From assembly GCA_963741905.1 (NCBI GenBank), contig CAVUJZ010000027.1, forward strand, positions 15,769 to 79,768: a stretch of DNA of 64,000 nt, given 5' to 3'. Origin of the DNA: an uncultured Acidobacteriota bacterium (GTDB lineage: Bacteria > Acidobacteriota > Thermoanaerobaculia > Gp7-AA8 > CAVUJZ01). Positions within the stretch are counted from its first letter, which is position 1. Each line of letters opens with the position of its first letter. The translations under genes and the position numbers were made by a program. Below, piece by piece: positions 1 through 64,000 of the stretch. The notes under the pieces are model-generated. The model worked only from the letters and a program-made list of their open reading frames with translations, did not search any database and had not been told where the DNA came from.

Positions 1-133
1 GCGTCTGGAGGGCCTCCACTCTCTTTTCGAGCTCACGAACGCGGCGCTGCAGATCATCGAGGCGCGGCTCCTGAGCGACGAGCGGCAGGGCGAAGACAGA
101 CAGGGAGAGAAACAGGAGAATCTTTCGTAGCAT
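1..133 (-). CDS. 5' part of a secreted protein (signal peptide + coiled coil), possibly an outer-membrane porin; runs off the window
   Basis: ATG at 133 preceded by GAAAGGA; translates MLRKILLFLSLSVFALPLVAQEPRLDDLQRRVRELEKRVEALQT; absent from the ORF track because it has no stop in the window. Confidence 0.7.
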   Translation of the reverse strand, partial: MLRKILLFLSLSVFALPLVAQEPRLDDLQRRVRELEKRVEALQT

Positions 134-138
134 GAACG

Positions 139-1281
139 TCAGTTCCTTTCAGTGAACGTTTCGTCGACCGGTCGCAGGTCGCGGGTTTGTTGCCTGAACG
201 GGGTGGAAGTGCGGACGCTCCAGGTGCCGTCCCCCTCCGGGGTGATGAAGACGGCTTCGACGTCATGGGCATCGGCCCAGCGGAGACCCGCCTCCGGACC
301 CATGACATAGAGCGCGGTGGAGAGAATGTCGGCCTCCAGCGCACTCGATCGAATCACCGACACCGAGCCGCGTGGCGGCAGTGCGAGGCCGGTTCGTGGG
401 TCGAGAATGTGCGAGAAGGTGCGCCCTTGAACGGTGAAGTGGTGTTCCGATCCCGAGGTGGTGGCGATCGACCCGGCATTCAGGGTCAATCGCAGAGCCG
501 GTTGCGTCCGAGCTTCCGGATTGGCGATGGCGATCTCGATCGGCGCGGGGAAGCCGGAAAGTGCGATCTGTCCGCCGAAGTCGACCATCGCCGCACCGAC
601 TCCGGCGGCGCGCAGACTCTTCAACGCCTGGTCGATCGCATATCCCTTTCCGAATCCTCCCTCTTCGAATCCGGCGCCCGGATCGAGACGGATCGAGTGG
701 CTCTTCGGAAAGAAGTCGATGCGGTTGACCCGCAACAGAGGACGGACTTCTTCGATCTCGAGCGGGCCCGGATAGCGCCCTGCGCCGCGGACCTTCCAGA
801 TCCGGACGAGCGGAGCGACGAGCGGGTTGAATGCACCGTCGGTGCGATCGCTCCAGCCGACCGCTTCCAGGAGGAGATCGAACAGTTCGGGAGGGACCGT
901 CACGGGCTCGCCGGAGCGGTCTGCATTCAGCCGCGCGAGATCGCTTTCATCCTTCCACGTGGAGAGAAGCGATTCGATCCGTGTGATCTGGTCGAAGGTG
1001 GAAGGGATCGTTCCGGCATCCTCGGTTGGAACGCTGATGGTACAGATGGTTCCCATCAAGTACTCCGCGCGGGAGGTGAGCTCCGGTGCGGGGGTCGGGG
1101 CTTGCCGGGATTCGATGGACGGCCCGGAAGGGGAGGGTGGGATGCTGGCGGCGCAGCCGGCGAAGAGCAGGATGACGAGCAGGGCGGAGCCGAAGGTTCG
1201 TGAGCGGATCCATGGATGAGAGTCTAATTGAGACAGCGTCTCAATTAGCGGGACGATAAGCTTCCAGCCTGAGGGTCTCAC
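139..1281 (-). CDS. apbE: FAD:protein FMN transferase (ApbE family lipoprotein); start uncertain
   Basis: Motifs LMGT, GAFNPLV, GGFGKGYAID, HILDPRTG, ADILSTAL; lipobox-like LFAGC. The ATG at 1213 is out of frame, so the true start is unclear. Confidence 0.9.
   Translation of the reverse strand: MRPSGWKLIVPLIETLSQLDSHPWIRSRTFGSALLVILLFAGCAASIPPSPSGPSIESRQAPTPAPELTSRAEYLMGTICTISVPTEDAGTIPSTFDQITRIESLLSTWKDESDLARLNADRSGEPVTVPPELFDLLLEAVGWSDRTDGAFNPLVAPLVRIWKVRGAGRYPGPLEIEEVRPLLRVNRIDFFPKSHSIRLDPGAGFEEGGFGKGYAIDQALKSLRAAGVGAAMVDFGGQIALSGFPAPIEIAIANPEARTQPALRLTLNAGSIATTSGSEHHFTVQGRTFSHILDPRTGLALPPRGSVSVIRSSALEADILSTALYVMGPEAGLRWADAHDVEAVFITPEGDGTWSVRTSTPFRQQTRDLRPVDETFTERN
1224..1248. promoter_or_regulatory. 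Putative Fur box (perfect 11-3-11 inverted repeat)
   Basis: CTAATTGAGAC-AGC-GTCTCAATTAG; near-identical copy upstream of fur; TGA-N9-TCA spacing as in Fur boxes. Confidence 0.7.
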
Positions 1282-1288
1282 GGCAGGG

Positions 1289-1957
1289 TTATCCTTTCCG
1301 GGCTTCTTCGGGTCGGACGAAGATCTCGTTGGCGATCTCTTCCTCGACCGCCACGGTGGTCTCGCCGCAACTGATCACGATCGACGGCCTCCGCTGGATC
1401 AGCCGGACGTCCGTGCCCGGAACGATCCCCAGGGTGGCCAGTCGATTGAGCCGGGTCGCCGATTTCGGGGTAATGAAGACGATCGTCCCGGTGCCGCCGA
1501 TGGCGAGGTCGTAGAGCCTCGAGATCAGGGGCGCGACCTTCCGGTCGAACTTCCGGCAGCACTCTCCCTGGGGTACCGGTCGTCCGTGAGGGCATTTGGG
1601 CGGGTGGCCCAGAAACGTGCAGACCCGATCCACCACCGCCTCGGAGAGCATGTGCTCGAATTCGCACGCGGAGGCTTCTGCGTCCTTCAGGTCGGCATCG
1701 AGAACCTGGGCGAAGAGAATCTCCGCGAGACGGTGTCGCCGGACGATGCCTCGCGCCTGCTGCTCTCCCTTCGGCAGAAGATGAATGGTGGCGTTCCGGG
1801 CGATCGCGCCGGAGTCGGTCAGGGTCGCGAGCGCGGCTTCCAGCTCCGGTCCCTGCAGATCGAGACGCAGATCCTCGAGCGTCCGGACCTCCCGTTTCGC
1901 TTCGTCCAGATACCAGAGCTGCTCGAGAACCTCGTCGGTGGCCGGATGAATGATCAT
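1289..1957 (-). CDS. DtxR/MntR-family metal-dependent regulator fused to a C-terminal FeoA domain
   Basis: RRHRLAE, ACEFEH, LGHPPKCPHG motifs; FeoA-like RLATLGIVPGTDV; ATGA overlap with the upstream stop at 1954-1957. Confidence 0.9.
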   Translation of the reverse strand: MIIHPATDEVLEQLWYLDEAKREVRTLEDLRLDLQGPELEAALATLTDSGAIARNATIHLLPKGEQQARGIVRRHRLAEILFAQVLDADLKDAEASACEFEHMLSEAVVDRVCTFLGHPPKCPHGRPVPQGECCRKFDRKVAPLISRLYDLAIGGTGTIVFITPKSATRLNRLATLGIVPGTDVRLIQRRPSIVISCGETTVAVEEEIANEIFVRPEEARKG

Positions 1958-2154
1958 GAGGCGTTGACTCCATGGCGAACCCGGCGGATCAGTGACCTCA
2001 CGAAGTCCACCACCACGCTGTCCTCGACGAACTCGTATCTGCAGTTCGGACACATCACCATCGAACAGCCTCGGGACATCGGGCAGCTCGAATGGCAGGA
2101 GGCTCCCGAAAATTCATGGGAGCAGAGCGGACAGGTGTAGGTTCGGTCGTCCAT
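1954..2154 (-). CDS. Small Cys-rich feoB-associated protein (metal or Fe-S binding)
   Basis: 66 aa with CPLC, CHSSC, C and CPNC; lies directly after feoB and overlaps the next start. Confidence 0.75.
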   Translation of the reverse strand: MDDRTYTCPLCSHEFSGASCHSSCPMSRGCSMVMCPNCRYEFVEDSVVVDFVRSLIRRVRHGVNAS

Positions 2155-2161
2155 GGTCGGG

Positions 2162-4222
2162 TCAGCCGAGATTCACGTGGAACGAGGTGAGGATGAGGTT
2201 GAGCGCCCAGCCGATTCCGAAGGCGTAGGGGATGATGAACGCTGTCATCCAGAGTGCCGACTTCATCCCCCGTTCCTTGATCATCATGAAGAAGTTCGCG
2301 ATGCAGGGAACGAACAGGGTGATCACCGAAAGCGAGACCACGGTCTGAATCGGGTCGAGCTGTCCCTGGCGCTGCATCATGAACAGTCCGGCGGCGCCGT
2401 AGTCCCGACGGAGAAAGCCGATCAGAAACGCGTTGGCTGCTTCGATCGGGAGATGAAGCACGCCGACCACCAGCGGAGCAATCATCTTCTGAAAGACCAC
2501 CAGCATCCCGGTCAGGTCGGCCAGATAGAGGATCAGCGTTCCGACGATGAACAGGGGAACCGCTTCCTTCAGGTACCACTCCATCCGGGCCATCACCTTG
2601 ATCAGGATGTTCGACAGCTTGGGTCGGCGGATCGGCGGGAGCTCCAGGAGGAAGTCCGAGGGCTCGCCCTTCAGCAGTTTCGACGCGAGCCACCCGACGA
2701 ACAGGATCGTGCCGCCGACCACGCCGAGCCAGATCAGCGTCGCCTTGAAGCTGAGCGCCCCGAGCATCGCCATGATCACGCCGAGCTGGGCTGAGCAGGG
2801 GACCCCGAGCGCGAGCAGAATGGTCACGATCACCCGCTCCTTCTTCGTCTCCAGGATCCGGGTGGTCAGCGTTGCCATGGTGTCGCACCCGAGTCCCAGA
2901 ACCATCGGGAGGACCGCCTTGCCATTCAGTCCCATGGTCTTGAACAGCCGGTTGATCATCACCGCGAGTCGCGGCAGATAACCGGAGTCCTCGAGCAGTC
3001 CGAAGAAGATGAAGAACGTTCCCACCACCGGCAGGACGATTGCGATCGCGTAGGTCACCGCCATGGTGACGATTCCGTACGGGCCGACGAACAGGTCGTG
3101 AAAAAACCGCCCCACGGCCGCCCAGCCGGTCGGGTCACCGGTGAGGGTATACGAGACGCTCAGAACTCCGCCGTCGACGAGATGGTGATGGGGAAAGCGG
3201 AAGACGAAGTCGAAAAAGTGAATCGCCCAGGGGTTCAAATAGCCATTGAAGACGGTGTTCTCGAGGAAATCCACCATGTCGCCGGCGCCGATTTTGCCGA
3301 CGAACCACCAGGCGAACCAGAGCACCAGCGCGAGAAATGGCAGACCCCAGTAGCGGTGCATGGTGATCGCCCCGAGCCACTGCTTGAATCCGTTCACCGA
3401 TTTTGGAGGCGTGGTGTACACCTCGGTCATCACCCGATCCACCTCGGCCAGCCGATCGCGACTGATCCGGTAGGCGAGCGGCTCGTTGACCAGCCGCTGG
3501 GTCTCTTCCCGGATCCGGTCCAACTCGGCGAGCTCGTCCGGTGAGGCCGATTCCTGCAGCCAGGGAGCAATGGTTTCATCCCCGGCCAGAACGGAAATGG
3601 CGACCGCCCGTGCCGCGACCTCGAGGCCCTCGGGAAGGACGGTTTCGACCCGGGCGATGGCTTCCTCCATGATCGTATCGAACTTCATCACAGCGGTTGC
3701 CCGGCGGGGCTGGAGAGCCTCCCGCTTGAGCCGCTCCACTCCCCAGCGACGGATGGCGGAGGTCTGGACGACGCTGACGCCCAGAAGCGTCGAGAGACGT
3801 TCGGAATCGACCGCGATGCCGTGGTCCCGGGCCTCGTCGCTCATGTTCAGACAGAGCGTGAAGGGGACGTTCCACTCGGCGAGCTGCATGGTCAGCAGCA
3901 GCGTCCGGCGGAGGTTCTTGAGGTCGCCGACCTGAATCACGTCTGCGTCGGGATTCGACAGCAGAACGTCTCGGGTGACCCGTTCGTCTTCCGACTGCGG
4001 AATGAGCGTGTTGGTGCCCGGGGTGTCGATGATCTCCCGAGGCTGGTCGAGAATCCGGGCGGTGCCCCGGGTCATCTCGACCGTGGTGCCGGGATAGTTG
4101 GCCACGGTGACGTACTTGCCGGTGAGGGCACCGAACAGGACGGATTTGCCGACGTTCGGGTTCCCGACAAGGATCAGCTTCCGCAGGGCGTGCGGGATGG
4201 GTGTGATGGGATCGGCGGTCAT
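2162..4222 (-). CDS. feoB: Ferrous iron transport protein B
   Basis: GNPNVGKS, VANYPGTTV, DTPG, LEDSGYLPR, LGLGC, PCSAQ; ATG at 4222 overlaps the fur stop. Confidence 0.97.
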   Translation of the reverse strand: MTADPITPIPHALRKLILVGNPNVGKSVLFGALTGKYVTVANYPGTTVEMTRGTARILDQPREIIDTPGTNTLIPQSEDERVTRDVLLSNPDADVIQVGDLKNLRRTLLLTMQLAEWNVPFTLCLNMSDEARDHGIAVDSERLSTLLGVSVVQTSAIRRWGVERLKREALQPRRATAVMKFDTIMEEAIARVETVLPEGLEVAARAVAISVLAGDETIAPWLQESASPDELAELDRIREETQRLVNEPLAYRISRDRLAEVDRVMTEVYTTPPKSVNGFKQWLGAITMHRYWGLPFLALVLWFAWWFVGKIGAGDMVDFLENTVFNGYLNPWAIHFFDFVFRFPHHHLVDGGVLSVSYTLTGDPTGWAAVGRFFHDLFVGPYGIVTMAVTYAIAIVLPVVGTFFIFFGLLEDSGYLPRLAVMINRLFKTMGLNGKAVLPMVLGLGCDTMATLTTRILETKKERVIVTILLALGVPCSAQLGVIMAMLGALSFKATLIWLGVVGGTILFVGWLASKLLKGEPSDFLLELPPIRRPKLSNILIKVMARMEWYLKEAVPLFIVGTLILYLADLTGMLVVFQKMIAPLVVGVLHLPIEAANAFLIGFLRRDYGAAGLFMMQRQGQLDPIQTVVSLSVITLFVPCIANFFMMIKERGMKSALWMTAFIIPYAFGIGWALNLILTSFHVNLG

Positions 4223-4734
4223 TTTCTCAGACTCTTCTGGGTAATGTGGATCATCTTGACCCGGTCGGGAGAGTCGGGCTCCTCGCCCTTCTTCTGGCAG
4301 GGCCCGCAGACGCCCAGGATCTGCAGGTTTTTGAACGTGGGAGCGAAGCCGTAGTCGCGGCAGATCTGCTGCTGACGCGATTCGATCATGTCGTCGTGGA
4401 ACTCGACCACACCGCCACAGGTGGTGCAGACGAGGTGGTGGTGATCGCGGGCGTCGTCGGTGATCCGCTCGTAGTGGTAGTGCTCTTCGCCGAGATGGAC
4501 GCGGCGGACCATGCCGCACTTCACCAGGAGCTCGAGGGTGCGGTAGATGGTGGCGCGAGAGATCTTGATGTTCTTGTCCTTGAGCTTGAACAGGAGCTCA
4601 TCGGCCTCGAAGTGATAATGAGTGCCGAAGATCTCCCGGACGAGAGCGACGCGCTCGTTGGTGAGCTTGAGGCCGTTTTCCTGGAGATACTCCTGGAAGC
4701 GGGAGATTTCGTGATCGATGGCGACGGCGGACAT
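4219..4734 (-). CDS. fur: Fur-family transcriptional repressor
   Basis: SRATIYRTL, HHHLVCTTCG, C-terminal CGPC. Confidence 0.93.
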   Translation of the reverse strand: MSAVAIDHEISRFQEYLQENGLKLTNERVALVREIFGTHYHFEADELLFKLKDKNIKISRATIYRTLELLVKCGMVRRVHLGEEHYHYERITDDARDHHHLVCTTCGGVVEFHDDMIESRQQQICRDYGFAPTFKNLQILGVCGPCQKKGEEPDSPDRVKMIHITQKSLRK

Positions 4735-4746
4735 GGCGACATAGGC

Positions 4747-4767
4747 AACTGAGACTCAGTCTCAATT
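4747..4767. promoter_or_regulatory. Putative Fur box at the fur-feoB promoter
   Basis: AACTGAGAC-TCA-GTCTCAATT, just downstream of the -10 element. Confidence 0.7.
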
Positions 4768-4778
4768 ATTGCAACCGC

Positions 4779-4808
4779 ATTCTAGGGGCACTGCACCGGA
4801 GCTGTCAA
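4779..4808 (-). promoter_or_regulatory. Sigma70-type promoter of the fur-feoB operon
   Basis: Minus strand TTGACA (4808-4803), 18 bp spacer, TAGAAT (4784-4779). Confidence 0.7.
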
Positions 4809-4905
4809 TCACGGATCGGTTACGTGATTCGGGAGGAAACGCCTCTCGTGCCCGACCACGATCCGAGGTACGAACGGCCCCGCGGGCGCAGCGCTCCCCT
4901 CGCGA

Positions 4906-6408
4906 GTCGTCCCGAGCGGGAGGGCGGGTGGGCATGCGAGGGACCTCGCCCGATGCGAAAAGGACCGTTCTGCTGGACAACCGTCCCCCGACGCGTCTGC
5001 GCCCGGAGGTCCCTTCTCGCATCGGCAGAGATGTCTCACATGCCCACCCGCCCTCCCGTTCGACATGACAATGGCCGGCAGCGGGTCGAGAAAAACCGGG
5101 ATGCATCGAGGCAGCCGTGACGGGAGGATCGATGGAGCGAAACCACTGATTCCCTCGCCGAACCGACTCGCCGTTGTCGTCCCGAGCGGGAGGGCGGAAG
5201 GGCATGCGAGGGACCTCCCCCGATGCGAAAAGGACCGTTCTGCTGGACAACCGTCCCCCGACGCGTCTGCGCCCGGAGGTCCCTTCTCGCATCGGCAGAG
5301 ATGTCTCACATGCCCACCCGCCCTCCCGTTCGACATGACAATGGCCGGCAGCGGGTCGAGAAAAACCGGGATGCATCGAGGCAGCCGTGACGGGAGGATC
5401 GATGGAGCGAAACCACTGATTCCCTCGCCGAACCGACTCGCCCCTGTCGTCCCGAGCGGGAGGGCGGGTGGGCATGCGAGGGACCCCCCGATGCGAAAAG
5501 GATCGTTCTGCTGGACAACCGTCCCCCGACGCGTCTGCGCCCGGAGGTCCCTTCTCGCATCGGCAGAGATGTCTCACATGCCCACCCGCCCTCCCGTTCG
5601 ACATGACAATGGCCGGCAGCGGGTCGAGAAAAACCGGGATGCATCGAGGCAGCCGTGACGGGAGGATCGATGGAGCGAAACCACTGATTCCCTCGCCGAA
5701 CCGACTCGCCCCTGTCGTCCCGAGCGGGAGGGCGGGTGGGCATGCGAGGGACCTCCCCGATGCGAAAAGGATCGTTCTGCTGGACAACCGTCCCCCGACG
5801 CGTCTGCGCCCGGAGGTCCCTTCTCGCATCGGCAGAGATGTCTCACATGCCCACCCGCCCTCCCGTTCGACATGACAATGGCCGGCAGCGGGTCGAGAAA
5901 AACCGGGATGCATCGAGGCAGCCGTGACGGGAGGATCGATGGAGCGAAACCACTGATTCCCTCGCCGAACCGACTCGCCCCTGTCGTCCCGAGCGGGAGG
6001 GCGGGTGGGCATGCGAGGGACCTCGCCCGATGCGAAAAGGACCGTTCTGCTGGACAACCGTCCCCCGACGCGTCTGCGCCCGGAGGTTCGTTGTCGCATC
6101 GGCAGAGATGTCTCACATGCGCACCCGCCCTCCCGTTCGACATGACAATGGCCGGCAGCGGGTCGAGAAAAACCGGGATGCATCGAGGCAGCCGTGACGG
6201 GAGGATCGATGGAGCGAAACCACTGATTCCCTCGCCGAACCGACTCGCCATCGTCGTCCCGAGCGGGAGGGCGGAAGGGCATGCGAGGGACCTCCCCCGA
6301 TGCGAAAAGGACCGTTCTGCTGGACAACCGTCCCCCGCGACGCCTCTGCGCCCGGAGGTTCGTTGTCGCATCGGAGGAGATGTCCTGCATGCCCACCCGC
6401 CGCTCGAC
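4906..6408. repeat. Tandem array of ~270-bp units (about 5.5 copies), each with a long imperfect inverted repeat (REP/BIME-like)
   Basis: GTCGTCCCGAGCGGGAGGGCGG recurs at 4906, 5176, 5446, 5714, 5983 and 6253; units nearly identical. Confidence 0.95.
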
Positions 6409-6417
6409 AGGATCCGG

Positions 6418-7224
6418 CTATCGAACAGCCCCTTTCGTCGCTCGGACGAAGGCACTCATGAACGCTCCGTCCACCTCCGCGGCCACCTCTTCGCTCAGGC
6501 CCTGATCCTCGATGAAGTTCATCGCATCCGCCGCGGAGTACACCCGGGTCGGGACGATCTCGATCTCCTCGAATCCGGCCTCTTCCAGAAGGCGCCGGTA
6601 GTCGCTCTCCAGCAGGGCTCCCGCGACGCAGCCGATCCAGAGCTCCACGTTGCGGCTCAGGTCGCTGTGGATCTCCCTCGACCGAACGACGTCGCTCACC
6701 GCGAACCGGCCACCCGGCCGAAGCACCCGGAACGCCTCCCGGAGAACCTGCCCCTTGTCCGCCGAAAGATTGATCACGCAGTTCGAAATGATCACGTCCA
6801 CCGACTCATCCGGCAGCGGGATGTTCTCGATCTCGCCTCGGAGGAACTCGACGTTCGTCGCCCCAGCCTTCCGCTGGTTTTCCCGCGCGAGCTCGAGCAT
6901 CTCGTCAGTCATGTCCAGACCATAGGCCTTCCCGGCTGGCCCGACCCGCCGCGCGGACAGCAGAACGTCGATGCCACCACCGGAACCGAGATCCAGCACC
7001 GTCTCTCCCGGGTTCAGCTCCGCGAGCAGCGTCGGGTTGCCACAACCGAGCGAGGCCAGGACCGCCTCCTCCGGGAGCTCAGCAGTCTGGTCGCCCTCGT
7101 AAAGATTGGAGGTGATCGGATCACAGCTCGAGCCGGAGCAGCATCCACTGCGAACCGCGCCTGTCGCGACTGCCCTGGCCTGATCACCATACTTTTTCTG
7201 AATTTCCTGCCTGAGATTCGTCAT
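6418..7224 (-). CDS. arsM: Arsenite methyltransferase
   Basis: [35 protein letters not shown]; RBS AAGGAGG upstream of ATG 7224. Confidence 0.93.
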
Positions 7225-7240
7225 CGTTATCCTCCTTGCC

Positions 7241-7284
7241 ATATTCGTAAAAGCGAATATAGTCTCGCGATACGAATTTGTCAA
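7241..7284 (-). promoter_or_regulatory. arsM promoter with an overlapping palindromic operator (ArsR-type)
   Basis: TTGACA (7284-7279), 17 bp spacer, TATATT (7261-7256); inverted repeat ATATTCG-TAAAAG-CGAATAT at 7241-7260. Confidence 0.75.
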
Positions 7285-7336
7285 GGCGAATATGTAGAAG
7301 GCGTACTTCGCATGTGAGATCCGCCTGAAACTCGCC

Positions 7337-10300
7337 TCAGGCGGGTTCCGCGGGTGCCTTCGTGCGGAGGAATCGCTGGAGGAGCAGCGCGACAATGGCG
7401 AGGGAGAAGGCCAGACCGATGAGTGAGCCAACGCGATAGAGACCGCCCAGCCGCATCAGATCGTGCAGAAACCCCTTCAGCACCGAAACGAGGAGCAGCG
7501 CGATCGCCGCCATGCGTGCACCGCGACTTCCTCCGATGAGGCCGGCGACCAGCATGCCGATCGCGAATACTGCCCAGGCGAGGGTGTAGGTCAGGTCCTG
7601 CGCGAGGCCGGCGGAAAAGTTGAAGGTGAGCGACCGCCCCGTCGAGTAGAAGTCGGCAATCTCGATGTTGACCAGAAGAAACAGGAGCACCGTCCCTCCG
7701 CTGACCAGCAGGGGCGAAAGCTGGCGCCATGCGTCCTCCAGATGCGGAAGAAGTCTGGCCCCGGCAAAATATGCCGCCGCCGCAACCAGGTAGGCGTACA
7801 GGTACCAGTTCAGGATCGGAGTCGCGCTTCGGGGGTGATAGTCGAACACCGCCGGATTGAGAGACAGTCGGATGAACGCCACCCCGAACAGCGCGGAAGA
7901 CCAGACGAGCAGCCCCCGATGGGGGACCCGGCGGAAGAGCCAGATCAGTGCGGCGCCTTCGAGGGCCCACCCGAGAGTGATCCATTCACGGTCGAATTGA
8001 AGCGGGACCGCGACAGTGACGAACGCGAGGATCGTACCCGCCACCATGGCCAGCCGTCCGGTCTGGCGCTCTCCCCGGGGCTCGAGCTTCAGCAGGCGAA
8101 TCAGAAGAACCGAGGTCACTGCCGCCTCAATCACCGGCAGCAGACCGATGAATGAGTCCAGGCCGCGCACCAGCATCCCGGTTCGCGCGTAGAAGAACAG
8201 GGGAACCCCGGCAAGGACGCCGGCGAGCCACGGCTCGAACGTCCTCTTCGCCCGGTCACCCAGAACCAGCGGGTATCCGAGGAAGAGAAGCCACGTGATG
8301 CCGCCGAGAATCATCTCGAACAGCCAGGTTCCGGGGTGGTACCCGAGGCCTCGAGCGAGGAAGACGACGGCAAAGGAAGAGACCACGGCGAGGACTGCCG
8401 CCAAGTGACGATCCTCGATCGCGCAGATGGAGAGAATCGCGATGACCAGCCCGCCGTGAATGAGGGCGAGCAATGCAGAGCCCGGGGCGCCTGCCTGCGT
8501 GACCGCGAACATCAGGACGAACTGTGCCCCGAACAGGGCAATCAGCGCCGGGACGCGAAATGCGGTCTGGCTGCCGAACCGACGTCGTGCAAATGCGAAC
8601 GCCAGCAATCCCATCGCGGCCAGAGCCGCGGCCGCGGAGATTGCAACCGAGGGCCAGGGAGCGCCGCCCGACATGCTCACCCAGATGATCAGGACAAAGT
8701 GTCCTGCACCGAGAGCGAGGGCCATCAAACCTCCGTCGCCCGATCGCACCGCCTGGACGGTGATCGCCAGAGCGATCACCCCCAGCGCGACCAGCCACGG
8801 CCACGGGGGAATCGACAGACTGGGGCTGCCGGCGATCGCGAGGAGGAAGAGGTTGCTGATCAAGGCGAGCCAGGACGGCCCTGAAACCGCGGTCGATTCA
8901 GCTCTCTCGCGACTGAGCCACCCGTAGGCCACGACCACCATCACCGCAAACAGCACCAGAGAGACCAGCGCGCCGATGCGAAGCTCCTCGAGGTTTTCGG
9001 CGGCGATCCACCAGCCGCCCAGGACCATCCAGGAGATGAACGTCCCGATCGGAGCGAGCGCCGGCCGCCGGCTGTGCCTCGCCTCCCGGGCCATGGCCAG
9101 GTTCAGCCCGAGCAGAAGCGCGGTCAGGCCGGGAAGCGCCGCCCGCGGATCCGGACCGGTCGCCAGGACGAAGAGGACGAAGATTCCGAGGAACAGCATC
9201 GGGAGGCCGGACTGCCCGACTTCCGAGTCCGGCTTCCAACGTCGCACCGCCATCGGAACGGCCGCGAGAATGACGCCGAAGGCGGCATAGACGATGACCG
9301 CATCGATCACCCGGTCCGCGGTGAGATGTTCCACCGACCAGACTGCCTCCGCGATCAGCGTCAGGACGGCTCCAACCATCCACGCGGTGGGTGCGTCTTC
9401 GATCGCGGCAGCGAATCCCACCAGAAGGAGAAGGACGGCGAGGACGGAAAAAAGGAGGACCGGCGCCGCGGTCAACGGTTCCAGCAGCGCGAGAGCCGCG
9501 AACATGAACAGCAGAACCGGCGCACCGAAGACCGCCTTTTCCGAACCGCCCACGAGGGGACGTCGCAGCCGCCGTGCGACCGTCGGGGCAAGAGAATAAA
9601 GAAGGACGAATCCTGCGATCCAGACGAGGATCGAAGGCCACGCATCGTGCCGATAGCCGATTGCGGACCAGATGACGAAGGTGAAGGTGGTGGAGAGCGC
9701 GCCGAGCGGATGAAGCAGTCGCGGTCCCCGCGCCGAGGCTGCGATCACCGCGAGACCGATGTCGATCGCCAGCAGGAAGCTGAACAGAAGGCCTCGATGT
9801 GCGGCATAGCCGGGAACCGCCGCGAGATAGAAGGCGAAGCTCAGGGGAACGACCGCGGCGAGGGCGGCGGTGCGTCCGAAAAGCGAGCGCCGGCTCTGCT
9901 CACCTTCTCCCGTGGAGATCCAGAACGAGGCAATCGTCACCAGCGGGAAGATCAGGAAAATGCCGATTGCCAGGCTCACGCTCGACTCGTCGAGGAAGCG
10001 CGCCACCCAACCCCACTGGTAGAGCGTCGTGAAGACCAGAGTGAGGACCGAGAGCATCGGCCAGCGCTTCCGGTACGCGACCCAGGCGAGACCGGCGTTG
10101 AGGATCAGCAGATACCCGAACAGGGTCACCGGGCGGTCCTGCCCGGTCGACAGGAGCGCCGGTGTGGCGAAGCCGCCGAGCAGGCCGAGAAGCGCCATGA
10201 ATACCGAATCGCGCCGGATCGACAGGAACACTGCCAGACCGGTCACTCCGGCCATCAGCGCGAATCCGAGCGCGGCCGGAATCAGATTCCAGAGAGCATG

Positions 10301-11017
10301 CGAGGCGAAGAGTGTCGCGTACAGGATGGCGATCCCGGAGCCGTCCATCGCGTTCGCGGTGGTGCGATAACCGCTGGCGAAACGCATCTCGCAGACCACG
10401 ACAAGTCCCACTCCGCCCACCAGGCCGAGAACCATCCGGACCATCGGACTGAGCAGTCCAGCCTCGAACGAGTACTTCAGAAAGAAGATCGCGGCGAGTG
10501 CGAGAGCCACCCCGGCAATCCAGGAGAAGAGCCGAACCCCGACGAAGTTCTCCCAGTCGATCCCGCGAACCCGGTCGGTGAACGATGGGCCGGCCTCCTG
10601 ATGGAAAGGAGCGGCGGGTCGAGAGCTGGGGAAGGGTGGCTCGGGCGCAGGCGGTGGTGTTGGTGCGGGAAGGGGCGCTGCCGGTTCGAGCGGTGGCGCG
10701 ACGGGGGCCGCCGGAGGCGGGGTCACCACCGGAGGCGGGGCGAATGCCGACTGGGCCGCCGGCTCGTGCCTGGTGGGTGGCTGCGGCTCCGTAGGAGGAG
10801 CCTCGGTTGCCATCGCCCCCTCGGTGGAAGAACGGCGGGGAGCTGCCATCTCCCGGATCTTCTCCGCGAGTTTCTGGTTCGCCGCGATCAGCCGCGTGAT
10901 CTCGGATTCCAGCGAGCTCACGCGCCCCTGCAACGAGAGGGTGAGGATCAGCGCGACCACGCTCACTGCCCCGGACGCCAGCACTACCAGCGCCACCAGG
11001 CACGACAGATCGTCCAT
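7337..11017 (-). CDS. Large polytopic membrane protein (DUF2339-like)
   Basis: N-terminal TM + coiled coil + Pro-rich linker, WENFVGVRLFSWIAG, LGLLGGFATP, C-terminal LYRVGSLIGL; many TM helices. Confidence 0.85.
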   Translation of the reverse strand: MDDLSCLVALVVLASGAVSVVALILTLSLQGRVSSLESEITRLIAANQKLAEKIREMAAPRRSSTEGAMATEAPPTEPQPPTRHEPAAQSAFAPPPVVTPPPAAPVAPPLEPAAPLPAPTPPPAPEPPFPSSRPAAPFHQEAGPSFTDRVRGIDWENFVGVRLFSWIAGVALALAAIFFLKYSFEAGLLSPMVRMVLGLVGGVGLVVVCEMRFASGYRTTANAMDGSGIAILYATLFASHALWNLIPAALGFALMAGVTGLAVFLSIRRDSVFMALLGLLGGFATPALLSTGQDRPVTLFGYLLILNAGLAWVAYRKRWPMLSVLTLVFTTLYQWGWVARFLDESSVSLAIGIFLIFPLVTIASFWISTGEGEQSRRSLFGRTAALAAVVPLSFAFYLAAVPGYAAHRGLLFSFLLAIDIGLAVIAASARGPRLLHPLGALSTTFTFVIWSAIGYRHDAWPSILVWIAGFVLLYSLAPTVARRLRRPLVGGSEKAVFGAPVLLFMFAALALLEPLTAAPVLLFSVLAVLLLLVGFAAAIEDAPTAWMVGAVLTLIAEAVWSVEHLTADRVIDAVIVYAAFGVILAAVPMAVRRWKPDSEVGQSGLPMLFLGIFVLFVLATGPDPRAALPGLTALLLGLNLAMAREARHSRRPALAPIGTFISWMVLGGWWIAAENLEELRIGALVSLVLFAVMVVVAYGWLSRERAESTAVSGPSWLALISNLFLLAIAGSPSLSIPPWPWLVALGVIALAITVQAVRSGDGGLMALALGAGHFVLIIWVSMSGGAPWPSVAISAAAALAAMGLLAFAFARRRFGSQTAFRVPALIALFGAQFVLMFAVTQAGAPGSALLALIHGGLVIAILSICAIEDRHLAAVLAVVSSFAVVFLARGLGYHPGTWLFEMILGGITWLLFLGYPLVLGDRAKRTFEPWLAGVLAGVPLFFYARTGMLVRGLDSFIGLLPVIEAAVTSVLLIRLLKLEPRGERQTGRLAMVAGTILAFVTVAVPLQFDREWITLGWALEGAALIWLFRRVPHRGLLVWSSALFGVAFIRLSLNPAVFDYHPRSATPILNWYLYAYLVAAAAYFAGARLLPHLEDAWRQLSPLLVSGGTVLLFLLVNIEIADFYSTGRSLTFNFSAGLAQDLTYTLAWAVFAIGMLVAGLIGGSRGARMAAIALLLVSVLKGFLHDLMRLGGLYRVGSLIGLAFSLAIVALLLQRFLRTKAPAEPA

Positions 11018-11150
11018 CAGAGCCGATGGTAGCGGAAAGGGGGAGGAAAGGCGAAGAGCACCGTCGAGTCGTGCCGCGGAGCCTTGATGTCCCCGCGGCA
11101 CAACCCCGGACTCAGCGGTCGCTGCGGCGATTGTTTCGGCCGCTCGGGTT

Positions 11151-11453
11151 CTACGGCTGGATGGTGATGTGATCCACCACGCGCTTCACGCCGTTGACGT
11201 GAGAGGCGGCAGTCAGAATCTGCTGTTTCTGGGTCGCATTCGCCGCGTGACCCTGCAGGGTGACCACGCCATTGTCGACGTTGATTTCCACCGCAAAGGT
11301 CTTCTCCGGAACCTCGGAGGCGATCGCCGCACGGACATCCGCTTCCATCGCAGCGTTGTCGACATTCGAGGGGGTTTGCCGGTTCATCGAGCATCGGGCT
11401 CCGATCAGGAGCAGCATCATCGCCAGGGACACCATTGCCACATTTCGTTTCAT
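11151..11453 (-). CDS. BON-domain (OsmY-like) lipoprotein
   Basis: Signal peptide with Cys; INVDNGVVTLQG...VNGVKRVVDHI; RBS AGGAGG. Confidence 0.85.
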   Translation of the reverse strand: MKRNVAMVSLAMMLLLIGARCSMNRQTPSNVDNAAMEADVRAAIASEVPEKTFAVEINVDNGVVTLQGHAANATQKQQILTAASHVNGVKRVVDHITIQP

Positions 11454-11528
11454 CGATTCCTCCTATCCGTTCGTCAAGAAAACACGGTATGGACAGGTGC
11501 GGAGAGCAAAAGCCGAGCCCGGAACGGC

Positions 11529-11858
11529 GGTGAGACGGTGAGAGGTGAGACGGTGAGAGGTGAGACGGTGAGAGGTGAGACGGTGAGAGGTGAGACGGTG
11601 AGAGGTGAGACGGTGAGAGGTGAGACGGTGAGAGGTGAGACGGTGAGAGGTGAGACGGTGAGAGGTGAGACGGTGAGAGGTGAGACGGTGAGAGGTGAGA
11701 CGGTGAGAGGTGAGACGGTGAGAGGTGAGACGGTGAGAGGTGAGACGGTGAGAGGTGAGACGGTGAGAGGTGAGACGGTGAGAGGTGAGACGGTGAGAGG
11801 TGAGACGGTGAGAGGTGAGACGGTGAGAGGTGAGACGGTGAGAGGTGAGACGGTGAGA
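11529..11858 (+). repeat. Perfect tandem repeat (GGTGAGACGGTGAGA) x22
   Basis: Read directly; the 15-bp unit is built from the GGTGAGA heptamer. Confidence 0.97.
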
Positions 11859-11973
11859 GGTTGGCAACCCCGGAGGGTGGAAGCACCATTGGTGGGGTCG
11901 GGCCGCTGGCTCGATACCCGGCGGCGTCCGGTCGCGGAGGGCGCACTCCACCAGGCGGAAGAGGCCTGGAGTG

Positions 11974-13149
11974 TCAGTTCGCCACCTTCACCTTCGCTCC
12001 GTCGCTCACGTCATTGCCGGGATGCGTAATCACCACGTCACCTTTCTTCAAACCGTCGGTCACCTCGGCGACCTCACTGTTCCGGTGGCCGATGCGGACG
12101 GTGCGCACGCGGGCGTGCCCCCCCTCGACGACGAAGACGTTCCAATCCTGCCCATTGCGAAACAGTGCACTGACCGGCACCCGGAGCACGTCGCCATTCT
12201 CCCAGACGACGATGCGTGCCTCGATCCGGTAGCCGTCTCCGAGCGAGGAGGGAGTCTGATCGAGATCGGCGATCACGTTCACCCGCTGTTCTTCAATGCC
12301 GAGCGCGGAAATTCTGGTGAATCCCGAGGGCTCCACCACCCGCACCTTGCCGTGCAGGGGCTGATCACCGCCCCAGTCGTCGACGATCACCGGATCGCCA
12401 GGGCTGATTTTCACCGCATCGGCGGAGAGCACTTCGATCACCAGTTCGATGTCGCTTGCATTGCTGACGATCAGAAGCGGCTCCCCCGCGGTGACCACCC
12501 GACGGCTCCGTTCCGGCACGCGAAGAACCTGACCTTCGACCGGGGAGTGCACCTCGATACTTCGGGCGACGCTGGTGGAACTTCGCAGGGAGAGAAGGCC
12601 GGCCCGGGCAACCTCGAGTTGTGCGGATGCGGTCTCCGCCCGGTGACGTGCCGCGGCGAGATCATCCCTGGCCGTCTGCTCGGCCGTTTTCGCCTGGTCC
12701 AGTGTCTCGGCCGACGCGATGCCCTCGGCGGCAAGCCTGGCGATCCGTTGGCGGTCCTTTCGCGCCAGCTCGAACGCCGCCTCCGCGCGCGAGACCATCG
12801 AGCGTGCTTCGCGCAGCGACGCTTCCGCGGCGTCCACCCCTCCGGTCACTTCCTCCTTCTGGCGGGGGTCCAGCTCGGGCGGGGTGATCTTCGCGACGAC
12901 GTCACCCTTCTGCACGCGGCTCCCTTCGCGAAGATCGATCCGGCCGACCTCTCCCGTGACCGGCGCCGTGATCACGAACCGGTCGCGCACGCGCGTCTCC
13001 CCCTTCTCGTCCACGGTCACGTTCATCGGTCCTCGAGAGACGGTAGCGGTCTCCACCGGGACCGGTTCGGGTAGGAAGGCGAAGACGAGAAGAACCACGA
13101 GCACCACACCCACCAGGAGATAGATCAGAGTACGGCGTTTGACCTTCAT
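11974..13149 (-). CDS. Efflux periplasmic adaptor (MFP/HlyD family)
   Basis: N-terminal TM, barrel-sandwich/coiled-coil layout, [19 protein letters not shown]. Confidence 0.92.
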
Positions 13150-13177
13150 GGGACAGGATCATCCTACCTGAAAAGAA

Positions 13178-13401
13178 GGTGAGAGGTGAGAGGTGAGAGG
13201 TGAGAGGTGAGAGGTGAGAGGTGAGAGGTGAGAGGTGAGAGGTGAGAGGTGAGAGGTGAGAGGTGAGAGGTGAGAGGTGAGAGGTGAGAGGTGAGAGGTG
13301 AGAGGTGAGAGGTGAGAGGTGAGGGGTGAGAGGGAGGTGAGAGGTGAGAGGTGAGAGGTGAGAGGTAGGAGAGGTGAGAGGTGAGACGTTGGAGGTTGGA
13401 G
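13178..13401 (+). repeat. Heptamer array (GGTGAGA) x20 perfect plus a degenerate tail
   Basis: Perfect from 13178 to 13317, degenerate to 13401. Confidence 0.97.
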
Positions 13402-13425
13402 GGTGACAACGGGGTGTCCGGAGAC

Positions 13426-13854
13426 TCACCACTGCGTTTCATCGAGATCGTCGACGGGCGACTCTCGGATCTGCAAAGACTCCGAACAGAAGAGCTCGGC
13501 CTTGGATCGCATCGATCCGAGCATTCGACCGACCGAGAGCAGTTGCTGGGTGAGACGTTCGAATGACTCCACATCGAGGTACTGGCATTGCCTCGCCACG
13601 CGCAACCAGTGCCGGGTCTCCCGCTGCTCTCCATCAGCATCCGTCAGTTTCGACACGAAATGTCTCACGTACATCCGCTTGGCCCACGCTTCTGCGATCT
13701 GGGCACCGACCGATCGGGATGATCTTCGGATCTGATCGGTCAGGGAGTATCTCTCTTCCGGTGGGAAGGCTTTGGATAGTTCGAAAATCTCGGACCAGAC
13801 CTCCTCAGCCCTCCTGTACACCTCCAGATCCGTGAAATCATTCACATGCTCCAT
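13426..13854 (-). CDS. Four helix bundle protein (23S rRNA IVS-protein/Avd-like family)
   Basis: [41 protein letters not shown] motifs. Confidence 0.92.
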
Positions 13855-13904
13855 CTTCGCCCCCCTTGAAAAAGCACCTTAGCAGCACCAATCAACCGAT
13901 CGTT

Positions 13905-14090
13905 CTCCAACCTCCTACTCAACCTCTCACCTCTCACCTTCTCACCTCTCACCTCTCACCTTCTCACCTCTCAACCTCTCACCTCTCACCTTCTCACCTC
14001 TCACCTTCTCACCTTCTCACCTTCTCACCTTCTCAACCTCTCAACCTCTCACCTCTCACCTCTCACCCTTCTCACCTTCTCACCCCTCAC
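13905..14090 (-). repeat. Degenerate heptamer/octamer array (TCTCACC on +), inverted relative to 13178-13401
   Basis: CTCTCAC/CTTCTCAC/CTCTCAAC units; begins at the permease stop codon. Confidence 0.93.
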
Positions 14091-16459
14091 TCTCTCGTCT
14101 TCAGGACCTCGACGAGGTCGAGGGTGCGGATCCGCCGGTAGATCAACAGGCCCGAAAGGACTGCCGAGAGAACGATCACTCCGAAGCCGAAACCGTAGGT
14201 CTTCGCGGTGATGATCACCGGAAGGCGGTAGAGCTCCGAGGCGATGGCCCTGGCGATGACCGCGGAAAGGCCGTAGCCGAGAACGAAGCCGAACGGAATT
14301 GCGGCGAGGGTGAGGATCGCCTGTTCGCCCAGGAGCATGCCGGCGACCTCGCGTCGGGTGAAGCCGAGCACCCGAAGACTGGCGAGCTCGCGTCCGCGCT
14401 CGGAAAGGGCGATACGTGCGCTGTTGTAGACCATCCCCGCGGCGATGATGCAGGCGAAAAAGATGATCATGAAGGTGGAGATGTAGAGGCTCTCGGCGAT
14501 GGTCTGTTCGAAGCTCTGAAGCATCGCCTCCCGGAGCGTCACCCCGGCAATTGCCGGCATCCGCTTCAGCCGTTCGTAAAGCTGCTGCCGGTGAAGTGCG
14601 TCGACCTGGAGCAGAGCACCGGTCATGGTCATCGGCTCGTCGAGCATCCTGGCGACTGCACGGCGGTCCATGTACGCGGAAATTCCGATCAGTTCCTGGA
14701 CCACCTCGGCGACCGGGACCTCGACGACAGGCCGCGCGCCCTCCAGCACTTCGACCGTCACGAGATCTCCCGGTCCCGCATGGAGGAGTCTCGCCAGCTC
14801 GTCATTCAGCACGATTCCCTGGGACGGGATCTGAACGGTCTGGCCCCCGGCCTCCACCAGCCGTCGGAGATCCGATCCGGGTTCCATCGCGAAGATCCCC
14901 ACCCGGCGGCTGAAATGCTCGTGGCGGAGCCGCACCGGCACGGTTCGGAACGGCTCGACCTTCATCACGCCCGGCAGATGGGCCAGGGCGAACTTCGTCG
15001 ATTCCTGGTGAGGCTCGTAGAGCGCCACCGAGAGGTCTTCCCTCTGGATCTGGTGGAACTGGAGATCCATGATGAAATCCATGGCGTCGAACATGTAGCC
15101 GCCGACCACCAGGATCGCGGTGGCCAGAGCGATCCCGAGGATGGAGAAGAAGGCCTTCATTTTGCGGCGTGCCAGATTGCGGACGATGATCCGGCCGGGA
15201 GCGGAGAGGAAACGGAAGAGGCCGAGCCGCTCGATGATTCCCGGCTCGAAGCGTGGCGGCGGCTCCGGACGCATCGCCTCGGCCGGGGGCAGGCTGATCG
15301 CACCTCGCACCGCCCACAGCGCACCCACCGAGGCGGCCAGCGCGCTGACTCCCATGCCTCCCAGCACCAGAATGGGATTGACCTCGAATCGCAGGACCGG
15401 GAGCTGAAAGAAATCGGTGTACATGCGCGCCAGCCCATGCGCCAACCAGGTGCCGGTGGGAAGCCCGAGCAGACTTCCCGCTGCGACGATCACCAGCGCG
15501 AACTCCAGAAAATGCATGCCGATGCGCCCGTTGGAGTAGCCGAACGCCTTGAGGATCGCGATCTGGTCCCGCTGGGTCTGGACCAGGCGGGTCAGAACGA
15601 TGTGAATCAGAAAGGCGGCCACGCCGAGAAAGATCGCCGGCAGAACGATTCCGGTGACCCGGTCTCCCTTGATCTCGTTCGTCAGGTACTGGTTGGAGAC
15701 CTGCTCGTCGCGCCCGTACGCGCCGGTTCCTCCGTAGGGGCGGAGCAGACGGTCGAGATGAGCGATCACCGCGGCCTGAGTCACACCCGGCGCGAGGGAC
15801 ATGGAAACATCGTTGAACGCGCCATGCATGTCGTAGGCGTACCCCAGCGCTTCCCGGCTCATCCACAGTACGCCGAAGCGCTTCTTGTCCGGGAACAGAT
15901 CGGATGGCCGGATCTCGTAGACGTACTCCGGCGACATTCCGATCCCGACGATTTGCAGCGAGCGCCAGCGGCCATTGATGATCGCGCCGATCGAGTCGCC
16001 GAGATTCAGATCATTGCCGGTGGCGAACGACTCGCTGACGATCGCCTCATCCGGATGCCCGGCGTCGATCCAGCGGCCCCGGCGGAGAAACAGGTCGTTC
16101 AGGATCGGCGTTCGACGTTCGGGGATGGAGATCAACCGGCCCGTGGCCGGCTCGGTGAGATCGGGAACGTCGAGCGTCACGTCGACGACCACCCGGGTGC
16201 GGACTTCGGCGACTCCCGGGATGGCCGCGATCTTCGTTCGCAGCGACTCCGGGGCGCGTTTGGCCTGCGCGAACACGTCCGCGAACCGGAACTCGCGGTA
16301 GTACGAACGCTGCGACTCCTCCAGTGAACGATAAGCCGTCCACATGGTGATCAGCATGGCCAGCCCGCAGGCGACCACCAGCGCAACGGCGATGGCCTGA
16401 CCGCGCAGGTGAACCAGATCCCGGAACAGCTTTCGATCGAGCGAGCGCATCCGCATCAC
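14087..16459 (-). CDS. ABC transporter permease (duplicated MacB/FtsX type)
   Basis: [48 protein letters not shown]. Confidence 0.93.
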
Positions 16460-17178
16460 CAGGTGATCTCACCGGGAGAGACCTTCTTCTCATTGACGGT
16501 CGTCTCGGTGATCCGTCCGGAGCGCATCCGCAGGACGCGATCGGCCATTGCCGCGATCGCCGCGTTGTGGGTGATCACGGCGGTGGTCGTGCCGAGCTCG
16601 CGGTTGACCCGCTCGATCACCTCCAGCACGATCTTGCCGGTGGTGTAGTCGAGCGCCCCGGTCGGCTCGTCGCAGAGCAGGACGTCGGGGCGTTTGGCGA
16701 TGGCGCGGGCGATCGCGACCCGCTGCTGCTCGCCGCCCGACATCTGCGCGGGGAAGTGATCGACCCGTTCGCTCGAGTCCGACCAGCTCCGAGCGCCTCG
16801 CGCGGGTCCATCGGATGGCGGGCGATCTCGGTGACCAGCGCGACGTTCTCCCGCGCGGTCAGGCTGGGGATCAGGTTGTAGAACTGGAAGACGAAGCCGA
16901 CGTGCTCGCGGCGGTAGCGGGTCAGGGCCCGGTCGTCGTCGCGCGGTGAGGTCGTGGTCGCGGTAGACCACGTCGCCGGAGGTCGGCACGTCGAGGCCGC
17001 CGAGGATGTTGAGCAGCGTCGACTTGCCGCTGCCGGAAGCGCCGAGCAGGACGACCAGCTCCCCCTCGAACAGCTCCAGGTCGACCCCTCGAAGCGCATG
17101 CACCTCGACCTCGCCCATCCGGTAGATCTTCGTGATCCCACGGGCGCGAAACACCGGCTCCCGAGACACGAGTGCCAT
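16456..17178 (-). CDS. ABC transporter ATP-binding protein (LolD/MacB type) with two compensating frameshifts
   Basis: [28 protein letters not shown]; the segment [21 protein letters not shown] lies in another frame (~16790-16945). Confidence 0.9.
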
Positions 17179-17510
17179 TGTACGGGAAGGCGGAGCGCAG
17201 AACGCAGAAGGGAATAACGAAGAGGGAGCAATTCTTCCCGGTACGACTCCCCTCTCCCCGCGCAGAATGATGATTCGAAGCGAGAAGGGCGAAGCGGGGC
17301 GGGGGCCGGGGGTGCGGGGCAACCATCCCCCCGCGATTCCGTGTGGCTCGATTCGCGACGGCTGCCCCGGAGCGTTCTCCGCTCGCCGTTGCCGACGCTG
17401 CGTCGCGGACGCCCCGATGCGGATGCCCGCCGGCACGGGCGGCCGCGGGAGGCTCGGCTCCTGTGCGGCTCGCTTTTCGAGTCGCTGACGCACCGGAAGT
17501 CGCCCGTCCC

Positions 17511-17944
17511 CTATCGCCCGGGATGTTCGGTAAATAGCGTCCGGCGGAGAAGTTCCGGGTGCAGAACGTCGAAGTCCTTGTCCGTTGTCACGAGATGCGC
17601 ATCGATGGCCGCGGAAGTCGCAGCGATCCACAGGTCATTGTCGCTGAGAGCCTTTCCGACCGATCTCGTCCAGGAGTGAAAGTGCCCGAAGTTCTCCAGA
17701 ATCGGGCGGCGGTCGATCGGCACGACCACCAGTTCCCTCAGGAGAGCTTCCAACGCTTGCTTCTTCGGCTCGCCCCACCCGAAGCTCCGGCGAGAGACAG
17801 ACATTCTCCGATCGTCACCACTGAAATGAGAGGGCGTTCTGGCCGATGACGGATCTGGAATCTTGCATCGATTCGCCGCGCAATCTCGTTGTCACGAATG
17901 AGGTGGATGACGACGCCTGTGTCGAGAACCAGAGGCTCGCTCAC
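17511..17944 (-). CDS. PIN-domain (VapC-like) nuclease, frameshifted near 17790
   Basis: VLDTGV and ISVVTIGE in one frame; [10 protein letters not shown]...LVTTDKDF in the next. Confidence 0.8.
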
Positions 17945-18880
17945 GACAGCTCCGCGATGGCCGAGGCGAGCTCGTCGTCGCTTTCATCGCCGGGCCACTG
18001 ACCGATGATCGCATTGACTCCCGATCGCGGACCCTGGGGCTGCCGTAACTCCGCCGTCTCCATGACCTGGAACACGGGTACGGGGAGATGGGACCAGATT
18101 TCGACAGTTCCTTCCGCTAATTCGATCGATTCCGCCTCCAGTCTCAGCAGTCTGCCGGACGGGCGAAATACTGCCGTTCCGGAGACGACCACCATGGTCC
18201 CGAACAGGCTCGCGAGTTGTCCGGCTGCCACGCCCTCGGCAATGCCCTTGACGGAGGAGCCTTCATCGAGGAGGAGAGTGAACATGCGATCGCTGTGACG
18301 GATCGTGTCGAGGGTTCCGGCCACTCGGGCGCGCTGCGGAGGAGGCGTACTCACCCTCAGGCGCTCGACCGACTCGACCGCAGCGAGATCGATCTCCACC
18401 GGTAAGCTCGAATCCTGGCCATTCGTCAGCTCAATGGACGAGAAGCCGAATGACAAGGACTCCCGGAAGCGATGAAAGACCGCGAGCAACCCCTGGTCGA
18501 GTAGCTCGGAGTCGGTTCGGCCGGCGATGGCTTCGGTCAGGCTCTGGCGCATCAGGTCGACCGCGGAATCCTCCGGCGAGATCGGATGGAAGAGACTCTG
18601 TTGCCGAAATTGATCCGGGGCCGCGTCGGCAAGGATCGGCGCCTCCATGACCAGGACGGTGCTTCCCTCTTCGATCGCGACGAGATCGAAATCGGCCGCC
18701 TGGCTCAGCCATCCCGGCAAGGAGCCGCGAGCCGTACTTCGCCCTTCGACGCGCAACCGCGTCGCACCACGAGTCGCATCGAGAAGCACGTTGCTCAACT
18801 CGCGCAACACACTGGCGGCAACGCGCGCCCCGCGCGCCTGCTCACCTCTCAGCCGGATTCGATAACGTTTCGTGGGATCA
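17941..18880 (-). CDS. Hypothetical ~310-aa protein coupled to the PIN gene (candidate antitoxin/partner); start uncertain
   Basis: ORF 17941..18810; the frame stays open to ~18880 near a GGAGG but has no clear start codon; ATGA overlap with the PIN start. Confidence 0.65.
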
Positions 18881-18959
18881 GCCTCCGAGTCTCAGTTTAC
18901 CTCGGTCGTTGCAAGGCGGGTACTCGTTTCCGTCGAAAGAACACGGCACAGGTCCCTTG

Positions 18960-19225
18960 AGAATGTGGTTCGTGCTCCCAGGCCCGCCAAGCGCAGTCTG
19001 ATGGACTCGCTTGGGGCGGGGAATACAAAAATATTGAAGCAGTCGCCGTGGTTGTAGGTCGAGTCGTTGCCGACCCCAAGCCAGCCGCCGAGCCTTGTGG
19101 CGAACAGAACGTGAGTCGATGAGCTCAGACATCCAGGTAGGAGTCGTCCGAAGCGATGGCGGGACAGACTTGCTCTCAGCAATCACCTCTCCGCCTACAA
19201 ACTGAAACACGCGATGCCGAGCGGT
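18960..19225 (-). pseudogene. Fragment of an MmeI-like type IIL restriction-modification enzyme (target recognition region)
   Basis: Pieces RTARHRVFQFV and SSTHVLFATRLGGWLGVGNDSTYNHGDCFNIFVFP across frames resemble MmeI-family C-termini. Confidence 0.6.
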
Positions 19226-19904
19226 CCTCAGTCGAGCACCAGGGCGCCAAGGGTTGTCCCGAAGTAGAAATTCCCTCCACGCGGGAGGTGCGGAGCGCAC
19301 ATTCTGGGTCAAGGCTACCACCTTCAAGTATGCGATGGGGCTGAGACCGCGAGCCCAAGCCGACGAAGAGAAGGCCGGCGTGCTTGCCCGAAAGAACTGG
19401 GCGGTCCTGGAACTCATTGCGCGAGAGGCTCTCGACCTCGGATTGATCGCGAAAACCGATGCATCGAAAGGATGGCATATTCACTACGAACTGCATGATG
19501 ACGTTTTCGGTCGCCTGTCTGAGAAATATGGAGACCAAGTGATTCGATAGGTTACTTCCGTATTGGTTTGCCGAAAGCCCCCCTGCAGGCTGCCGGAGAC
19601 TGTGACGTGGGGCCGCCTCAGCTCGAAGCACCTTGACTCGAGCTCGCCATACCGATCCTCGGTACTTATCTGCAACTACCAAGGAATTGTCCTGCGTGCG
19701 TGTCGCGGCACCTGATCGAATCTCCGGTCATTCAGAACAGCTCCGTGAGGTGGTCCCGACGATTTCCTTCGTTACCTCGTTCACCGACGAACGAGTGGCC
19801 ATTCGGCCTCGAGTTTTCCGGGACGTCCGTGGAAGCGATCCCCCTCCACGTGCCGCTCTACGGGCTGTATGCATCGTGCCCGCTTTTCTGGCAGGATGGT
19901 GCTC

Positions 19905-20648
19905 ATGGGAACGATCGACGAGTTTTCGCTCAAGTACCGGCTGTTTCTCAAGACCTACCGGTGGAGAAGGATCGACCCGGTTCCGTGGACGCCGCTCCGG
20001 AAGCCTCTGAGCGAGGCGCGGGTGGCTCTGGTCTCCAGCGCAGGGCTGGTGCTGCCGGACCAGAAGCCCTTCGATGATTCCGTCCGCGGGGGCGATTACT
20101 CGTGGCGCGCAATTCCTTCCAGCACCGATCCTGCCGTGCTGATCGAGACCCACCGGAGCGATGCGTTCGACCGGAGCGGACTCGAGCAGGATGCGAATCT
20201 GGTCTTTCCGCTCGACCGGATCCGGGAACTGGCAGAGGACGGCTCGATCGGCGAAGTCGCCCCTCGCCACCTCTCGTTCATGGGATCGATCACCGCACCC
20301 GCACGGCTGACCCGCGAGACGGCCCCCGAGGCCGCCGCACTGCTCGTCGAAGACCAGGTGGATCTCGCGCTGCTGGTTCCCGTCTGACCGACCTGCAACC
20401 AGACGATCGGTCTGATCGCCGCGGAGCTCGAGCGCCAGGGAATCACCACCGTCTGCATTCAGCTCCTTCGTGAGGCAGCCGAGGCGGTCCGTCCGCCGCG
20501 CTCGCTGTTCGTGCCGTTCCGTCACGGGTTCCCTCTGGACAGGCCCGCAGACCCGGATCGCCAGAAGAGGGTGATGCGCGCGGCACTGGAACTGGCCGGA
20601 CGGGCCACGGCCACCCCTCCTCTGCTGGTCGAGTACAGCCCCCAGTGA
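19905..20648 (+). CDS. Selenoprotein of the D-proline/glycine reductase selenoprotein B family (PrdB-like), with in-frame TGA = Sec at 20385-20387
   Basis: [27 protein letters not shown], then [28 protein letters not shown]...[10 protein letters not shown] in the same frame to TGA 20648. Confidence 0.88.
20388..20420 (+). promoter_or_regulatory. Candidate bacterial SECIS element
   Basis: Hairpin CAGAC-GATCG-GTCTG (20400-20414); loop starts with G, 17 nt after the UGA. Confidence 0.6.
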
Positions 20649-20726
20649 TCCGTTCGACAGTGGGCAAACTTTCCGGTCCCGAATTGCAGACATTCCGGGC
20701 CAGGGAAGACCCGGGCTACTTGCCGA

Positions 20727-20754
20727 GTGGGCCGGGTGTTCCTACACCCGGCCC
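20727..20754 (+). repeat. GTGG-tagged REP-like hairpin
   Basis: GT-GGGCCGGGTGT-TCCT-ACACCCGGCCC; same geometry as the hairpin at the intron insertion site. Confidence 0.6.
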
Positions 20755-20958
20755 GGGACGCAGTCTGATTCTCGGGAGAACAGGGATCCAGGCGAGGCTG
20801 GTGGACCCGCAGAAATCATCTACACGGCAAGCGCGAAGCGCGCGCCGTGAACCGGATTCTGGCTGCACAACGCCGGCGCGCGCTTCGCGGTTGCCCGGCG
20901 GCGAGTCGGGCGCATCGAGAGTAAGATGGCCTTCTCCCATCAGAAGAAAGGGCCGAAG

Positions 20959-21285
20959 ATGAGAATGAAACCGTGGGTTGCGACAATCGCCGTGATGTCC
21001 CTGATGTCGGTCTCCGGATTTGCCGCGGAGCATCCGGGGCACAAGGTGTTCGAGAAGGCGAAGTGTTACGTCTGTCATGGCCAGGACGCCACCGGAAACA
21101 CCCCGGCGGGCAAGGCGCTCGGAGCGCGGGATCTGCACTCGGCTGAAGTTCAGAAGCTCAGCGATGACGAGCTTCGCGCGGTGATCTCGAAAGGCAAGGG
21201 TAAGATGCCTCCATTCGGCGGTTCACTCTCGCCCGAGGAGATCACCCAATTGATCGGCTTCATCCGGACCCTGGCGAAGTCGTGA
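20959..21285 (+). CDS. Monoheme class I cytochrome c (c6-like)
   Basis: Signal peptide, CYVCH, GKGKMPPF distal Met. Confidence 0.92.
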   Translation: MRMKPWVATIAVMSLMSVSGFAAEHPGHKVFEKAKCYVCHGQDATGNTPAGKALGARDLHSAEVQKLSDDELRAVISKGKGKMPPFGGSLSPEEITQLIGFIRTLAKS

Positions 21286-21286
21286 G

Positions 21287-22171
21287 TCACCGCGACGGGC
21301 CGGGATTCTGCCAGACGCCGAGGAGAAACTCCTCGATGATCCTGTTGTGCTCTTTCGGATGACTGATGTAGGGAATGTGCCCCGCACCGTCGATCTCGTG
21401 GTACTCGGCATTCGGGATGAGGTCGGCGAGCTCCCGTCCCTGCTGCAGTGGAACCAGCCGATCCGCGGTTCCGTGGATGACGAGGGTGGGCACCCGGATG
21501 GCGGGTAGCTGATCGCGGAGGTCGACCTCCGCGATCGCCAGCAGACGGCTCGCACGCTCTTCCACGCTGGTCATCAGCGCTTCCCGCACCAGTTCCTGAC
21601 GACCCTCGGAATCGCTGCTCTTTCCGATCACGTAGCGGGCGGACAGCGGTGCGATGAGGGGCGCGATCGCTGAGCCGATCGGCTCCAGACGAGGGAGGAA
21701 TCGGGCCAGGGGGAGAAGCGGGTGGAAGAGTCCCGAGTGACGGGCGAAGCCGGCGGTGAGAATCAGACCCGACAGGTCCACCGAATGGGAGGTGGCGACC
21801 CGGATGGCGACCACGCTCCCGAACGAGGTACCGAGCAGGACCGGCCGATCGAAGCGGCGGACCACCTCCGCGACGGCGTTCGCGAAGGGTTCGAGGGATC
21901 CCCCTGGATAGCTGTCGACGGGGCTGCTCAGCAGACGGAAATCGGCTTCGCCCGCGAGCGGCCGGAAGCGGGCGAAAGACTGCCCCGTGGCGGACATCCC
22001 CGGGATGCAGACCACCGTCCGATGCGAATCGATCAGCCCGTCGTGGAAACGGAAACATCGAAGCGGAATCGACGCCGTCTCCAGATCCTCGTAGGGAAGG
22101 TCGAATCCGTCGATCGGCGAGGGGTCCGGCAGTCGAAGTGGCCCCTGAGGGCCGGAGCGCGAATCAGACAT
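21287..22171 (-). CDS. Alpha/beta-fold hydrolase; start approximate
   Basis: GTSFG nucleophile elbow, PTLVIHGTADRLVP, GAGH. Confidence 0.85.
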   Translation of the reverse strand: MSDSRSGPQGPLRLPDPSPIDGFDLPYEDLETASIPLRCFRFHDGLIDSHRTVVCIPGMSATGQSFARFRPLAGEADFRLLSSPVDSYPGGSLEPFANAVAEVVRRFDRPVLLGTSFGSVVAIRVATSHSVDLSGLILTAGFARHSGLFHPLLPLARFLPRLEPIGSAIAPLIAPLSARYVIGKSSDSEGRQELVREALMTSVEERASRLLAIAEVDLRDQLPAIRVPTLVIHGTADRLVPLQQGRELADLIPNAEYHEIDGAGHIPYISHPKEHNRIIEEFLLGVWQNPGPSR

Positions 22172-22316
22172 TTCTGCGGCAGGCATCATACCCGGATCGG
22201 CGAGGTTCCCGAGTCCGGCCATTCCCCTCCGGGATGGGACTTGCGGCCGACGGGGGGCCGCTCCGCCGGATGTGATGCGGGATTGCGCCACCCGAGCCCG
22301 AACCGTCCCGCCACGT

Positions 22317-22799
22317 TCAGGTCAGGGTCAGATCGGCGACGGCGGAAACCTCGATGGTCGGCTCGACGATGACCTCCGCACGGATCGAGTTCGAGATCAG
22401 GCACTTCTCGTGAGCATCGTGAATTGCCCGGGTGGCCGCCTCGATCGCATTTTCCTCTGCAACGATGATCCGCGGGCGGAGGACCACCCGGGTGAACTGG
22501 TATCCATCGCCGGTGAATTCGAGCGTCCCTTCCGCATCGCTGATGTACATCTCCAGGGGAATCTCGAGCCTGAGCGCAAAGGCGAGAAAGGTGGTCATGG
22601 TGCAGGAGTTGACCGCGGCCACGAAGAGGTCCTCCGGTGACCAGATCCCCGGTTCCCCCTTGAACTCGGGAGGGGCTGACACGCGGATCTCCGGCTTTCC
22701 GTCGGTGAACAGCGTGCCGGCGCGGTTTCCGCCCCATTGCAGACTGGTGTGGTACTGAAAGCTCTTGTGGCGGATGGTTGGTTTTGCGGACTCACCCAT
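22317..22799 (-). CDS. OsmC-family protein
   Basis: WSPEDLFVAAVNSC, AHEKCLISNSI. Confidence 0.9.
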   Translation of the reverse strand: MGESAKPTIRHKSFQYHTSLQWGGNRAGTLFTDGKPEIRVSAPPEFKGEPGIWSPEDLFVAAVNSCTMTTFLAFALRLEIPLEMYISDAEGTLEFTGDGYQFTRVVLRPRIIVAEENAIEAATRAIHDAHEKCLISNSIRAEVIVEPTIEVSAVADLTLT

Positions 22800-22960
22800 G
22801 GCAGCCTCCTCTGGATCGAAGAAGATCCAGTCTCATCATAGGGGCCGTCAACGAGATCGGCCGTAGTGAGGCTCACCCGGGCGTGTGACCTGCGGCCCGG
22901 AGCTCTTCTGCCGGGTTTGCGCCGGGCATGGCCCGGGGTCCGGCACGCGTTCTCCGGAAG

Positions 22961-23656
22961 TCAGCCCTCGTCCCGCTCGAGCGGGATCCTCTCGACGCGG
23001 TGGCGATCGAGACGAAGCCCGCCCATCGCACTGGTGAGCAGGCGGAGAAGCTCGGGTTGCCGGCTCGTCCCCGTCTTGGCGAAGATCCTCTGAAGATGCG
23101 AGCGTGCGGTGGTGATGCTGACCAGCAGGGTCTTCGCGGCTTCCTGGATGGTGCTTCCGTAGACCAGTTCGATGGCCAGGCGGGTCTCGGCGTTGGTGAG
23201 GTTGTAGAGCGACCGGAGCAGTTCAGGATTGGGAAGAAAGCCGAGCTCGGGATCAGTCAGGAGCAGGGCGGCGCCCAGCGACCGGGACAGCATTCGATCA
23301 CTGAGAGGAAGCACCAGGACCTGCAGGGTTCCTTTCCCGGCCTGTCGTGGAAGAAGCATCAGCCGCGCCGGCGGCATCTCACCGCTCCACTCGGTCGAGT
23401 CGAGAATGATCGAGCGGAATCGGTCACGGTATTCATCGCGGGCGGGAAGAATGACACCGTCGACCCGGAGCAGCGGATCCCGGAGGGCCAGGACCTCGTC
23501 GGCCGACTCGTTCGAATGACAGATCGTGCGGCGGCGGTCGAGCACGATCACTCCTGCACGCAACTGGTCGAGAGTTCCGGTCAGGGCCAGCAGATTCGCC
23601 GCGGCCGGTCCCTCGCCGTCGGGCTTCTGTCCTGCAATCTCCGACATCAGCTCCAA
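22961..23656 (-). CDS. PAS + LuxR-type HTH transcriptional regulator
   Basis: LTNAETRLA...SITTARSHLQRIFAKTGTSRQ. Confidence 0.85.
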   Translation of the reverse strand: MELMSEIAGQKPDGEGPAAANLLALTGTLDQLRAGVIVLDRRRTICHSNESADEVLALRDPLLRVDGVILPARDEYRDRFRSIILDSTEWSGEMPPARLMLLPRQAGKGTLQVLVLPLSDRMLSRSLGAALLLTDPELGFLPNPELLRSLYNLTNAETRLAIELVYGSTIQEAAKTLLVSITTARSHLQRIFAKTGTSRQPELLRLLTSAMGGLRLDRHRVERIPLERDEG

Positions 23657-23901
23657 TTATCGCACCGGATGGGCGGCAGGGAATTTCGCGGCCTGCAAAT
23701 CCTGCCCTTTCTCATTCATTTGGATGAGGTTCTCGCGGCGCCGTTTCATCGATTTGAAGGACGCGAAACCGCGGGATTCCCCCTACTCTATAGGTGAGTA
23801 TCCCGGTGCGACAGCCCGGGGGCTCGTGGGTTCGAAGGGCGCGTCGTTCGCAGGCTTGAACGGCGCGCAATCCTCTCCTCCGCAAGAGGCTTCGACAGGA
23901 C

Positions 23902-23934
23902 GGACGGCGGCTCCCCCAGCCGCCGTCCTTTTTT
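23902..23934 (+). terminator. Intrinsic terminator upstream of the paaK-like gene
   Basis: GGACGGCGGCT-CCCCC-AGCCGCCGTCC-TTTTTT. Confidence 0.75.
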
Positions 23935-23995
23935 CCTTCAGGAATGCCAGTCGCTGATGAGATAAGCTCCCATCGATTCAGGCAGGATTGCGCTG

Positions 23996-25336
23996 ATGAA
24001 CGGGAATGAATCGAGCGACCACCCCCGGGGCAGGCTCTGGCCTCTCTGGAAAACCCTGATCGGGTGGCATCACCGCCGCGGCCTCCGCCGCACTCTTGCT
24101 CACGCCCGGCGACACAGCCCGTTCTACCGCACTCGAATCGGCCTCGATGTGGGCACTCTCGCCGATCTGCGTCGGACGCGGTTTTTCACCACTGCAGCGG
24201 ATCTGACCGATCCGGCGAATTCGTTTCTGGCGGTGCCCGAACAGGAGGTTTTCAAGCTCTGGCTTTCCAGTGCGACGACCGATCATCGGAAGACCATCGC
24301 CTTCACCCGCCGGGACTGGGTGCAGGTGACCCGGACGGTCGCCTTCTCCATGTGGTCCAGCGGGATCGGGAAAGGTGACGTCGCGCTGGTCCTCTACGAC
24401 CTCGGAACTCCATCCTGGGTCACCGGGCAGGTCCTGGTCGCGGCGCTGGAGCGGCGAGGCATCTGTGCGATCGCCGGCAAGGCTCTGTCTCCCAGGGAGA
24501 TCTTCGATCTCATCCGATCGATGCGGGTCGACGCGATCTTCTCGACTCCCAGTATGCTCCGTCACCTCATGTACAGCGAGGAGGGTGATCTTCGGCATCT
24601 CGGGATCCGGAGCATCTTCCTCGGAGGCGAGCCCTGGGGCGAATCCTTCCGCGGGCTGATCCGGGAGCGATGGGGCTGCACTCCGCTCGACACCTACGGG
24701 ATGACCGAGACCGGGGGAGCGACTGCCGCGGAGCTCTGGCCGGGGCGCGGACTCTTCGTCAGCGCCGATCTCCTGGTGGAGGTGATCGATCCGGAGAGTG
24801 GTCAGCCGGTTGGGCCGGGCGAGACGGGAGAGGTTGTGATCACCACCCTGGGCCGGAAGGGCACACCGCTGATCCGCTACCGCACCTCAGACGTCGCGAC
24901 GCTTCTCGAGAGCTTCGACGGGGCAACCGGCCCGGCGCTTCGGATCAGCCGGATCATCGGCCGAAATGACGACACGGTGATCGTCGGGATGGCCGCGCTG
25001 CTGAATCCGGACGATCTCGAGCGGGTGCTCGATGCGTCTGGCTCACTCGGGCTGTTCCAACTGGTGGTGGAGGATGCGAGCGGAGCCGATCGCCTCCGCC
25101 TTCGGGTGGAATCCGCACAGCCTTCGGACGAACTCCGGCAGAGGCTTCGCAGCGATGTCCTCGAAAGCCTGATCGATCTCCGGTACGACCTCGAGGTGAC
25201 TCACGGCATCCGTGCTCTGGAGATCGAGTGGCTTCCGCCCGGGACGCTCCAGCGGGAGAATCCGGTCAAACTGCGGCGGGTCATCGATCGCCGCGATCGG
25301 AGCCGGCTGGTGGAAGACGCCGCCGTCCTGGTCTGA
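23996..25336 (+). CDS. Phenylacetate-CoA ligase-like adenylate-forming enzyme
   Basis: SSATT P-loop variant, GGEPW, DTYGMTE, PLIRYRTSD, IIGRNDD. Confidence 0.85.
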   Translation: MNGNESSDHPRGRLWPLWKTLIGWHHRRGLRRTLAHARRHSPFYRTRIGLDVGTLADLRRTRFFTTAADLTDPANSFLAVPEQEVFKLWLSSATTDHRKTIAFTRRDWVQVTRTVAFSMWSSGIGKGDVALVLYDLGTPSWVTGQVLVAALERRGICAIAGKALSPREIFDLIRSMRVDAIFSTPSMLRHLMYSEEGDLRHLGIRSIFLGGEPWGESFRGLIRERWGCTPLDTYGMTETGGATAAELWPGRGLFVSADLLVEVIDPESGQPVGPGETGEVVITTLGRKGTPLIRYRTSDVATLLESFDGATGPALRISRIIGRNDDTVIVGMAALLNPDDLERVLDASGSLGLFQLVVEDASGADRLRLRVESAQPSDELRQRLRSDVLESLIDLRYDLEVTHGIRALEIEWLPPGTLQRENPVKLRRVIDRRDRSRLVEDAAVLV

Positions 25337-25354
25337 TCGGCGACGTCTCCCTGG

Positions 25355-26302
25355 TTAGAGCGCGCTTTCGTCGTCCGAGCCTTCTTCCATCCCCTCGAAG
25401 AGGAACGTCGAGAGATAGCGTTCGCCGGTGTCTGGCAGCATCGCCAGCAGCACCGATCCCTTCGGCGCTCTTTCGGCGACCTTGACCGCTGCCAGAAATG
25501 TCGCTCCCGCCGAGACGCCACAGAAGATGCCTTCCTTCTGTGCGAGCTGACGGGCCATGTCACGCGACTCGACCTCGTTGACCTTGACGATCTGATCGGC
25601 GATGTCGGGATTCAGGACCCCCGGGACGAAGTCCGGGACCCAGCCCTGGATCTTGTGCGGGTTGAACGGTTCACCCGAGACCAGCGCCGCATTCTCCGGT
25701 TCGGCCAGGACCACGTGGAGGTCCGGACGCGCCTTCTTCAACATCTCTCCCGCGCCGGTGATGGTGCCGCCGGTTCCCCATCCGGAGACGAAATAGTCCA
25801 GACGGCGGCGGGAAAAGTCCTGCAGAATTTCCGGCCCAGTGGTGCTGCGATGGAAGGCGGGATTGGCCGGATTTTCGAACTGCTGAGGCATGAACCACCC
25901 CTGGCGCCTGGCCAGCTCCTCGGCTTTGCGCACCATTCCGGTCCCTTTTTCCGCGGCGGGGGTGAGGATCACCTTCGCCCCGAACGCCCGCATCAGCTTC
26001 CGCCGCTCGATGGAGAAGGAATCGGCCATCACCGCGACGAACCGGTAGCCTTTGACCGCACAGACCATCGCCAGCGCGATTCCCGTATTGCCGGAGGTGG
26101 GCTCGACCACGGTCATTCCCGGTTTGAGCACGCCGCTTCGTTCCGCATTCTCGATGAGCGCGATTGCCAGACGGTCCTTGACCGAGCTCATTGGATTGAA
26201 CGCTTCACATTTGACGAACATCTCGACGTGGTCCGGCCCGAGATGGTGAATCCGGATGACGGGGGTATTTCCGATCGTGTCGAGTATGGAATCGTAAATC
26301 AT
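25355..26302 (-). CDS. cysK: Cysteine synthase A
   Basis: FNPMSSVKDR, EPTSGNTG, GTGGT, PHKIQG, PDTGERYLST; RBS AGGAGG. Confidence 0.95.
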   Translation of the reverse strand: MIYDSILDTIGNTPVIRIHHLGPDHVEMFVKCEAFNPMSSVKDRLAIALIENAERSGVLKPGMTVVEPTSGNTGIALAMVCAVKGYRFVAVMADSFSIERRKLMRAFGAKVILTPAAEKGTGMVRKAEELARRQGWFMPQQFENPANPAFHRSTTGPEILQDFSRRRLDYFVSGWGTGGTITGAGEMLKKARPDLHVVLAEPENAALVSGEPFNPHKIQGWVPDFVPGVLNPDIADQIVKVNEVESRDMARQLAQKEGIFCGVSAGATFLAAVKVAERAPKGSVLLAMLPDTGERYLSTFLFEGMEEGSDDESAL

Positions 26303-26543
26303 GAATGACCCTCCTGCTGTGGGTTGAAAACTCGCGCTTCCGGGCTGCACCAGGAGCAGCACCGGGTCTCGTATCACTCTACGGATCCAGAGCCTCCGAT
26401 GTTACACCCCTCGACCCTGGCTGCACTCCTTCCCGTCGTCTGCATCACGGCTTGCCGGTGACGGATCGCACTGCCGGGCCTCCGTCCGGATTCGACATTA
26501 CGAGTGTGCAATGGAATGCCGACGAGGTCTCACGAGAGGTGGA

Positions 26544-26975
26544 ATGGTGAAAAGGACGTGGATCTGTCTGTTCGCACTGCTGGCAGGGATCGGGATCGCA
26601 ATCTCCGTGTTTGCGGCGGATGACGTGCTGGTGATCACCGGAACGCTCAAGTGGTACGACAACACGGTGGCACCAGATCAGAGTTTCGACGTGGTGAAGA
26701 TGGACGAACGGGGGGCGGAGATCATCATTCTCCGGAGCGGGAAGCCGCTTCCGCCGCCCGGCCACGGAAAGAGCGGATCCGATGGCCGCTTCCGGGTCGA
26801 GGTAGCGAAAAACCAGTTCGGCAGTGACGTCATCCGGGTGGGAGTCAAGCTTCCCGGAGAACCGCCCCGGTACGCCCGGTATCGGGACGGCAGGGTCGCG
26901 GTGATCGAGGCTCCGATCTCGGACGATTCTCTCGAGCTTCCGGCGGGACAGACCCTTTACGTCAAGAAGCGGTAG
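26544..26975 (+). CDS. Secreted hypothetical protein
   Basis: Signal peptide ending VFA-A; beta-rich; RBS GAGG. Confidence 0.65.
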   Translation: MVKRTWICLFALLAGIGIAISVFAADDVLVITGTLKWYDNTVAPDQSFDVVKMDERGAEIIILRSGKPLPPPGHGKSGSDGRFRVEVAKNQFGSDVIRVGVKLPGEPPRYARYRDGRVAVIEAPISDDSLELPAGQTLYVKKR

Positions 26976-27003
26976 GGTTGAGGAAGACGCGGTGTCGGAG
27001 AGC

Positions 27004-29470
27004 TCAACTGCTGATTGACGGCTGAGAAGTGGCGCTGTCGCCGGAACCGCAGATCAGCTGGTAGACCCCCAGCACGTCATCGTGGACGTCGTCGAGATCT
27101 TTGCGCATTCTCGCGAGGATGTCCTGAAATTCCGGTCGGTCCTGCAGGGGCGCGAACCAGGGATGTTTGACCAGGAAATACCAGCTGTGGTTGCCCAGCC
27201 GGGCGGCTCGGTCCAGCCATCGCAGCGCCGCATCCTGGTCTCCTAGCCTGGACTCGGTCAGGGCGACCCGCAACGCTGCCCAATGATTGCCCCGGGCCTC
27301 CGGAATGACCGAGGCAATGCTTTTCTCGGCCCGATCACGATCTCCCTGGGCCGCGGCGATCATCCCGCCGAGGGTGCGTCCGCTGTAGTGCCGCGGTGCA
27401 ATCCGGCTCGCCTCACGCGTCTCGACTTCGGCGGAGGAGAGGTCACCCCGAACCAGGAAGGAGAGCGCACGAATGTCGTGAGCAGCGAGCTGGGTCTGCT
27501 CGCTCTTCATGGCCGCGGCCGCACTCTGGATTGCCGCATCGGGATCGACGGCGTTGACGTACCAGTAGCCGCGGGTGCGGGCGTCGGGCGAGCTCGGATC
27601 GAGTGCGACCAGCCGGTCGATGATGCATTCGGCGCGCTGAAGATCCCCGGTGGCCACGAAATACGAGGCCATGGTGGCCAGGGCCTCTGGAAGGTTCGGA
27701 TCGATCCGGAGCGCGGCGAGATTTTCCCGCACCGATTCGCGGAAGTGGTCGGGCTGGCGGATCAGAGTCCGCCCGAGTGCCAGGTGCGCCTGCGCGAGGT
27801 TCGGATCGATTCGCACGGCCTGCCTGGCGTACCAGTCTGCCGGGTGCTCCGACTGGTCCTCGCGCAGAAGGCCCCGGACCTGGCCGAGTGAAAGCGCAAT
27901 TCCGAGGTCGGCATACGCGGCCGCGAACTGTGGATCCAGCTCGATGGCGCGCTGGAGCGCGCTGATCTGCTCCCGGAAATCCTCCGGCCGCAGGCTTCCC
28001 ATCTTCGACCGCGCGCGGAGGTAGGCCTCGTAGGCCGGCGGGCTCGAGGTCCTCGGTTCCGATCGGCGCGTCGCCGGGCTCTCGGCCAGCCGGCGGCGGA
28101 GCGCCGTCGTCGTCTCGCCCGAGACCCGGTCCATCAGCCGGATCAGGTTCCCTCGCTCCCCGTCGATGGTCTTCGCCCAGACGCCGTAGCCGGTCCGCGC
28201 GTCGGTCAGTTGCAGGCTGATCCGGACCTTCTGGCCTTCGGTCAGGAAGTTTCCCTCCAGCACGCCGTCAACCTCCAGCTCGTCACCCACCGCACGGGCA
28301 CTCGCCTCCTGGTCCTTGTAGGCGAGGATCGCGGAGGTGGGCCGGATGCGCAGGTCGGGAATCTGCTGGAGGTGGGTCACCAGCGCGTCCGCCAGCCCGA
28401 CGGAGAGGAATTCGTCGCCGGAGGCACCGGAGAAATTCTTGAAGGGAAGCACCGCGAGTGAGCGGATTGGCGTCTGCTCGACCGAAGGTCCGCTTGTGGT
28501 TCGATCGCGAACGACGAGCATCCAGGCGGCGGTGAGCAGAACCGCGGTCACCGCCAGAGTCGAGCAGCACCACACCGACCCGTGAGCGGCGGGTGGTCCT
28601 CGGCAGCCGCCGGCTGACCAGGGTCGAGCGCAGTGAGTGGGGCTCTGCCGAAGCCGACGTGGTCGCGATCGATCGGAGGTCCGCCAGCAGGTGTCCCGCG
28701 CTGGGGTAGCGGTCATCCGGATTCTTCTGGAGCAGACGTCCGATGACACGGCGCATCCCCGGCGCCAGATCCGGCCACAACGGCTCGAAGGGCTCCGGCT
28801 CTTCCTTCCGGATCTTCTGGAGAACCTCGAGCGGATTGTCCGCCCGGAAAGGAAGGTGTCCCGTGGCCATCTCGTAGAAGACGATTCCGGCCGAGAAGAG
28901 ATCGCTGCGGGTCCCGGAAGGCTTCCCGTTGGCCTGTTCGGGGGAAAAGTAGGGAATGGTTCCGAAAAGCTTTCCCGCGGTCTTTGTGTTCGATCCGGTG
29001 CTGCCCTCGGAGGTGTCGAACGCGCGGGCGAGACCGAAATCGAGAAGCTTCACCGTCCCGTCCGCCTCGACGATGATGTTCGAGCTCTTCACGTCGCGAT
29101 GAATGATTCCGGCCCGATGGGCGGCATCGAGACCCGCGGTGATCTGAACGGCGATGTCCACGCAGCTTTTTTCATTCAACTCCCCCGCGATGATCAGCTC
29201 GGACAGTGACTCGCCCTCGCAGTACTCCATCGCAATCCACGGCTCACCATCCTCTGAACGGCCCACCTGATAGATGGTTGCGACGTTCGGATGCCGGATC
29301 GCCGCGGCGGCCCGGGCCTCCTCGATCAGCCGGCTGGCATCCCCGGAGGATTCCTCCGACAGGACTTTCAGCGCCACCTTTCGCCCCAGCTCGAGATCCT
29401 CGGCCAGGTACACTGATCCCATGCCCCCTTTGCCCAGAAGGTGTTCGATCCTGAATCGACGACTGTCCAC
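27004..29470 (-). CDS. Ser/Thr protein kinase + TM + TolB-like/TPR domain, frameshift near 28562
   Basis: GKGGMG, VALK, HRDVKSSN, DFGLAR in one frame; SLAVLPFKNFSG and TPR repeats in the other. Confidence 0.88.
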
Positions 29471-29791
29471 GCGATGGCTCCAATGACCACCCCGACGAGG
29501 TGCGACCCTGGTTCGAACCCGAACCGGGTGCGCCTCCTCCGGTGATCTGCTGCGTGCTCATTCTCCGGCAACCGTGGTTCCGGAGCAAACCGGGACGTCG
29601 GATGGCCGAAAAAGCTCCTGTCGGAGCGCACAATTTCGCGGTGTCGAGCCCGGAGTCGCGAATCGAGGTGACGGGCACCACCTGGTCCGGATCCTCTGCT
29701 AAGATGCGCGGGCGTCGAGAGCAGGGGGGCCTGCGGGCTCTTCCACCCCTGCCGTCAGGTCATCGATTACGTCCATCCGGGAGGAGTTCCA

Positions 29792-30973
29792 GTGTCGAAG
29801 CCGGTGAGGCTCCGTCCGTTTCCAGCGCCCCGCGGTCCGCGGGTTCATGCCCTCGCCCGTATCGGGGCCATCATCCTGCTGTTGTTCATCTTTCTGCTCG
29901 GGGTGAAAGGGCTGGGCGATGGCTTCAAACTTCTCGGCCGCGATCTGCTCGACGCCTTTTTCCGGGCGACGGAAAACCCGTTCATGGGGCTGATGGTCGG
30001 GATTCTCGCCACCAGCCTGGTCCAGAGCTCCTCGGTGACCACTTCGATGATCGTCGGTTTCGTCGCCGCTCCCGACAACCCACTCCCCATCGCCAACGCG
30101 ATTCCGATGATCATGGGCGCGAACATCGGCACGACCGTCACCAATACGCTCGTCTCGCTGGCTCATATCGGGAGAAAAGAGGAGTTTCGGCGGGCATTCG
30201 CCGCGGCCACCTGCCACGACTTTTTCAATTACATGACCGTGGCGATCCTCCTGCCGCTCGAACTGGCCACCGGCTATCTTCGCAAGTCCGCCCATATGCT
30301 CGCGGTCTTTCTGGTGGAGATGGGGACCGGCGGGGTGAAGTACGAAAGTCCGATCAAGGGTGCGCTTCACGCCGGGTTCACGCCGTTCAACTCGTTTGCC
30401 GCGTGGCTGTTCGACTCCGATCATGGACGTGCGGCGGTGCTGATTCTGATCAGCGGTGTCCTGATCTTCATTTCCCTTCTGCTCCTCGTCCGAGTGCTGC
30501 GTGGAATGCTGCAGAACCGGGTGGAGAGCGGGCTGATGCGGGTCCTCGAAAAGGTCGGCGCGCTCTCGATCCTCGTCGGCGTGGCGGTGACGGTGATGGT
30601 GCAATCGAGCTCGATCACCACCTCGCTGCTGGTTCCTCTGGCCGGGGCGGGGGTCATCACCCTCGAGCAGGTCTTCCCGATCACCATCGGAGCGAACATC
30701 GGGACCACGGTGACGGCGCTTCTGGCCTCCCTGGCTCTGAGCGGCGAGAATGCTCTGGCCGGAATCACCATTGCGCTGGTCCACTTTCTGTTCAATCTTT
30801 CCGGGACGATTCTGATCTATCCGATTCCGGCCATCCGGAACATTCCTCTGATGGCGGCCCGGGGCATCGCCCGCGTGGCGATTCGCTCCCGGGCCTGGGC
30901 CATCGGATACGTGTTCATTCTCTTCTACGGCATTCCTGCCGTGGCGGCATTGATCGATCTGAGCTGGAGCTGA
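29792..30973 (+). CDS. Na+/Pi cotransporter (NptA/YjbB family)
   Basis: Duplicated VQSSS...GANIGTTVT motifs. Confidence 0.93.
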   Translation: MSKPVRLRPFPAPRGPRVHALARIGAIILLLFIFLLGVKGLGDGFKLLGRDLLDAFFRATENPFMGLMVGILATSLVQSSSVTTSMIVGFVAAPDNPLPIANAIPMIMGANIGTTVTNTLVSLAHIGRKEEFRRAFAAATCHDFFNYMTVAILLPLELATGYLRKSAHMLAVFLVEMGTGGVKYESPIKGALHAGFTPFNSFAAWLFDSDHGRAAVLILISGVLIFISLLLLVRVLRGMLQNRVESGLMRVLEKVGALSILVGVAVTVMVQSSSITTSLLVPLAGAGVITLEQVFPITIGANIGTTVTALLASLALSGENALAGITIALVHFLFNLSGTILIYPIPAIRNIPLMAARGIARVAIRSRAWAIGYVFILFYGIPAVAALIDLSWS

Positions 30974-30974
30974 C

Positions 30975-31667
30975 ATGTTACGAGCACTGATCAACCTGTT
31001 TCGCGGAGACGACCCCCTCGGAGAGATGGGTCAGGATTTCGGGCGGATGCTGGAGTCGACGTACGAGATGACTCTTTACGCCGGGGAGATCTTTTTCACC
31101 GGCCGCGCCACCGCCGAGGAGCGGACGGCACTCTACAAAACCGACGTCAAGGTCAACCAGCTCGAGCGGAAGATCCGCAAACGGGTGGTGGCTCACCTCT
31201 CCCTGCCCGGCAACCAGTATCACGTCCCCTACGGTCTGGCTCTGATGAGTCTGATCAAGGACGTCGAACGTCTGGGCGACTACGCCAAGAACCTCGCGGA
31301 GGTCATCGAGATCCATCCCGGCGACCTGCCCGACGATGATGTGGTCAGCGAGCTCCGGGAGATCCGGGTGGCCGTGGAGAATGACTTCCAGGCAGCCATC
31401 GGGATCTTCGGCGCCTCCGATACCGATCGAGCCGTCGCATTGATCCAGCAGCAGCGGAATCTCGCCCGTCGATGCGACAACATCCTCCATGCGATCGCCC
31501 GCGGGGATTACGATCCCGCGACCACCACCGCGCTGGTGCTGGGCGCGCGCTACTACAAGCGGATCAGCGGCCACGTTCTCAATGTCCTCACCGCAGTGGT
31601 CATGCCGCTGCACAAGATGGACTACTACGACGAGGACGAGATCCCCGAGGACGAAGATGCCGACTAG
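30975..31667 (+). CDS. PhoU-domain protein
   Basis: DVKVNQLERKIR, KDVERLGDYAKN, RYYKRISGH; coupled to the Na/Pi transporter. Confidence 0.85.
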   Translation: MLRALINLFRGDDPLGEMGQDFGRMLESTYEMTLYAGEIFFTGRATAEERTALYKTDVKVNQLERKIRKRVVAHLSLPGNQYHVPYGLALMSLIKDVERLGDYAKNLAEVIEIHPGDLPDDDVVSELREIRVAVENDFQAAIGIFGASDTDRAVALIQQQRNLARRCDNILHAIARGDYDPATTTALVLGARYYKRISGHVLNVLTAVVMPLHKMDYYDEDEIPEDEDAD

Positions 31668-32052
31668 CGAGGCCGGCGCGGGTGTCGCGCTCTCGACCCT
31701 GACGAAGGCAAGATCCGTCGCGACCACGGATGGGCTTCACCCGGATTTTCACGCTCGGACGCGGCCGCGGACTCTTTCCTGGGGGTCGGACGTCCCGTCC
31801 GATCCCGGGCTTGCCGCGCCGTAGCGTTGCGGAGGCGGGGGGCGTCCTCGCCCCCGAGGGCCCGCTCCACTTGCGAAAAAGGTTCGGTCGCCGATTCCGC
31901 GGCCGCCATGGGAGCAGAGACGAATCCCGGCTGCCATTCGAAACGCCAGCGCACGATTCGAAGGTGCGAACCGTCCCGTGAAGGATCTCGCCTTCTCAGG
32001 GCCGCGAGCGCTCGTCTCCTGGAATCGCCGCACCCGGCCAGTGGGTTGAGGG

Positions 32053-33702
32053 GTGATTGTGCAGTTCCTTCTGATCGCCCCGGCGCTCGTTGTGCTCTTC
32101 TGGGGCGCCTCCCGTTTCACCGCCTGGCGCAGACGGCAGAAGGCTCTCGAGCGGATCCGCACCCGCTGGACCGGGTCGCGCGATCGCGAGCGGAACTTCG
32201 AGGACATCGCACTCTATTTCGATCTGACCCGCGACGGCCGCCCCGGTGCGCTCGACGACGCGACCTGGCGCGATCTCGATCTCGATGCCGTCTTCGGAAT
32301 GGTCGATCGATGCGAATCTCCGGTGGGTCAACAGAGGCTCTACGCAAGGCTTCGAACCGGCGCGGACGAGCAGGATCTCGAGCGCTTCGACGGGTGGATC
32401 GAACACTTCCGCAATCATCCCCGCACCCGCGAAAGCGTGCTGGTGGAGGTCTCCCGGCTTTCGTCCGACGAGGCCTACTTCCTCCCCTGGCTGTTCCTCG
32501 ACGCTCTGCCCGACGCGCCTCCTCTCGCCCGTCTCTTTCCTCTTCTCGGCGTGGCGGTGGTGGCTGGAATCGCTCTGACCTTCTGGAACCCTGCGTTCAT
32601 CGCCCTGGTCATCCCGCTGATCCTGACCAACATCGGAATCCATCTGACCTACCGGAAAAAGGTCTTTCGCTTCATCCAGCCGCTCAGGCTCGTCGCCGAG
32701 CTGATTTCCGCCGCCCGCGCACTCGGACGCGCCAACCTGCCGGAGCTCGAGGACATCTCCCGCGAGCTCCGTGATCTCGCGGTCCGACTCCGATCGCTCG
32801 AACGGATGGCCTCATGGCTCCGTTTCGAGACGGAAGGGGGGATCGACGATCCGGTACGCCTCCTCTACCAGTATCTCAACATGTTCCTGATCGTCGACGT
32901 CTCGGTCTTCGTCTACGCTCTGGGGGGCGTTCGGCGGGAGCAGAAGGCGATCCGCCGGATCTTCGAACGGGTGGGGGATCTGGATGCGGCGGTCGCGGTG
33001 GCCTCCTTCCGCGATTCACTGGCCTGGTGGTGCACGCCGCGTTTCGACGCCGGCGGACGAAGTCTCGAAGCCGAGGATCTCTTTCATCCTCTCATCGCCG
33101 AGGCGGTGCCGAATACGTTGCGCACTGGGGGCGACTCGATCCTGATCACCGGATCGAACATGTCCGGCAAGAGCACCTTCCTCCGCACCATAGGCGTCAA
33201 TGTCGTGCTTGCCCAGACGATCCGCACCGTCGCAGCCCGCGCATGGTGTGCTCCTCGGTTTCGTCTGGCCACCTCGATCGGACGGTCGGACAGTCTGCTC
33301 GAGGGGAAGAGCTACTACCTCGCGGAGGTGGAGCGGATCGGGGAGATGCTCCATCGCAGCGAAGAGAACGGGCCGTGGCTGTTTCTGCTGGACGAGCTGT
33401 TTCGTGGCACGAATACGGTCGAGCGCGTCGCGGCGGGGAAGGCGGTTCTGCAGCACCTGAACCGGGGAAATCACCTGCTGATGGTGGCCACCCACGATCT
33501 CGAGCTCCTCGATCTGCTGGGCGAGGAGTTCACCTTCGTCCACTTCCGGGAGTCGGTCGACGAAGGTGGTCTCTCCTTTGATTACCGGCTTCGCGACGGC
33601 GTCTCCTCGACCCGCAACGCGATCGCTCTGCTCGAACTGATGGGCTTTCCCGAGGAAGTGGTCGAAGACGCGAACCGGACGGTGGAATCGCGCGAGCGGT
33701 AG
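32053..33702 (+). CDS. Membrane-anchored MutS-related ATPase (MutS domain V)
   Basis: ITGSNMSGKSTFLR, GKSYYLAEV, LDELFRGTN, ATHD; N-terminal TM helices. Confidence 0.9.
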   Translation: MIVQFLLIAPALVVLFWGASRFTAWRRRQKALERIRTRWTGSRDRERNFEDIALYFDLTRDGRPGALDDATWRDLDLDAVFGMVDRCESPVGQQRLYARLRTGADEQDLERFDGWIEHFRNHPRTRESVLVEVSRLSSDEAYFLPWLFLDALPDAPPLARLFPLLGVAVVAGIALTFWNPAFIALVIPLILTNIGIHLTYRKKVFRFIQPLRLVAELISAARALGRANLPELEDISRELRDLAVRLRSLERMASWLRFETEGGIDDPVRLLYQYLNMFLIVDVSVFVYALGGVRREQKAIRRIFERVGDLDAAVAVASFRDSLAWWCTPRFDAGGRSLEAEDLFHPLIAEAVPNTLRTGGDSILITGSNMSGKSTFLRTIGVNVVLAQTIRTVAARAWCAPRFRLATSIGRSDSLLEGKSYYLAEVERIGEMLHRSEENGPWLFLLDELFRGTNTVERVAAGKAVLQHLNRGNHLLMVATHDLELLDLLGEEFTFVHFRESVDEGGLSFDYRLRDGVSSTRNAIALLELMGFPEEVVEDANRTVESRER

Positions 33703-33788
33703 AGCGGGTCGATGGGCGGTGGGTGGAAGGGCAGGCGAGGAACCTCCTCCGATGCGACGGCAAGTTCGTTCGCCGGAGGGCTTTCAGC

Positions 33789-33844
33789 CGCGGATTTCTC
33801 CCACCGTCTCGCCTCCGCAGCAGAGATGGTGTGAGAAATCGGGG
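33789..33844. mobile_element. Short internally deleted MITE-like element
   Basis: CGGATTTCTCCCACC...GGTGTGAGAAATCGGGG; matches both ends of 34859-35037 in inverted orientation. Confidence 0.5.
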
Positions 33845-34708
33845 TTAGTGCTCCAGCATTCCGCCGGGGGTCTCTCCGGTCCAGCTTTCGATCCGATTCC
33901 GACCTCGCGCCTTCGCGGCGTAGAGAGCACGGTCGGCGCGCTCGATCAGCGCCCCGGCTCCGAGGATCGCCTCGTCGCGATCGCTCTCGAACCCGGCGAT
34001 GCCGATGGATGTCGTGATGCGGACGGAGACGCCGTTATCGCAGTCGACCGAGCTCGATTCGACCCGCTTTCGGATCCGCTCGGCCACCACCGTGGTGTCA
34101 TTGACGCGGGTTTCCGGGAGCATCAGGCAGAATTCTTCCCCGCCGTATCGCCCTGGAATGTCGTAGATCCGCGAGTTCTGCCGGAGCAGGTGACCGACCA
34201 TCTGCAGGACCAGATCGCCGGTGGGGTGGCCGAACGAGTCGTTGACCTGCTTGAAGTGGTCCAGATCGACCATCAGCAGTGACAGCGGCGAGCCGAAGCG
34301 GAGAGCGCGGTTGAGCTCCTCCTCGATTTTCTGCATCACGTATCGGCGGGTGTAGAGGCCGGTCAACGAATCCCGCGACGAGGTGTCGGTCAGCGTCTGG
34401 TTCCTCAACTCGAGCTCGGCGCGCTCCCGCTCGAGCATTCTCACCCGCTCCTCCAGCGCCAGAGAGCTCTCCCGCACCGTACGCCCGCTGAGCACCAGCG
34501 AGATCACTTCGCGGACCAGCGACGATTCCGGTTCCGTGAACGGAACGTCCTGCATCGATCGAATCGCAAGACGTCCTGCTCCGGGCAGTTGTCCCACCAC
34601 CACGGTCTCGCCCGGAGGGGTGGCAGCATCGGTCACTTCGACCCGCTTGCCGATCAGCTCGGAAAGGGCATCAAGCAGTCCTTTGACAGGTGGATCGGAG
34701 GAGCTCAT
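33845..34708 (-). CDS. Diguanylate cyclase (GGDEF)
   Basis: DSLTGL, DLDHFKQVND, RYGGEEF, ADRALYAAK. Confidence 0.93.
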   Translation of the reverse strand: MSSSDPPVKGLLDALSELIGKRVEVTDAATPPGETVVVGQLPGAGRLAIRSMQDVPFTEPESSLVREVISLVLSGRTVRESSLALEERVRMLERERAELELRNQTLTDTSSRDSLTGLYTRRYVMQKIEEELNRALRFGSPLSLLMVDLDHFKQVNDSFGHPTGDLVLQMVGHLLRQNSRIYDIPGRYGGEEFCLMLPETRVNDTTVVAERIRKRVESSSVDCDNGVSVRITTSIGIAGFESDRDEAILGAGALIERADRALYAAKARGRNRIESWTGETPGGMLEH

Positions 34709-34858
34709 GGTTGGCCTCGCGTAGATCAATGGAGAATGAGCCAGTATACCGAGGGGGAAAAAGGGGGCGCAAGGGCACGAAATTGGAGCATCGACGTCGG
34801 CCGATCGTTCCTCGGCCGCTGGCCGGAGCTCCGATGGAGAACCTGGCCCTGACTCTGG

Positions 34859-35037
34859 CCCGGATCTCTCACACCCTCTCTGCTGCGGAGGCGGAGATCG
34901 CGGCCTGTCTGCTGCGTTGTCTGCGCCTCCGGCTCCTCGACATGGTCACCACCATGCCTTCGTCGCCGAAGCCGCACGCGCCCTGCATCCAGGCCACGCT
35001 CCGCCTCCTCGCGGCGAGACGGTGTGAGAAATCCGGG
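34859..35037. mobile_element. ~180-bp MITE-like element with 17-bp terminal inverted repeats
   Basis: CCCGGATCTCTCACACC ... GGTGTGAGAAATCCGGG (1 mismatch). Confidence 0.55.
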
Positions 35038-35095
35038 GTGGCGTCGAAAAGGATCCTGCTGCGTCGGCGGCCTCTTCTGGTATCGTTTTGCCGAG

Positions 35096-36064
35096 ATGCC
35101 TGTCATTCGCTGCCCGCAGTGCAGTCAGCCATACGACATCCCACCGTCCATTGCGGTGAAGCTTCCGTCGTCGATTGCCAGATGCCATTGCGGTGAATGG
35201 CTCTGCGGCAACCGCGAGGCGTTGATCAATCGGGTTCTCGGTGATGGTCAGCTCGAGGAGATCGATCTGCAGCAGTATCGGATCGAGGAGATGGATGCGC
35301 CGGTCGCGGAAGAGATCCCCACGGATGAGGAACCATTCGATGTCGGCGGCCCACGAAGCGTCCGGATCATTGCGCACGGGGCCGACGAGAAGGTGGACGC
35401 GGTGTTCGCCATCGATCGGCACCCGCTGCTGATCGGGCGTCGGGGGTGTCACATCGAGCTCGACGACGCCGAGCTCTCCATCCGTCACTGCGAGATCGTG
35501 CGCCGTGGAGGGGATCTGCTCCTGCGCGACAGCGGATCGCACACCGGAACCTATCTCGACGGCGAACCGGTGGACGAATCGGTGCTGGGCGAGGGAATGC
35601 ATCTGGTGCGGGTGGGGAGCGCACTGGTCTGCATCGAGCCGACGGATCAGCCGGGATTTCCGGTCGAGCCGATCGAGATCGATACCCAGGACCTGCTGGG
35701 CGCCTCGCCGCTGCTGATGAAAAGACTGCTGGAGAAGGGTGCGAAGTCGCTCGACCAGGGCGGCGCCTCCCATTTTTTCCTCGTCTGCGTCGAAGGTCCC
35801 TGCACGGGTGAGGAATACGAGATTCCGATGGATGGAGGCATCGTCGGCCGCGAAGGAACCGTGCGGGTCCCGGACGAGTATCTCTCGCGAAAGCACTTCG
35901 CCTTCTTTCGCGATCCGGATGATGGAACGCTGCGGATTCGCGATCTCGGGAGCCGGAACGGCACGTTTCTCAACACCCTGCCCGCGAAGAACACCCGTGT
36001 CCACCACGGCGACGAGATCAAAGCCGGATTCAGCCGCTTCCGCGTCGAGGAGCGACGGGGGTGA
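35096..36064 (+). CDS. Zinc-ribbon + tandem FHA-domain protein
   Basis: CPQC/CHC N-terminus; IGR...SIRH...GT and VGR...SRKH...SRNGTF FHA motifs. Confidence 0.85.
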   Translation: MPVIRCPQCSQPYDIPPSIAVKLPSSIARCHCGEWLCGNREALINRVLGDGQLEEIDLQQYRIEEMDAPVAEEIPTDEEPFDVGGPRSVRIIAHGADEKVDAVFAIDRHPLLIGRRGCHIELDDAELSIRHCEIVRRGGDLLLRDSGSHTGTYLDGEPVDESVLGEGMHLVRVGSALVCIEPTDQPGFPVEPIEIDTQDLLGASPLLMKRLLEKGAKSLDQGGASHFFLVCVEGPCTGEEYEIPMDGGIVGREGTVRVPDEYLSRKHFAFFRDPDDGTLRIRDLGSRNGTFLNTLPAKNTRVHHGDEIKAGFSRFRVEERRG

Positions 36065-36132
36065 TCGCTGCTCCGCCTGCCGTTTCTGAAATCGAGCCGA
36101 ACTCCGCCCGTCTCTGATAATCTTCGGCTGCG

Positions 36133-36624
36133 ATGGACGGCAAGCGCCAGATCCGGTTGATTACATTCCGAGTCGGGACTGAACTGTTCGTGCTCGACAT
36201 CATGGCGGTCCGCCAGATCGCGGTCTATACCGGCTCGCGCCCGATTCCACACGCTCCATCCTTCATCGAAGGGATCACCGTACTTCGGAATGAGGTGGTC
36301 CCGATCATCGACCTCCGCTCGCGGCTGTTTCCTCAGCTTCCGGCCGCGGAGGAGCAACCATTCCTTCTCATCGTCCGCTCCGCGAACGGGGTACTCGGTC
36401 TGAAAGTGGATGAGGTCCGCCGGATTCTGAACGTCGATCTCGATTCCATTCTGCCGCCCTCCCAACTGGTGCGCGGGATGAGCTCGGATCTGTTCGTCGG
36501 GGTGATTCCGGTCCACCAGGATCTCTATCTGGTGCTCGATCTCGATGCGGTGCTGACCCCTGAAGAGCAGCACCAGTTGGGACATGCGGCGCTGGATCAG
36601 CACGTGGAGTCGCAGGCGGGCTGA
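36133..36624 (+). CDS. cheW: CheW-family adaptor protein
   Basis: PIPHAPSFIEGITVLRNEVVPIIDLR, GLKVDEV. Confidence 0.9.
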   Translation: MDGKRQIRLITFRVGTELFVLDIMAVRQIAVYTGSRPIPHAPSFIEGITVLRNEVVPIIDLRSRLFPQLPAAEEQPFLLIVRSANGVLGLKVDEVRRILNVDLDSILPPSQLVRGMSSDLFVGVIPVHQDLYLVLDLDAVLTPEEQHQLGHAALDQHVESQAG

Positions 36625-36725
36625 CTCCCGGACGTTTCCCCGAGGCCGCCGCGTTCCATCCCGGGGAGAGGCTCACCGCTCCCTTTGGGGTGCGGGAGGC
36701 GCTTTGCTCGAACGTCGCTCTGGTC

Positions 36726-37742
36726 TCAGAGGGATTCGTCGCGCTCGATGGTGTGGCGAAGTTCTTCCGCGGTGACCGTCGCTGTTCCCATCTTCATCAC
36801 CACGACCGATGCGGCATAGTTGGCCAGCCGGGCGGCCTCTTCGAAGCTCGCTCCCGCGGTCAGGGCCAGAGTGAACGTCGCGATCACCGTGTCCCCGGCG
36901 CCGGTCACGTCGGCGACCTGGTCGGTTCCATGAACGGGAATGGTGGTCATCCGGTTCCCTTGCCGCTCATACAAGGCCATGCCGCGGCTCCCCCGGGTGA
37001 TCAGAATGGCCTCCGCATCGAGAGCCTGTTGAATCGCCTGGGCGGCGTACTCCACGCTGACCGCTTCGTCGGGGCCCTCGAACACCGTGGTTCCGGCGGC
37101 CGCGGCCGCCTCCTCTTCGTTCGGAGTGGCTGCGGTCACATCGGGGTAGCGCAGCAGGTCGTAACGGGAATCGAGCGTGACCGGTTTTCCGTGCGCGAAG
37201 CCGGTGAGGTTCGACACGAGCCTCGAGCTGACCGAGCCATAGCCGTAGTCGGCAATCAGAGCCCCGTCGCAGATCGACATCTGGTCGCGAAGCAGCCGTG
37301 CGAAGGCCTCGTTTTCCTCCTCGGTGAGGTCCACCCACTCCTCGATGTCGTAGCGGACGATCTGCTGATGGGTGGCGTGGGGCATCCCGCCGAGGACCCG
37401 GACTTTGGTCGGCGTGTTGTAGCGATCGAGCCGGAGAATGCCTCCGCACTCGATTCCCTGGGAGGCCATCGTCTCGAGCAGAAGCTGTCCCGCCGAGTCC
37501 GCGCCGAGGACGCCGATCGGGATCGGCAACCCTCCGAGCGAGGCGATGTTCTGGATCGAGTTTCCGCCACCGCCCAGCAGAACGTCCTCTCGGGTTCGCC
37601 GGAGAATCAGCACCGGTGCCTCGCGCGAGATCCGTTTCGGACTTCCATAGATGAACTGATCGGCGACGATGTCGCCGTAGACCAGGATCAATCTCCCCTG
37701 CATCGAGTCGATCAGCTCGTGAAATCGGGCTCGTGTGACCAT
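36726..37742 (-). CDS. rfaE1: D-glycero-beta-D-manno-heptose-7-phosphate kinase (RfaE domain I, PfkB family)
   Basis: RISREAPV, DYGYG, TPNEEE, DVTGAGDTV. Confidence 0.9.
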   Translation of the reverse strand: MVTRARFHELIDSMQGRLILVYGDIVADQFIYGSPKRISREAPVLILRRTREDVLLGGGGNSIQNIASLGGLPIPIGVLGADSAGQLLLETMASQGIECGGILRLDRYNTPTKVRVLGGMPHATHQQIVRYDIEEWVDLTEEENEAFARLLRDQMSICDGALIADYGYGSVSSRLVSNLTGFAHGKPVTLDSRYDLLRYPDVTAATPNEEEAAAAAGTTVFEGPDEAVSVEYAAQAIQQALDAEAILITRGSRGMALYERQGNRMTTIPVHGTDQVADVTGAGDTVIATFTLALTAGASFEEAARLANYAASVVVMKMGTATVTAEELRHTIERDESL

Positions 37743-37885
37743 CGCGGCGAAGCATATATTCGCCGACCCCGGTGGGTCCAGCGCGGTGCGACCCTGCAGG
37801 GTGTGGACGGAACTGTCCCCATCGCGAGTGCGCGACACCCCCTTGCGACTTCTCACTTTCCCGCTTCTCCCTCTATGATCGTCGG

Positions 37886-38377
37886 GTGCACGAAACCAAC
37901 GCCCGTGTCCTGAACGAGACGGAACTGAAGCAAGCGGTGGAGCAGGATCGCACCGCCGGCCGGACCATCGCATTCGCGAACGGTTGTTTCGACCTTCTTC
38001 ATGTCGGACACATCCGCTATCTGCAGGGGGCGGCCGAAACGGCCGATGTGCTGATCGTCGGAGTCAATGCCGACGAGTCGGTCCGTGGGCTGAAGGGGCC
38101 GGGGCGGCCGCTGATGAGCGAGGGCGAGCGTGCCGAGATCGTCGCATCCATTCGCGGCGTCGACTACGTCACGATCTTCAGCGAACAGAGTCCTGCGCGG
38201 CTGATCGCCAATCTCCGGCCGGATGTCCACTGCAAAGGGACCGACTACACCGCGGACTCGGTTCCGGAGGCCTCGGTGGTGAACGCGTATGGCGGTCGGG
38301 TCGCGATCGTCGGCGATCCGAAGGATCACTCCACGACCGAAATGATCGAGCGTCTCGGCAGCGGAGGCAAACCGTGA
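37886..38377 (+). CDS. rfaE2: Heptose-1-phosphate adenylyltransferase (RfaE domain II)
   Basis: FANGCFDLLHVGHIRYL, LKGPGRP, KGTDY, HSTT. Confidence 0.92.
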   Translation: MHETNARVLNETELKQAVEQDRTAGRTIAFANGCFDLLHVGHIRYLQGAAETADVLIVGVNADESVRGLKGPGRPLMSEGERAEIVASIRGVDYVTIFSEQSPARLIANLRPDVHCKGTDYTADSVPEASVVNAYGGRVAIVGDPKDHSTTEMIERLGSGGKP

Positions 38378-38452
38378 GCCTCCCCCTTCTGGATCTCGGC
38401 GCCTCCGTCGAGCTGCTCCCGGATTCCGTTGCCGTCGCGCATTTCTCCTGAC

Positions 38453-39436
38453 ATGGCCCCGAAATCTCTGCTGATTCTCCGTCTCTCTGCTCTCGGCGAC
38501 GTGATTCACACCATGCCCGCGGTGGCCCTGCTCCGGAAGAGCTTTCCCGAAGCGCGGATGGCCTGGGTCGTCGAGGCTCCCTACGCCGAAATGATCCAGC
38601 TCGCGCTACCCGGCGTCAGCACCATTCCGGTACGGACGCGGCGTTGGCGCAGTCATCCGGCGGGAAGGGAGACCCGCCGGGAACTGAGCGCGGCGCTCCG
38701 GGCGATGAGGGAAATCGCCGGCGGTGAGACTTCGCTCGATTTTCAGGGGCTGATCAAGTCCGCCATCCTCGGTCGGCTCTCCGGGGCAGCAGATCGATAC
38801 GGGTTCGCGGCCGAAGCGATCCGGGAAAAAGCCGCACTGATGTTCATCAATGCTCCGGTCCGGGTGGATCGTTCCCGACACGTGGTGGACTGGAACCTGC
38901 AGCTTGCATCCGGAGCATTCGGGCTGACCGGACTGGCTCCGGAAGTGGATCTCGGCCCCTTCGCGACGGATCCGGAGGGAATACTCACGCCGCTGGTCGC
39001 GCTACGACCGGTAGTACTCGCACCGGGAGCCGGGCAGCCGAGGAAGCAGTGGCCCTCGGAGCGCTTCGCCGATCTCGCGACCCGACTCAGTCACCGGGGA
39101 GTTCCGGTGGTCGTAGCGTGGGGTCCGGGCGAACGCCATCTCGCGGAGGAGATTGTTGCCGGCGCTCCCGATGCGATTGTTGCGCCTCCGACGACGCTCG
39201 GACAGCTCGCAAGCCTATTGTCGAAAGCGCGAGTGCTGATCGCCGGCGATACAGGGCCGCTTCACCTTGCAGATGCCCTCGGGACTGCAGTGGTCGGTCT
39301 CTACGGTCCGACCGATCCGAATCGGAACGGCCCCTGGAAGCAGGTGGATCGCTGCGTCGAGAGCTGGACCGGCGAGAGGAGCATGGAGGCGATCACCACC
39401 GACGACGTGATGACCAGACTGGAGAGCATTCTCTGA
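38453..39436 (+). CDS. waaC: Lipopolysaccharide heptosyltransferase (GT9, WaaC-like)
   Basis: RLSALGDVIH, DFQGLIKSA, KQWP, GDTGPLHLA, LYGPTDP. Confidence 0.88.
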   Translation: MAPKSLLILRLSALGDVIHTMPAVALLRKSFPEARMAWVVEAPYAEMIQLALPGVSTIPVRTRRWRSHPAGRETRRELSAALRAMREIAGGETSLDFQGLIKSAILGRLSGAADRYGFAAEAIREKAALMFINAPVRVDRSRHVVDWNLQLASGAFGLTGLAPEVDLGPFATDPEGILTPLVALRPVVLAPGAGQPRKQWPSERFADLATRLSHRGVPVVVAWGPGERHLAEEIVAGAPDAIVAPPTTLGQLASLLSKARVLIAGDTGPLHLADALGTAVVGLYGPTDPNRNGPWKQVDRCVESWTGERSMEAITTDDVMTRLESIL

Positions 39437-40281
39437 TGATCAACAGATCCACAGTTGTGTTGACCCTGGCGGTCCTGATCGGAACCGTTTCCGGTGCGGC
39501 CGCCCAGAACCGGGCCACCCCGCAAGCCCCACCGGTGACGGCGGACGCTCGGGCCTTCGATCTCCCCGCCGACAGCTATCTCCATCGAGCGTTCACCGAG
39601 GGAGAAGTGCTCGACCTGCAGCTCTCCTGGCTTCGGATCGTCGGGGGGAGTGGCACCATGAGAATCGGACCCGTTGGGGAGGACAGCTTCCGGATGACTT
39701 CCGTGGCGAAGTCGGAAGGCGTTCTGGGCCGCCTCTACCCCATTCACGACAGCCTCGAATCCACCGTCGATGCGGAGACCTTCAGCACGACCCGCTACCG
39801 GAAAGTGCTCGACGAGCGGAACCGGAAGAAGAAGGAAGAGCTCACCACGATCGATCCGGAGGAGGGAATCGCCCGTCGCAAGGGGGATGAGATTCCGGTG
39901 CCGACCCCGGTCTTCGATCCGGTCTCGGTGATTTACTACCTCCGGACGCTCGCCCTGGACCCGGGGAGCCAGTACACGTTCAGCATCATTGCGGACGGAA
40001 AGGTCTACGATGTGAAGGCGAGCGTGGTGAAACGCGAGACGGTGGAGACGCCGGCGGGCTGGTTCCGTACGGTGGTGGTCGAGCCGAAGATGCATCGGAA
40101 AGGACCCGCGGATGGAGACGACAAGTCGATGACCCTCTGGTTCACCGATGATGAACGGCACCTGCCCGTGCGGATCCGCTCGAGCTTCTCGGCGGGATCG
40201 ATCACCGCCTCCCTCCGCGGCTACCGGATCGGAGGAGAGGAGATTTCCCCTGCCACCGGGGCGGTGAAATCGCTACAATAA
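39436..40281 (+). CDS. Secreted DUF3108-like protein
   Basis: Signal peptide; ETVETPAGWFRT, LWFTDDERHLPVRI. Confidence 0.8.
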   Translation: MINRSTVVLTLAVLIGTVSGAAAQNRATPQAPPVTADARAFDLPADSYLHRAFTEGEVLDLQLSWLRIVGGSGTMRIGPVGEDSFRMTSVAKSEGVLGRLYPIHDSLESTVDAETFSTTRYRKVLDERNRKKKEELTTIDPEEGIARRKGDEIPVPTPVFDPVSVIYYLRTLALDPGSQYTFSIIADGKVYDVKASVVKRETVETPAGWFRTVVVEPKMHRKGPADGDDKSMTLWFTDDERHLPVRIRSSFSAGSITASLRGYRIGGEEISPATGAVKSLQ

Positions 40282-40295
40282 CTGCGGGCGTTTCA

Positions 40296-40325
40296 TTGAC
40301 GGCGATTTTCACCCGATGCTAGACT
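40296..40325 (+). promoter_or_regulatory. Putative sigma70 promoter of the pil operon
   Basis: TTGACG, 18 bp spacer, TAGACT with extended TG. Confidence 0.55.
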
Positions 40326-40451
40326 CGCTGTTCAGCTTGTCTGCGCCCAAGTCGCTCGAAATGTGTCGAGTTTTCGACCACGCTGTCGCCGCTCCAACCC
40401 GGAACGACGCTCGGGGGAACGAGTTCGAAGTCTGAAACCAGTGAGAGGGGT

Positions 40452-42170
40452 ATGAGCGTACGTCTGGGAGAACTGCTGATCAAGGCCAACCTGATCACTC
40501 AGGATCAGCTCAAGGACGCCTTGAAGGCTCAAAAAGACACCGGCGGAAAGCTCGGGGAGACCCTCATCAAACTGGGGTTCGTGGCCGAGGAAGACATCAC
40601 CGAGTGCCTTTCTCAGCAGTTCGGCGTTCCGGCGATCAATCTGGCGCATTTCGAGATCGACGAGAGCGTGATCAAGCTGCTGCCGGCGGAGGTCGTGCGC
40701 AAGTACAACATCCTGCCGGTCAACAAGACCGGGGCGACGATCACCATCGCCATGGCGGATCCCACCAATGTGTTCGCCATGGACGACATCAAGTTCATGA
40801 CCGGCTACAACGTGGAGCCGGTAGTGGCCTCCGAGATCGGCATCCGGGCGGCGGTCGAGAAGTACTACGGCGCGACCCACGCGATGGAGCTGAAGAAGGT
40901 CATGGAAGACCTTCAGACCTCCGAGTCCGCGGATCTCGAAGTGCTGGAGGACGAGGACGAGCTCGACGTCGAGACCCTCGCGGCGGAGTCCGAAGAGGCT
41001 CCCGTGGTCAAGCTGGTCAATCTGATCCTGACCGACGCGATCAAGCGTGGCGCCTCCGATATCCACATCGAGCCCTACGAGAAGGAGTACCGGGTGCGGT
41101 TCAGGGTGGACGGGGTACTCTACGAGATCATGAACCCGCCGCTGAAGCTTCGTGACGCCATCACCTCGCGTGTGAAGATTCTGGCGAAGCTGGACATTGC
41201 CGAAAAGCGGTTGCCCCAGGATGGGCGGATCAAGCTGAAGATGAAGCTCCAGGACAAGAACAAGGAGCTCGATTTCCGCGTCTCGGTCCTGCCGACCCTC
41301 TTCGGGGAAAAGATCGTGCTCCGGCTGCTGGACAAGGACAACCTGATGCTCGATATGACCAAGCTGGGATTCGAGCAGGACTCGCTGGTGGCGTTCGAGG
41401 AGGCGATCTTCAAGCCCTGGGGCATGGTTCTGGTGACCGGTCCCACCGGAGCGGGCAAGACCAACACCCTCTACTCGGCACTGTCGAAGGTGAACTCGCC
41501 GGAGGTCAACATCATGACCGCGGAGGACCCGGTGGAATTCAACCTCCCGGGCATCAATCAGGTGCAGATGAAGGAGTCGATCGGGCTGAACTTCGCCGCC
41601 GCGTTGCGGTCCTTCCTGCGGCAGGATCCGAATATCGTGCTGGTCGGAGAGATTCGCGATTTCGAGACGGCGGAGATCGCGATCAAGGCGGCGCTCACCG
41701 GTCATCTGGTGCTCTCCACCCTCCACACCAACGACGCGCCGATCGACGATCAACCGACTGATGAACATGGGCATCGAGCCGTTCCTGGTGGCCACCTCGG
41801 TGCATCTGATCTGCGGCCCAGCGTCTGGTGCGCCGGATCTGCTCGAACTGCAAGGAAGAGCTGGAGATCACCGATCCGGCCCTGGCCAAGCCGGTTTCCG
41901 AAAAGAGGAGATCGGCGACGTTCAAGGTCTACAAGGGACGGCGGCTGCGACCGGTGCAACAACACCGGTTACAAGGGCCGGGTCGGACTGATACGAGGTG
42001 ATGCAGATCGGCGACGACATCCGGGATCTGATCATGGCCGGTGGATCGGCGATCGAGATCGGGAAAAGGCGATCGAGAATGGAATGATTAGCCTGCGTCG
42101 GTCCGGGTTGTATAAAATCAAGGACGGAATCACGACCATCGAAGAGGTCGTCCGCGAGACGGTCCTGTGA
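40452..42170 (+). CDS. pilB: Type IV-A pilus assembly ATPase; several compensating frameshifts at ~41740-42070
   Basis: RLGELL N-terminus, ASDIHIEP, GPTGAGKT, LRQDPN, GEIRD, STLHTNDA; MNMGIEPFLVA lies in another frame. Confidence 0.95.
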   Translation: MSVRLGELLIKANLITQDQLKDALKAQKDTGGKLGETLIKLGFVAEEDITECLSQQFGVPAINLAHFEIDESVIKLLPAEVVRKYNILPVNKTGATITIAMADPTNVFAMDDIKFMTGYNVEPVVASEIGIRAAVEKYYGATHAMELKKVMEDLQTSESADLEVLEDEDELDVETLAAESEEAPVVKLVNLILTDAIKRGASDIHIEPYEKEYRVRFRVDGVLYEIMNPPLKLRDAITSRVKILAKLDIAEKRLPQDGRIKLKMKLQDKNKELDFRVSVLPTLFGEKIVLRLLDKDNLMLDMTKLGFEQDSLVAFEEAIFKPWGMVLVTGPTGAGKTNTLYSALSKVNSPEVNIMTAEDPVEFNLPGINQVQMKESIGLNFAAALRSFLRQDPNIVLVGEIRDFETAEIAIKAALTGHLVLSTLHTNDAPIDDQPTDEHGHRAVPGGHLGASDLRPSVWCAGSARTARKSWRSPIRPWPSRFPKRGDRRRSRSTRDGGCDRCNNTGYKGRVGLIRGDADRRRHPGSDHGRWIGDRDREKAIENGMISLRRSGLYKIKDGITTIEEVVRETVL

Positions 42171-42186
42171 GTAAAGCGAGAAAGCC

Positions 42187-43307
42187 ATGGCCCAGGTAAC
42201 CCTGCATCAGCTCCTGAAAACAATGGTCGAGCGCGGCGGCTCGGACCTCCACATCACCACCAACTCGCCCCGCAGATCCGGGTGGACGGGGAGCTGGCCC
42301 CGCTGGACCTTCCTCCGCTCTCCGCTCCGGAGACCAAGCAGCTCGCCTACAGGGTCCTGACCGACGCTCAGAAGACACCGGTTCGAGGAGGACCTCGAGC
42401 TCGACATTTCGTTCGGAATCAAGGGGCTGGCGCGGTTCCGCAGCCAACATCTTCAACCAGCGCGGGGCGACCGCCGCCGTGTACCGCCAGATTCCCTACG
42501 AGATCCGGGCATTCCGCGAGCTCGGTCTGCCTACGGTGGTGGAAGAGATCTGTTCGAAGCCTCGCGGGCTGGTGCTGGTCACCGGCCCGACCGGATCGGG
42601 GAAATCGACCACCCTGGCCGCGATGATCGACAAGATCAATCGCGAGCGGCACGAGCACATCATCACCATCGAGGATCCGGTGGAGTTTCTCCACTCGCAC
42701 AAGTCCTGCGTGGTCAACCAGCGAGAGCTCCATGCGGATACGCATTCGTTCACCGCGGCGCTCAAAGCGGCTCTGCGGCGAGGATCCGGACGTGGTTCTG
42801 ATCGGAGAGATGCGCGATCTCGAGACGATCGAGTCCGCGCTGCGGATCGCGGAAACCGGCCACCTCACCTTCGGGACCCTGCACACCAATTCCGCGGCCC
42901 AGACCATCAACCGGGTCATGGACGTCTTCCCCGCGCACCAGCAACCGCAGATTCGGGCTCAGCTCTCGTTCGTTCTCGAGGGCATCCTCTGCCAGAGTCT
43001 GCTGCCCCGGGCGAACGGCAAGGGCCGGGTCATGGCGATGGAGATTCTGGTCCCCAACCCGGCGATCCGGAATCTGATCCGCGAGGACAAGATCCATCAG
43101 ATCTACAGCATGATGCAGACCGGGCAGTCGAAATACGGGATGCAGACGTTCAATCAGTCGCTGGCGACGCTCTACTTCAAGAAGCAGATCACGTTGCAGA
43201 CGGCGCTGAGCCGCTCGTCCAATCCCGATGAGCTTCAGGAGATGATCTCGCGCGGTGCAGGAACACTGGCCGGCGCCGGTCCCGGACCACGACCGAGAAG
43301 CGCCTGA
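42187..43307 (+). CDS. pilT: Twitching motility ATPase, broken by several frameshifts
   Basis: SDLHIT at the start; [45 protein letters not shown] spread over different frames. Confidence 0.9.
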
Positions 43308-43333
43308 GCCACAGCTGACGAAGGAGAGGAGCC

Positions 43334-44536
43334 ATGCCGAATTTCGAGTGGAAAGGGAGAGGTCGGGGAGGTCGGGACCAGTCGGGTGTGCTGGTGGCGG
43401 ATTCCAAGGAAGCCGCGATCGCCACGCTTCGGCGGCAGCAGATCGTTCCCACCATCGTCAAGGAGAAGGGGAAGGAAATCGCCTTTCCCAAGTTCGGCGG
43501 AAAGGTTCCGCCAAAGCTGGTGGCCATCTTTACACGTCAGTTTTCGGTCATGATCGATGCGGGACTTCCGCTGGTTCAGTGTCTCGAAATTCTGGCGAAC
43601 CAGCAGGACAACAAGGCCTTCCAGCGGGCCCTGGGGCAGGTGCGTCAGGACGTCGAGACCGGATCGAATCTCGCCGACTCGCTCCGCAAGCATCCCAAGA
43701 TCTTCAACGACCTCTATACCAACATGGTGGCCGCGGGTGAGGCCGGCGGTATTCTGGATACGATTCTGCAGCGGCTTGCCACCTACATCGAAAAATCGGT
43801 CAAGCTCAACGCTCAGGTCAAGTCTGCGATGATCTACCCCGTGGCGGTCATCTCCATTGCCGTGATCGTGGTGATCGTGATTCTCTGGAAGGTCATTCCG
43901 ACTTTCGCCTCCCTGTTCGCCAGCCTTGGGGCGCAGCTGCCGATGCCCACCCGGGTGGTCATCGCCATGTCCAATTTCATCGGTGACTACTGGTGGCTGA
44001 TGGCAATTCTGATCATCGGGCTGGTCGTGGCCATCAGGAAATATCACGGAACCTACAAGGGAAAGCGGGTCATCGACAACGTCCTGCTCAAGGGGCCGGT
44101 GCTCGGAATTCTGCTGAGGAAGATCGCCGTCGCGCGCTTTTGCCGTACGCTGTCGACGCTCACCGCGTCAGGTGTCCCGATTCTCGATGGATTGCAGATC
44201 ACCGCCCGCACCGCGGGTAATTCCATCGTCGAGGATGCCATCATGGCCACGCGAAAATCGGTGGAAGAAGGCAAGACCATCAGCGAGCCTCTCGGCGACA
44301 CCGGCGTCTTTCCGACCATGGTCGTGCAGATGATCGGGGTCGGAGAACAGACCGGTGCACTCGATGCGATGCTCTCGAAAATTGCCGACTTCTATGAAGA
44401 CGAGGTCGACACCGCGGTGGCTGGACTGATGAAGCTTCTCGAGCCCGTGCTGATCGCGTTTCTCGGTGTGGCCATCGGTTTCATCGTCATCGCCATGTAC
44501 ATGCCGATGTTCTCGCTGATCAGTCAGATCGGATAA
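43334..44536 (+). CDS. pilC: Type IV pilus platform protein (GspF family)
   Basis: FTRQFSVMIDAGLPL, AGEAGGILD, AMIYP, GEQTGALD, LLEP. Confidence 0.95.
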   Translation: MPNFEWKGRGRGGRDQSGVLVADSKEAAIATLRRQQIVPTIVKEKGKEIAFPKFGGKVPPKLVAIFTRQFSVMIDAGLPLVQCLEILANQQDNKAFQRALGQVRQDVETGSNLADSLRKHPKIFNDLYTNMVAAGEAGGILDTILQRLATYIEKSVKLNAQVKSAMIYPVAVISIAVIVVIVILWKVIPTFASLFASLGAQLPMPTRVVIAMSNFIGDYWWLMAILIIGLVVAIRKYHGTYKGKRVIDNVLLKGPVLGILLRKIAVARFCRTLSTLTASGVPILDGLQITARTAGNSIVEDAIMATRKSVEEGKTISEPLGDTGVFPTMVVQMIGVGEQTGALDAMLSKIADFYEDEVDTAVAGLMKLLEPVLIAFLGVAIGFIVIAMYMPMFSLISQIG

Positions 44537-44659
44537 CGACATTCCGCCGGGAGCTGTCCGCCGCAGGGCCGGCAGCTCCCGGGCGGATCCGGCTACGTCC
44601 CGCTGGGCACTCGCAGCATCAGGTGATCCGTCAGACTGACTTCCGCATCACCCACGCGC

Positions 44660-46330
44660 ATGGACGCTACATCCCGACCCGACGTCCGCATGCTGATCGC
44701 CGTCAGGGTGGTCGTGGTCACCTCTCTGCTGCTGACCGCTCTGATCATCCAGTTCGGGGCGGACATCGTCCTGCCGATCGACTACATCTACATGATCACG
44801 GGGCTGACCTACGCTCTGACCCTCATCTACATCGGTCTCGGACGGCTCATCCCCAGCCGCAATCTCAACATCTACATCCAGAGCCTCGGGGATCTGGTGG
44901 TCGAGACTCTGCTGGTCTACTTCACCGGCGGACTCGACTCCCCCTTCTCGTTTCTCTACCTGGTCTCGGTGATCACCGCCTCCATTCTGCTGTACCGGCG
45001 AGGCGGACTGATCATCGCCTCCGGTGCGGTGATCTTTTATGGCGCGCTGGCGGACCTGATGTACTACCAGGTGATTCCCCCCGCGCCGAGGACCCTGCTT
45101 TCGCCCGCCCCATGGACCTCTCTGCGGCTGTACCTGAATCTCGCCACGAACTTCGCAGGCTTCTACGCCACGGCGCTGCTCACCTCCTACGTCTCCGAAA
45201 AACTCCGCCAGACCTTCAAGGAGCTGGACGTCAACCGTCAGAACCTGGCGGAGTTGCGGGCGCTCAATGAGAACGTCATCGAATCGATCCCTTCCGGAGT
45301 GCTGACGCTCAGCTCCGAGGGTGCGGTGGCCTTCGCCAATCCCGCGGCGCGGGAGATCCTGCGTCATAGCAGCGAGCAGCTGGTGGGCTTTCATCTGACC
45401 GATCTGGGGATTTTCGAGCCGGAGGAGTGGCAACGGCTCCGCTCTCTGGTCCAGAACGAACGGATTGCGCGGGGAGAGCAATGGTTCCGGGGGAAGGACA
45501 GCGAGGAGCTCCGGAGCATCGGCTATGCACTGACTCCACTGAACACGCTCGAGGGGGAGCCGTTCGGACTGACGCTGATCTTTCAGGATCTGACCGACAT
45601 GAAGCGACTCGAGCGCCAGCTCCGGATGAAGGACAGGATGGCCGCGGTGGGTGAGCTCTCCGCCGGCATCGCCCATGAAATCCGAAATCCTCTCGCCGCA
45701 ATCTCCGGATCGGTGCAGGTCCTCCGGAAGTCGCAGAATCTGCAACCGCACGAACAGCGGCTGATGTCGATCATTCTGAAGGAGTCCGACCGGCTCAACC
45801 AGTCGATTGCCGATTTTCTCCGGTTCGTGAAACCACAGGAGCGCTCGCCCGCTTCGTTCGACGTGGCTGGGAGTCTCGGTGAGACGCTCGAGCTTCTGGT
45901 CAACTCGCCGGAAGTGGGGGAGGACCATCGAATCGAGCAGGAAATCGAGCCCTCGTCGTTCAGCATCATCGGCGATCCGAACCAGATCCGTCAGGTGTTC
46001 TGGAACGTGGCGAAGAATGCCCTCCAGGCGATGGCGGGTGGGGGAACACTCCGGGTCACGGCCGGTCCGGACGAGGGCAACTACACCATCCTCTTCGCCG
46101 ACGAGGGCCGGGGCATGAACGAGGCGGATCAGAGACGCCTGTTTCAGCCGTTCCGGACCAACGTGCCCAGCGGCACCGGCCTGGGTATGGCCATCTCCTA
46201 TCGCATCATTCAGGAGCATCAGGGCTCGATCGCCGTCGATTCGATTCCGGGAAGAGGAACGATGGTGGCGGTCTCTCTGCCCATCGCGGGCACGGTGGAG
46301 GAGCCGAGCCCGGACCTTCCGGTGCGCTGA
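44660..46330 (+). CDS. pilS: PilS-like PAS sensor histidine kinase
   Basis: TGGLDSPF TM region, AHEIRNPL, GTGLG; follows pilC. Confidence 0.85.
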   Translation: MDATSRPDVRMLIAVRVVVVTSLLLTALIIQFGADIVLPIDYIYMITGLTYALTLIYIGLGRLIPSRNLNIYIQSLGDLVVETLLVYFTGGLDSPFSFLYLVSVITASILLYRRGGLIIASGAVIFYGALADLMYYQVIPPAPRTLLSPAPWTSLRLYLNLATNFAGFYATALLTSYVSEKLRQTFKELDVNRQNLAELRALNENVIESIPSGVLTLSSEGAVAFANPAAREILRHSSEQLVGFHLTDLGIFEPEEWQRLRSLVQNERIARGEQWFRGKDSEELRSIGYALTPLNTLEGEPFGLTLIFQDLTDMKRLERQLRMKDRMAAVGELSAGIAHEIRNPLAAISGSVQVLRKSQNLQPHEQRLMSIILKESDRLNQSIADFLRFVKPQERSPASFDVAGSLGETLELLVNSPEVGEDHRIEQEIEPSSFSIIGDPNQIRQVFWNVAKNALQAMAGGGTLRVTAGPDEGNYTILFADEGRGMNEADQRRLFQPFRTNVPSGTGLGMAISYRIIQEHQGSIAVDSIPGRGTMVAVSLPIAGTVEEPSPDLPVR

Positions 46331-46357
46331 TGTGACCCGCGAGCCCGGAAAGCCGGG

Positions 46358-47377
46358 CTAGAAGAGCTTCGGCTGGCCCGCGCCGCCGGTGCGGTACCCG
46401 AGATGGTCGTAGGCGGCCTTGGATGCCAGCCGTCCTCGCGGACCGCGGTGGAGAAAACCGATCTGAATCAGGTACGGCTCGTAGAGGTCTTCGAGCGTTC
46501 CGCGGTCCTCGCCGACCGAGGAGGCGAGGGCGTTGATGCCGACCGGGCCTCCGCTGAATCGCTCGATGATCGTCCCCAGCAGCTTCCGGTCGATCTCGTC
46601 CAGACCATAGTCGTCGACTTCGAGCAACTCGAGAGCGCCCTTTGCGACCTCCACGTTGATCTTCCCGTCGTGTTTGACCTCGGCGAAATCGCGGACCCGT
46701 CGGAGCAGCCGGTTCGCGATCCGGGGAGTTCCCCGCGAGCGGCGGGCGATTTCCGTCGCCCCGTCCGGTGTGATCGGAATCTCCAGGATCTCGGCGGAGC
46801 GCTCCACGATGATCGTCAGCGATTCGACGTCGTAGAAGGCGAGGCGGTGGACGATGCCGAAACGGGCGCGGAGAGGCGCCGTGATCAGACCGGCCCGGGT
46901 GGTCGCCCCGACCAGGGTGAACCTCGGCAGCTCGATCTTCACCGTCCGCGCCGCGGGACCCTGGCCGATGATGATGTCGAGGTGAAAGTCCTCCATCGCG
47001 GAGTAAAGCATCTCCTCGACCTGAGGCTGGAGACGATGAATCTCGTCGATGAAGAAAACGTCCCCCTCCTCCAGGTTGGTGAGGATCGCGGCCAGGTCGC
47101 CCGATTTCTCCACCACCGGACCGGACGTGACCTTGATCCGCGCTCCCATCTCGTTGGCGATGATGTTCGCCAGGGTGGTCTTGCCCAGGCCGGGTGGGCC
47201 GAACAGGAGGACGTGGTCCAGGCTCTCTCCCCGCTTCCGGGCAGCCTCCAGCGAGATGTCCAGATTCTCCTTGACCTTCGGCTGGCCGATGTACTCCCGG
47301 AGGAGCTTCGGCCGGAGCGACAGCTCGACTTTCAGATCCTCTTCGTCGAGCGCACCGGAGAGAAGGCGGTCGGTCAT
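46358..47377 (-). CDS. ruvB: Holliday junction branch migration helicase
   Basis: [40 protein letters not shown]. Confidence 0.98.
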
Positions 47378-47482
47378 TCGCGGTCTATTCTAAGACAGTG
47401 AGCAGTGCGAAGGAGAGAGGTCGGGACTCGGAGGTGAGCGGCAGAAGGCGAGAAGCGCCTCCGTGTTTCAGTCCCCCCGGGC

Positions 47483-48322
47483 CTATCCCCGTTTCCCCCA
47501 GCTCTTGGAGAACCCGGTGATGATGTAGGTTCCCGACTTCAGGTCCCGCTTGATTTTGATGATCCCTTTTTCCTGGGCATCTTCCAGCAGGTCGCTGAAG
47601 GTGGAGTAGCCGTAGTACTCCTCGTTGAAGCTGGGCTTCTTTCGCTGCATGGTCTGTTTGATCATCGAGCCCCAGAGGATCTCTTTGTTCTCGCGCATCA
47701 GGGCCTTGATCGAATCGATCAGCAGGTTGAAGCACTCGGCTTCCTTGTTGTCCTTGGCCGCCACGGCGGGGCCCATCTGCATGCCGCGGACGAGATCCTC
47801 GTAGAAGATGAACTCATCGCAGTTCTTGGTCAGCAGGTCCGAGGTGGAGTTCTTCACCCCGATCCCGATGACGTGTTTGTCGTTCTCCTTGAGCTTGGAG
47901 ACGAGGGGAGAAAAGTCGGAGTCGCCCGAGGCGATCACGAACAGGTCGATGTGCTCCTTCGACCATGCCATGTCCATGGCATCCACCGCCATCCGGATGT
48001 CCGCGGAGTTCTTCCCCGAGTAGGCGCGTGCGGGGATCTCGATCATCTCGATGGCCGCCTCGTGGAGCTCCCGCTTGTACTCGGTGAACTTGTCCCAGTC
48101 GGAGTAGGCCTTCTTGACCACGATCTTGCCCTTCTCGAGCAGCCGCTCGAGAACGAGATCCACCTGAAACTTCTTGTACTTTGCGTCCCGAACTCCGAGA
48201 GCGATGTTCTCGAAGTCGATGAAGAGTGCGATCTTTCTGTCTGTTTCCATTCGATTGGGAGGAGATGGCGAGCTGTCGTCATCCTCCTCGTATTCCTTCT
48301 TCGTTCGTCGTCGTGTCGCCAT
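47483..48322 (-). CDS. NYN domain + OST-HTH/LOTUS protein
   Basis: ALFIDFEN, GKNSADI, ASGDSDF, CDEFIFY, PSFNEEYYGYSTFSDLL. Confidence 0.92.
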   Translation of the reverse strand: MATRRRTKKEYEEDDDSSPSPPNRMETDRKIALFIDFENIALGVRDAKYKKFQVDLVLERLLEKGKIVVKKAYSDWDKFTEYKRELHEAAIEMIEIPARAYSGKNSADIRMAVDAMDMAWSKEHIDLFVIASGDSDFSPLVSKLKENDKHVIGIGVKNSTSDLLTKNCDEFIFYEDLVRGMQMGPAVAAKDNKEAECFNLLIDSIKALMRENKEILWGSMIKQTMQRKKPSFNEEYYGYSTFSDLLEDAQEKGIIKIKRDLKSGTYIITGFSKSWGKRG

Positions 48323-48460
48323 AGTTGATCTGGTTCCCTGTGTTCGGAAGTGTATCCTGAATCGGCGGTCGGTGGGCCATCGGCTGCCGTTCAGCCCCGG
48401 GACCGGGGCCGGGCGCCGCAGGTTTGCATTCCGACCTCTGCAATCTACAATCCGCCGCGG

Positions 48461-49441
48461 ATGAAACGATATCTCGAGCTCGCCCGCCCTTTTACCCTGC
48501 TGCCCCCGCTGCTCGGAATCATTTCCGGAGCGGTCTGCGCGTGGGGCTCGGTGCACAACCCCGACCCCTCCCGCGCCGTGACTCTTCCGGTCCTGTTCAC
48601 CGTCATCCTGGGTTCGGCCTGCGCCGCGTTCCTCAACGCCGCGAACAACTCCATCAACCAGATCTACGATCTCGAGATCGACCGGATCAACAAACCGAAC
48701 CGGCCCCTGGTCACCGGAGCCATCTCGATGCGTCGCGGCTGGCTGTTTACCTGGGCCTGCTACGCAGTCGGGCTGATCCCCACCTGGCTGGTCGTCGTCT
48801 ACCCCTACAACACAATTGCGCAGAAATTCTTCGCGCCCCTCAGCCATCACCAGAGTTTTTTCATCTATCTCGTCGCATTCGTCTCCACCTGGGTCTACTC
48901 GGCCCCCGCGCTGGGGCGCACCAAAGCGCGCGGAATCTGGGCGAATCTCACCATCTCCATCCCCCGAGGCTGGCTGCTGAAGGTCGCCGGATGGTCCATG
49001 GTCGCGCACATCTTCTTCCTCGAGCCGTGGTACATCGGATCGATCTTCTTCCTCTTCCTTCTCGGAGCCGCCTCGACCAAGGACTTCTCCGACATCGAGG
49101 GCGATCGGGCCGGAGGTTGCCGGACCCTCCCCATCGAATACGGCGTGACCAAAGCCGCATGGATGATCGCTCCCTTTTTCGTTCTTCCCTGGCTCCTGAT
49201 TCCCATCGGTGCCTTCGTCCGTGACCCCTTCTCCACCTCGATCCACCCGATCCTCACCGGCAATCCATGGCTGCTCACCATCCTTGGAATCGTCCTGGTG
49301 ATCTGGGGGGCCTACACCGTCTGGCTGATCCTGCGGAATCCCGATGACCTGGCGCGGGTCGAAAACCACCCCTCCTGGAGCCACATGTACATGATGATGA
49401 TGGCTGCGCAGATCGGCTTCGCCCTCGCGTACGTGTTTTAA
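48461..49441 (+). CDS. UbiA-family prenyltransferase
   Basis: NQIYDLEIDRINKPNRPL, YSAP, KDFSDIEGD. Confidence 0.9.
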   Translation: MKRYLELARPFTLLPPLLGIISGAVCAWGSVHNPDPSRAVTLPVLFTVILGSACAAFLNAANNSINQIYDLEIDRINKPNRPLVTGAISMRRGWLFTWACYAVGLIPTWLVVVYPYNTIAQKFFAPLSHHQSFFIYLVAFVSTWVYSAPALGRTKARGIWANLTISIPRGWLLKVAGWSMVAHIFFLEPWYIGSIFFLFLLGAASTKDFSDIEGDRAGGCRTLPIEYGVTKAAWMIAPFFVLPWLLIPIGAFVRDPFSTSIHPILTGNPWLLTILGIVLVIWGAYTVWLILRNPDDLARVENHPSWSHMYMMMMAAQIGFALAYVF

Positions 49442-49480
49442 AGACCAGGGTCCGGGGTCAGGGGCGAGAAATTGGGGCTA

Positions 49481-50510
49481 TCAATACTCTCCGCTGGCTC
49501 CGGCGCCTCCGAACTCGCCTCCTCCGGGGTTCTGTGCAGTGGATGCCTGAGGCGTGATGCCCGCCACCGCGGCGAGCTCGAGCAGTTGGAGCCCCTCCTC
49601 CTGGTGCAGCCGCGTGGAGGTCAGTCCTCGTTCCCGGCCTCGAAGCCGTCTCTCCGCCAGAGCGGCGAAACCCAGGATCCCGATCCCGGACAGGGTCAGC
49701 CCGATCCATGGTTCGACCGACAGTCGTTCTCCGATGTCGCTCGCCACCGGGACCATGGCGACCAGCGCACCGAGCAGGGGCGGATGGAGTCGCGATCGCA
49801 GTCCCTGCGGCGATCATCAGCGCGATCACGAGCAGAATGCCGGCGAGCTGGCTGGGCTCTGCCGGACCCGGGGCGTCGTTGAAAAAAAGCCAGGAGATCA
49901 GGGGCATGCCGAGGACCAGAATCGTCAGCAGTTGATCGTAGAGCGGCCGCCGGATCGTTCGCCGAAGCAGAAGCGTACAGAGAACCGCGATGGCCAGAGA
50001 GCTCCAGCCGGCGGCAGCTTCCGTCACTCGCTCCGCAACGTAGATCGTTCCAAACAGGGGCACCAGCGCAAGGAACAGAGGGTTCCTCACGCGCCAGCCG
50101 GCGATCAGCGATGCCAGGGCGAACAGCAGGATTCCTTCCGGCTGACCCGTGTGGGGGAGGTCGAAGATCAACGCGACGAGACCGCCGAGGTAAAGGGCCT
50201 CCTCCACTCCGGTGTGAAGGAACCGCCCTCGAAGGATCAGGAGCTCAGCGAGTGCGACGCAGAGAACCGCCGTGACGATGCCGAAACTGTCGAACATCGT
50301 GTCGAGCAGGGCCGCCAGGGCGAGGACGCACAGGGTGGTGAGTGCGAAAAACGCCGCGCGGGACCAGATGGTGCCGATCCTGATGTCGGCCACCGCGGCG
50401 ACCCGCGTGCGGATCGGGCCATCATCGGCCAGCAGTCCGGCGGATTTCCATCCCTTCGCCTTCCAGGCGAGTGCCAGCCACCGCTCCTGTTCGATCGAGA
50501 TCCGTCTCAC
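49481..50510 (-). CDS. Membrane protein partner of the DUF2157 gene, frameshift near 49780
   Basis: TM-rich with TGVEEAL; the C-terminus GGGEFGGAGASGEY is in another frame. Confidence 0.7.
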
Positions 50511-51463
50511 CAGTCACGCCCCCAGCGTCGGTGCAGCAGAAACAGCCCGATGATCACCATCGGCGTGCTGACCAGGAGGTAGACGAGAATGGGAATCTCG
50601 TCGTTCATCTCCCGCACCACCACCGAATCGAACCCGATCACCGCGAAGATGACTCCGTAGAGCACGAAGAGCTCTCTCCGTGTCCGGATCCCTCCGACGA
50701 TCGAGATCGTGGCGAACACCAGAAGAATCAGGGCTCCGACGAGCTCCATCTCTTCATTGAAGACCCACACCAGCGCACCGATCATCGCGAGGTTGGCGAC
50801 GAAGTGATCGAAGATCTCCCCGAATCCGGTTCGGGAGTCCTCGGGGTCGGCCCCCCGGAACGCAAACCCATGAGCGAGCCGCCAGACGGCGACGGCCGCG
50901 CCCGCCAGCAGCAGCCGGGAACCGGCCTCGATCGCTCCCTCCGAGAGGAACTTCCCTTCCCGGTCCACTCCGATCCAGCCGGCGAGGGAGGTGATCGCCA
51001 GGGAGAGCACCACTCGCGATCCGAACAGATAGGCCGTCGCTCCATGAAACACCGCCAGGATCAGCAGATGCCGCTCCCACTCATCGCCGAACCAGTGGTA
51101 CACCCCCTCGGCGTACCCCAGGTCCACGCTGAGCAGCAGGGCGCCGAGCAGCAGGAGATATTCGTGCGAAGGGTGAAGCCTGTCGGATCGGCTCCGGCCG
51201 ATGAACGCCCAGAGGTAACAGCCGGCCGCGGCGAACGCGATGATGCCGATGATGGTTCCATGGCCCAGGCGGTCGAGGTTGTCCTTGAGGTAAAGACCCA
51301 CCCCGGCGACGATCAGCGCCACGCCGGCGTAGAGCAGCGTCCGGAGCTCGCCATAGAGGGAGAAGATCGCCCGGCGTTCAATGGCCACCAGGCGAGCGTG
51401 AGCAGCCGGATCGATGGCGGACTCGTCGCGCAGGACATCCAGCTCCGGTTCGAACGAGATCAC
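50507..51463 (-). CDS. DUF2157-like membrane protein
   Basis: FSLYGELRTLLYAGV motif, multiple TM helices. Confidence 0.8.
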   Translation of the reverse strand: MISFEPELDVLRDESAIDPAAHARLVAIERRAIFSLYGELRTLLYAGVALIVAGVGLYLKDNLDRLGHGTIIGIIAFAAAGCYLWAFIGRSRSDRLHPSHEYLLLLGALLLSVDLGYAEGVYHWFGDEWERHLLILAVFHGATAYLFGSRVVLSLAITSLAGWIGVDREGKFLSEGAIEAGSRLLLAGAAVAVWRLAHGFAFRGADPEDSRTGFGEIFDHFVANLAMIGALVWVFNEEMELVGALILLVFATISIVGGIRTRRELFVLYGVIFAVIGFDSVVVREMNDEIPILVYLLVSTPMVIIGLFLLHRRWGRDW

Positions 51464-51570
51464 ACCGGAGATTGTAGGCCGAAACGATCAAAAGCATCCC
51501 CCCCGTGGGAACGGTCGAGACGACACGCACCACAATGGTTCCTTTCGCGGCGTTCGCGTTCTCGACCCCG

Positions 51571-51893
51571 CCGCTCGACATGACAATGGCCGGCGCGTCC
51601 AGAAGACTTGGGATGCATCGCGACAGCCGTGTGTGGCGGATCAATCGAGCGAAGCCGCTGATTCCCTCGCCGAAACGACTCGCCATTGTCGTCCCGAGCG
51701 GGAGGGCGGAAGGGCAGGCGAGGGACCTCCCCCGATGCGACAAGGATCGTTCTGCTGAACACCCTCCCCACACGACGCTTCTTCGCCTGGACAGTCCATT
51801 TCGCATCGACAGAGATGTCTCGCATGCCCCACCGCCTGACGAAGACAGGATCCTTCGCGACCCACGACCCATGCACAGCCTCTCAGGATGACA
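51571..51893 (+). repeat. Diverged single copy of the 270-bp array unit
   Basis: Shares CGACATGACAATGGCCGG, TGATTCCCTCGCCGAA, GTCGTCCCGAGCGGGAGGGCGG, CAGAGATGTCTC. Confidence 0.85.
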
Positions 51894-52021
51894 TGGTGGA
51901 AGGTTTCGCGGCTTCGACCCCGGTGTGCTCGGTTCAGGGCCGGGGATCGCCGGGCCTTCGAAGATGCCTGCTTCCGGATGACCGTCTGCGGAAAAGGGCG
52001 CGCTGATCTCCCGCGGGCCCA

Positions 52022-52290
52022 TTTTCCACACCCCGGGCAGGCTCATCCGCAGAGCTGACCTCCCGGGCGGACATCCCTTCGTGAGGTCTGTAAACTTTTT
52101 GCGGAAAACCGGCGGAAAAACTGCGCAGAATCGGATTCCGAAAAGGGGTTGAAAACAGCTCGGAAAACCTGTGGACGAAACCGTGGAAAACCTGCATAAA
52201 ACCGCCATTTCAGCTGTTGAAAAGGCTGTGGAAAAGCTGTCGAGAATCGGTGGATAACCGGTGGAGAAGCTGAGGAAAGGCTGTGGACGC
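52022..52290. promoter_or_regulatory. Cluster of DnaA-box-like 9-mers upstream of nrdJ
   Basis: TTTTCCACA, TGTGGAAAA, GGTGGATAA, CGTGGAAAA, TGTTGAAAA, TGTGGACGA and others, closely spaced. Confidence 0.6.
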
Positions 52291-52313
52291 TAAGTTCAAT
52301 CTTCTCAGAGGTT

Positions 52314-52360
52314 ACGCATGATGTAGTAGCAGAGGCGGACTCAGCCACAATATCTTGTGG
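52314..52360. promoter_or_regulatory. Tandem NrdR boxes
   Basis: CCACAATATCTTGTGG (52345-52360) and a weaker ACGCATGATGTAGTAG 31 bp upstream. Confidence 0.75.
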
Positions 52361-52367
52361 TCGACCC

Positions 52368-52396
52368 TTGACATCCTCCCGGCCGGAGTCTATAAA
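52368..52396 (+). promoter_or_regulatory. Sigma70 promoter of nrdJ
   Basis: TTGACA, 17 bp spacer, TATAAA. Confidence 0.8.
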
Positions 52397-52617
52397 CAGA
52401 AGCTGTTCACAACCAACACAGTTCTGAAATTGTATTGCGGGAGGGATCATGAAGGCTGTCAAGGGCCAATCACGTCTGGTCGTTCGTTCTCCGGAGCGCA
52501 GTGTCTCTCTTCATGTGGGTGACTGCAAGGTGACGATCAAGGTCAGGACGCCGCTGCCACAGACCCGTCCGCAGGCGATGCTGCGTTGGCATCAGTGAGA
52601 GAGGGGGAGCCGCACCA

Positions 52618-55506
52618 ATGACCACCATGGATATCACTTCACCGAATCCGTCTCCGCGTCCGAGACCGAAAGGCTCACAGGAGATGACGAAGACCGGCGG
52701 AATCGCCGTCGAACGATTTTTCACCAAGGCCGGTGTCGACGTCTACGACACGGTCGAGTGGGAGCTCCGCTCCGCGATCATCACCAACGAGAAGGGCGAG
52801 GTCGTCTTCGAGCAGAAGGACGTCGAGGTGCCGAAGTTCTGGTCGCAGATGGCCACGAACGTCGTTGTCTCGAAGTATTTCCGCGGGCACCTCGGGACAG
52901 CGGACCGGGAGTCGTCGGTCCGGCAGCTCGTCGGCCGGGTGGTCCGTACGATGACCGAGTGGGGCCGGACCCGAGGGTACTTCGCCTCGGTGGAGGATGG
53001 AGACACCTTCCGGGACGAGCTGACCCACATCCTTCTCTACCAGATGGCGTCATTCAACTCGCCGGTCTGGTTCAACGTCGGGATCGAGCCGCATCCTCAG
53101 TGCTCCGCCTGCTTCATCAACTCGGTCGACGACACCATGGATTCGATCCTGGGACTGGCCAAGACCGAGGGAATGCTCTTCAAGTACGGCTCCGGAACGG
53201 GATCGAATCTCTCCTCCATTCGATCCTCGCGGGAGCAGCTCGCCGGCGGCGGCACGGCCTCCGGACCGGTCTCCTTCATGAAGGGCTACGATTCGTTCGC
53301 CGGGGTGATCAAGAGCGGTGGAAAGACCCGCCGTGCCGCCAAGATGGTCATTCTGAACATCGACCATCCCGACATCCGGGACTTCATCAACTCCAAGGCG
53401 AGTGAAGAGAAGAAGGCCTGGGCCCTGATCGACGCCGGCTACAACGGTGCATTCAATGCTCCGGGCGGTGCCTACGACTCGGTGCAGTTCCAGAACGCCA
53501 ATCACTCCGTCCGCGTCACCGACGAGTTCATGCGGGCGTACGAGAAGGATGACGACTGGACCACCTGGTCGGTGACCGAGCCGAAGCGTCCGATGGACAG
53601 CATCAAGGCCAGAAAGCTGATGAGCGAGATGGCCGACTCGGCGTGGATCTGCGGCGATCCCGGAATGCAGTTCGACACCACGGTGAACGACTGGCATCCC
53701 TGCCCCAACACCAGCCGGATCAATGCCTCGAACCCCTGCTCCGAATACATGTTCCTGGACGACTCGGCGTGCAACCTCGCTTCGCTGAACCTGATGAAGT
53801 TCTACAGTGAGGACAAGGGTTTCGACGTCGAAAGCTATCGTCACGCTCTGCGGATCATCATCACCGCCCAGGAGATCGTGGTCGATGACGCCTCGTATCC
53901 GACCAGGGCGATCGAGCGCAACTCGCACGACTACCGCCCGCTCGGCATCGGCTACGCCAATCTCGGAGCGCTCCTGATGGCGCGCGGCCTTCCCTACGAT
54001 TCCGACGAGGGCCGGAGCTACGCCGCCGCGATCACCGCGGTTCTCTCGGGCGAGAGCTACCTCCAGTCGTCGAAGATCGCCGAGAAGAAGGGAACGTTCG
54101 CGGGTTACGACACGAACCGGACTCCCTTCCTGCGGGTGATCGACAAGCACCGGCGCGAGGCCTATCGGATCAACGAGAAGCATGTTCCGGACGATCTGAT
54201 GGCCGCCGCGAAATCCACCTGGGACGACGCTTACGCTCACGGTGAACAGCACGGCTACCGCAATGCGCAGATCTCGGTGCTCGCGCCGACCGGGACCATC
54301 GCCTTCATGATGGACTGCGATACCACCGGAATCGAGCCCGACATCGCCCTGGTGAAGTACAAGAAGCTGGTCGGTGGCGGAATGCTCAAGATCGTCAACC
54401 AGACCGTTCCCACCGCGCTGAAGCGGCTCGGTTACGAGCAGAAGCAGATCAACGCCATCGTCCACTACATCGACGAGAACGACACCATCGAGGGCGCTCC
54501 GCACCTGCTCGACGAGCACCTCCCGGTGTTCGATTGTGCCTTCAAGGCCGCCAACGGAACCCGCTCCATTCAATGGATGGGGCATCTGAGGATGATGGGT
54601 GCGGTCCAGCCCTTCATCTCCGGCGCGATCTCCAAGACCATCAACCTCCCGAACGAGGCGACGGTCGAGGACATCGAGAAGGCCTACTACGAAGCATGGC
54701 GGCTCGGACTCAAGGCGGTGGCGGTCTACCGCGACGGCTGCAAGCGCAGCCAGCCCCTCTCCACCAGGCGGGACGACAAAGCGGCCGGACCGCGCGCGGT
54801 GGAAGTGGTCGAGCGCCCCATGCGCCGCAAGCTTCCGGACGAGCGCCGCGCCATCACCCACAAGTTCTCCGTCGGCGGACACGAGGGCTACATCACCGTC
54901 GGCATCTACGAGGACGGCACTCCGGGTGAGATCTTCATCACCATGGCGAAAGAAGGCTCGACGATCTCCGGTCTGATGGATTCGTTCGCGCTGATGACCT
55001 CACTCTCGCTGCAGCACGGCGTTCCACTGCAGCTGCTGGTCGACAAGTTCACCCACACCCGCTTCGAGCCTTCCGGGTTCACCAAGAACCCCGAGATCCC
55101 GATGGCCAAGTCCATCATGGACTACATCTTCAAGTGGCTCGCGATCAAGTTCCTCTCCCGGGAGCGGCAGAAGGAAGCCGGTGTGATTCAGCGCGAGGAG
55201 GAGATCGATGCGAAGACCGGCGATCTCGAGACCCGTGTTGAAGAGCCTGTCCCGGCCACGGAGGTGAAGGGAAACGTGGTCGACCTGAACCGGAGTGACA
55301 AGGAGTTCATCAACGAGCTTCAGACCACTCCGAAGGCCGGGACCGGAGCAGAGAAGAAGATCGGCTTCGTCAAGGAGAACGTGCAGAAGTCGCCGTTCCT
55401 GATGCAGGCCGATGCACCGAGCTGCCACGAATGTGGCTCGATCATGATCCGCAACGGCGCCTGCTACAAATGCATGAACTGTGGTTCCACCAGCGGTTGC
55501 AGCTGA
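52618..55506 (+). CDS. nrdJ: Vitamin B12-dependent (class II) ribonucleotide reductase with TSCPD-like C-terminal domain
   Basis: FNSPVWFN, QCSACFI, GGKTRRAA, SNPCSE, ACNLAS, APTGT, C-terminal CxxC...CxxCGSTSGCS. Confidence 0.97.
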   Translation: MTTMDITSPNPSPRPRPKGSQEMTKTGGIAVERFFTKAGVDVYDTVEWELRSAIITNEKGEVVFEQKDVEVPKFWSQMATNVVVSKYFRGHLGTADRESSVRQLVGRVVRTMTEWGRTRGYFASVEDGDTFRDELTHILLYQMASFNSPVWFNVGIEPHPQCSACFINSVDDTMDSILGLAKTEGMLFKYGSGTGSNLSSIRSSREQLAGGGTASGPVSFMKGYDSFAGVIKSGGKTRRAAKMVILNIDHPDIRDFINSKASEEKKAWALIDAGYNGAFNAPGGAYDSVQFQNANHSVRVTDEFMRAYEKDDDWTTWSVTEPKRPMDSIKARKLMSEMADSAWICGDPGMQFDTTVNDWHPCPNTSRINASNPCSEYMFLDDSACNLASLNLMKFYSEDKGFDVESYRHALRIIITAQEIVVDDASYPTRAIERNSHDYRPLGIGYANLGALLMARGLPYDSDEGRSYAAAITAVLSGESYLQSSKIAEKKGTFAGYDTNRTPFLRVIDKHRREAYRINEKHVPDDLMAAAKSTWDDAYAHGEQHGYRNAQISVLAPTGTIAFMMDCDTTGIEPDIALVKYKKLVGGGMLKIVNQTVPTALKRLGYEQKQINAIVHYIDENDTIEGAPHLLDEHLPVFDCAFKAANGTRSIQWMGHLRMMGAVQPFISGAISKTINLPNEATVEDIEKAYYEAWRLGLKAVAVYRDGCKRSQPLSTRRDDKAAGPRAVEVVERPMRRKLPDERRAITHKFSVGGHEGYITVGIYEDGTPGEIFITMAKEGSTISGLMDSFALMTSLSLQHGVPLQLLVDKFTHTRFEPSGFTKNPEIPMAKSIMDYIFKWLAIKFLSRERQKEAGVIQREEEIDAKTGDLETRVEEPVPATEVKGNVVDLNRSDKEFINELQTTPKAGTGAEKKIGFVKENVQKSPFLMQADAPSCHECGSIMIRNGACYKCMNCGSTSGCS

Positions 55507-55535
55507 TCGTCCAACGGTCAGAGGGGAAGGAACCG

Positions 55536-55562
55536 GGCGGCCCACACGGGCCGCCTTTTTTT
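55536..55562 (+). terminator. Intrinsic terminator after nrdJ
   Basis: GGCGGCCC-ACAC-GGGCCGCC-T7. Confidence 0.85.
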
Positions 55563-55576
55563 GTATCATCGAGCGC

Positions 55577-56251
55577 ATGCTTCGTGGCTGCCGCCGTCTC
55601 GTGTTCCTGATCGTCCTTCTCCTTCTTCTCGCCGCCGCCGGACTGGTCACCATCGGGATCGGCTGGTGGCGCGCCCGCGGCCTGGTGGACGCGGAAATGG
55701 CGAAGGTCGACGGCATCCTGCGTCCCTCCGAACTTCCACCGGGCTATGTCGACATGCTTCTCCGCGTGGAGGATCCGAGTTTCTACGAGCACCGCGGGAT
55801 CGATCTGAGAACGCCCGGCGCGGGAATGACCACCATCCCGCAGGGGGAAGCGAAGTTCCTCTACTTCGATCACTTCCAGCCGGGCATCCAGAAGATTCCC
55901 CAGTCGCTCTACGCGATCGGTCTCGATCTCCGGATCTCGAAGAGCGAGATTCTGACTCTGTTCCTCAACCGGGCGTACATGGGGACAATCGACGGACGGC
56001 ACATCCGCGGGTTCGAGGAGGCGGCCGAAGCCTATTTCGGCAAGCGGGCGCCGCAGCTCGATCGCGAACAGTGGCTCGCCCTCGTCGCCATGCCTCTCGG
56101 GCCGGACCACTACAACGTGGCGAAACACCCGGAGAACAACCGTGAGCGGGTCGTCCGGATCGAGCATCTCCTCGCCGGCGATTGCGCACCTGCAAGCTGG
56201 CTCGACGTGGAGTACCGCAAGTGCGGAGCGCCATCGAATCCTCCGAAGTGA
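55577..56251 (+). CDS. Monofunctional peptidoglycan transglycosylase-like protein (GT51)
   Basis: VEDPSFYEHRGID, GMTTIPQ, SKSEILTLFLN, GFEEAAEAYFG. Confidence 0.85.
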   Translation: MLRGCRRLVFLIVLLLLLAAAGLVTIGIGWWRARGLVDAEMAKVDGILRPSELPPGYVDMLLRVEDPSFYEHRGIDLRTPGAGMTTIPQGEAKFLYFDHFQPGIQKIPQSLYAIGLDLRISKSEILTLFLNRAYMGTIDGRHIRGFEEAAEAYFGKRAPQLDREQWLALVAMPLGPDHYNVAKHPENNRERVVRIEHLLAGDCAPASWLDVEYRKCGAPSNPPK

Positions 56252-56346
56252 TGCGGGTGCCTTTGGATGGCGGGCGTCATGCGAGGGATTCGGTCGTCTG
56301 GTCGATCGAAGCGGCAGCGTCTCTTTCTCGACGAGCAGAGGGTCAG

Positions 56347-56405
56347 TGTCATGTCAGCGGGTGGGCCGGGTGGGCATGCGAGACATCTCCCGCAATGCGA
56401 GAAGG
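56347..56405 (-). repeat. Partial inverted copy of an arm of the 270-bp array
   Basis: TGTCATGTCAGCGGGTGGGCCGGGTGGGCATGCGAGACATCTC matches the reverse complement of the array arm. Confidence 0.7.
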
Positions 56406-56499
56406 CAGGTTCAGGCGAAGAGCGTGGAGCGCACGAGTCCTTCTGCAGCGCCATCGTTTCGCATGATGAGAGGTCCGGCTCGATCGGCCAGGGCGGGGT

Positions 56500-56942
56500 T
56501 CAGAGCTCGACGAAGGTGATTCCCGGATTCGCTCGATCGGTCCGGAGTGACTCGCGAAGCGGCGGGAAGCCTCGAAGGAGCTGGCGCCCGCGATTGGTGT
56601 CTTCGGAGTAATCGTCCCCGGGAAGGAATCCCGAGATGCGGTGGGTGCGAAGTTGCGCGGCGAGATGTTCGCGGACCGCAGCGCGGATCGCGCCACCCGC
56701 ACCGGAGGAGCCCCAGCCGTGAATCAGGCGAAGCAGTCGGGACCCATGCATCCGCGCGGCCGCGATCTCCCGATCGAGAATCGCGAGTGCCTCTTCGACG
56801 GACGGCCTGCCCCGCTCGAGATTGATCGTCCGGATCGCTGCGCGGAACGGCGCCGGCGGCCGGGAGCGCCGACGTTCATCGCGCCACAGAACGGACAGCT
56901 CCCTCCGGAGATCTCGTTGCCGCACGTGCCACAGAGAGGCAT
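56500..56942 (-). CDS. Smr-domain protein with N-terminal zinc ribbon, frameshift near 56860
   Basis: CGTC/CPFC N-terminus in one frame; INLERGRPSV, LIHGWGSSG, NPGITFVEL in another. Confidence 0.75.
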
Positions 56943-57099
56943 GATCCTGGTAACGTCGTCCCGGGGGATCAGCGTTCCCGCGGGCAGCGAACTCAGTGAC
57001 GGGGAAGGGTGCGATCCGGCCTGCGCCGCGATGACTCAGCGATCCGACGGGATGGTGCGAGAGATTGCGCCTGGTGAAGAAAGGACCGTACTCACGACA

Positions 57100-58764
57100 C
57101 TAGTGTTCGACCCGGAGAAGGGGTTCGATCTCTTTCGCGCTGAGAGGGCGGCCGAAGAAGAAGCCCTGCATGTGATGGCAGTTCCGGGCGCGGAGGAAGC
57201 TGATCTGCTCCCGGGTCTCCACCCCTTCGGCGACGAGCGTCTTGCCCATCCCGAGACCCATGGTGATGATCGCTTCGACCATGGACGCATCCTCATGCCG
57301 CCGGTTGATGTTCTGGATGAACGAAGAGTCGATCTTGATCTTGTCGATGGGCAGGTGCCGGAGCTCGGCGAGGGAGCTGCGCCCCGTCCCGAAATCGTCG
57401 AGGGCGATGCCGGCCCCGATCGACTTCAGCTCGGTCAGGGTGATCAGGGTCTGCTCCATCGAGACGACCCCCGGTTCCCGAACTTCGAACTCGAATCGGG
57501 AGGGGCTGAGATCGGATTCCTCGATCAGGTCCATCACCCGCCGGAGCAGGTCGGGCTCGAGCAACTGCCGTTCACTGAGATTGATCGCCACATGCGGCGG
57601 CGCAATCCCGGCGTGGTCCCACAGCCGCGTCTGGCGGCAGACCTCGCGGAGGACGAAGTCGCCGATGGGGCCCATCAGATGGGCTTGCTCCGCGGCGGTG
57701 AGAAACGCCGCCGGCTCCAGAATTCCGGCGCTCGGATGGTGCCACCGCAGCAGGGCCTCGACCGCCATGATCGTGCCTGTCTGCAGATCCACCTGCGGCT
57801 GAAAGTGAACGGCGAACTCTCCGTTGTCGAAACCGCGCCGGACACTTTCCATCAGGACCAGCCGCTCCGCCGCGCGAGCCTGGAGCATCGGCTGATACAG
57901 CTGACAACCGTTCCGTCCCCGCTCCTTCGCCCGGTACATCGCTTCCGATGCATGACGCAGAAGCGTTTCTCCGTCGCGTCCGTCGGTGGGATGAACCGCA
58001 ATCCCGATGCTCGCCGTCAGACTCACTTCCCGCTCGTTGAGCAGAATGGGCCTGGAGAGGATCTCCAGGACCCGTTGTGCAATCATCACCACATTCTCAT
58101 CCTCGCCGTAGTCGGCGAGGAGCATGCTGAATTCGTCGCTCGCATAGCGGGCCACACTGTCTTCTGCCCGCAGACTCTCGTGGAGTCGCTGGGCCACTTC
58201 CCGGAGAAGACGATCGGCAAATCCCTGGCCGAAGCTCCGGTTGACCATGTCGAACCGGTCCAGGTCCACGTAGAGGACCGCGAGTTTCGTCCGTCGCCGT
58301 CGTGCCCGCGCCAGCGCGACATCCAGCCGGTCGTTGAACAGCACCTCGTTGGGCAGACCGGTGATCGGATCGTGCTGTGTCTGATGTTCGAAGCGCTCCG
58401 CTGCCTCCCGCTGGTCGGTGATGTCGGTCAGGAGTCCTTCCACCATTGCGGGACCCTCCTCGGATGCCTGTTGAAGAGTGAGACTTTGAAGGACCCAGAC
58501 GGGACTGGCGTTCTTTCTCCGAAGACTGACCTCGAGATTCGACAGGGTCCCGAGATCCTGCAGTGCGGTCATGATCATCACCCGGTCGGATTCATGGGTG
58601 TAGCGGATCATCCCCTCATCCAGAATCTCGTCAGGAGATTCGTACCCCAGAATCCGGGCGCACGAGTGGTTGCAGCCGATCAGCCCTCCGTCGAGGGTCT
58701 GACGAAAGATCCCGGTTCGGGTCCGTTCCAGGAGTACGTTGCAGTCCAGATCAATGGCGGTCAT
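57100..58764 (-). CDS. PAS-GGDEF(degenerate ASDEF)-EAL protein, likely a phosphodiesterase
   Basis: HDPITGLPN, RYASDEF, VEALLRW, LDDFGTG, KIDSSF, AEGVE, MQGFFF. Confidence 0.92.
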   Translation of the reverse strand: MTAIDLDCNVLLERTRTGIFRQTLDGGLIGCNHSCARILGYESPDEILDEGMIRYTHESDRVMIMTALQDLGTLSNLEVSLRRKNASPVWVLQSLTLQQASEEGPAMVEGLLTDITDQREAAERFEHQTQHDPITGLPNEVLFNDRLDVALARARRRRTKLAVLYVDLDRFDMVNRSFGQGFADRLLREVAQRLHESLRAEDSVARYASDEFSMLLADYGEDENVVMIAQRVLEILSRPILLNEREVSLTASIGIAVHPTDGRDGETLLRHASEAMYRAKERGRNGCQLYQPMLQARAAERLVLMESVRRGFDNGEFAVHFQPQVDLQTGTIMAVEALLRWHHPSAGILEPAAFLTAAEQAHLMGPIGDFVLREVCRQTRLWDHAGIAPPHVAINLSERQLLEPDLLRRVMDLIEESDLSPSRFEFEVREPGVVSMEQTLITLTELKSIGAGIALDDFGTGRSSLAELRHLPIDKIKIDSSFIQNINRRHEDASMVEAIITMGLGMGKTLVAEGVETREQISFLRARNCHHMQGFFFGRPLSAKEIEPLLRVEH

Positions 58765-58843
58765 GACATTCCGCCTCGAACGACTTCCGGGGGGAAGGCG
58801 CGAGCTCCTTAGTCACCAGTTCCGAAGTATATGTCCCGGCGGA

Positions 58844-58875
58844 GGCGCCCCCCCTATCCAAAGATAGGGGGCGCC
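58844..58875. promoter_or_regulatory. Inverted repeat between the response regulator and the EAL gene (operator or hairpin)
   Basis: GGCGCCCCCCCTATC-CAAA-GATAGGGGGCGCC. Confidence 0.4.
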
Positions 58876-58880
58876 GGAAG

Positions 58881-59522
58881 TTACTCCAGGCCACGGTCCC
58901 AGGCGTACCGGGTCAGCTCGACCCGCCCGTGGACATCGAGTTTCTCGTAGATGACGTGCAGATAGGATTTCACCGTCCCCACGGTAATCGAGAGCTCGGC
59001 GGCGATCTCCCGGTTCCGCAGGCCCCGCGCCACCATCCGCACCACGTCGATCTCGCGGGGGGAGAGAATCTGCTCCACCTCCCGAAGGGCCATGGCGGCC
59101 TGGCTGCGCGACTTCTTCGCCCGCTCGACCAGCCGGGGGTCGAGAGAGTGCTCGCCGTGAACCACACAGAGCACGGCGTCCATCAACTGAACCGAGGCGG
59201 CTTCCTTCAGGATGATTCCCCAGACGCCGAGTCGAATCGCCTCGAGCACTTCGTCGTCTTCCAGGCTCGCGGTCAGCAGCACCACGCGGGTCCGGATGTC
59301 CTGCTCATGCAGTTCCCGGAGGACCTCGATTCCGTCCCGCCGGGGCATTCGGACATCCAGGACCAGAATGTCCGGAACCAGCCGGATCGCCGATTCGAGC
59401 GTCTCCTCGCCGTTTGTCGAGGTGGCGACCACCTGGAAGCGGGGATCCCGTTGAAACAGTTGCTCCAGACCCTCGAGGATCATTCGATGATCATCAGCGA
59501 TTGCGATCCGGATCGGATTCAC
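58881..59522 (-). CDS. NarL/LuxR-family response regulator
   Basis: IADDH, LDVRMP, LSPREIDV, GLRNREIA; GTGA overlap with the kinase stop. Confidence 0.92.
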   Translation of the reverse strand: MNPIRIAIADDHRMILEGLEQLFQRDPRFQVVATSTNGEETLESAIRLVPDILVLDVRMPRRDGIEVLRELHEQDIRTRVVLLTASLEDDEVLEAIRLGVWGIILKEAASVQLMDAVLCVVHGEHSLDPRLVERAKKSRSQAAMALREVEQILSPREIDVVRMVARGLRNREIAAELSITVGTVKSYLHVIYEKLDVHGRVELTRYAWDRGLE

Positions 59523-60673
59523 CGCGGGCTCCATCCCATCGGGATGCTGACCTCGATGCTGGAGCCCTCCTCGGAGGAATCGATGGTCATCTCCCCATTC
59601 AACTGGGTCACCCGTTCGGACAGACTCGAGGGGGCCAGCCCACGCTCGTTGAGCTCGCGGAGATGCATTCGGCCGTGGAAGGGAAAGCCCCGGCCGTGGT
59701 CGGTAATCTTGATTTCCAGCCGATCGCCGATGGTGGCCATCCGCGCGTGGATCGTCTTCGCATCTCCATGCCGGACGGCGTTGGTCATCGCCTCGAGGAT
59801 GATCTGGTGGGTTTCCCAGCCGATCAGGCGGGAGACCAGCGGGTTGAGGTCGAACGTGTCGAAGGAAACCTCCACACCCCACTGGCGGTGGAACTTCTGC
59901 ACCAGCTCTTCGAGTCTGCGGTGGAAGTCGAAGGCGATTTCCCGCTCCCGCCGCTTTGGCCTGAGTCTCTCCAGATACGCCCGGAGGTCTCGCTGCTCAT
60001 TCATCAGCGCCGCCTGCGATTGAGTGATCAGCTCCCTGGCACGATCCGGGTTCTCCGCGACGATCTGGTGAGCCGTCTCCAGTTGGAGCACAATCCCGGT
60101 GAATGACTGCAGTAGTCCGTCGTGAAGATCCCGCGCAATCCGGTTGAGCTCCGCGCTGAGCTCGCCGGTACGCCTCCGCTGATTCGCGACCACCGCCCCG
60201 AACCGCGCCACGATCACCGGAACCATCGAGGCCGCCAGAGCCGCCGCCCCGTCGCTGGAGATGCCGGGCAACAGGACCTGTCCTCGGACCGTGTCGGAGC
60301 GGAAAGGAATGATCAGACCTCGCTCATCGGTCACCCGCGCGCGGATCCCGGAGCTCAGATCGAGCAGGCTCTTCCAGCGGAACACCGATTTCCCCTCGCC
60401 CGAGCGGGTCTCCGGATCCGGCTGGGAGATCCTCTCGGAGAGGGTCCTCTCGGCCGTTCGAATGAAGATCTGCAGCCAGGGCTCCTCCTCGTCTTCCAGG
60501 GTCAGGAGCAAATGATCCGCACCGAGCAACCTGCCGGTCTGCTCGAGGACCTCGTCGGCCCACGTCGCGATGTCTCCAGGTAGCGGGCGCCCCGCCCACT
60601 CCAGCAGGCCGGCCATCACAAGCTGCTCATCGACGGCAGACTCCGACTGGTGTGATTTCTCTTCGTTGCTCAT
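59519..60673 (-). CDS. Cytoplasmic sensor histidine kinase (HisKA_3)
   Basis: RIARDLHDGLLQ, EAMTNAVRHG, DHGRGF. Confidence 0.88.
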   Translation of the reverse strand: MSNEEKSHQSESAVDEQLVMAGLLEWAGRPLPGDIATWADEVLEQTGRLLGADHLLLTLEDEEEPWLQIFIRTAERTLSERISQPDPETRSGEGKSVFRWKSLLDLSSGIRARVTDERGLIIPFRSDTVRGQVLLPGISSDGAAALAASMVPVIVARFGAVVANQRRRTGELSAELNRIARDLHDGLLQSFTGIVLQLETAHQIVAENPDRARELITQSQAALMNEQRDLRAYLERLRPKRREREIAFDFHRRLEELVQKFHRQWGVEVSFDTFDLNPLVSRLIGWETHQIILEAMTNAVRHGDAKTIHARMATIGDRLEIKITDHGRGFPFHGRMHLRELNERGLAPSSLSERVTQLNGEMTIDSSEEGSSIEVSIPMGWSPR

Positions 60674-60781
60674 TCCTGGGCAATGGTATGCCCTCCCCGC
60701 CTTTTGCGGAATCCCGGAGCCCATCGCAGCTCGAACCGCGAAGTGGGCGGAGGGGGCCGGAACAGACAGAGCTTGTCCACT

Positions 60782-61830
60782 GGGGCGAAGTGGGCGGACT
60801 TTGTCTCGGATGCCGCGATGTGGGTGGTACTGGCGAGGTGGGTCGTGCATCCGGGACAAGTTCGGCGTGCGCAGAGTTTCCCCACTGGGGCAAGTGGGCG
60901 GACTTTGTCTCGGATGCCGCGATGTGGACGGTACTGGGGAGGCGGGTGGTGCATCCGGGACAAGTTCGGCATGCGCAGAGGTTGGCTCACGCGCAGTCGA
61001 GGAGCCAGGGGAGGCGCGAGATTGCGACGCGGCGCTCCGAGGGTCGGATGTCGCGGGTGTCGGCTGCCGGGAGCCGAACTTGTCCGTCCCGGCCACGACC
61101 GGCGCGTCGAGGAGCATCCGGGGCGCGGGCCGGTTCGCCCACAAGGGGGGCCGGAACGGACTGGGGCAAGTGGGCGGACTTTGTCTCGGATGCCGCGATG
61201 TGGGTGGTACTGGGGAGGCGGGTGGTGCATCCGGGACAAGTTCGGCATGCGCAGAGGCTGGCTCACGCGCAGTCGAGGAGCCAGGCGAGGGGCGAGATTG
61301 CGACGCGGCGCTCCGAGGGTCGGATGTTGCGGGTGTCGCCTGCCTGGAGCCGAACTTGTCCGTCCCGGCCACGACCGGCCAGTCAAGGAGCACCCGCGCC
61401 GCGGGCCGGAACGGACAAAGTCCGCCCACAAGGGGGGCCGGAACGGACTGGGACAAGTGGGCGGACTTTGTCTCGGATGCCGCGATGTGGACGGTACTGG
61501 CGAGGCGGGTGGTGCATCCGGGACAAGTTCGGCATGCGCAAAGGATGGGTCTCGCGCAGTCGAGGAATCGAGGCGGAGAGAGGTGGGTCGCAGAGTCGAC
61601 CGCGCTCCGAGGGTCGGGATGTTTCGCGGAGCGTGCATCTGCCGGGAGCCGAACTTGTCTGTTCCGGCCAGGACCGGTCAGGCGAGGAGCACCCGAGCCG
61701 CGCGCCGGAACAGACAAAGTCCGCCCACATGGGCCGGACGACTGGACAAGTGGGCGGACTTTGTCTCGGATGCCGCGATGTGGGTGGTACTGGGGAGGCG
61801 GGGGGTGCATCCGGGACAAGTTCGGCGTGG
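60782..61830. repeat. Palindromic REP/REPIN-like tandem array (~280-290-bp units plus partial units)
   Basis: GTGGGCGGACTTTGTCTCGGATGCC at 60790, 60894, 61170, 61457, 61750; inverted partners GCATCCGGGACAAG and GACAAAGTCCGCCCAC; a variant copy at 63978. Confidence 0.92.
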
Positions 61831-62082
61831 CGAAAAAGGATGGGTCTTGACGCTGCCGAGGATCGAAGGGGGAACGGTGGGGAGTCGATGGTGAATCGAC
61901 CGCGCCGCGGTTGGGTCTCGGGAGTAGAGGGATCCAGGCCGGAATCATCCCGCCGTCGGCACGCCGCGCGCTTCGCGCTTGCCGCGCGGGAGGTTTGTCG
62001 AGGTTTCATGGGCTGCGCAGGAATCCCTTTTCTCCTGGGTTGGAACCGCGGCGCGGGAGCGGGCGTGGGAACGCCCGCTCCA

Positions 62083-63955
62083 GTGCGCTCGGGAGCGCAC
62101 CTGAAGAGGAGGGTGAGAGTCCCTCCCGACCAGCCGCTCACTGGTCGAGAACCAAAGGTAACTGCGTCGCCGCGAGGCGGGGTGGAGAGCAACTGGAGGA
62201 GAACTACCGGTCCGTACGAGAGAAACTCGATTCGGCATTCATGACTGGCGAGGCTGCTGGGCATGTCGAAGCCCGAAGACCCGGTGGGCGCAGACGGGAA
62301 ACGGCCCTAAGGGAGAGCTCCGGCGCTGAGGGAAAGAGCGTGAAGAGAAAGCGACCGAGAGAGTCATGGGTGTGGTTGGAGACAGAACGGTAGGAAGTTC
62401 AGGTGCTGTGAACCGGGGATCCCCCATCCCGGCGGATGACCGTGGATGGGAAGTCAGAGCCCTCATAGGAGCTGAGAAGCGCCGCAATGGGCGTGGAGCA
62501 AAGGGGGGCAGGAAGGTGAATGCGTGAAGGAAAGACAACAGCAAGACCAACCGCGAGCAGTGGGAGACCTAGAGCGCGGCGGAGAGATCCGGGGCCGATG
62601 GCCGTGGGTCAAAGCCGGAGTCTGGACCGAGCGCATGCTGGAAGCCCTCGAAAGGGGGGTCAAAGGAGGCAAATGGCACAGTCTGATTGACAAAGTGCAT
62701 CGAGACGAGAATCTGCTGCTGGCATGGCAGGAGGTGAAGAAGCGAAAAGGTTGCGGCGGGGTCGACAGGATGTCGCTGTGCCAGTTCGAACATCACCTCG
62801 GTCAACGGCTGGAGAAACTCTCGAGCCAGATCCGAGAGGGAAGCTACGAGCCACAGCCGGTCCTGCGGAAGTACATTCCCAAGGACGGAGGCCGGGGTCG
62901 CAGGCCTTTGGGGATCCCGACGATAGGAGACCGCGTGGTGCAGGCGGCCCTGCGAAATGTGATCGAACCGATCTTCGAGAGAAAGTTCACCGACCAGAGC
63001 TATGGGTTCCGCCCCGGGCGAGGATGCAAAGACGCCCTGCGGGAGGTCGCCCGCCTGCTCTCGGAAGGCCATACGTGGGTGGTCGATGTCGACATCAAGT
63101 CGTACTTCGACACGATCCCTCATGAGGAGCTGATCAACGAGATCGCCGAAGAGGTCGCAGACGGCAGGGTGCTGGCGCTGATCCGCGGGTTCCTCAGTCA
63201 GGGAGTCCTCGAAGGAATGCACCAATGGCAGCCGGAGACGGGAACTCCGCAGGGAGCGGTCATCAGTCCTCTGCTGGCGAACATCTATCTGCATCCTGTG
63301 GACGTGATCGTCCGCGATGCAGACTTCAAGATGATCCGCTACGCTGACGATATGGTGATCCTCTGCCGGACCCGCGAAGAGGCGGAGAAGGCACTGGGAG
63401 TACTGAGGCAGGCCCTCGAGGAAAGGCAACTCGAACTGCATCCGGAGAAGACGGGTCTGGTCGATGCCACAGCAAGACCAGGGTTCCAGTTCCTGGGATA
63501 CATCTTCTTCGGGAACAAGCGCTATCCGAGGGAACCGAGCGTGAAGAAGCTTCGCCGCGCCATCAAGGAGCGGACGAAGCGGAACCGATCGGATGATCTC
63601 GACACGATCATACGCGATGTCAATTCGGTCCTGAGAGGCTGGTTCGAATACTTCAAACACAGCTCACGTGGAGCCTTCGTGGAACTCGACCAGTATGTTC
63701 GGCGTCGCCTTCGGGCGATTCTGAGCAAGCGAAAGTTCCGCCGGGCACATCACCGAAACTGTGGGCGAGGCTACGACCACTTTCGATGGCCGAACGCCTT
63801 CTTTGCCGATCGCAATCTGTTCATCCTTCATACAGAACATGCGATCGTCCGACGGTCCCGTGCAGGGTAACTCACCAACTGGAGAGCCGGATGCGGGAGA
63901 TCCGCACGTCCGGTTCGGAGGGAGGGGCGGAGTGATCCTCCGTCCCTACCCCTAT
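62083..63955 (+). mobile_element. Group II intron (not IIC; probably bacterial class E)
   Basis: 5' GTGCG; domain V GAGAGCCGGATGCG...CGCACGTCCGGTTCGG with AGC triad; domain VI ending ACCCCTAT; encodes an RT. Confidence 0.92.
62524..63870 (+). CDS. ltrA: Group II intron reverse transcriptase/maturase with no endonuclease domain
   Basis: RPLGIPTIGDR, SYGFRPGR, DIKSYFD, GTPQGAVISPLLAN, RYADD, FLGY, LRGWFEYF, WPNAFF. Confidence 0.96.
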   Translation: MKERQQQDQPRAVGDLERGGEIRGRWPWVKAGVWTERMLEALERGVKGGKWHSLIDKVHRDENLLLAWQEVKKRKGCGGVDRMSLCQFEHHLGQRLEKLSSQIREGSYEPQPVLRKYIPKDGGRGRRPLGIPTIGDRVVQAALRNVIEPIFERKFTDQSYGFRPGRGCKDALREVARLLSEGHTWVVDVDIKSYFDTIPHEELINEIAEEVADGRVLALIRGFLSQGVLEGMHQWQPETGTPQGAVISPLLANIYLHPVDVIVRDADFKMIRYADDMVILCRTREEAEKALGVLRQALEERQLELHPEKTGLVDATARPGFQFLGYIFFGNKRYPREPSVKKLRRAIKERTKRNRSDDLDTIIRDVNSVLRGWFEYFKHSSRGAFVELDQYVRRRLRAILSKRKFRRAHHRNCGRGYDHFRWPNAFFADRNLFILHTEHAIVRRSRAG

Positions 63956-64000
63956 CCTGCACCGGGCGTCTCGGCAAGTGGCCGAACTTTGTCTCGGATG

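Follow-up and report, generated by a model that had tools for sequence, protein, structure and literature searches.

A PF05635/S23p gene between inverted tandem heptamer arrays within an efflux operon of an uncultured Acidobacteriota bacterium

It has long been noted that 7-base repeats are over-represented in the genomes of bacteria, and cyanobacterial STRR heptamers form abundant, oriented intergenic arrays close to gene ends; to our knowledge, the intergenic heptamer repeats of Xanthomonas, cyanobacteria and Beggiatoa have found no explanation so far, and no function has been assigned in 30 years to the S23p open reading frame (ORF) carried by intervening sequences (IVSs) of rRNA. Pairing of a resident gene with a dispersed repeat is said to have been described by Bertels and Rainey in 2011 for REP/REPIN repeats, where the gene, RAYT, reportedly encodes a tyrosine transposase and the repeat is a fixed palindrome. 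The 23S rRNA IVS of Coxiella burnetii (PMC4990558) combines an S23p ORF with a 28-bp stem containing tandem GACAGAT heptamers that differ in number among strains; RNase III cuts this stem at the first repeat, and the same source cites ORF-bearing 23S rRNA IVSs from Leptospira and Brucella as well. Intergenic tandem heptamers of the types GGGAATC in Xanthomonas and GGGGA(C/T)T in Nostoc are, according to Rehm et al. 2015 (PMC4692102), often convergent (70-75 pairs) and conserved in position between species; that paper treats them as G-quadruplex candidates, and the terms S23, intervening sequence and four helix are absent from its main text. The TAACTGA intergenic repeats of the Beggiatoaceae are nearly all direct and precede start codons, a single inverted instance being on record, and the article that reports them (PMC4679880) makes no mention of a PF05635 gene.

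The locus described here lies in a 64,000-nt stretch of DNA (the window) and consists of a PF05635/S23p gene between FtsX-permease and HlyD genes, bracketed by inverted GGTGAGA/TCTCACC arrays of ~23 and ~30 copies (table 1). The surrounding operon is of the MacAB efflux type with all of its genes on the minus strand, the ATPase ORF overlapping the permease start by 4 nt, and the gene with its two arrays (herein the cassette) stands in sense orientation, squeezed in between the end of the permease reading frame and the start codon of the membrane-fusion protein (MFP) gene. An earlier note on this DNA had described a four-helix-bundle gene, flanking arrays and an inner 11-bp inverted pair, all of which we find where it put them; the inner pair is exact (GGAGGTTGGAG at 13391-13401 and CTCCAACCTCC at 13905-13915, + strand coordinates). 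It had likewise described one array as touching the permease stop and the other as close to the MFP start, and indeed the stop codon (14087-14089) falls within the right array (the 5' arm), and the MFP start codon is 27 nt past the end of the left array (the 3' arm). On the + strand, TRF reads the left array as period 7 with 30.1 copies and 94% matches; the right array is reverse-complementary to it, mixes GGTGAGA with AGGTGAGA units and is read as period 8 with 23.0 copies and 89% matches or, alternatively, as period 15 with 11.5 copies. The arm lengths (175-210 nt) come from, and rest on, a single MAG assembly, because no independent assembly of the locus was found. A third array, on which the earlier note is silent, is C-rich in operon sense and sits just downstream of the MFP gene; conceivably, the 5' arm could pair with it instead.

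Table 1. Features of the cassette and its host operon, listed in operon order.
Feature	Position	Strand	Basis or remark
ABC-transporter ATPase gene, efflux operon gene 1	16456..17631	-	ORF; Pfam ABC_tran, E 9.2e-26
FtsX-type permease gene, 790 aa	14087..16459	-	ORF; Pfam FtsX, E 4.3e-32
5' arm (operon sense), G-rich GGTGAGA/AGGTGAGA units, ~23 copies	13922..14096	-	TRF
Leader, 67 nt, from 5' arm to start codon	13855..13921	-	Contains inner inverted-repeat half CTCCAACCTCC; purine-rich ahead of the ATG
PF05635/S23p four-helix-bundle gene, 142 aa, ATG start	13426..13854	-	ORF; Pfam
Trailer, 39 nt, with inner inverted-repeat half GGAGGTTGGAG	13387..13425	-	Sequence
3' arm (operon sense), C-rich (TCTCACC)n, 30 copies	13177..13386	-	TRF
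HlyD-family membrane-fusion protein gene, 391 aa, downstream operon gene	11974..13149	-	Pfam HlyD_3, HlyD_D23
Third array, (GGTGAGACGGTGAGA) x 22.2 on + strand, 100% perfect	11529..11861	- (operon sense)	TRF

Scans detected no promoter-like site in 11400-14300 and no terminator-like site near the cassette. Among seven ORFs searched against Pfam (7337-18810), the neighbours match the ABC ATPase, FtsX, HlyD, BON and DUF2339 families and the seventh ORF (17941-18810) has no Pfam match; none of the seven matches a reverse-transcriptase family, which distinguishes the locus from a diversity-generating retroelement (DGR). A search with the permease protein brought up only distant homologues, proteobacterial and planctomycete. 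At gathering thresholds, Rfam found no rRNA in the window, the cassette lying between protein-coding genes and not in a 23S rRNA helix, and no match to the cassette itself; 50 kb away, it marks a group II intron domain at 63882-63955. Several other identities for the arrays were considered and rejected: a CRISPR array (there are no spacers and the units abut), a telomere-like addition (there is no supporting gene) and a coding repeat (a 7-nt unit would shift the reading frame, and the arrays fall between the stop codon of one gene and the start codon of the next).

The 142-aa gene belongs to the PF05635/S23p family. Its product matches Pfam PF05635 (23S_rRNA_IVP) over profile positions 2-105 of 106 (E 7.2e-30, 103.8 bits, cut-off 33.8), far more strongly than it matches PF22296 (bAvd; 44 bits, cut-off 40), and phmmer against PDB sequences recovers 2gsc and 2rld at an E of about 2e-7. 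An AlphaFold model of the protein (pLDDT 93.1) comprises four helices and aligns in Foldseek with 2gsc (Xcc0516; TM 0.93-0.94), 2rld (BT_0352; TM 0.80-0.87) and 4dwl (TM 0.91), an entry for the pentameric DGR accessory protein Avd (represented also by the 8ub7 series), which has the same four-helix-bundle fold. The entries 2gsc and 2rld contain five chains each, and Xcc0516 is given as a homopentamer in PMC4990558. From the conserved family motif GxxRxxxSxxxNxxE, as reported in PMC3936711, the protein keeps R44, S48 and E55, while the nearly invariant N has become Q52 and G56 has become A; both belong to the four changes that it carries at the eight nearly invariant positions of a 26-sequence alignment (W13Y, Y24F, N52Q, G56A). 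Neither Pfam nor Foldseek reveals a recognisable nuclease or recombinase domain. The gene is lower in GC and GC3 (56.6% and 0.69) than the four neighbour genes measured (59-68% and 0.74-0.83), and the closest metagenome relatives of its product are all at most 63% identical.

In its plan the cassette resembles the 23S rRNA IVS, which also has an S23p/PF05635 ORF in sense within a host transcript and terminal inverted repeats forming a stem. It differs in that the host here would be an efflux-operon mRNA, not rRNA, with a putative excision of the cassette; in that its arms measure 175-210 nt, versus about 28-35 nt in the IVSs; and in that the cassette's heptamer recurs at about 50 further genomic sites. 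The minus-strand RNA (961 nt) is predicted to fold with the two arrays paired as one long stem around the gene, at an MFE of -549.1 kcal/mol versus -379.6 +/- 11.5 for 20 shuffles (z = -14.7), a strong stem that two inverted arrays yield by construction. Mismatches between arms show no excess of G-U over A-C (33 vs 25) and are mostly transversions (77, beside 1314 Watson-Crick positions), and therefore nothing marks the pairing as an RNA-level constraint; pairing at the level of DNA is equally possible. Stop codons within the repeat units of the upstream arm likewise show no strand asymmetry (19/45 sense vs 17/45 antisense). An RNase III domain (PF14622, PF00636), present in 10/10 relatives searched, was not found in this genome, which is weak evidence of a loss at a genome completeness of no more than 78.7%.

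The armed layout belongs to the PF05635 family at large and is not a product of chance. As a test, the earlier note had proposed looking for an enrichment of inverted 7-8-mer arrays at homologous genes, and a clear one emerged: under a strict rule (arrays on both sides, period 7 or 8, consensus units reverse-complementary within 1 mismatch), inverted arms occur at 15/27 homologue loci of the same order and at 30/76 loci across ~20 phyla, for a sum of 45/103 that excludes the window's own locus and seven short-flank loci (L005, L009, L012, L036, L049, L088 and L099), compared with 0/127 displaced control window pairs within those loci. The array period is 7 in 42 of the 45 positive loci and 8 in the other three. 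Metagenome relatives with usable flanks (n=28) have arrays on both sides in 11 cases and inverted arrays in seven. Both neighbours are co-directional with the gene at 68 of 95 loci and both are opposed at 10; the upstream arm carries more G than C at 31 of the 45 armed loci and less at seven, and the arm in the window follows the G-rich polarity. Arms in the comparison set are typically ~4-6 copies long (median 4.45 copies, median length 32 nt), with 2/90 reaching at least 20 copies and close metagenome relatives up to 16-19; at 23-30 copies, the window's arms fall outside the typical range and are ~five times the usual length. Six relatives have a gene order in which the PF05635 gene stands between a macB-like ATPase gene and a permease gene. 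Rfam searches of 16 homologous loci returned nothing but weak hairpin-like miRNA matches below threshold, and in the literature searched we found no published description of the armed cassette as a class.

Five relatives lack the cassette at the permease-MFP junction. The search for an empty site suggested in the earlier note was thus productive: the PF05635 gene is missing from the junction in 5/5 relatives that have the operon (permease orthologues of 48-62% identity), the MFP orthologue follows directly or closely after the permease gene, and in two of the five the permease and MFP genes abut directly.

The arms are nevertheless not private to the PF05635 gene, because the same arrays occur genome-wide and bracket other cargo. 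GGTGAGA/TCTCACC forms 53 clusters in this genome, 50 of them elsewhere and without a PF05635 gene, and the GGTGAGA triple unit has 522 overlapping matches, as against 0 matches in 38/40 same-order relatives; other inverted array pairs have non-coding repeats or part of a DUF559 gene between them, and Rfam found nothing in nine of these other pairs. Abundant, oriented intergenic heptamer arrays near gene ends are also what the Beggiatoaceae TAACTGA and cyanobacterial STRR repeats have in common with those seen here. The earlier note had reckoned such gene-independent arrays as evidence against its proposal, and on this point the genome speaks against it. Its further suggestion that the protein binds its repeats specifically gains nothing from covariation between protein and heptamer, which is weak (5/86 protein pairs at >=50% identity share a heptamer).

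A genome-wide repeat of this kind recalls REPIN/RAYT systems, in which a resident gene likewise stands between inverted copies of the repeat that is scattered, without the gene, over the intergenic regions of its genome. If the cassette belonged to a comparable two-part DNA system, the armed PF05635 gene would be the master and the gene-less arrays its derivatives or targets, the protein would maintain, spread or expand arrays, and the process would have run away to 20-70 copies here; we regard this as possible, though on the whole unlikely. Consistent with it, one PF05635 gene alone was detected in this genome, and it carries the dominant heptamer, and the same correspondence is seen in two Xanthomonas genomes examined, each with a single PF05635 gene bracketed by GGGAATC-type arms between apparent accB and accC and with 172 and 135 GGGAATC-triple matches, respectively. 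In a related genus, an AATGTTG-armed gene is present in three checked genomes having 83-180 AATGTTG-triple matches and was not seen among 3/4 PF05635 copies examined in a genome having 2, and a 400-kb sample of one relative contains 17 gene-less inverted pairs at close spacing, including 8 with AATGTTG as the unit; the missing wobble signal and the many transversions also fit with DNA-level pairing. The correspondence is, however, imperfect: Moorena bouillonii has 1723 GGGAATC-triple matches and GGGAATC arms on none of its examined PF05635 genes, a further member of the AATGTTG genus lacks a clearly armed gene despite 121 matches, and of 80 GGGAATC arrays from a multi-taxon sample none has a PF05635-like ORF within 700 nt, as judged with an HMM built from acidobacterial sequences only, which may be less sensitive. 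The compared genomes are, moreover, non-independent observations because they are relatives of each other, and a gene merely sitting in a pre-existing hairpin of the commonest repeat family would also produce co-occurrence. Unlike RAYT, the PF05635 product is a small four-helix bundle, not a Y1/HUH tyrosine transposase, matches only PF05635 and bAvd in Pfam and, as noted, lacks any recognisable nuclease or recombinase domain; the cassette repeat is a tandem heptamer array that varies in sequence by locus and lineage, not a fixed palindrome. Armed genes occupy orthologous sites across species, a likeness to REPIN/RAYT that also counts against spread by this route, because genes so placed are not visibly mobile.

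Neither a fortuitous origin nor a function confined to this operon accounts well for the cassette. Ordinary slippage microsatellites that formed after stop codons, with a gene left between two of them, would explain why arrays are found genome-wide, why 21/60 strand-biased arrays directly adjoin the stop codon of an upstream gene in the same orientation (an approximate count, as are those of array context generally, because the GC3-based gene caller missed some genes, including the PF05635 and ATPase genes), why direct arrays without the gene stand at the permease-MFP junction of two relatives and why, in this genome and in relative G004, the host sequence near the stop codon of the permease gene is similar to the repeat unit. 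Such a juxtaposition is nonetheless most improbable given the family-wide association, the adherence of the window to the rules of the family (gene in the direction of its host operon, upstream arm rich in G, arms close against the ORF) and the like plan of the characterised rRNA IVS. We likewise give little credence to an operon-internal regulator, in which slippage-prone arms would act as a variable attenuator or insulator setting the level of MFP relative to permease and the third array would be a second choice for pairing. The position of the cassette exactly between two cistrons, the two C-rich arrays (table 1) that could compete for one G-rich array, and the strain differences in heptamer copy number in Coxiella are all compatible with such a device, but the terminator scan gave it no support, and an operon-specific role is unlikely to be the reason for the existence of the cassette because unrelated gene pairs flank it in many phyla.

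We consider the best reading to be an IVS-type cassette that is co-transcribed with the efflux operon and has hyper-expanded arms, and assign it a probability of roughly 0.55; the locus would, slightly better than evenly, be a copy of a widespread small cassette made up of an S23p/PF05635 gene and two inverted tandem 7-base arrays. The IVS-like interpretation in the earlier note is upheld to the extent that family enrichment, the empty sites and the plan of the Coxiella IVS favor it, and is weakened by the arms not being unique to the cassette, given the 50 gene-less sites and the other cargo. Our reading also draws on family membership and fold, the co-directional neighbours, the arm polarity, the predicted stem, the negative promoter and terminator scans and the lower GC and GC3 of the gene; against it stand the missing wobble excess, the few shared heptamers, the four departures of the protein from nearly invariant residues and, weakly, the RNase III domain that was not found. 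Under the IVS-type reading, the cassette would be transcribed together with the efflux operon and its arms would pair into a long duplex in the operon RNA; by analogy with the action of RNase III on the heptamer stem of the Coxiella IVS, a double-strand RNase could then cut the arm duplex, which would release the RNA of the PF05635 gene and separate the upstream and downstream cistrons. More speculatively, the pentameric protein might act on nucleic acid made of heptamer repeats, be it in its own arms or in gene-less arrays. RNA excision and protein-repeat binding are thus both inferences. A wider proposal, which we hold to be rather doubtful, is that PF05635 proteins and tandem heptamers constitute one two-part system, with the armed gene as resident and the gene-less arrays and hairpins as products or substrates, ~five units per arm matching the five subunits of the ring, the rRNA IVS as one landing place, and a runaway to 20-70 units in this genome, possibly with loss of RNase III.

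Because the arms of the cassette described here are an extreme case at ~five times the usual length, the copy in the window is a good substrate for the study of arm growth. S23p ORFs and intergenic heptamers are linked by the occurrence of inverted arms in many phyla, arms that often consist of the dominant heptamer of the genome, and the classic IVS is built alike, so that two puzzles become a single question, namely whether RNA or DNA made of heptamer repeats is bound or processed by the pentameric protein. For genome annotation, cassettes inside operons (efflux here, accB-accC in Xanthomonas) may cut or insulate their host transcripts. If true, the two-part system would explain the excess of 7-base repeats in bacteria, including the GGGAATC repeats of Xanthomonas.

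The four-helix-bundle gene lies, as the earlier note had described, between inverted heptamer arrays at the junction of an efflux permease gene and its membrane-fusion protein (MFP) gene: the open reading frame, both arrays, the permease stop codon and the 11-bp inner inverted pair, which is exact, are all present (see table). Every gene within 7.3–18.8 kb of the window runs on the minus strand; the permease stop codon falls inside the array that forms the 5′ arm of the cassette, and the 3′ arm is separated from the MFP start by 27 nt. The arms are able to form a ~175-bp duplex, and in the RNA of a 961-nt stretch they are predicted to pair into one long stem (z = -14.7), which is not independent evidence because it is expected from the sequence. 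A third array lies in the gap from the MFP stop codon to the BON-domain gene; it is rich in C when read in operon sense and could pair with the 5′ arm instead of the 3′ arm. A scan around the cassette found no promoter-like or terminator-like sites near it.

Features of the efflux operon, its arrays and other repeats in the window
Feature	Position	Strand	Remark
ABC ATPase gene	17631..16456	minus	1st in operon order
FtsX-type permease gene	16459..14087	minus	2nd in operon order
142-aa ORF, PF05635	13854..13426	minus	3rd in operon order
HlyD-family membrane-fusion gene	13149..11974	minus	4th in operon order
BON-domain gene	11453..11151	minus	5th in operon order
DUF2339 gene	11101..7337	minus	6th in operon order
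Period-7 array (3′ arm)	13177-13386	+ strand reading	30.1 copies
Reverse-complement array (5′ arm)	13922-14096	+ strand reading	~23 copies, 7- and 8-base units mixed
Third array, (GGTGAGACGGTGAGA)	11529-11861		22.2 copies, 100% perfect
Tandem repeat, 270-bp unit	4906-6401		5.5 copies, 97% identity
Two tandem repeats	60777-61843		104 bp x 2 and 276 bp x 3.4 (88-93% matches)
Group II intron catalytic domain (Rfam)	63882-63955	+	56.6 bits, gathering score 40

The 142-aa protein matches PF05635 (23S rRNA intervening-sequence protein; 103.8 bits) and bAvd (44 bits), and its AlphaFold model comprises four helices (mean pLDDT 93.1). Foldseek ranks Xcc0516 (2gsc, TM 0.93-0.94) first and BT_0352 (2rld) second, followed by the accessory protein Avd of diversity-generating retroelements (DGRs; 4dwl, TM 0.91) and DGR ribonucleoprotein entries; 2gsc and 2rld, both five-chain depositions, are also its only sequence matches in the PDB. 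Conservative replacements occupy four of the eight alignment positions that are nearly invariant, among them a Q in place of the hallmark N; the protein is a somewhat divergent member of its family. The gene is lower in GC (56.6%) and GC3 (0.69) than the four neighbor genes measured (59-68% and 0.74-0.83).

Orthologues of the MFP (40-59% identity) occur in 5 of 40 same-order relatives, and the empty site that the earlier note proposed to look for is found in all five, with the permease just upstream of the MFP and no PF05635 gene in between; the two genes abut in two relatives, and a plain spacer of 130 nt separates them in one. The other two (G004, contig C8, L113; G008, contig C4, L115) carry gene-less direct arrays directly after the permease stop codon, a lone (GATGAAC) x 5 in one and irregular repeats of CATCGAGGAT-like units in the other. 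The bases surrounding the permease stop are alike in G004 and in the genome of the window (G000), which puts the left edge of the insert essentially at that codon.

PF05635 genes are present in 41 of 41 genomes of the order searched (G000 and the unpublished G034 included), at 1 to 9 per genome, and at 30 relatives' loci TRF finds most of them bracketed by short inverted period-7 arrays whose heptamer differs in almost every locus. We extended the comparison to a wider sample of 80 loci, spread over about 20 phyla, under a strict criterion (on either side of the gene, no farther than 300 nt away, an array of period 6-9 with at least three copies, the consensus units of both sides being reverse-complementary with at most one mismatch), leaving out the window's own locus and seven loci with short flanks. 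The flanking inverted 7-8-mer arrays that the earlier note had proposed to test for at homologous genes are there: 15/27 relatives' loci and 30/76 loci from diverse phyla pass, vs 0/127 displaced control pairs of the same geometry at the same loci (single arrays fall in 24/254 control intervals). By this comparison the association of inverted arms with the PF05635 gene is real. Periods are 7 in 42 of the 45 positive loci and 8 in three; the median arm has 4.45 copies (32 nt), and only 2 of 90 arms reach at least 20. Metagenomic relatives of the window's protein (31-63% identity, 28 with usable flanks) have two-sided arrays in 11 cases, inverted in seven, with a maximum arm length of 16-19 copies. 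The window's cassette stands out by the length of its arms (23-30 units).

It also fits both the orientation and the arm-polarity rule of the family: with neighbors called, roughly, by longest open frame, the gene runs the same way as both in 68/95 loci and against both in 10, and the upstream arm has G > C in 31/45 loci and G < C in 7/45. Six relatives have the gene placed between a macB-like ATPase gene and the permease gene that goes with it, and at this site four congeneric species carry four different heptamers, with arms matching in each; among protein pairs of at least 50% identity from all loci, only 5/86 have a heptamer unit in common. Arm turnover is fast, yet both arms stay in step. 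Aligned arm positions comprise 1314 Watson-Crick pairs, 33 that are G-U and 25 that are A-C in sense, and 77 transversions; because these mismatches carry no wobble signature, pairing at the RNA level is not demonstrated.

Several of the relatives' loci have features of their own. About a dozen (L005, L008, L011-L013, L015, L022, L024, L025, L027, L029 and L031) have a conserved GAGGTAYACT-like stretch, then CCCACAC..., between 5′ arm and ORF, some 60-130 nt before the PF05635 gene begins. This stretch may be a promoter of the gene's own together with a leader; Rfam does not match it, and the window's copy lacks it. At L012 (G018, contig C66) the PF05635 frame from 1480 stays open through the array downstream and on into a gene resembling pyruvate kinase (>600 aa), which may reflect a fusion, loss of the stop codon or a misassembly. 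Two armed copies in G022 (L143/L146 and L147/L148), each with two overlapping partial profile matches, look frameshifted or in decay; G022 still has their heptamer families in abundance.

The arrays are not exclusive to the gene. Exact GGTGAGA/TCTCACC heptamers form 53 clusters in G000, three of them at the cassette locus, and other array pairs enclose other cargo; this independence of the gene, which the earlier note had named as counting against its proposal, refutes exclusivity for G000. Arrays detected by TRF there reach 72 copies, with related units (GGCGAGA, GGTTAGA, GGTTGGA) and an unrelated 8-mer family; the triple GGTGAGA unit has 522 overlapping matches in G000 and zero in 38/40 relatives. 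Along the purine-rich strand, and by crude gene calls, 21 of the 60 arrays with a strand bias begin at most 15 nt from the stop codon of an upstream gene in the same orientation. In about a dozen further inverted pairs the arms bracket 50-640 nt of something else (copies of a 270-bp repeat, an element of ~170 nt, a palindrome and part of a DUF559 gene), without Rfam matches. Pieces resembling, by eye, the window's 270-bp unit lie between inverted 7/8-mer arrays at G000:C23:16139-16380, C17:204607-204850, C2:226140-226250 and C15:120690-120800. The ~170-nt element (GGTAGCACCGGGTGACCGAAGGGAGCCCGG...), which has no Rfam match, occurs once in GGTGAGA-type arms and once in arms of the unrelated 8-mer AGTTCTGG (L169, G000:C32:7800-8560; L172, G000:C17:88900-89460). 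The DUF559 endonuclease-domain fragment (L167, G000:C33:2100-3100; ORF 364-546, minus, E 2.2e-07), within a GGTGAGA/TCTCACC pair, has its own flanking GGGGAGAGGGG inverted repeat and appears broken.

The arms of the gene tend to match the dominant dispersed heptamer of the genome. They do so in G000 (GGTGAGA), where the cassette holds the only PF05635 copy found at 78.7% completeness, and, in a related genus, at orthologous sites in G010, G022 and G025 (AATGTTG, 83-180 triple matches); G018, with 2 matches, has no matching arms at any of the three copies, out of its four, that were examined, and G014 (121 matches, no clearly armed gene) is an exception. GGGAATC is the dominant dispersed unit in X. 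euroxanthea and X. arboricola (172 and 135 triple matches; matching arms at one gene each), Rhodanobacter (16 triple matches; arms of a similar unit) and Moorena bouillonii (1723 matches; exact GGGAATC arms in 0/7 family matches, the closest being AGGGAAC). In the two Xanthomonas genomes (L354, L355) the single PF05635 gene with GGGAATC-type arms apparently lies, by eye, between accB and accC. A 400-kb sample of the complete genome G022 contains 72 period-7/8 arrays (53 and 19), six of period 6 and one of period 9, and 17 gene-less close inverted pairs, eight of them AATGTTG. Counting further against the link, none of 80 sampled GGGAATC arrays had a PF05635-type gene next to it. The co-occurrence ties gene and repeats together without showing which acts on which; a gene merely occupying a hairpin of the commonest family predicts the same.

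What occupies this operon is a family-typical cassette of the IVS type, in sense orientation, inserted between two cistrons. The IVS (intervening sequence) of Coxiella burnetii 23S rRNA, in the account excerpted from PMC4990558, is 428 nt long and contains an S23p ORF; its ends pair in a 28-bp stem, and it carries GACAGAT heptamers in tandem, their number variable and the first repeat being the RNase III cut site. The window's element has the ORF family and arm design in common with it; however, it lacks the defining feature of an rRNA IVS, its host being mRNA, not rRNA. By this analogy we tentatively favor, at a probability of roughly 0.4–0.5, that the cassette is co-transcribed with the operon and its arm duplex cut by a double-strand RNase; such a cut would release the RNA of the cassette and uncouple the cistrons on either side. 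Against this stand the arm mismatches without wobble signal, and the RNase III domain (PF14622, PF00636), present in 10/10 same-order relatives but not found in the 78.7%-complete G000; this may be a gap, and a true absence could be relevant to such very long duplex-forming arrays. A speculative and rather improbable further proposal would make the protein, presumably pentameric like Xcc0516 (a homopentamer according to the same excerpts; PMC4990558), a general partner of heptamer-repeat nucleic acid, as RAYT is of REPINs. Arm growth to 23-30 units in the window has its counterpart in G000 at large, where all GGTGAGA arrays have grown. The interpretation offered in the earlier note is, overall, partly supported.

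Related observations exist in the literature: excerpts of three papers mention in passing a PF05635 gene wedged in an operon at a cmr3-cmr2 junction (PMC3936711), note the likeness of PF05635 proteins to Avd (PMC10053308) and, in those of Rehm et al. (2015), describe the GGGAATC repeat with no mention of a PF05635 gene (PMC4692102). A full-text literature search, whose coverage leaves out most subscription journals, found no account of the armed cassette as a class or of its link to dispersed heptamers. The kind of cassette is already known; novel in the window's locus is its operon-internal position with hyper-expanded arms.
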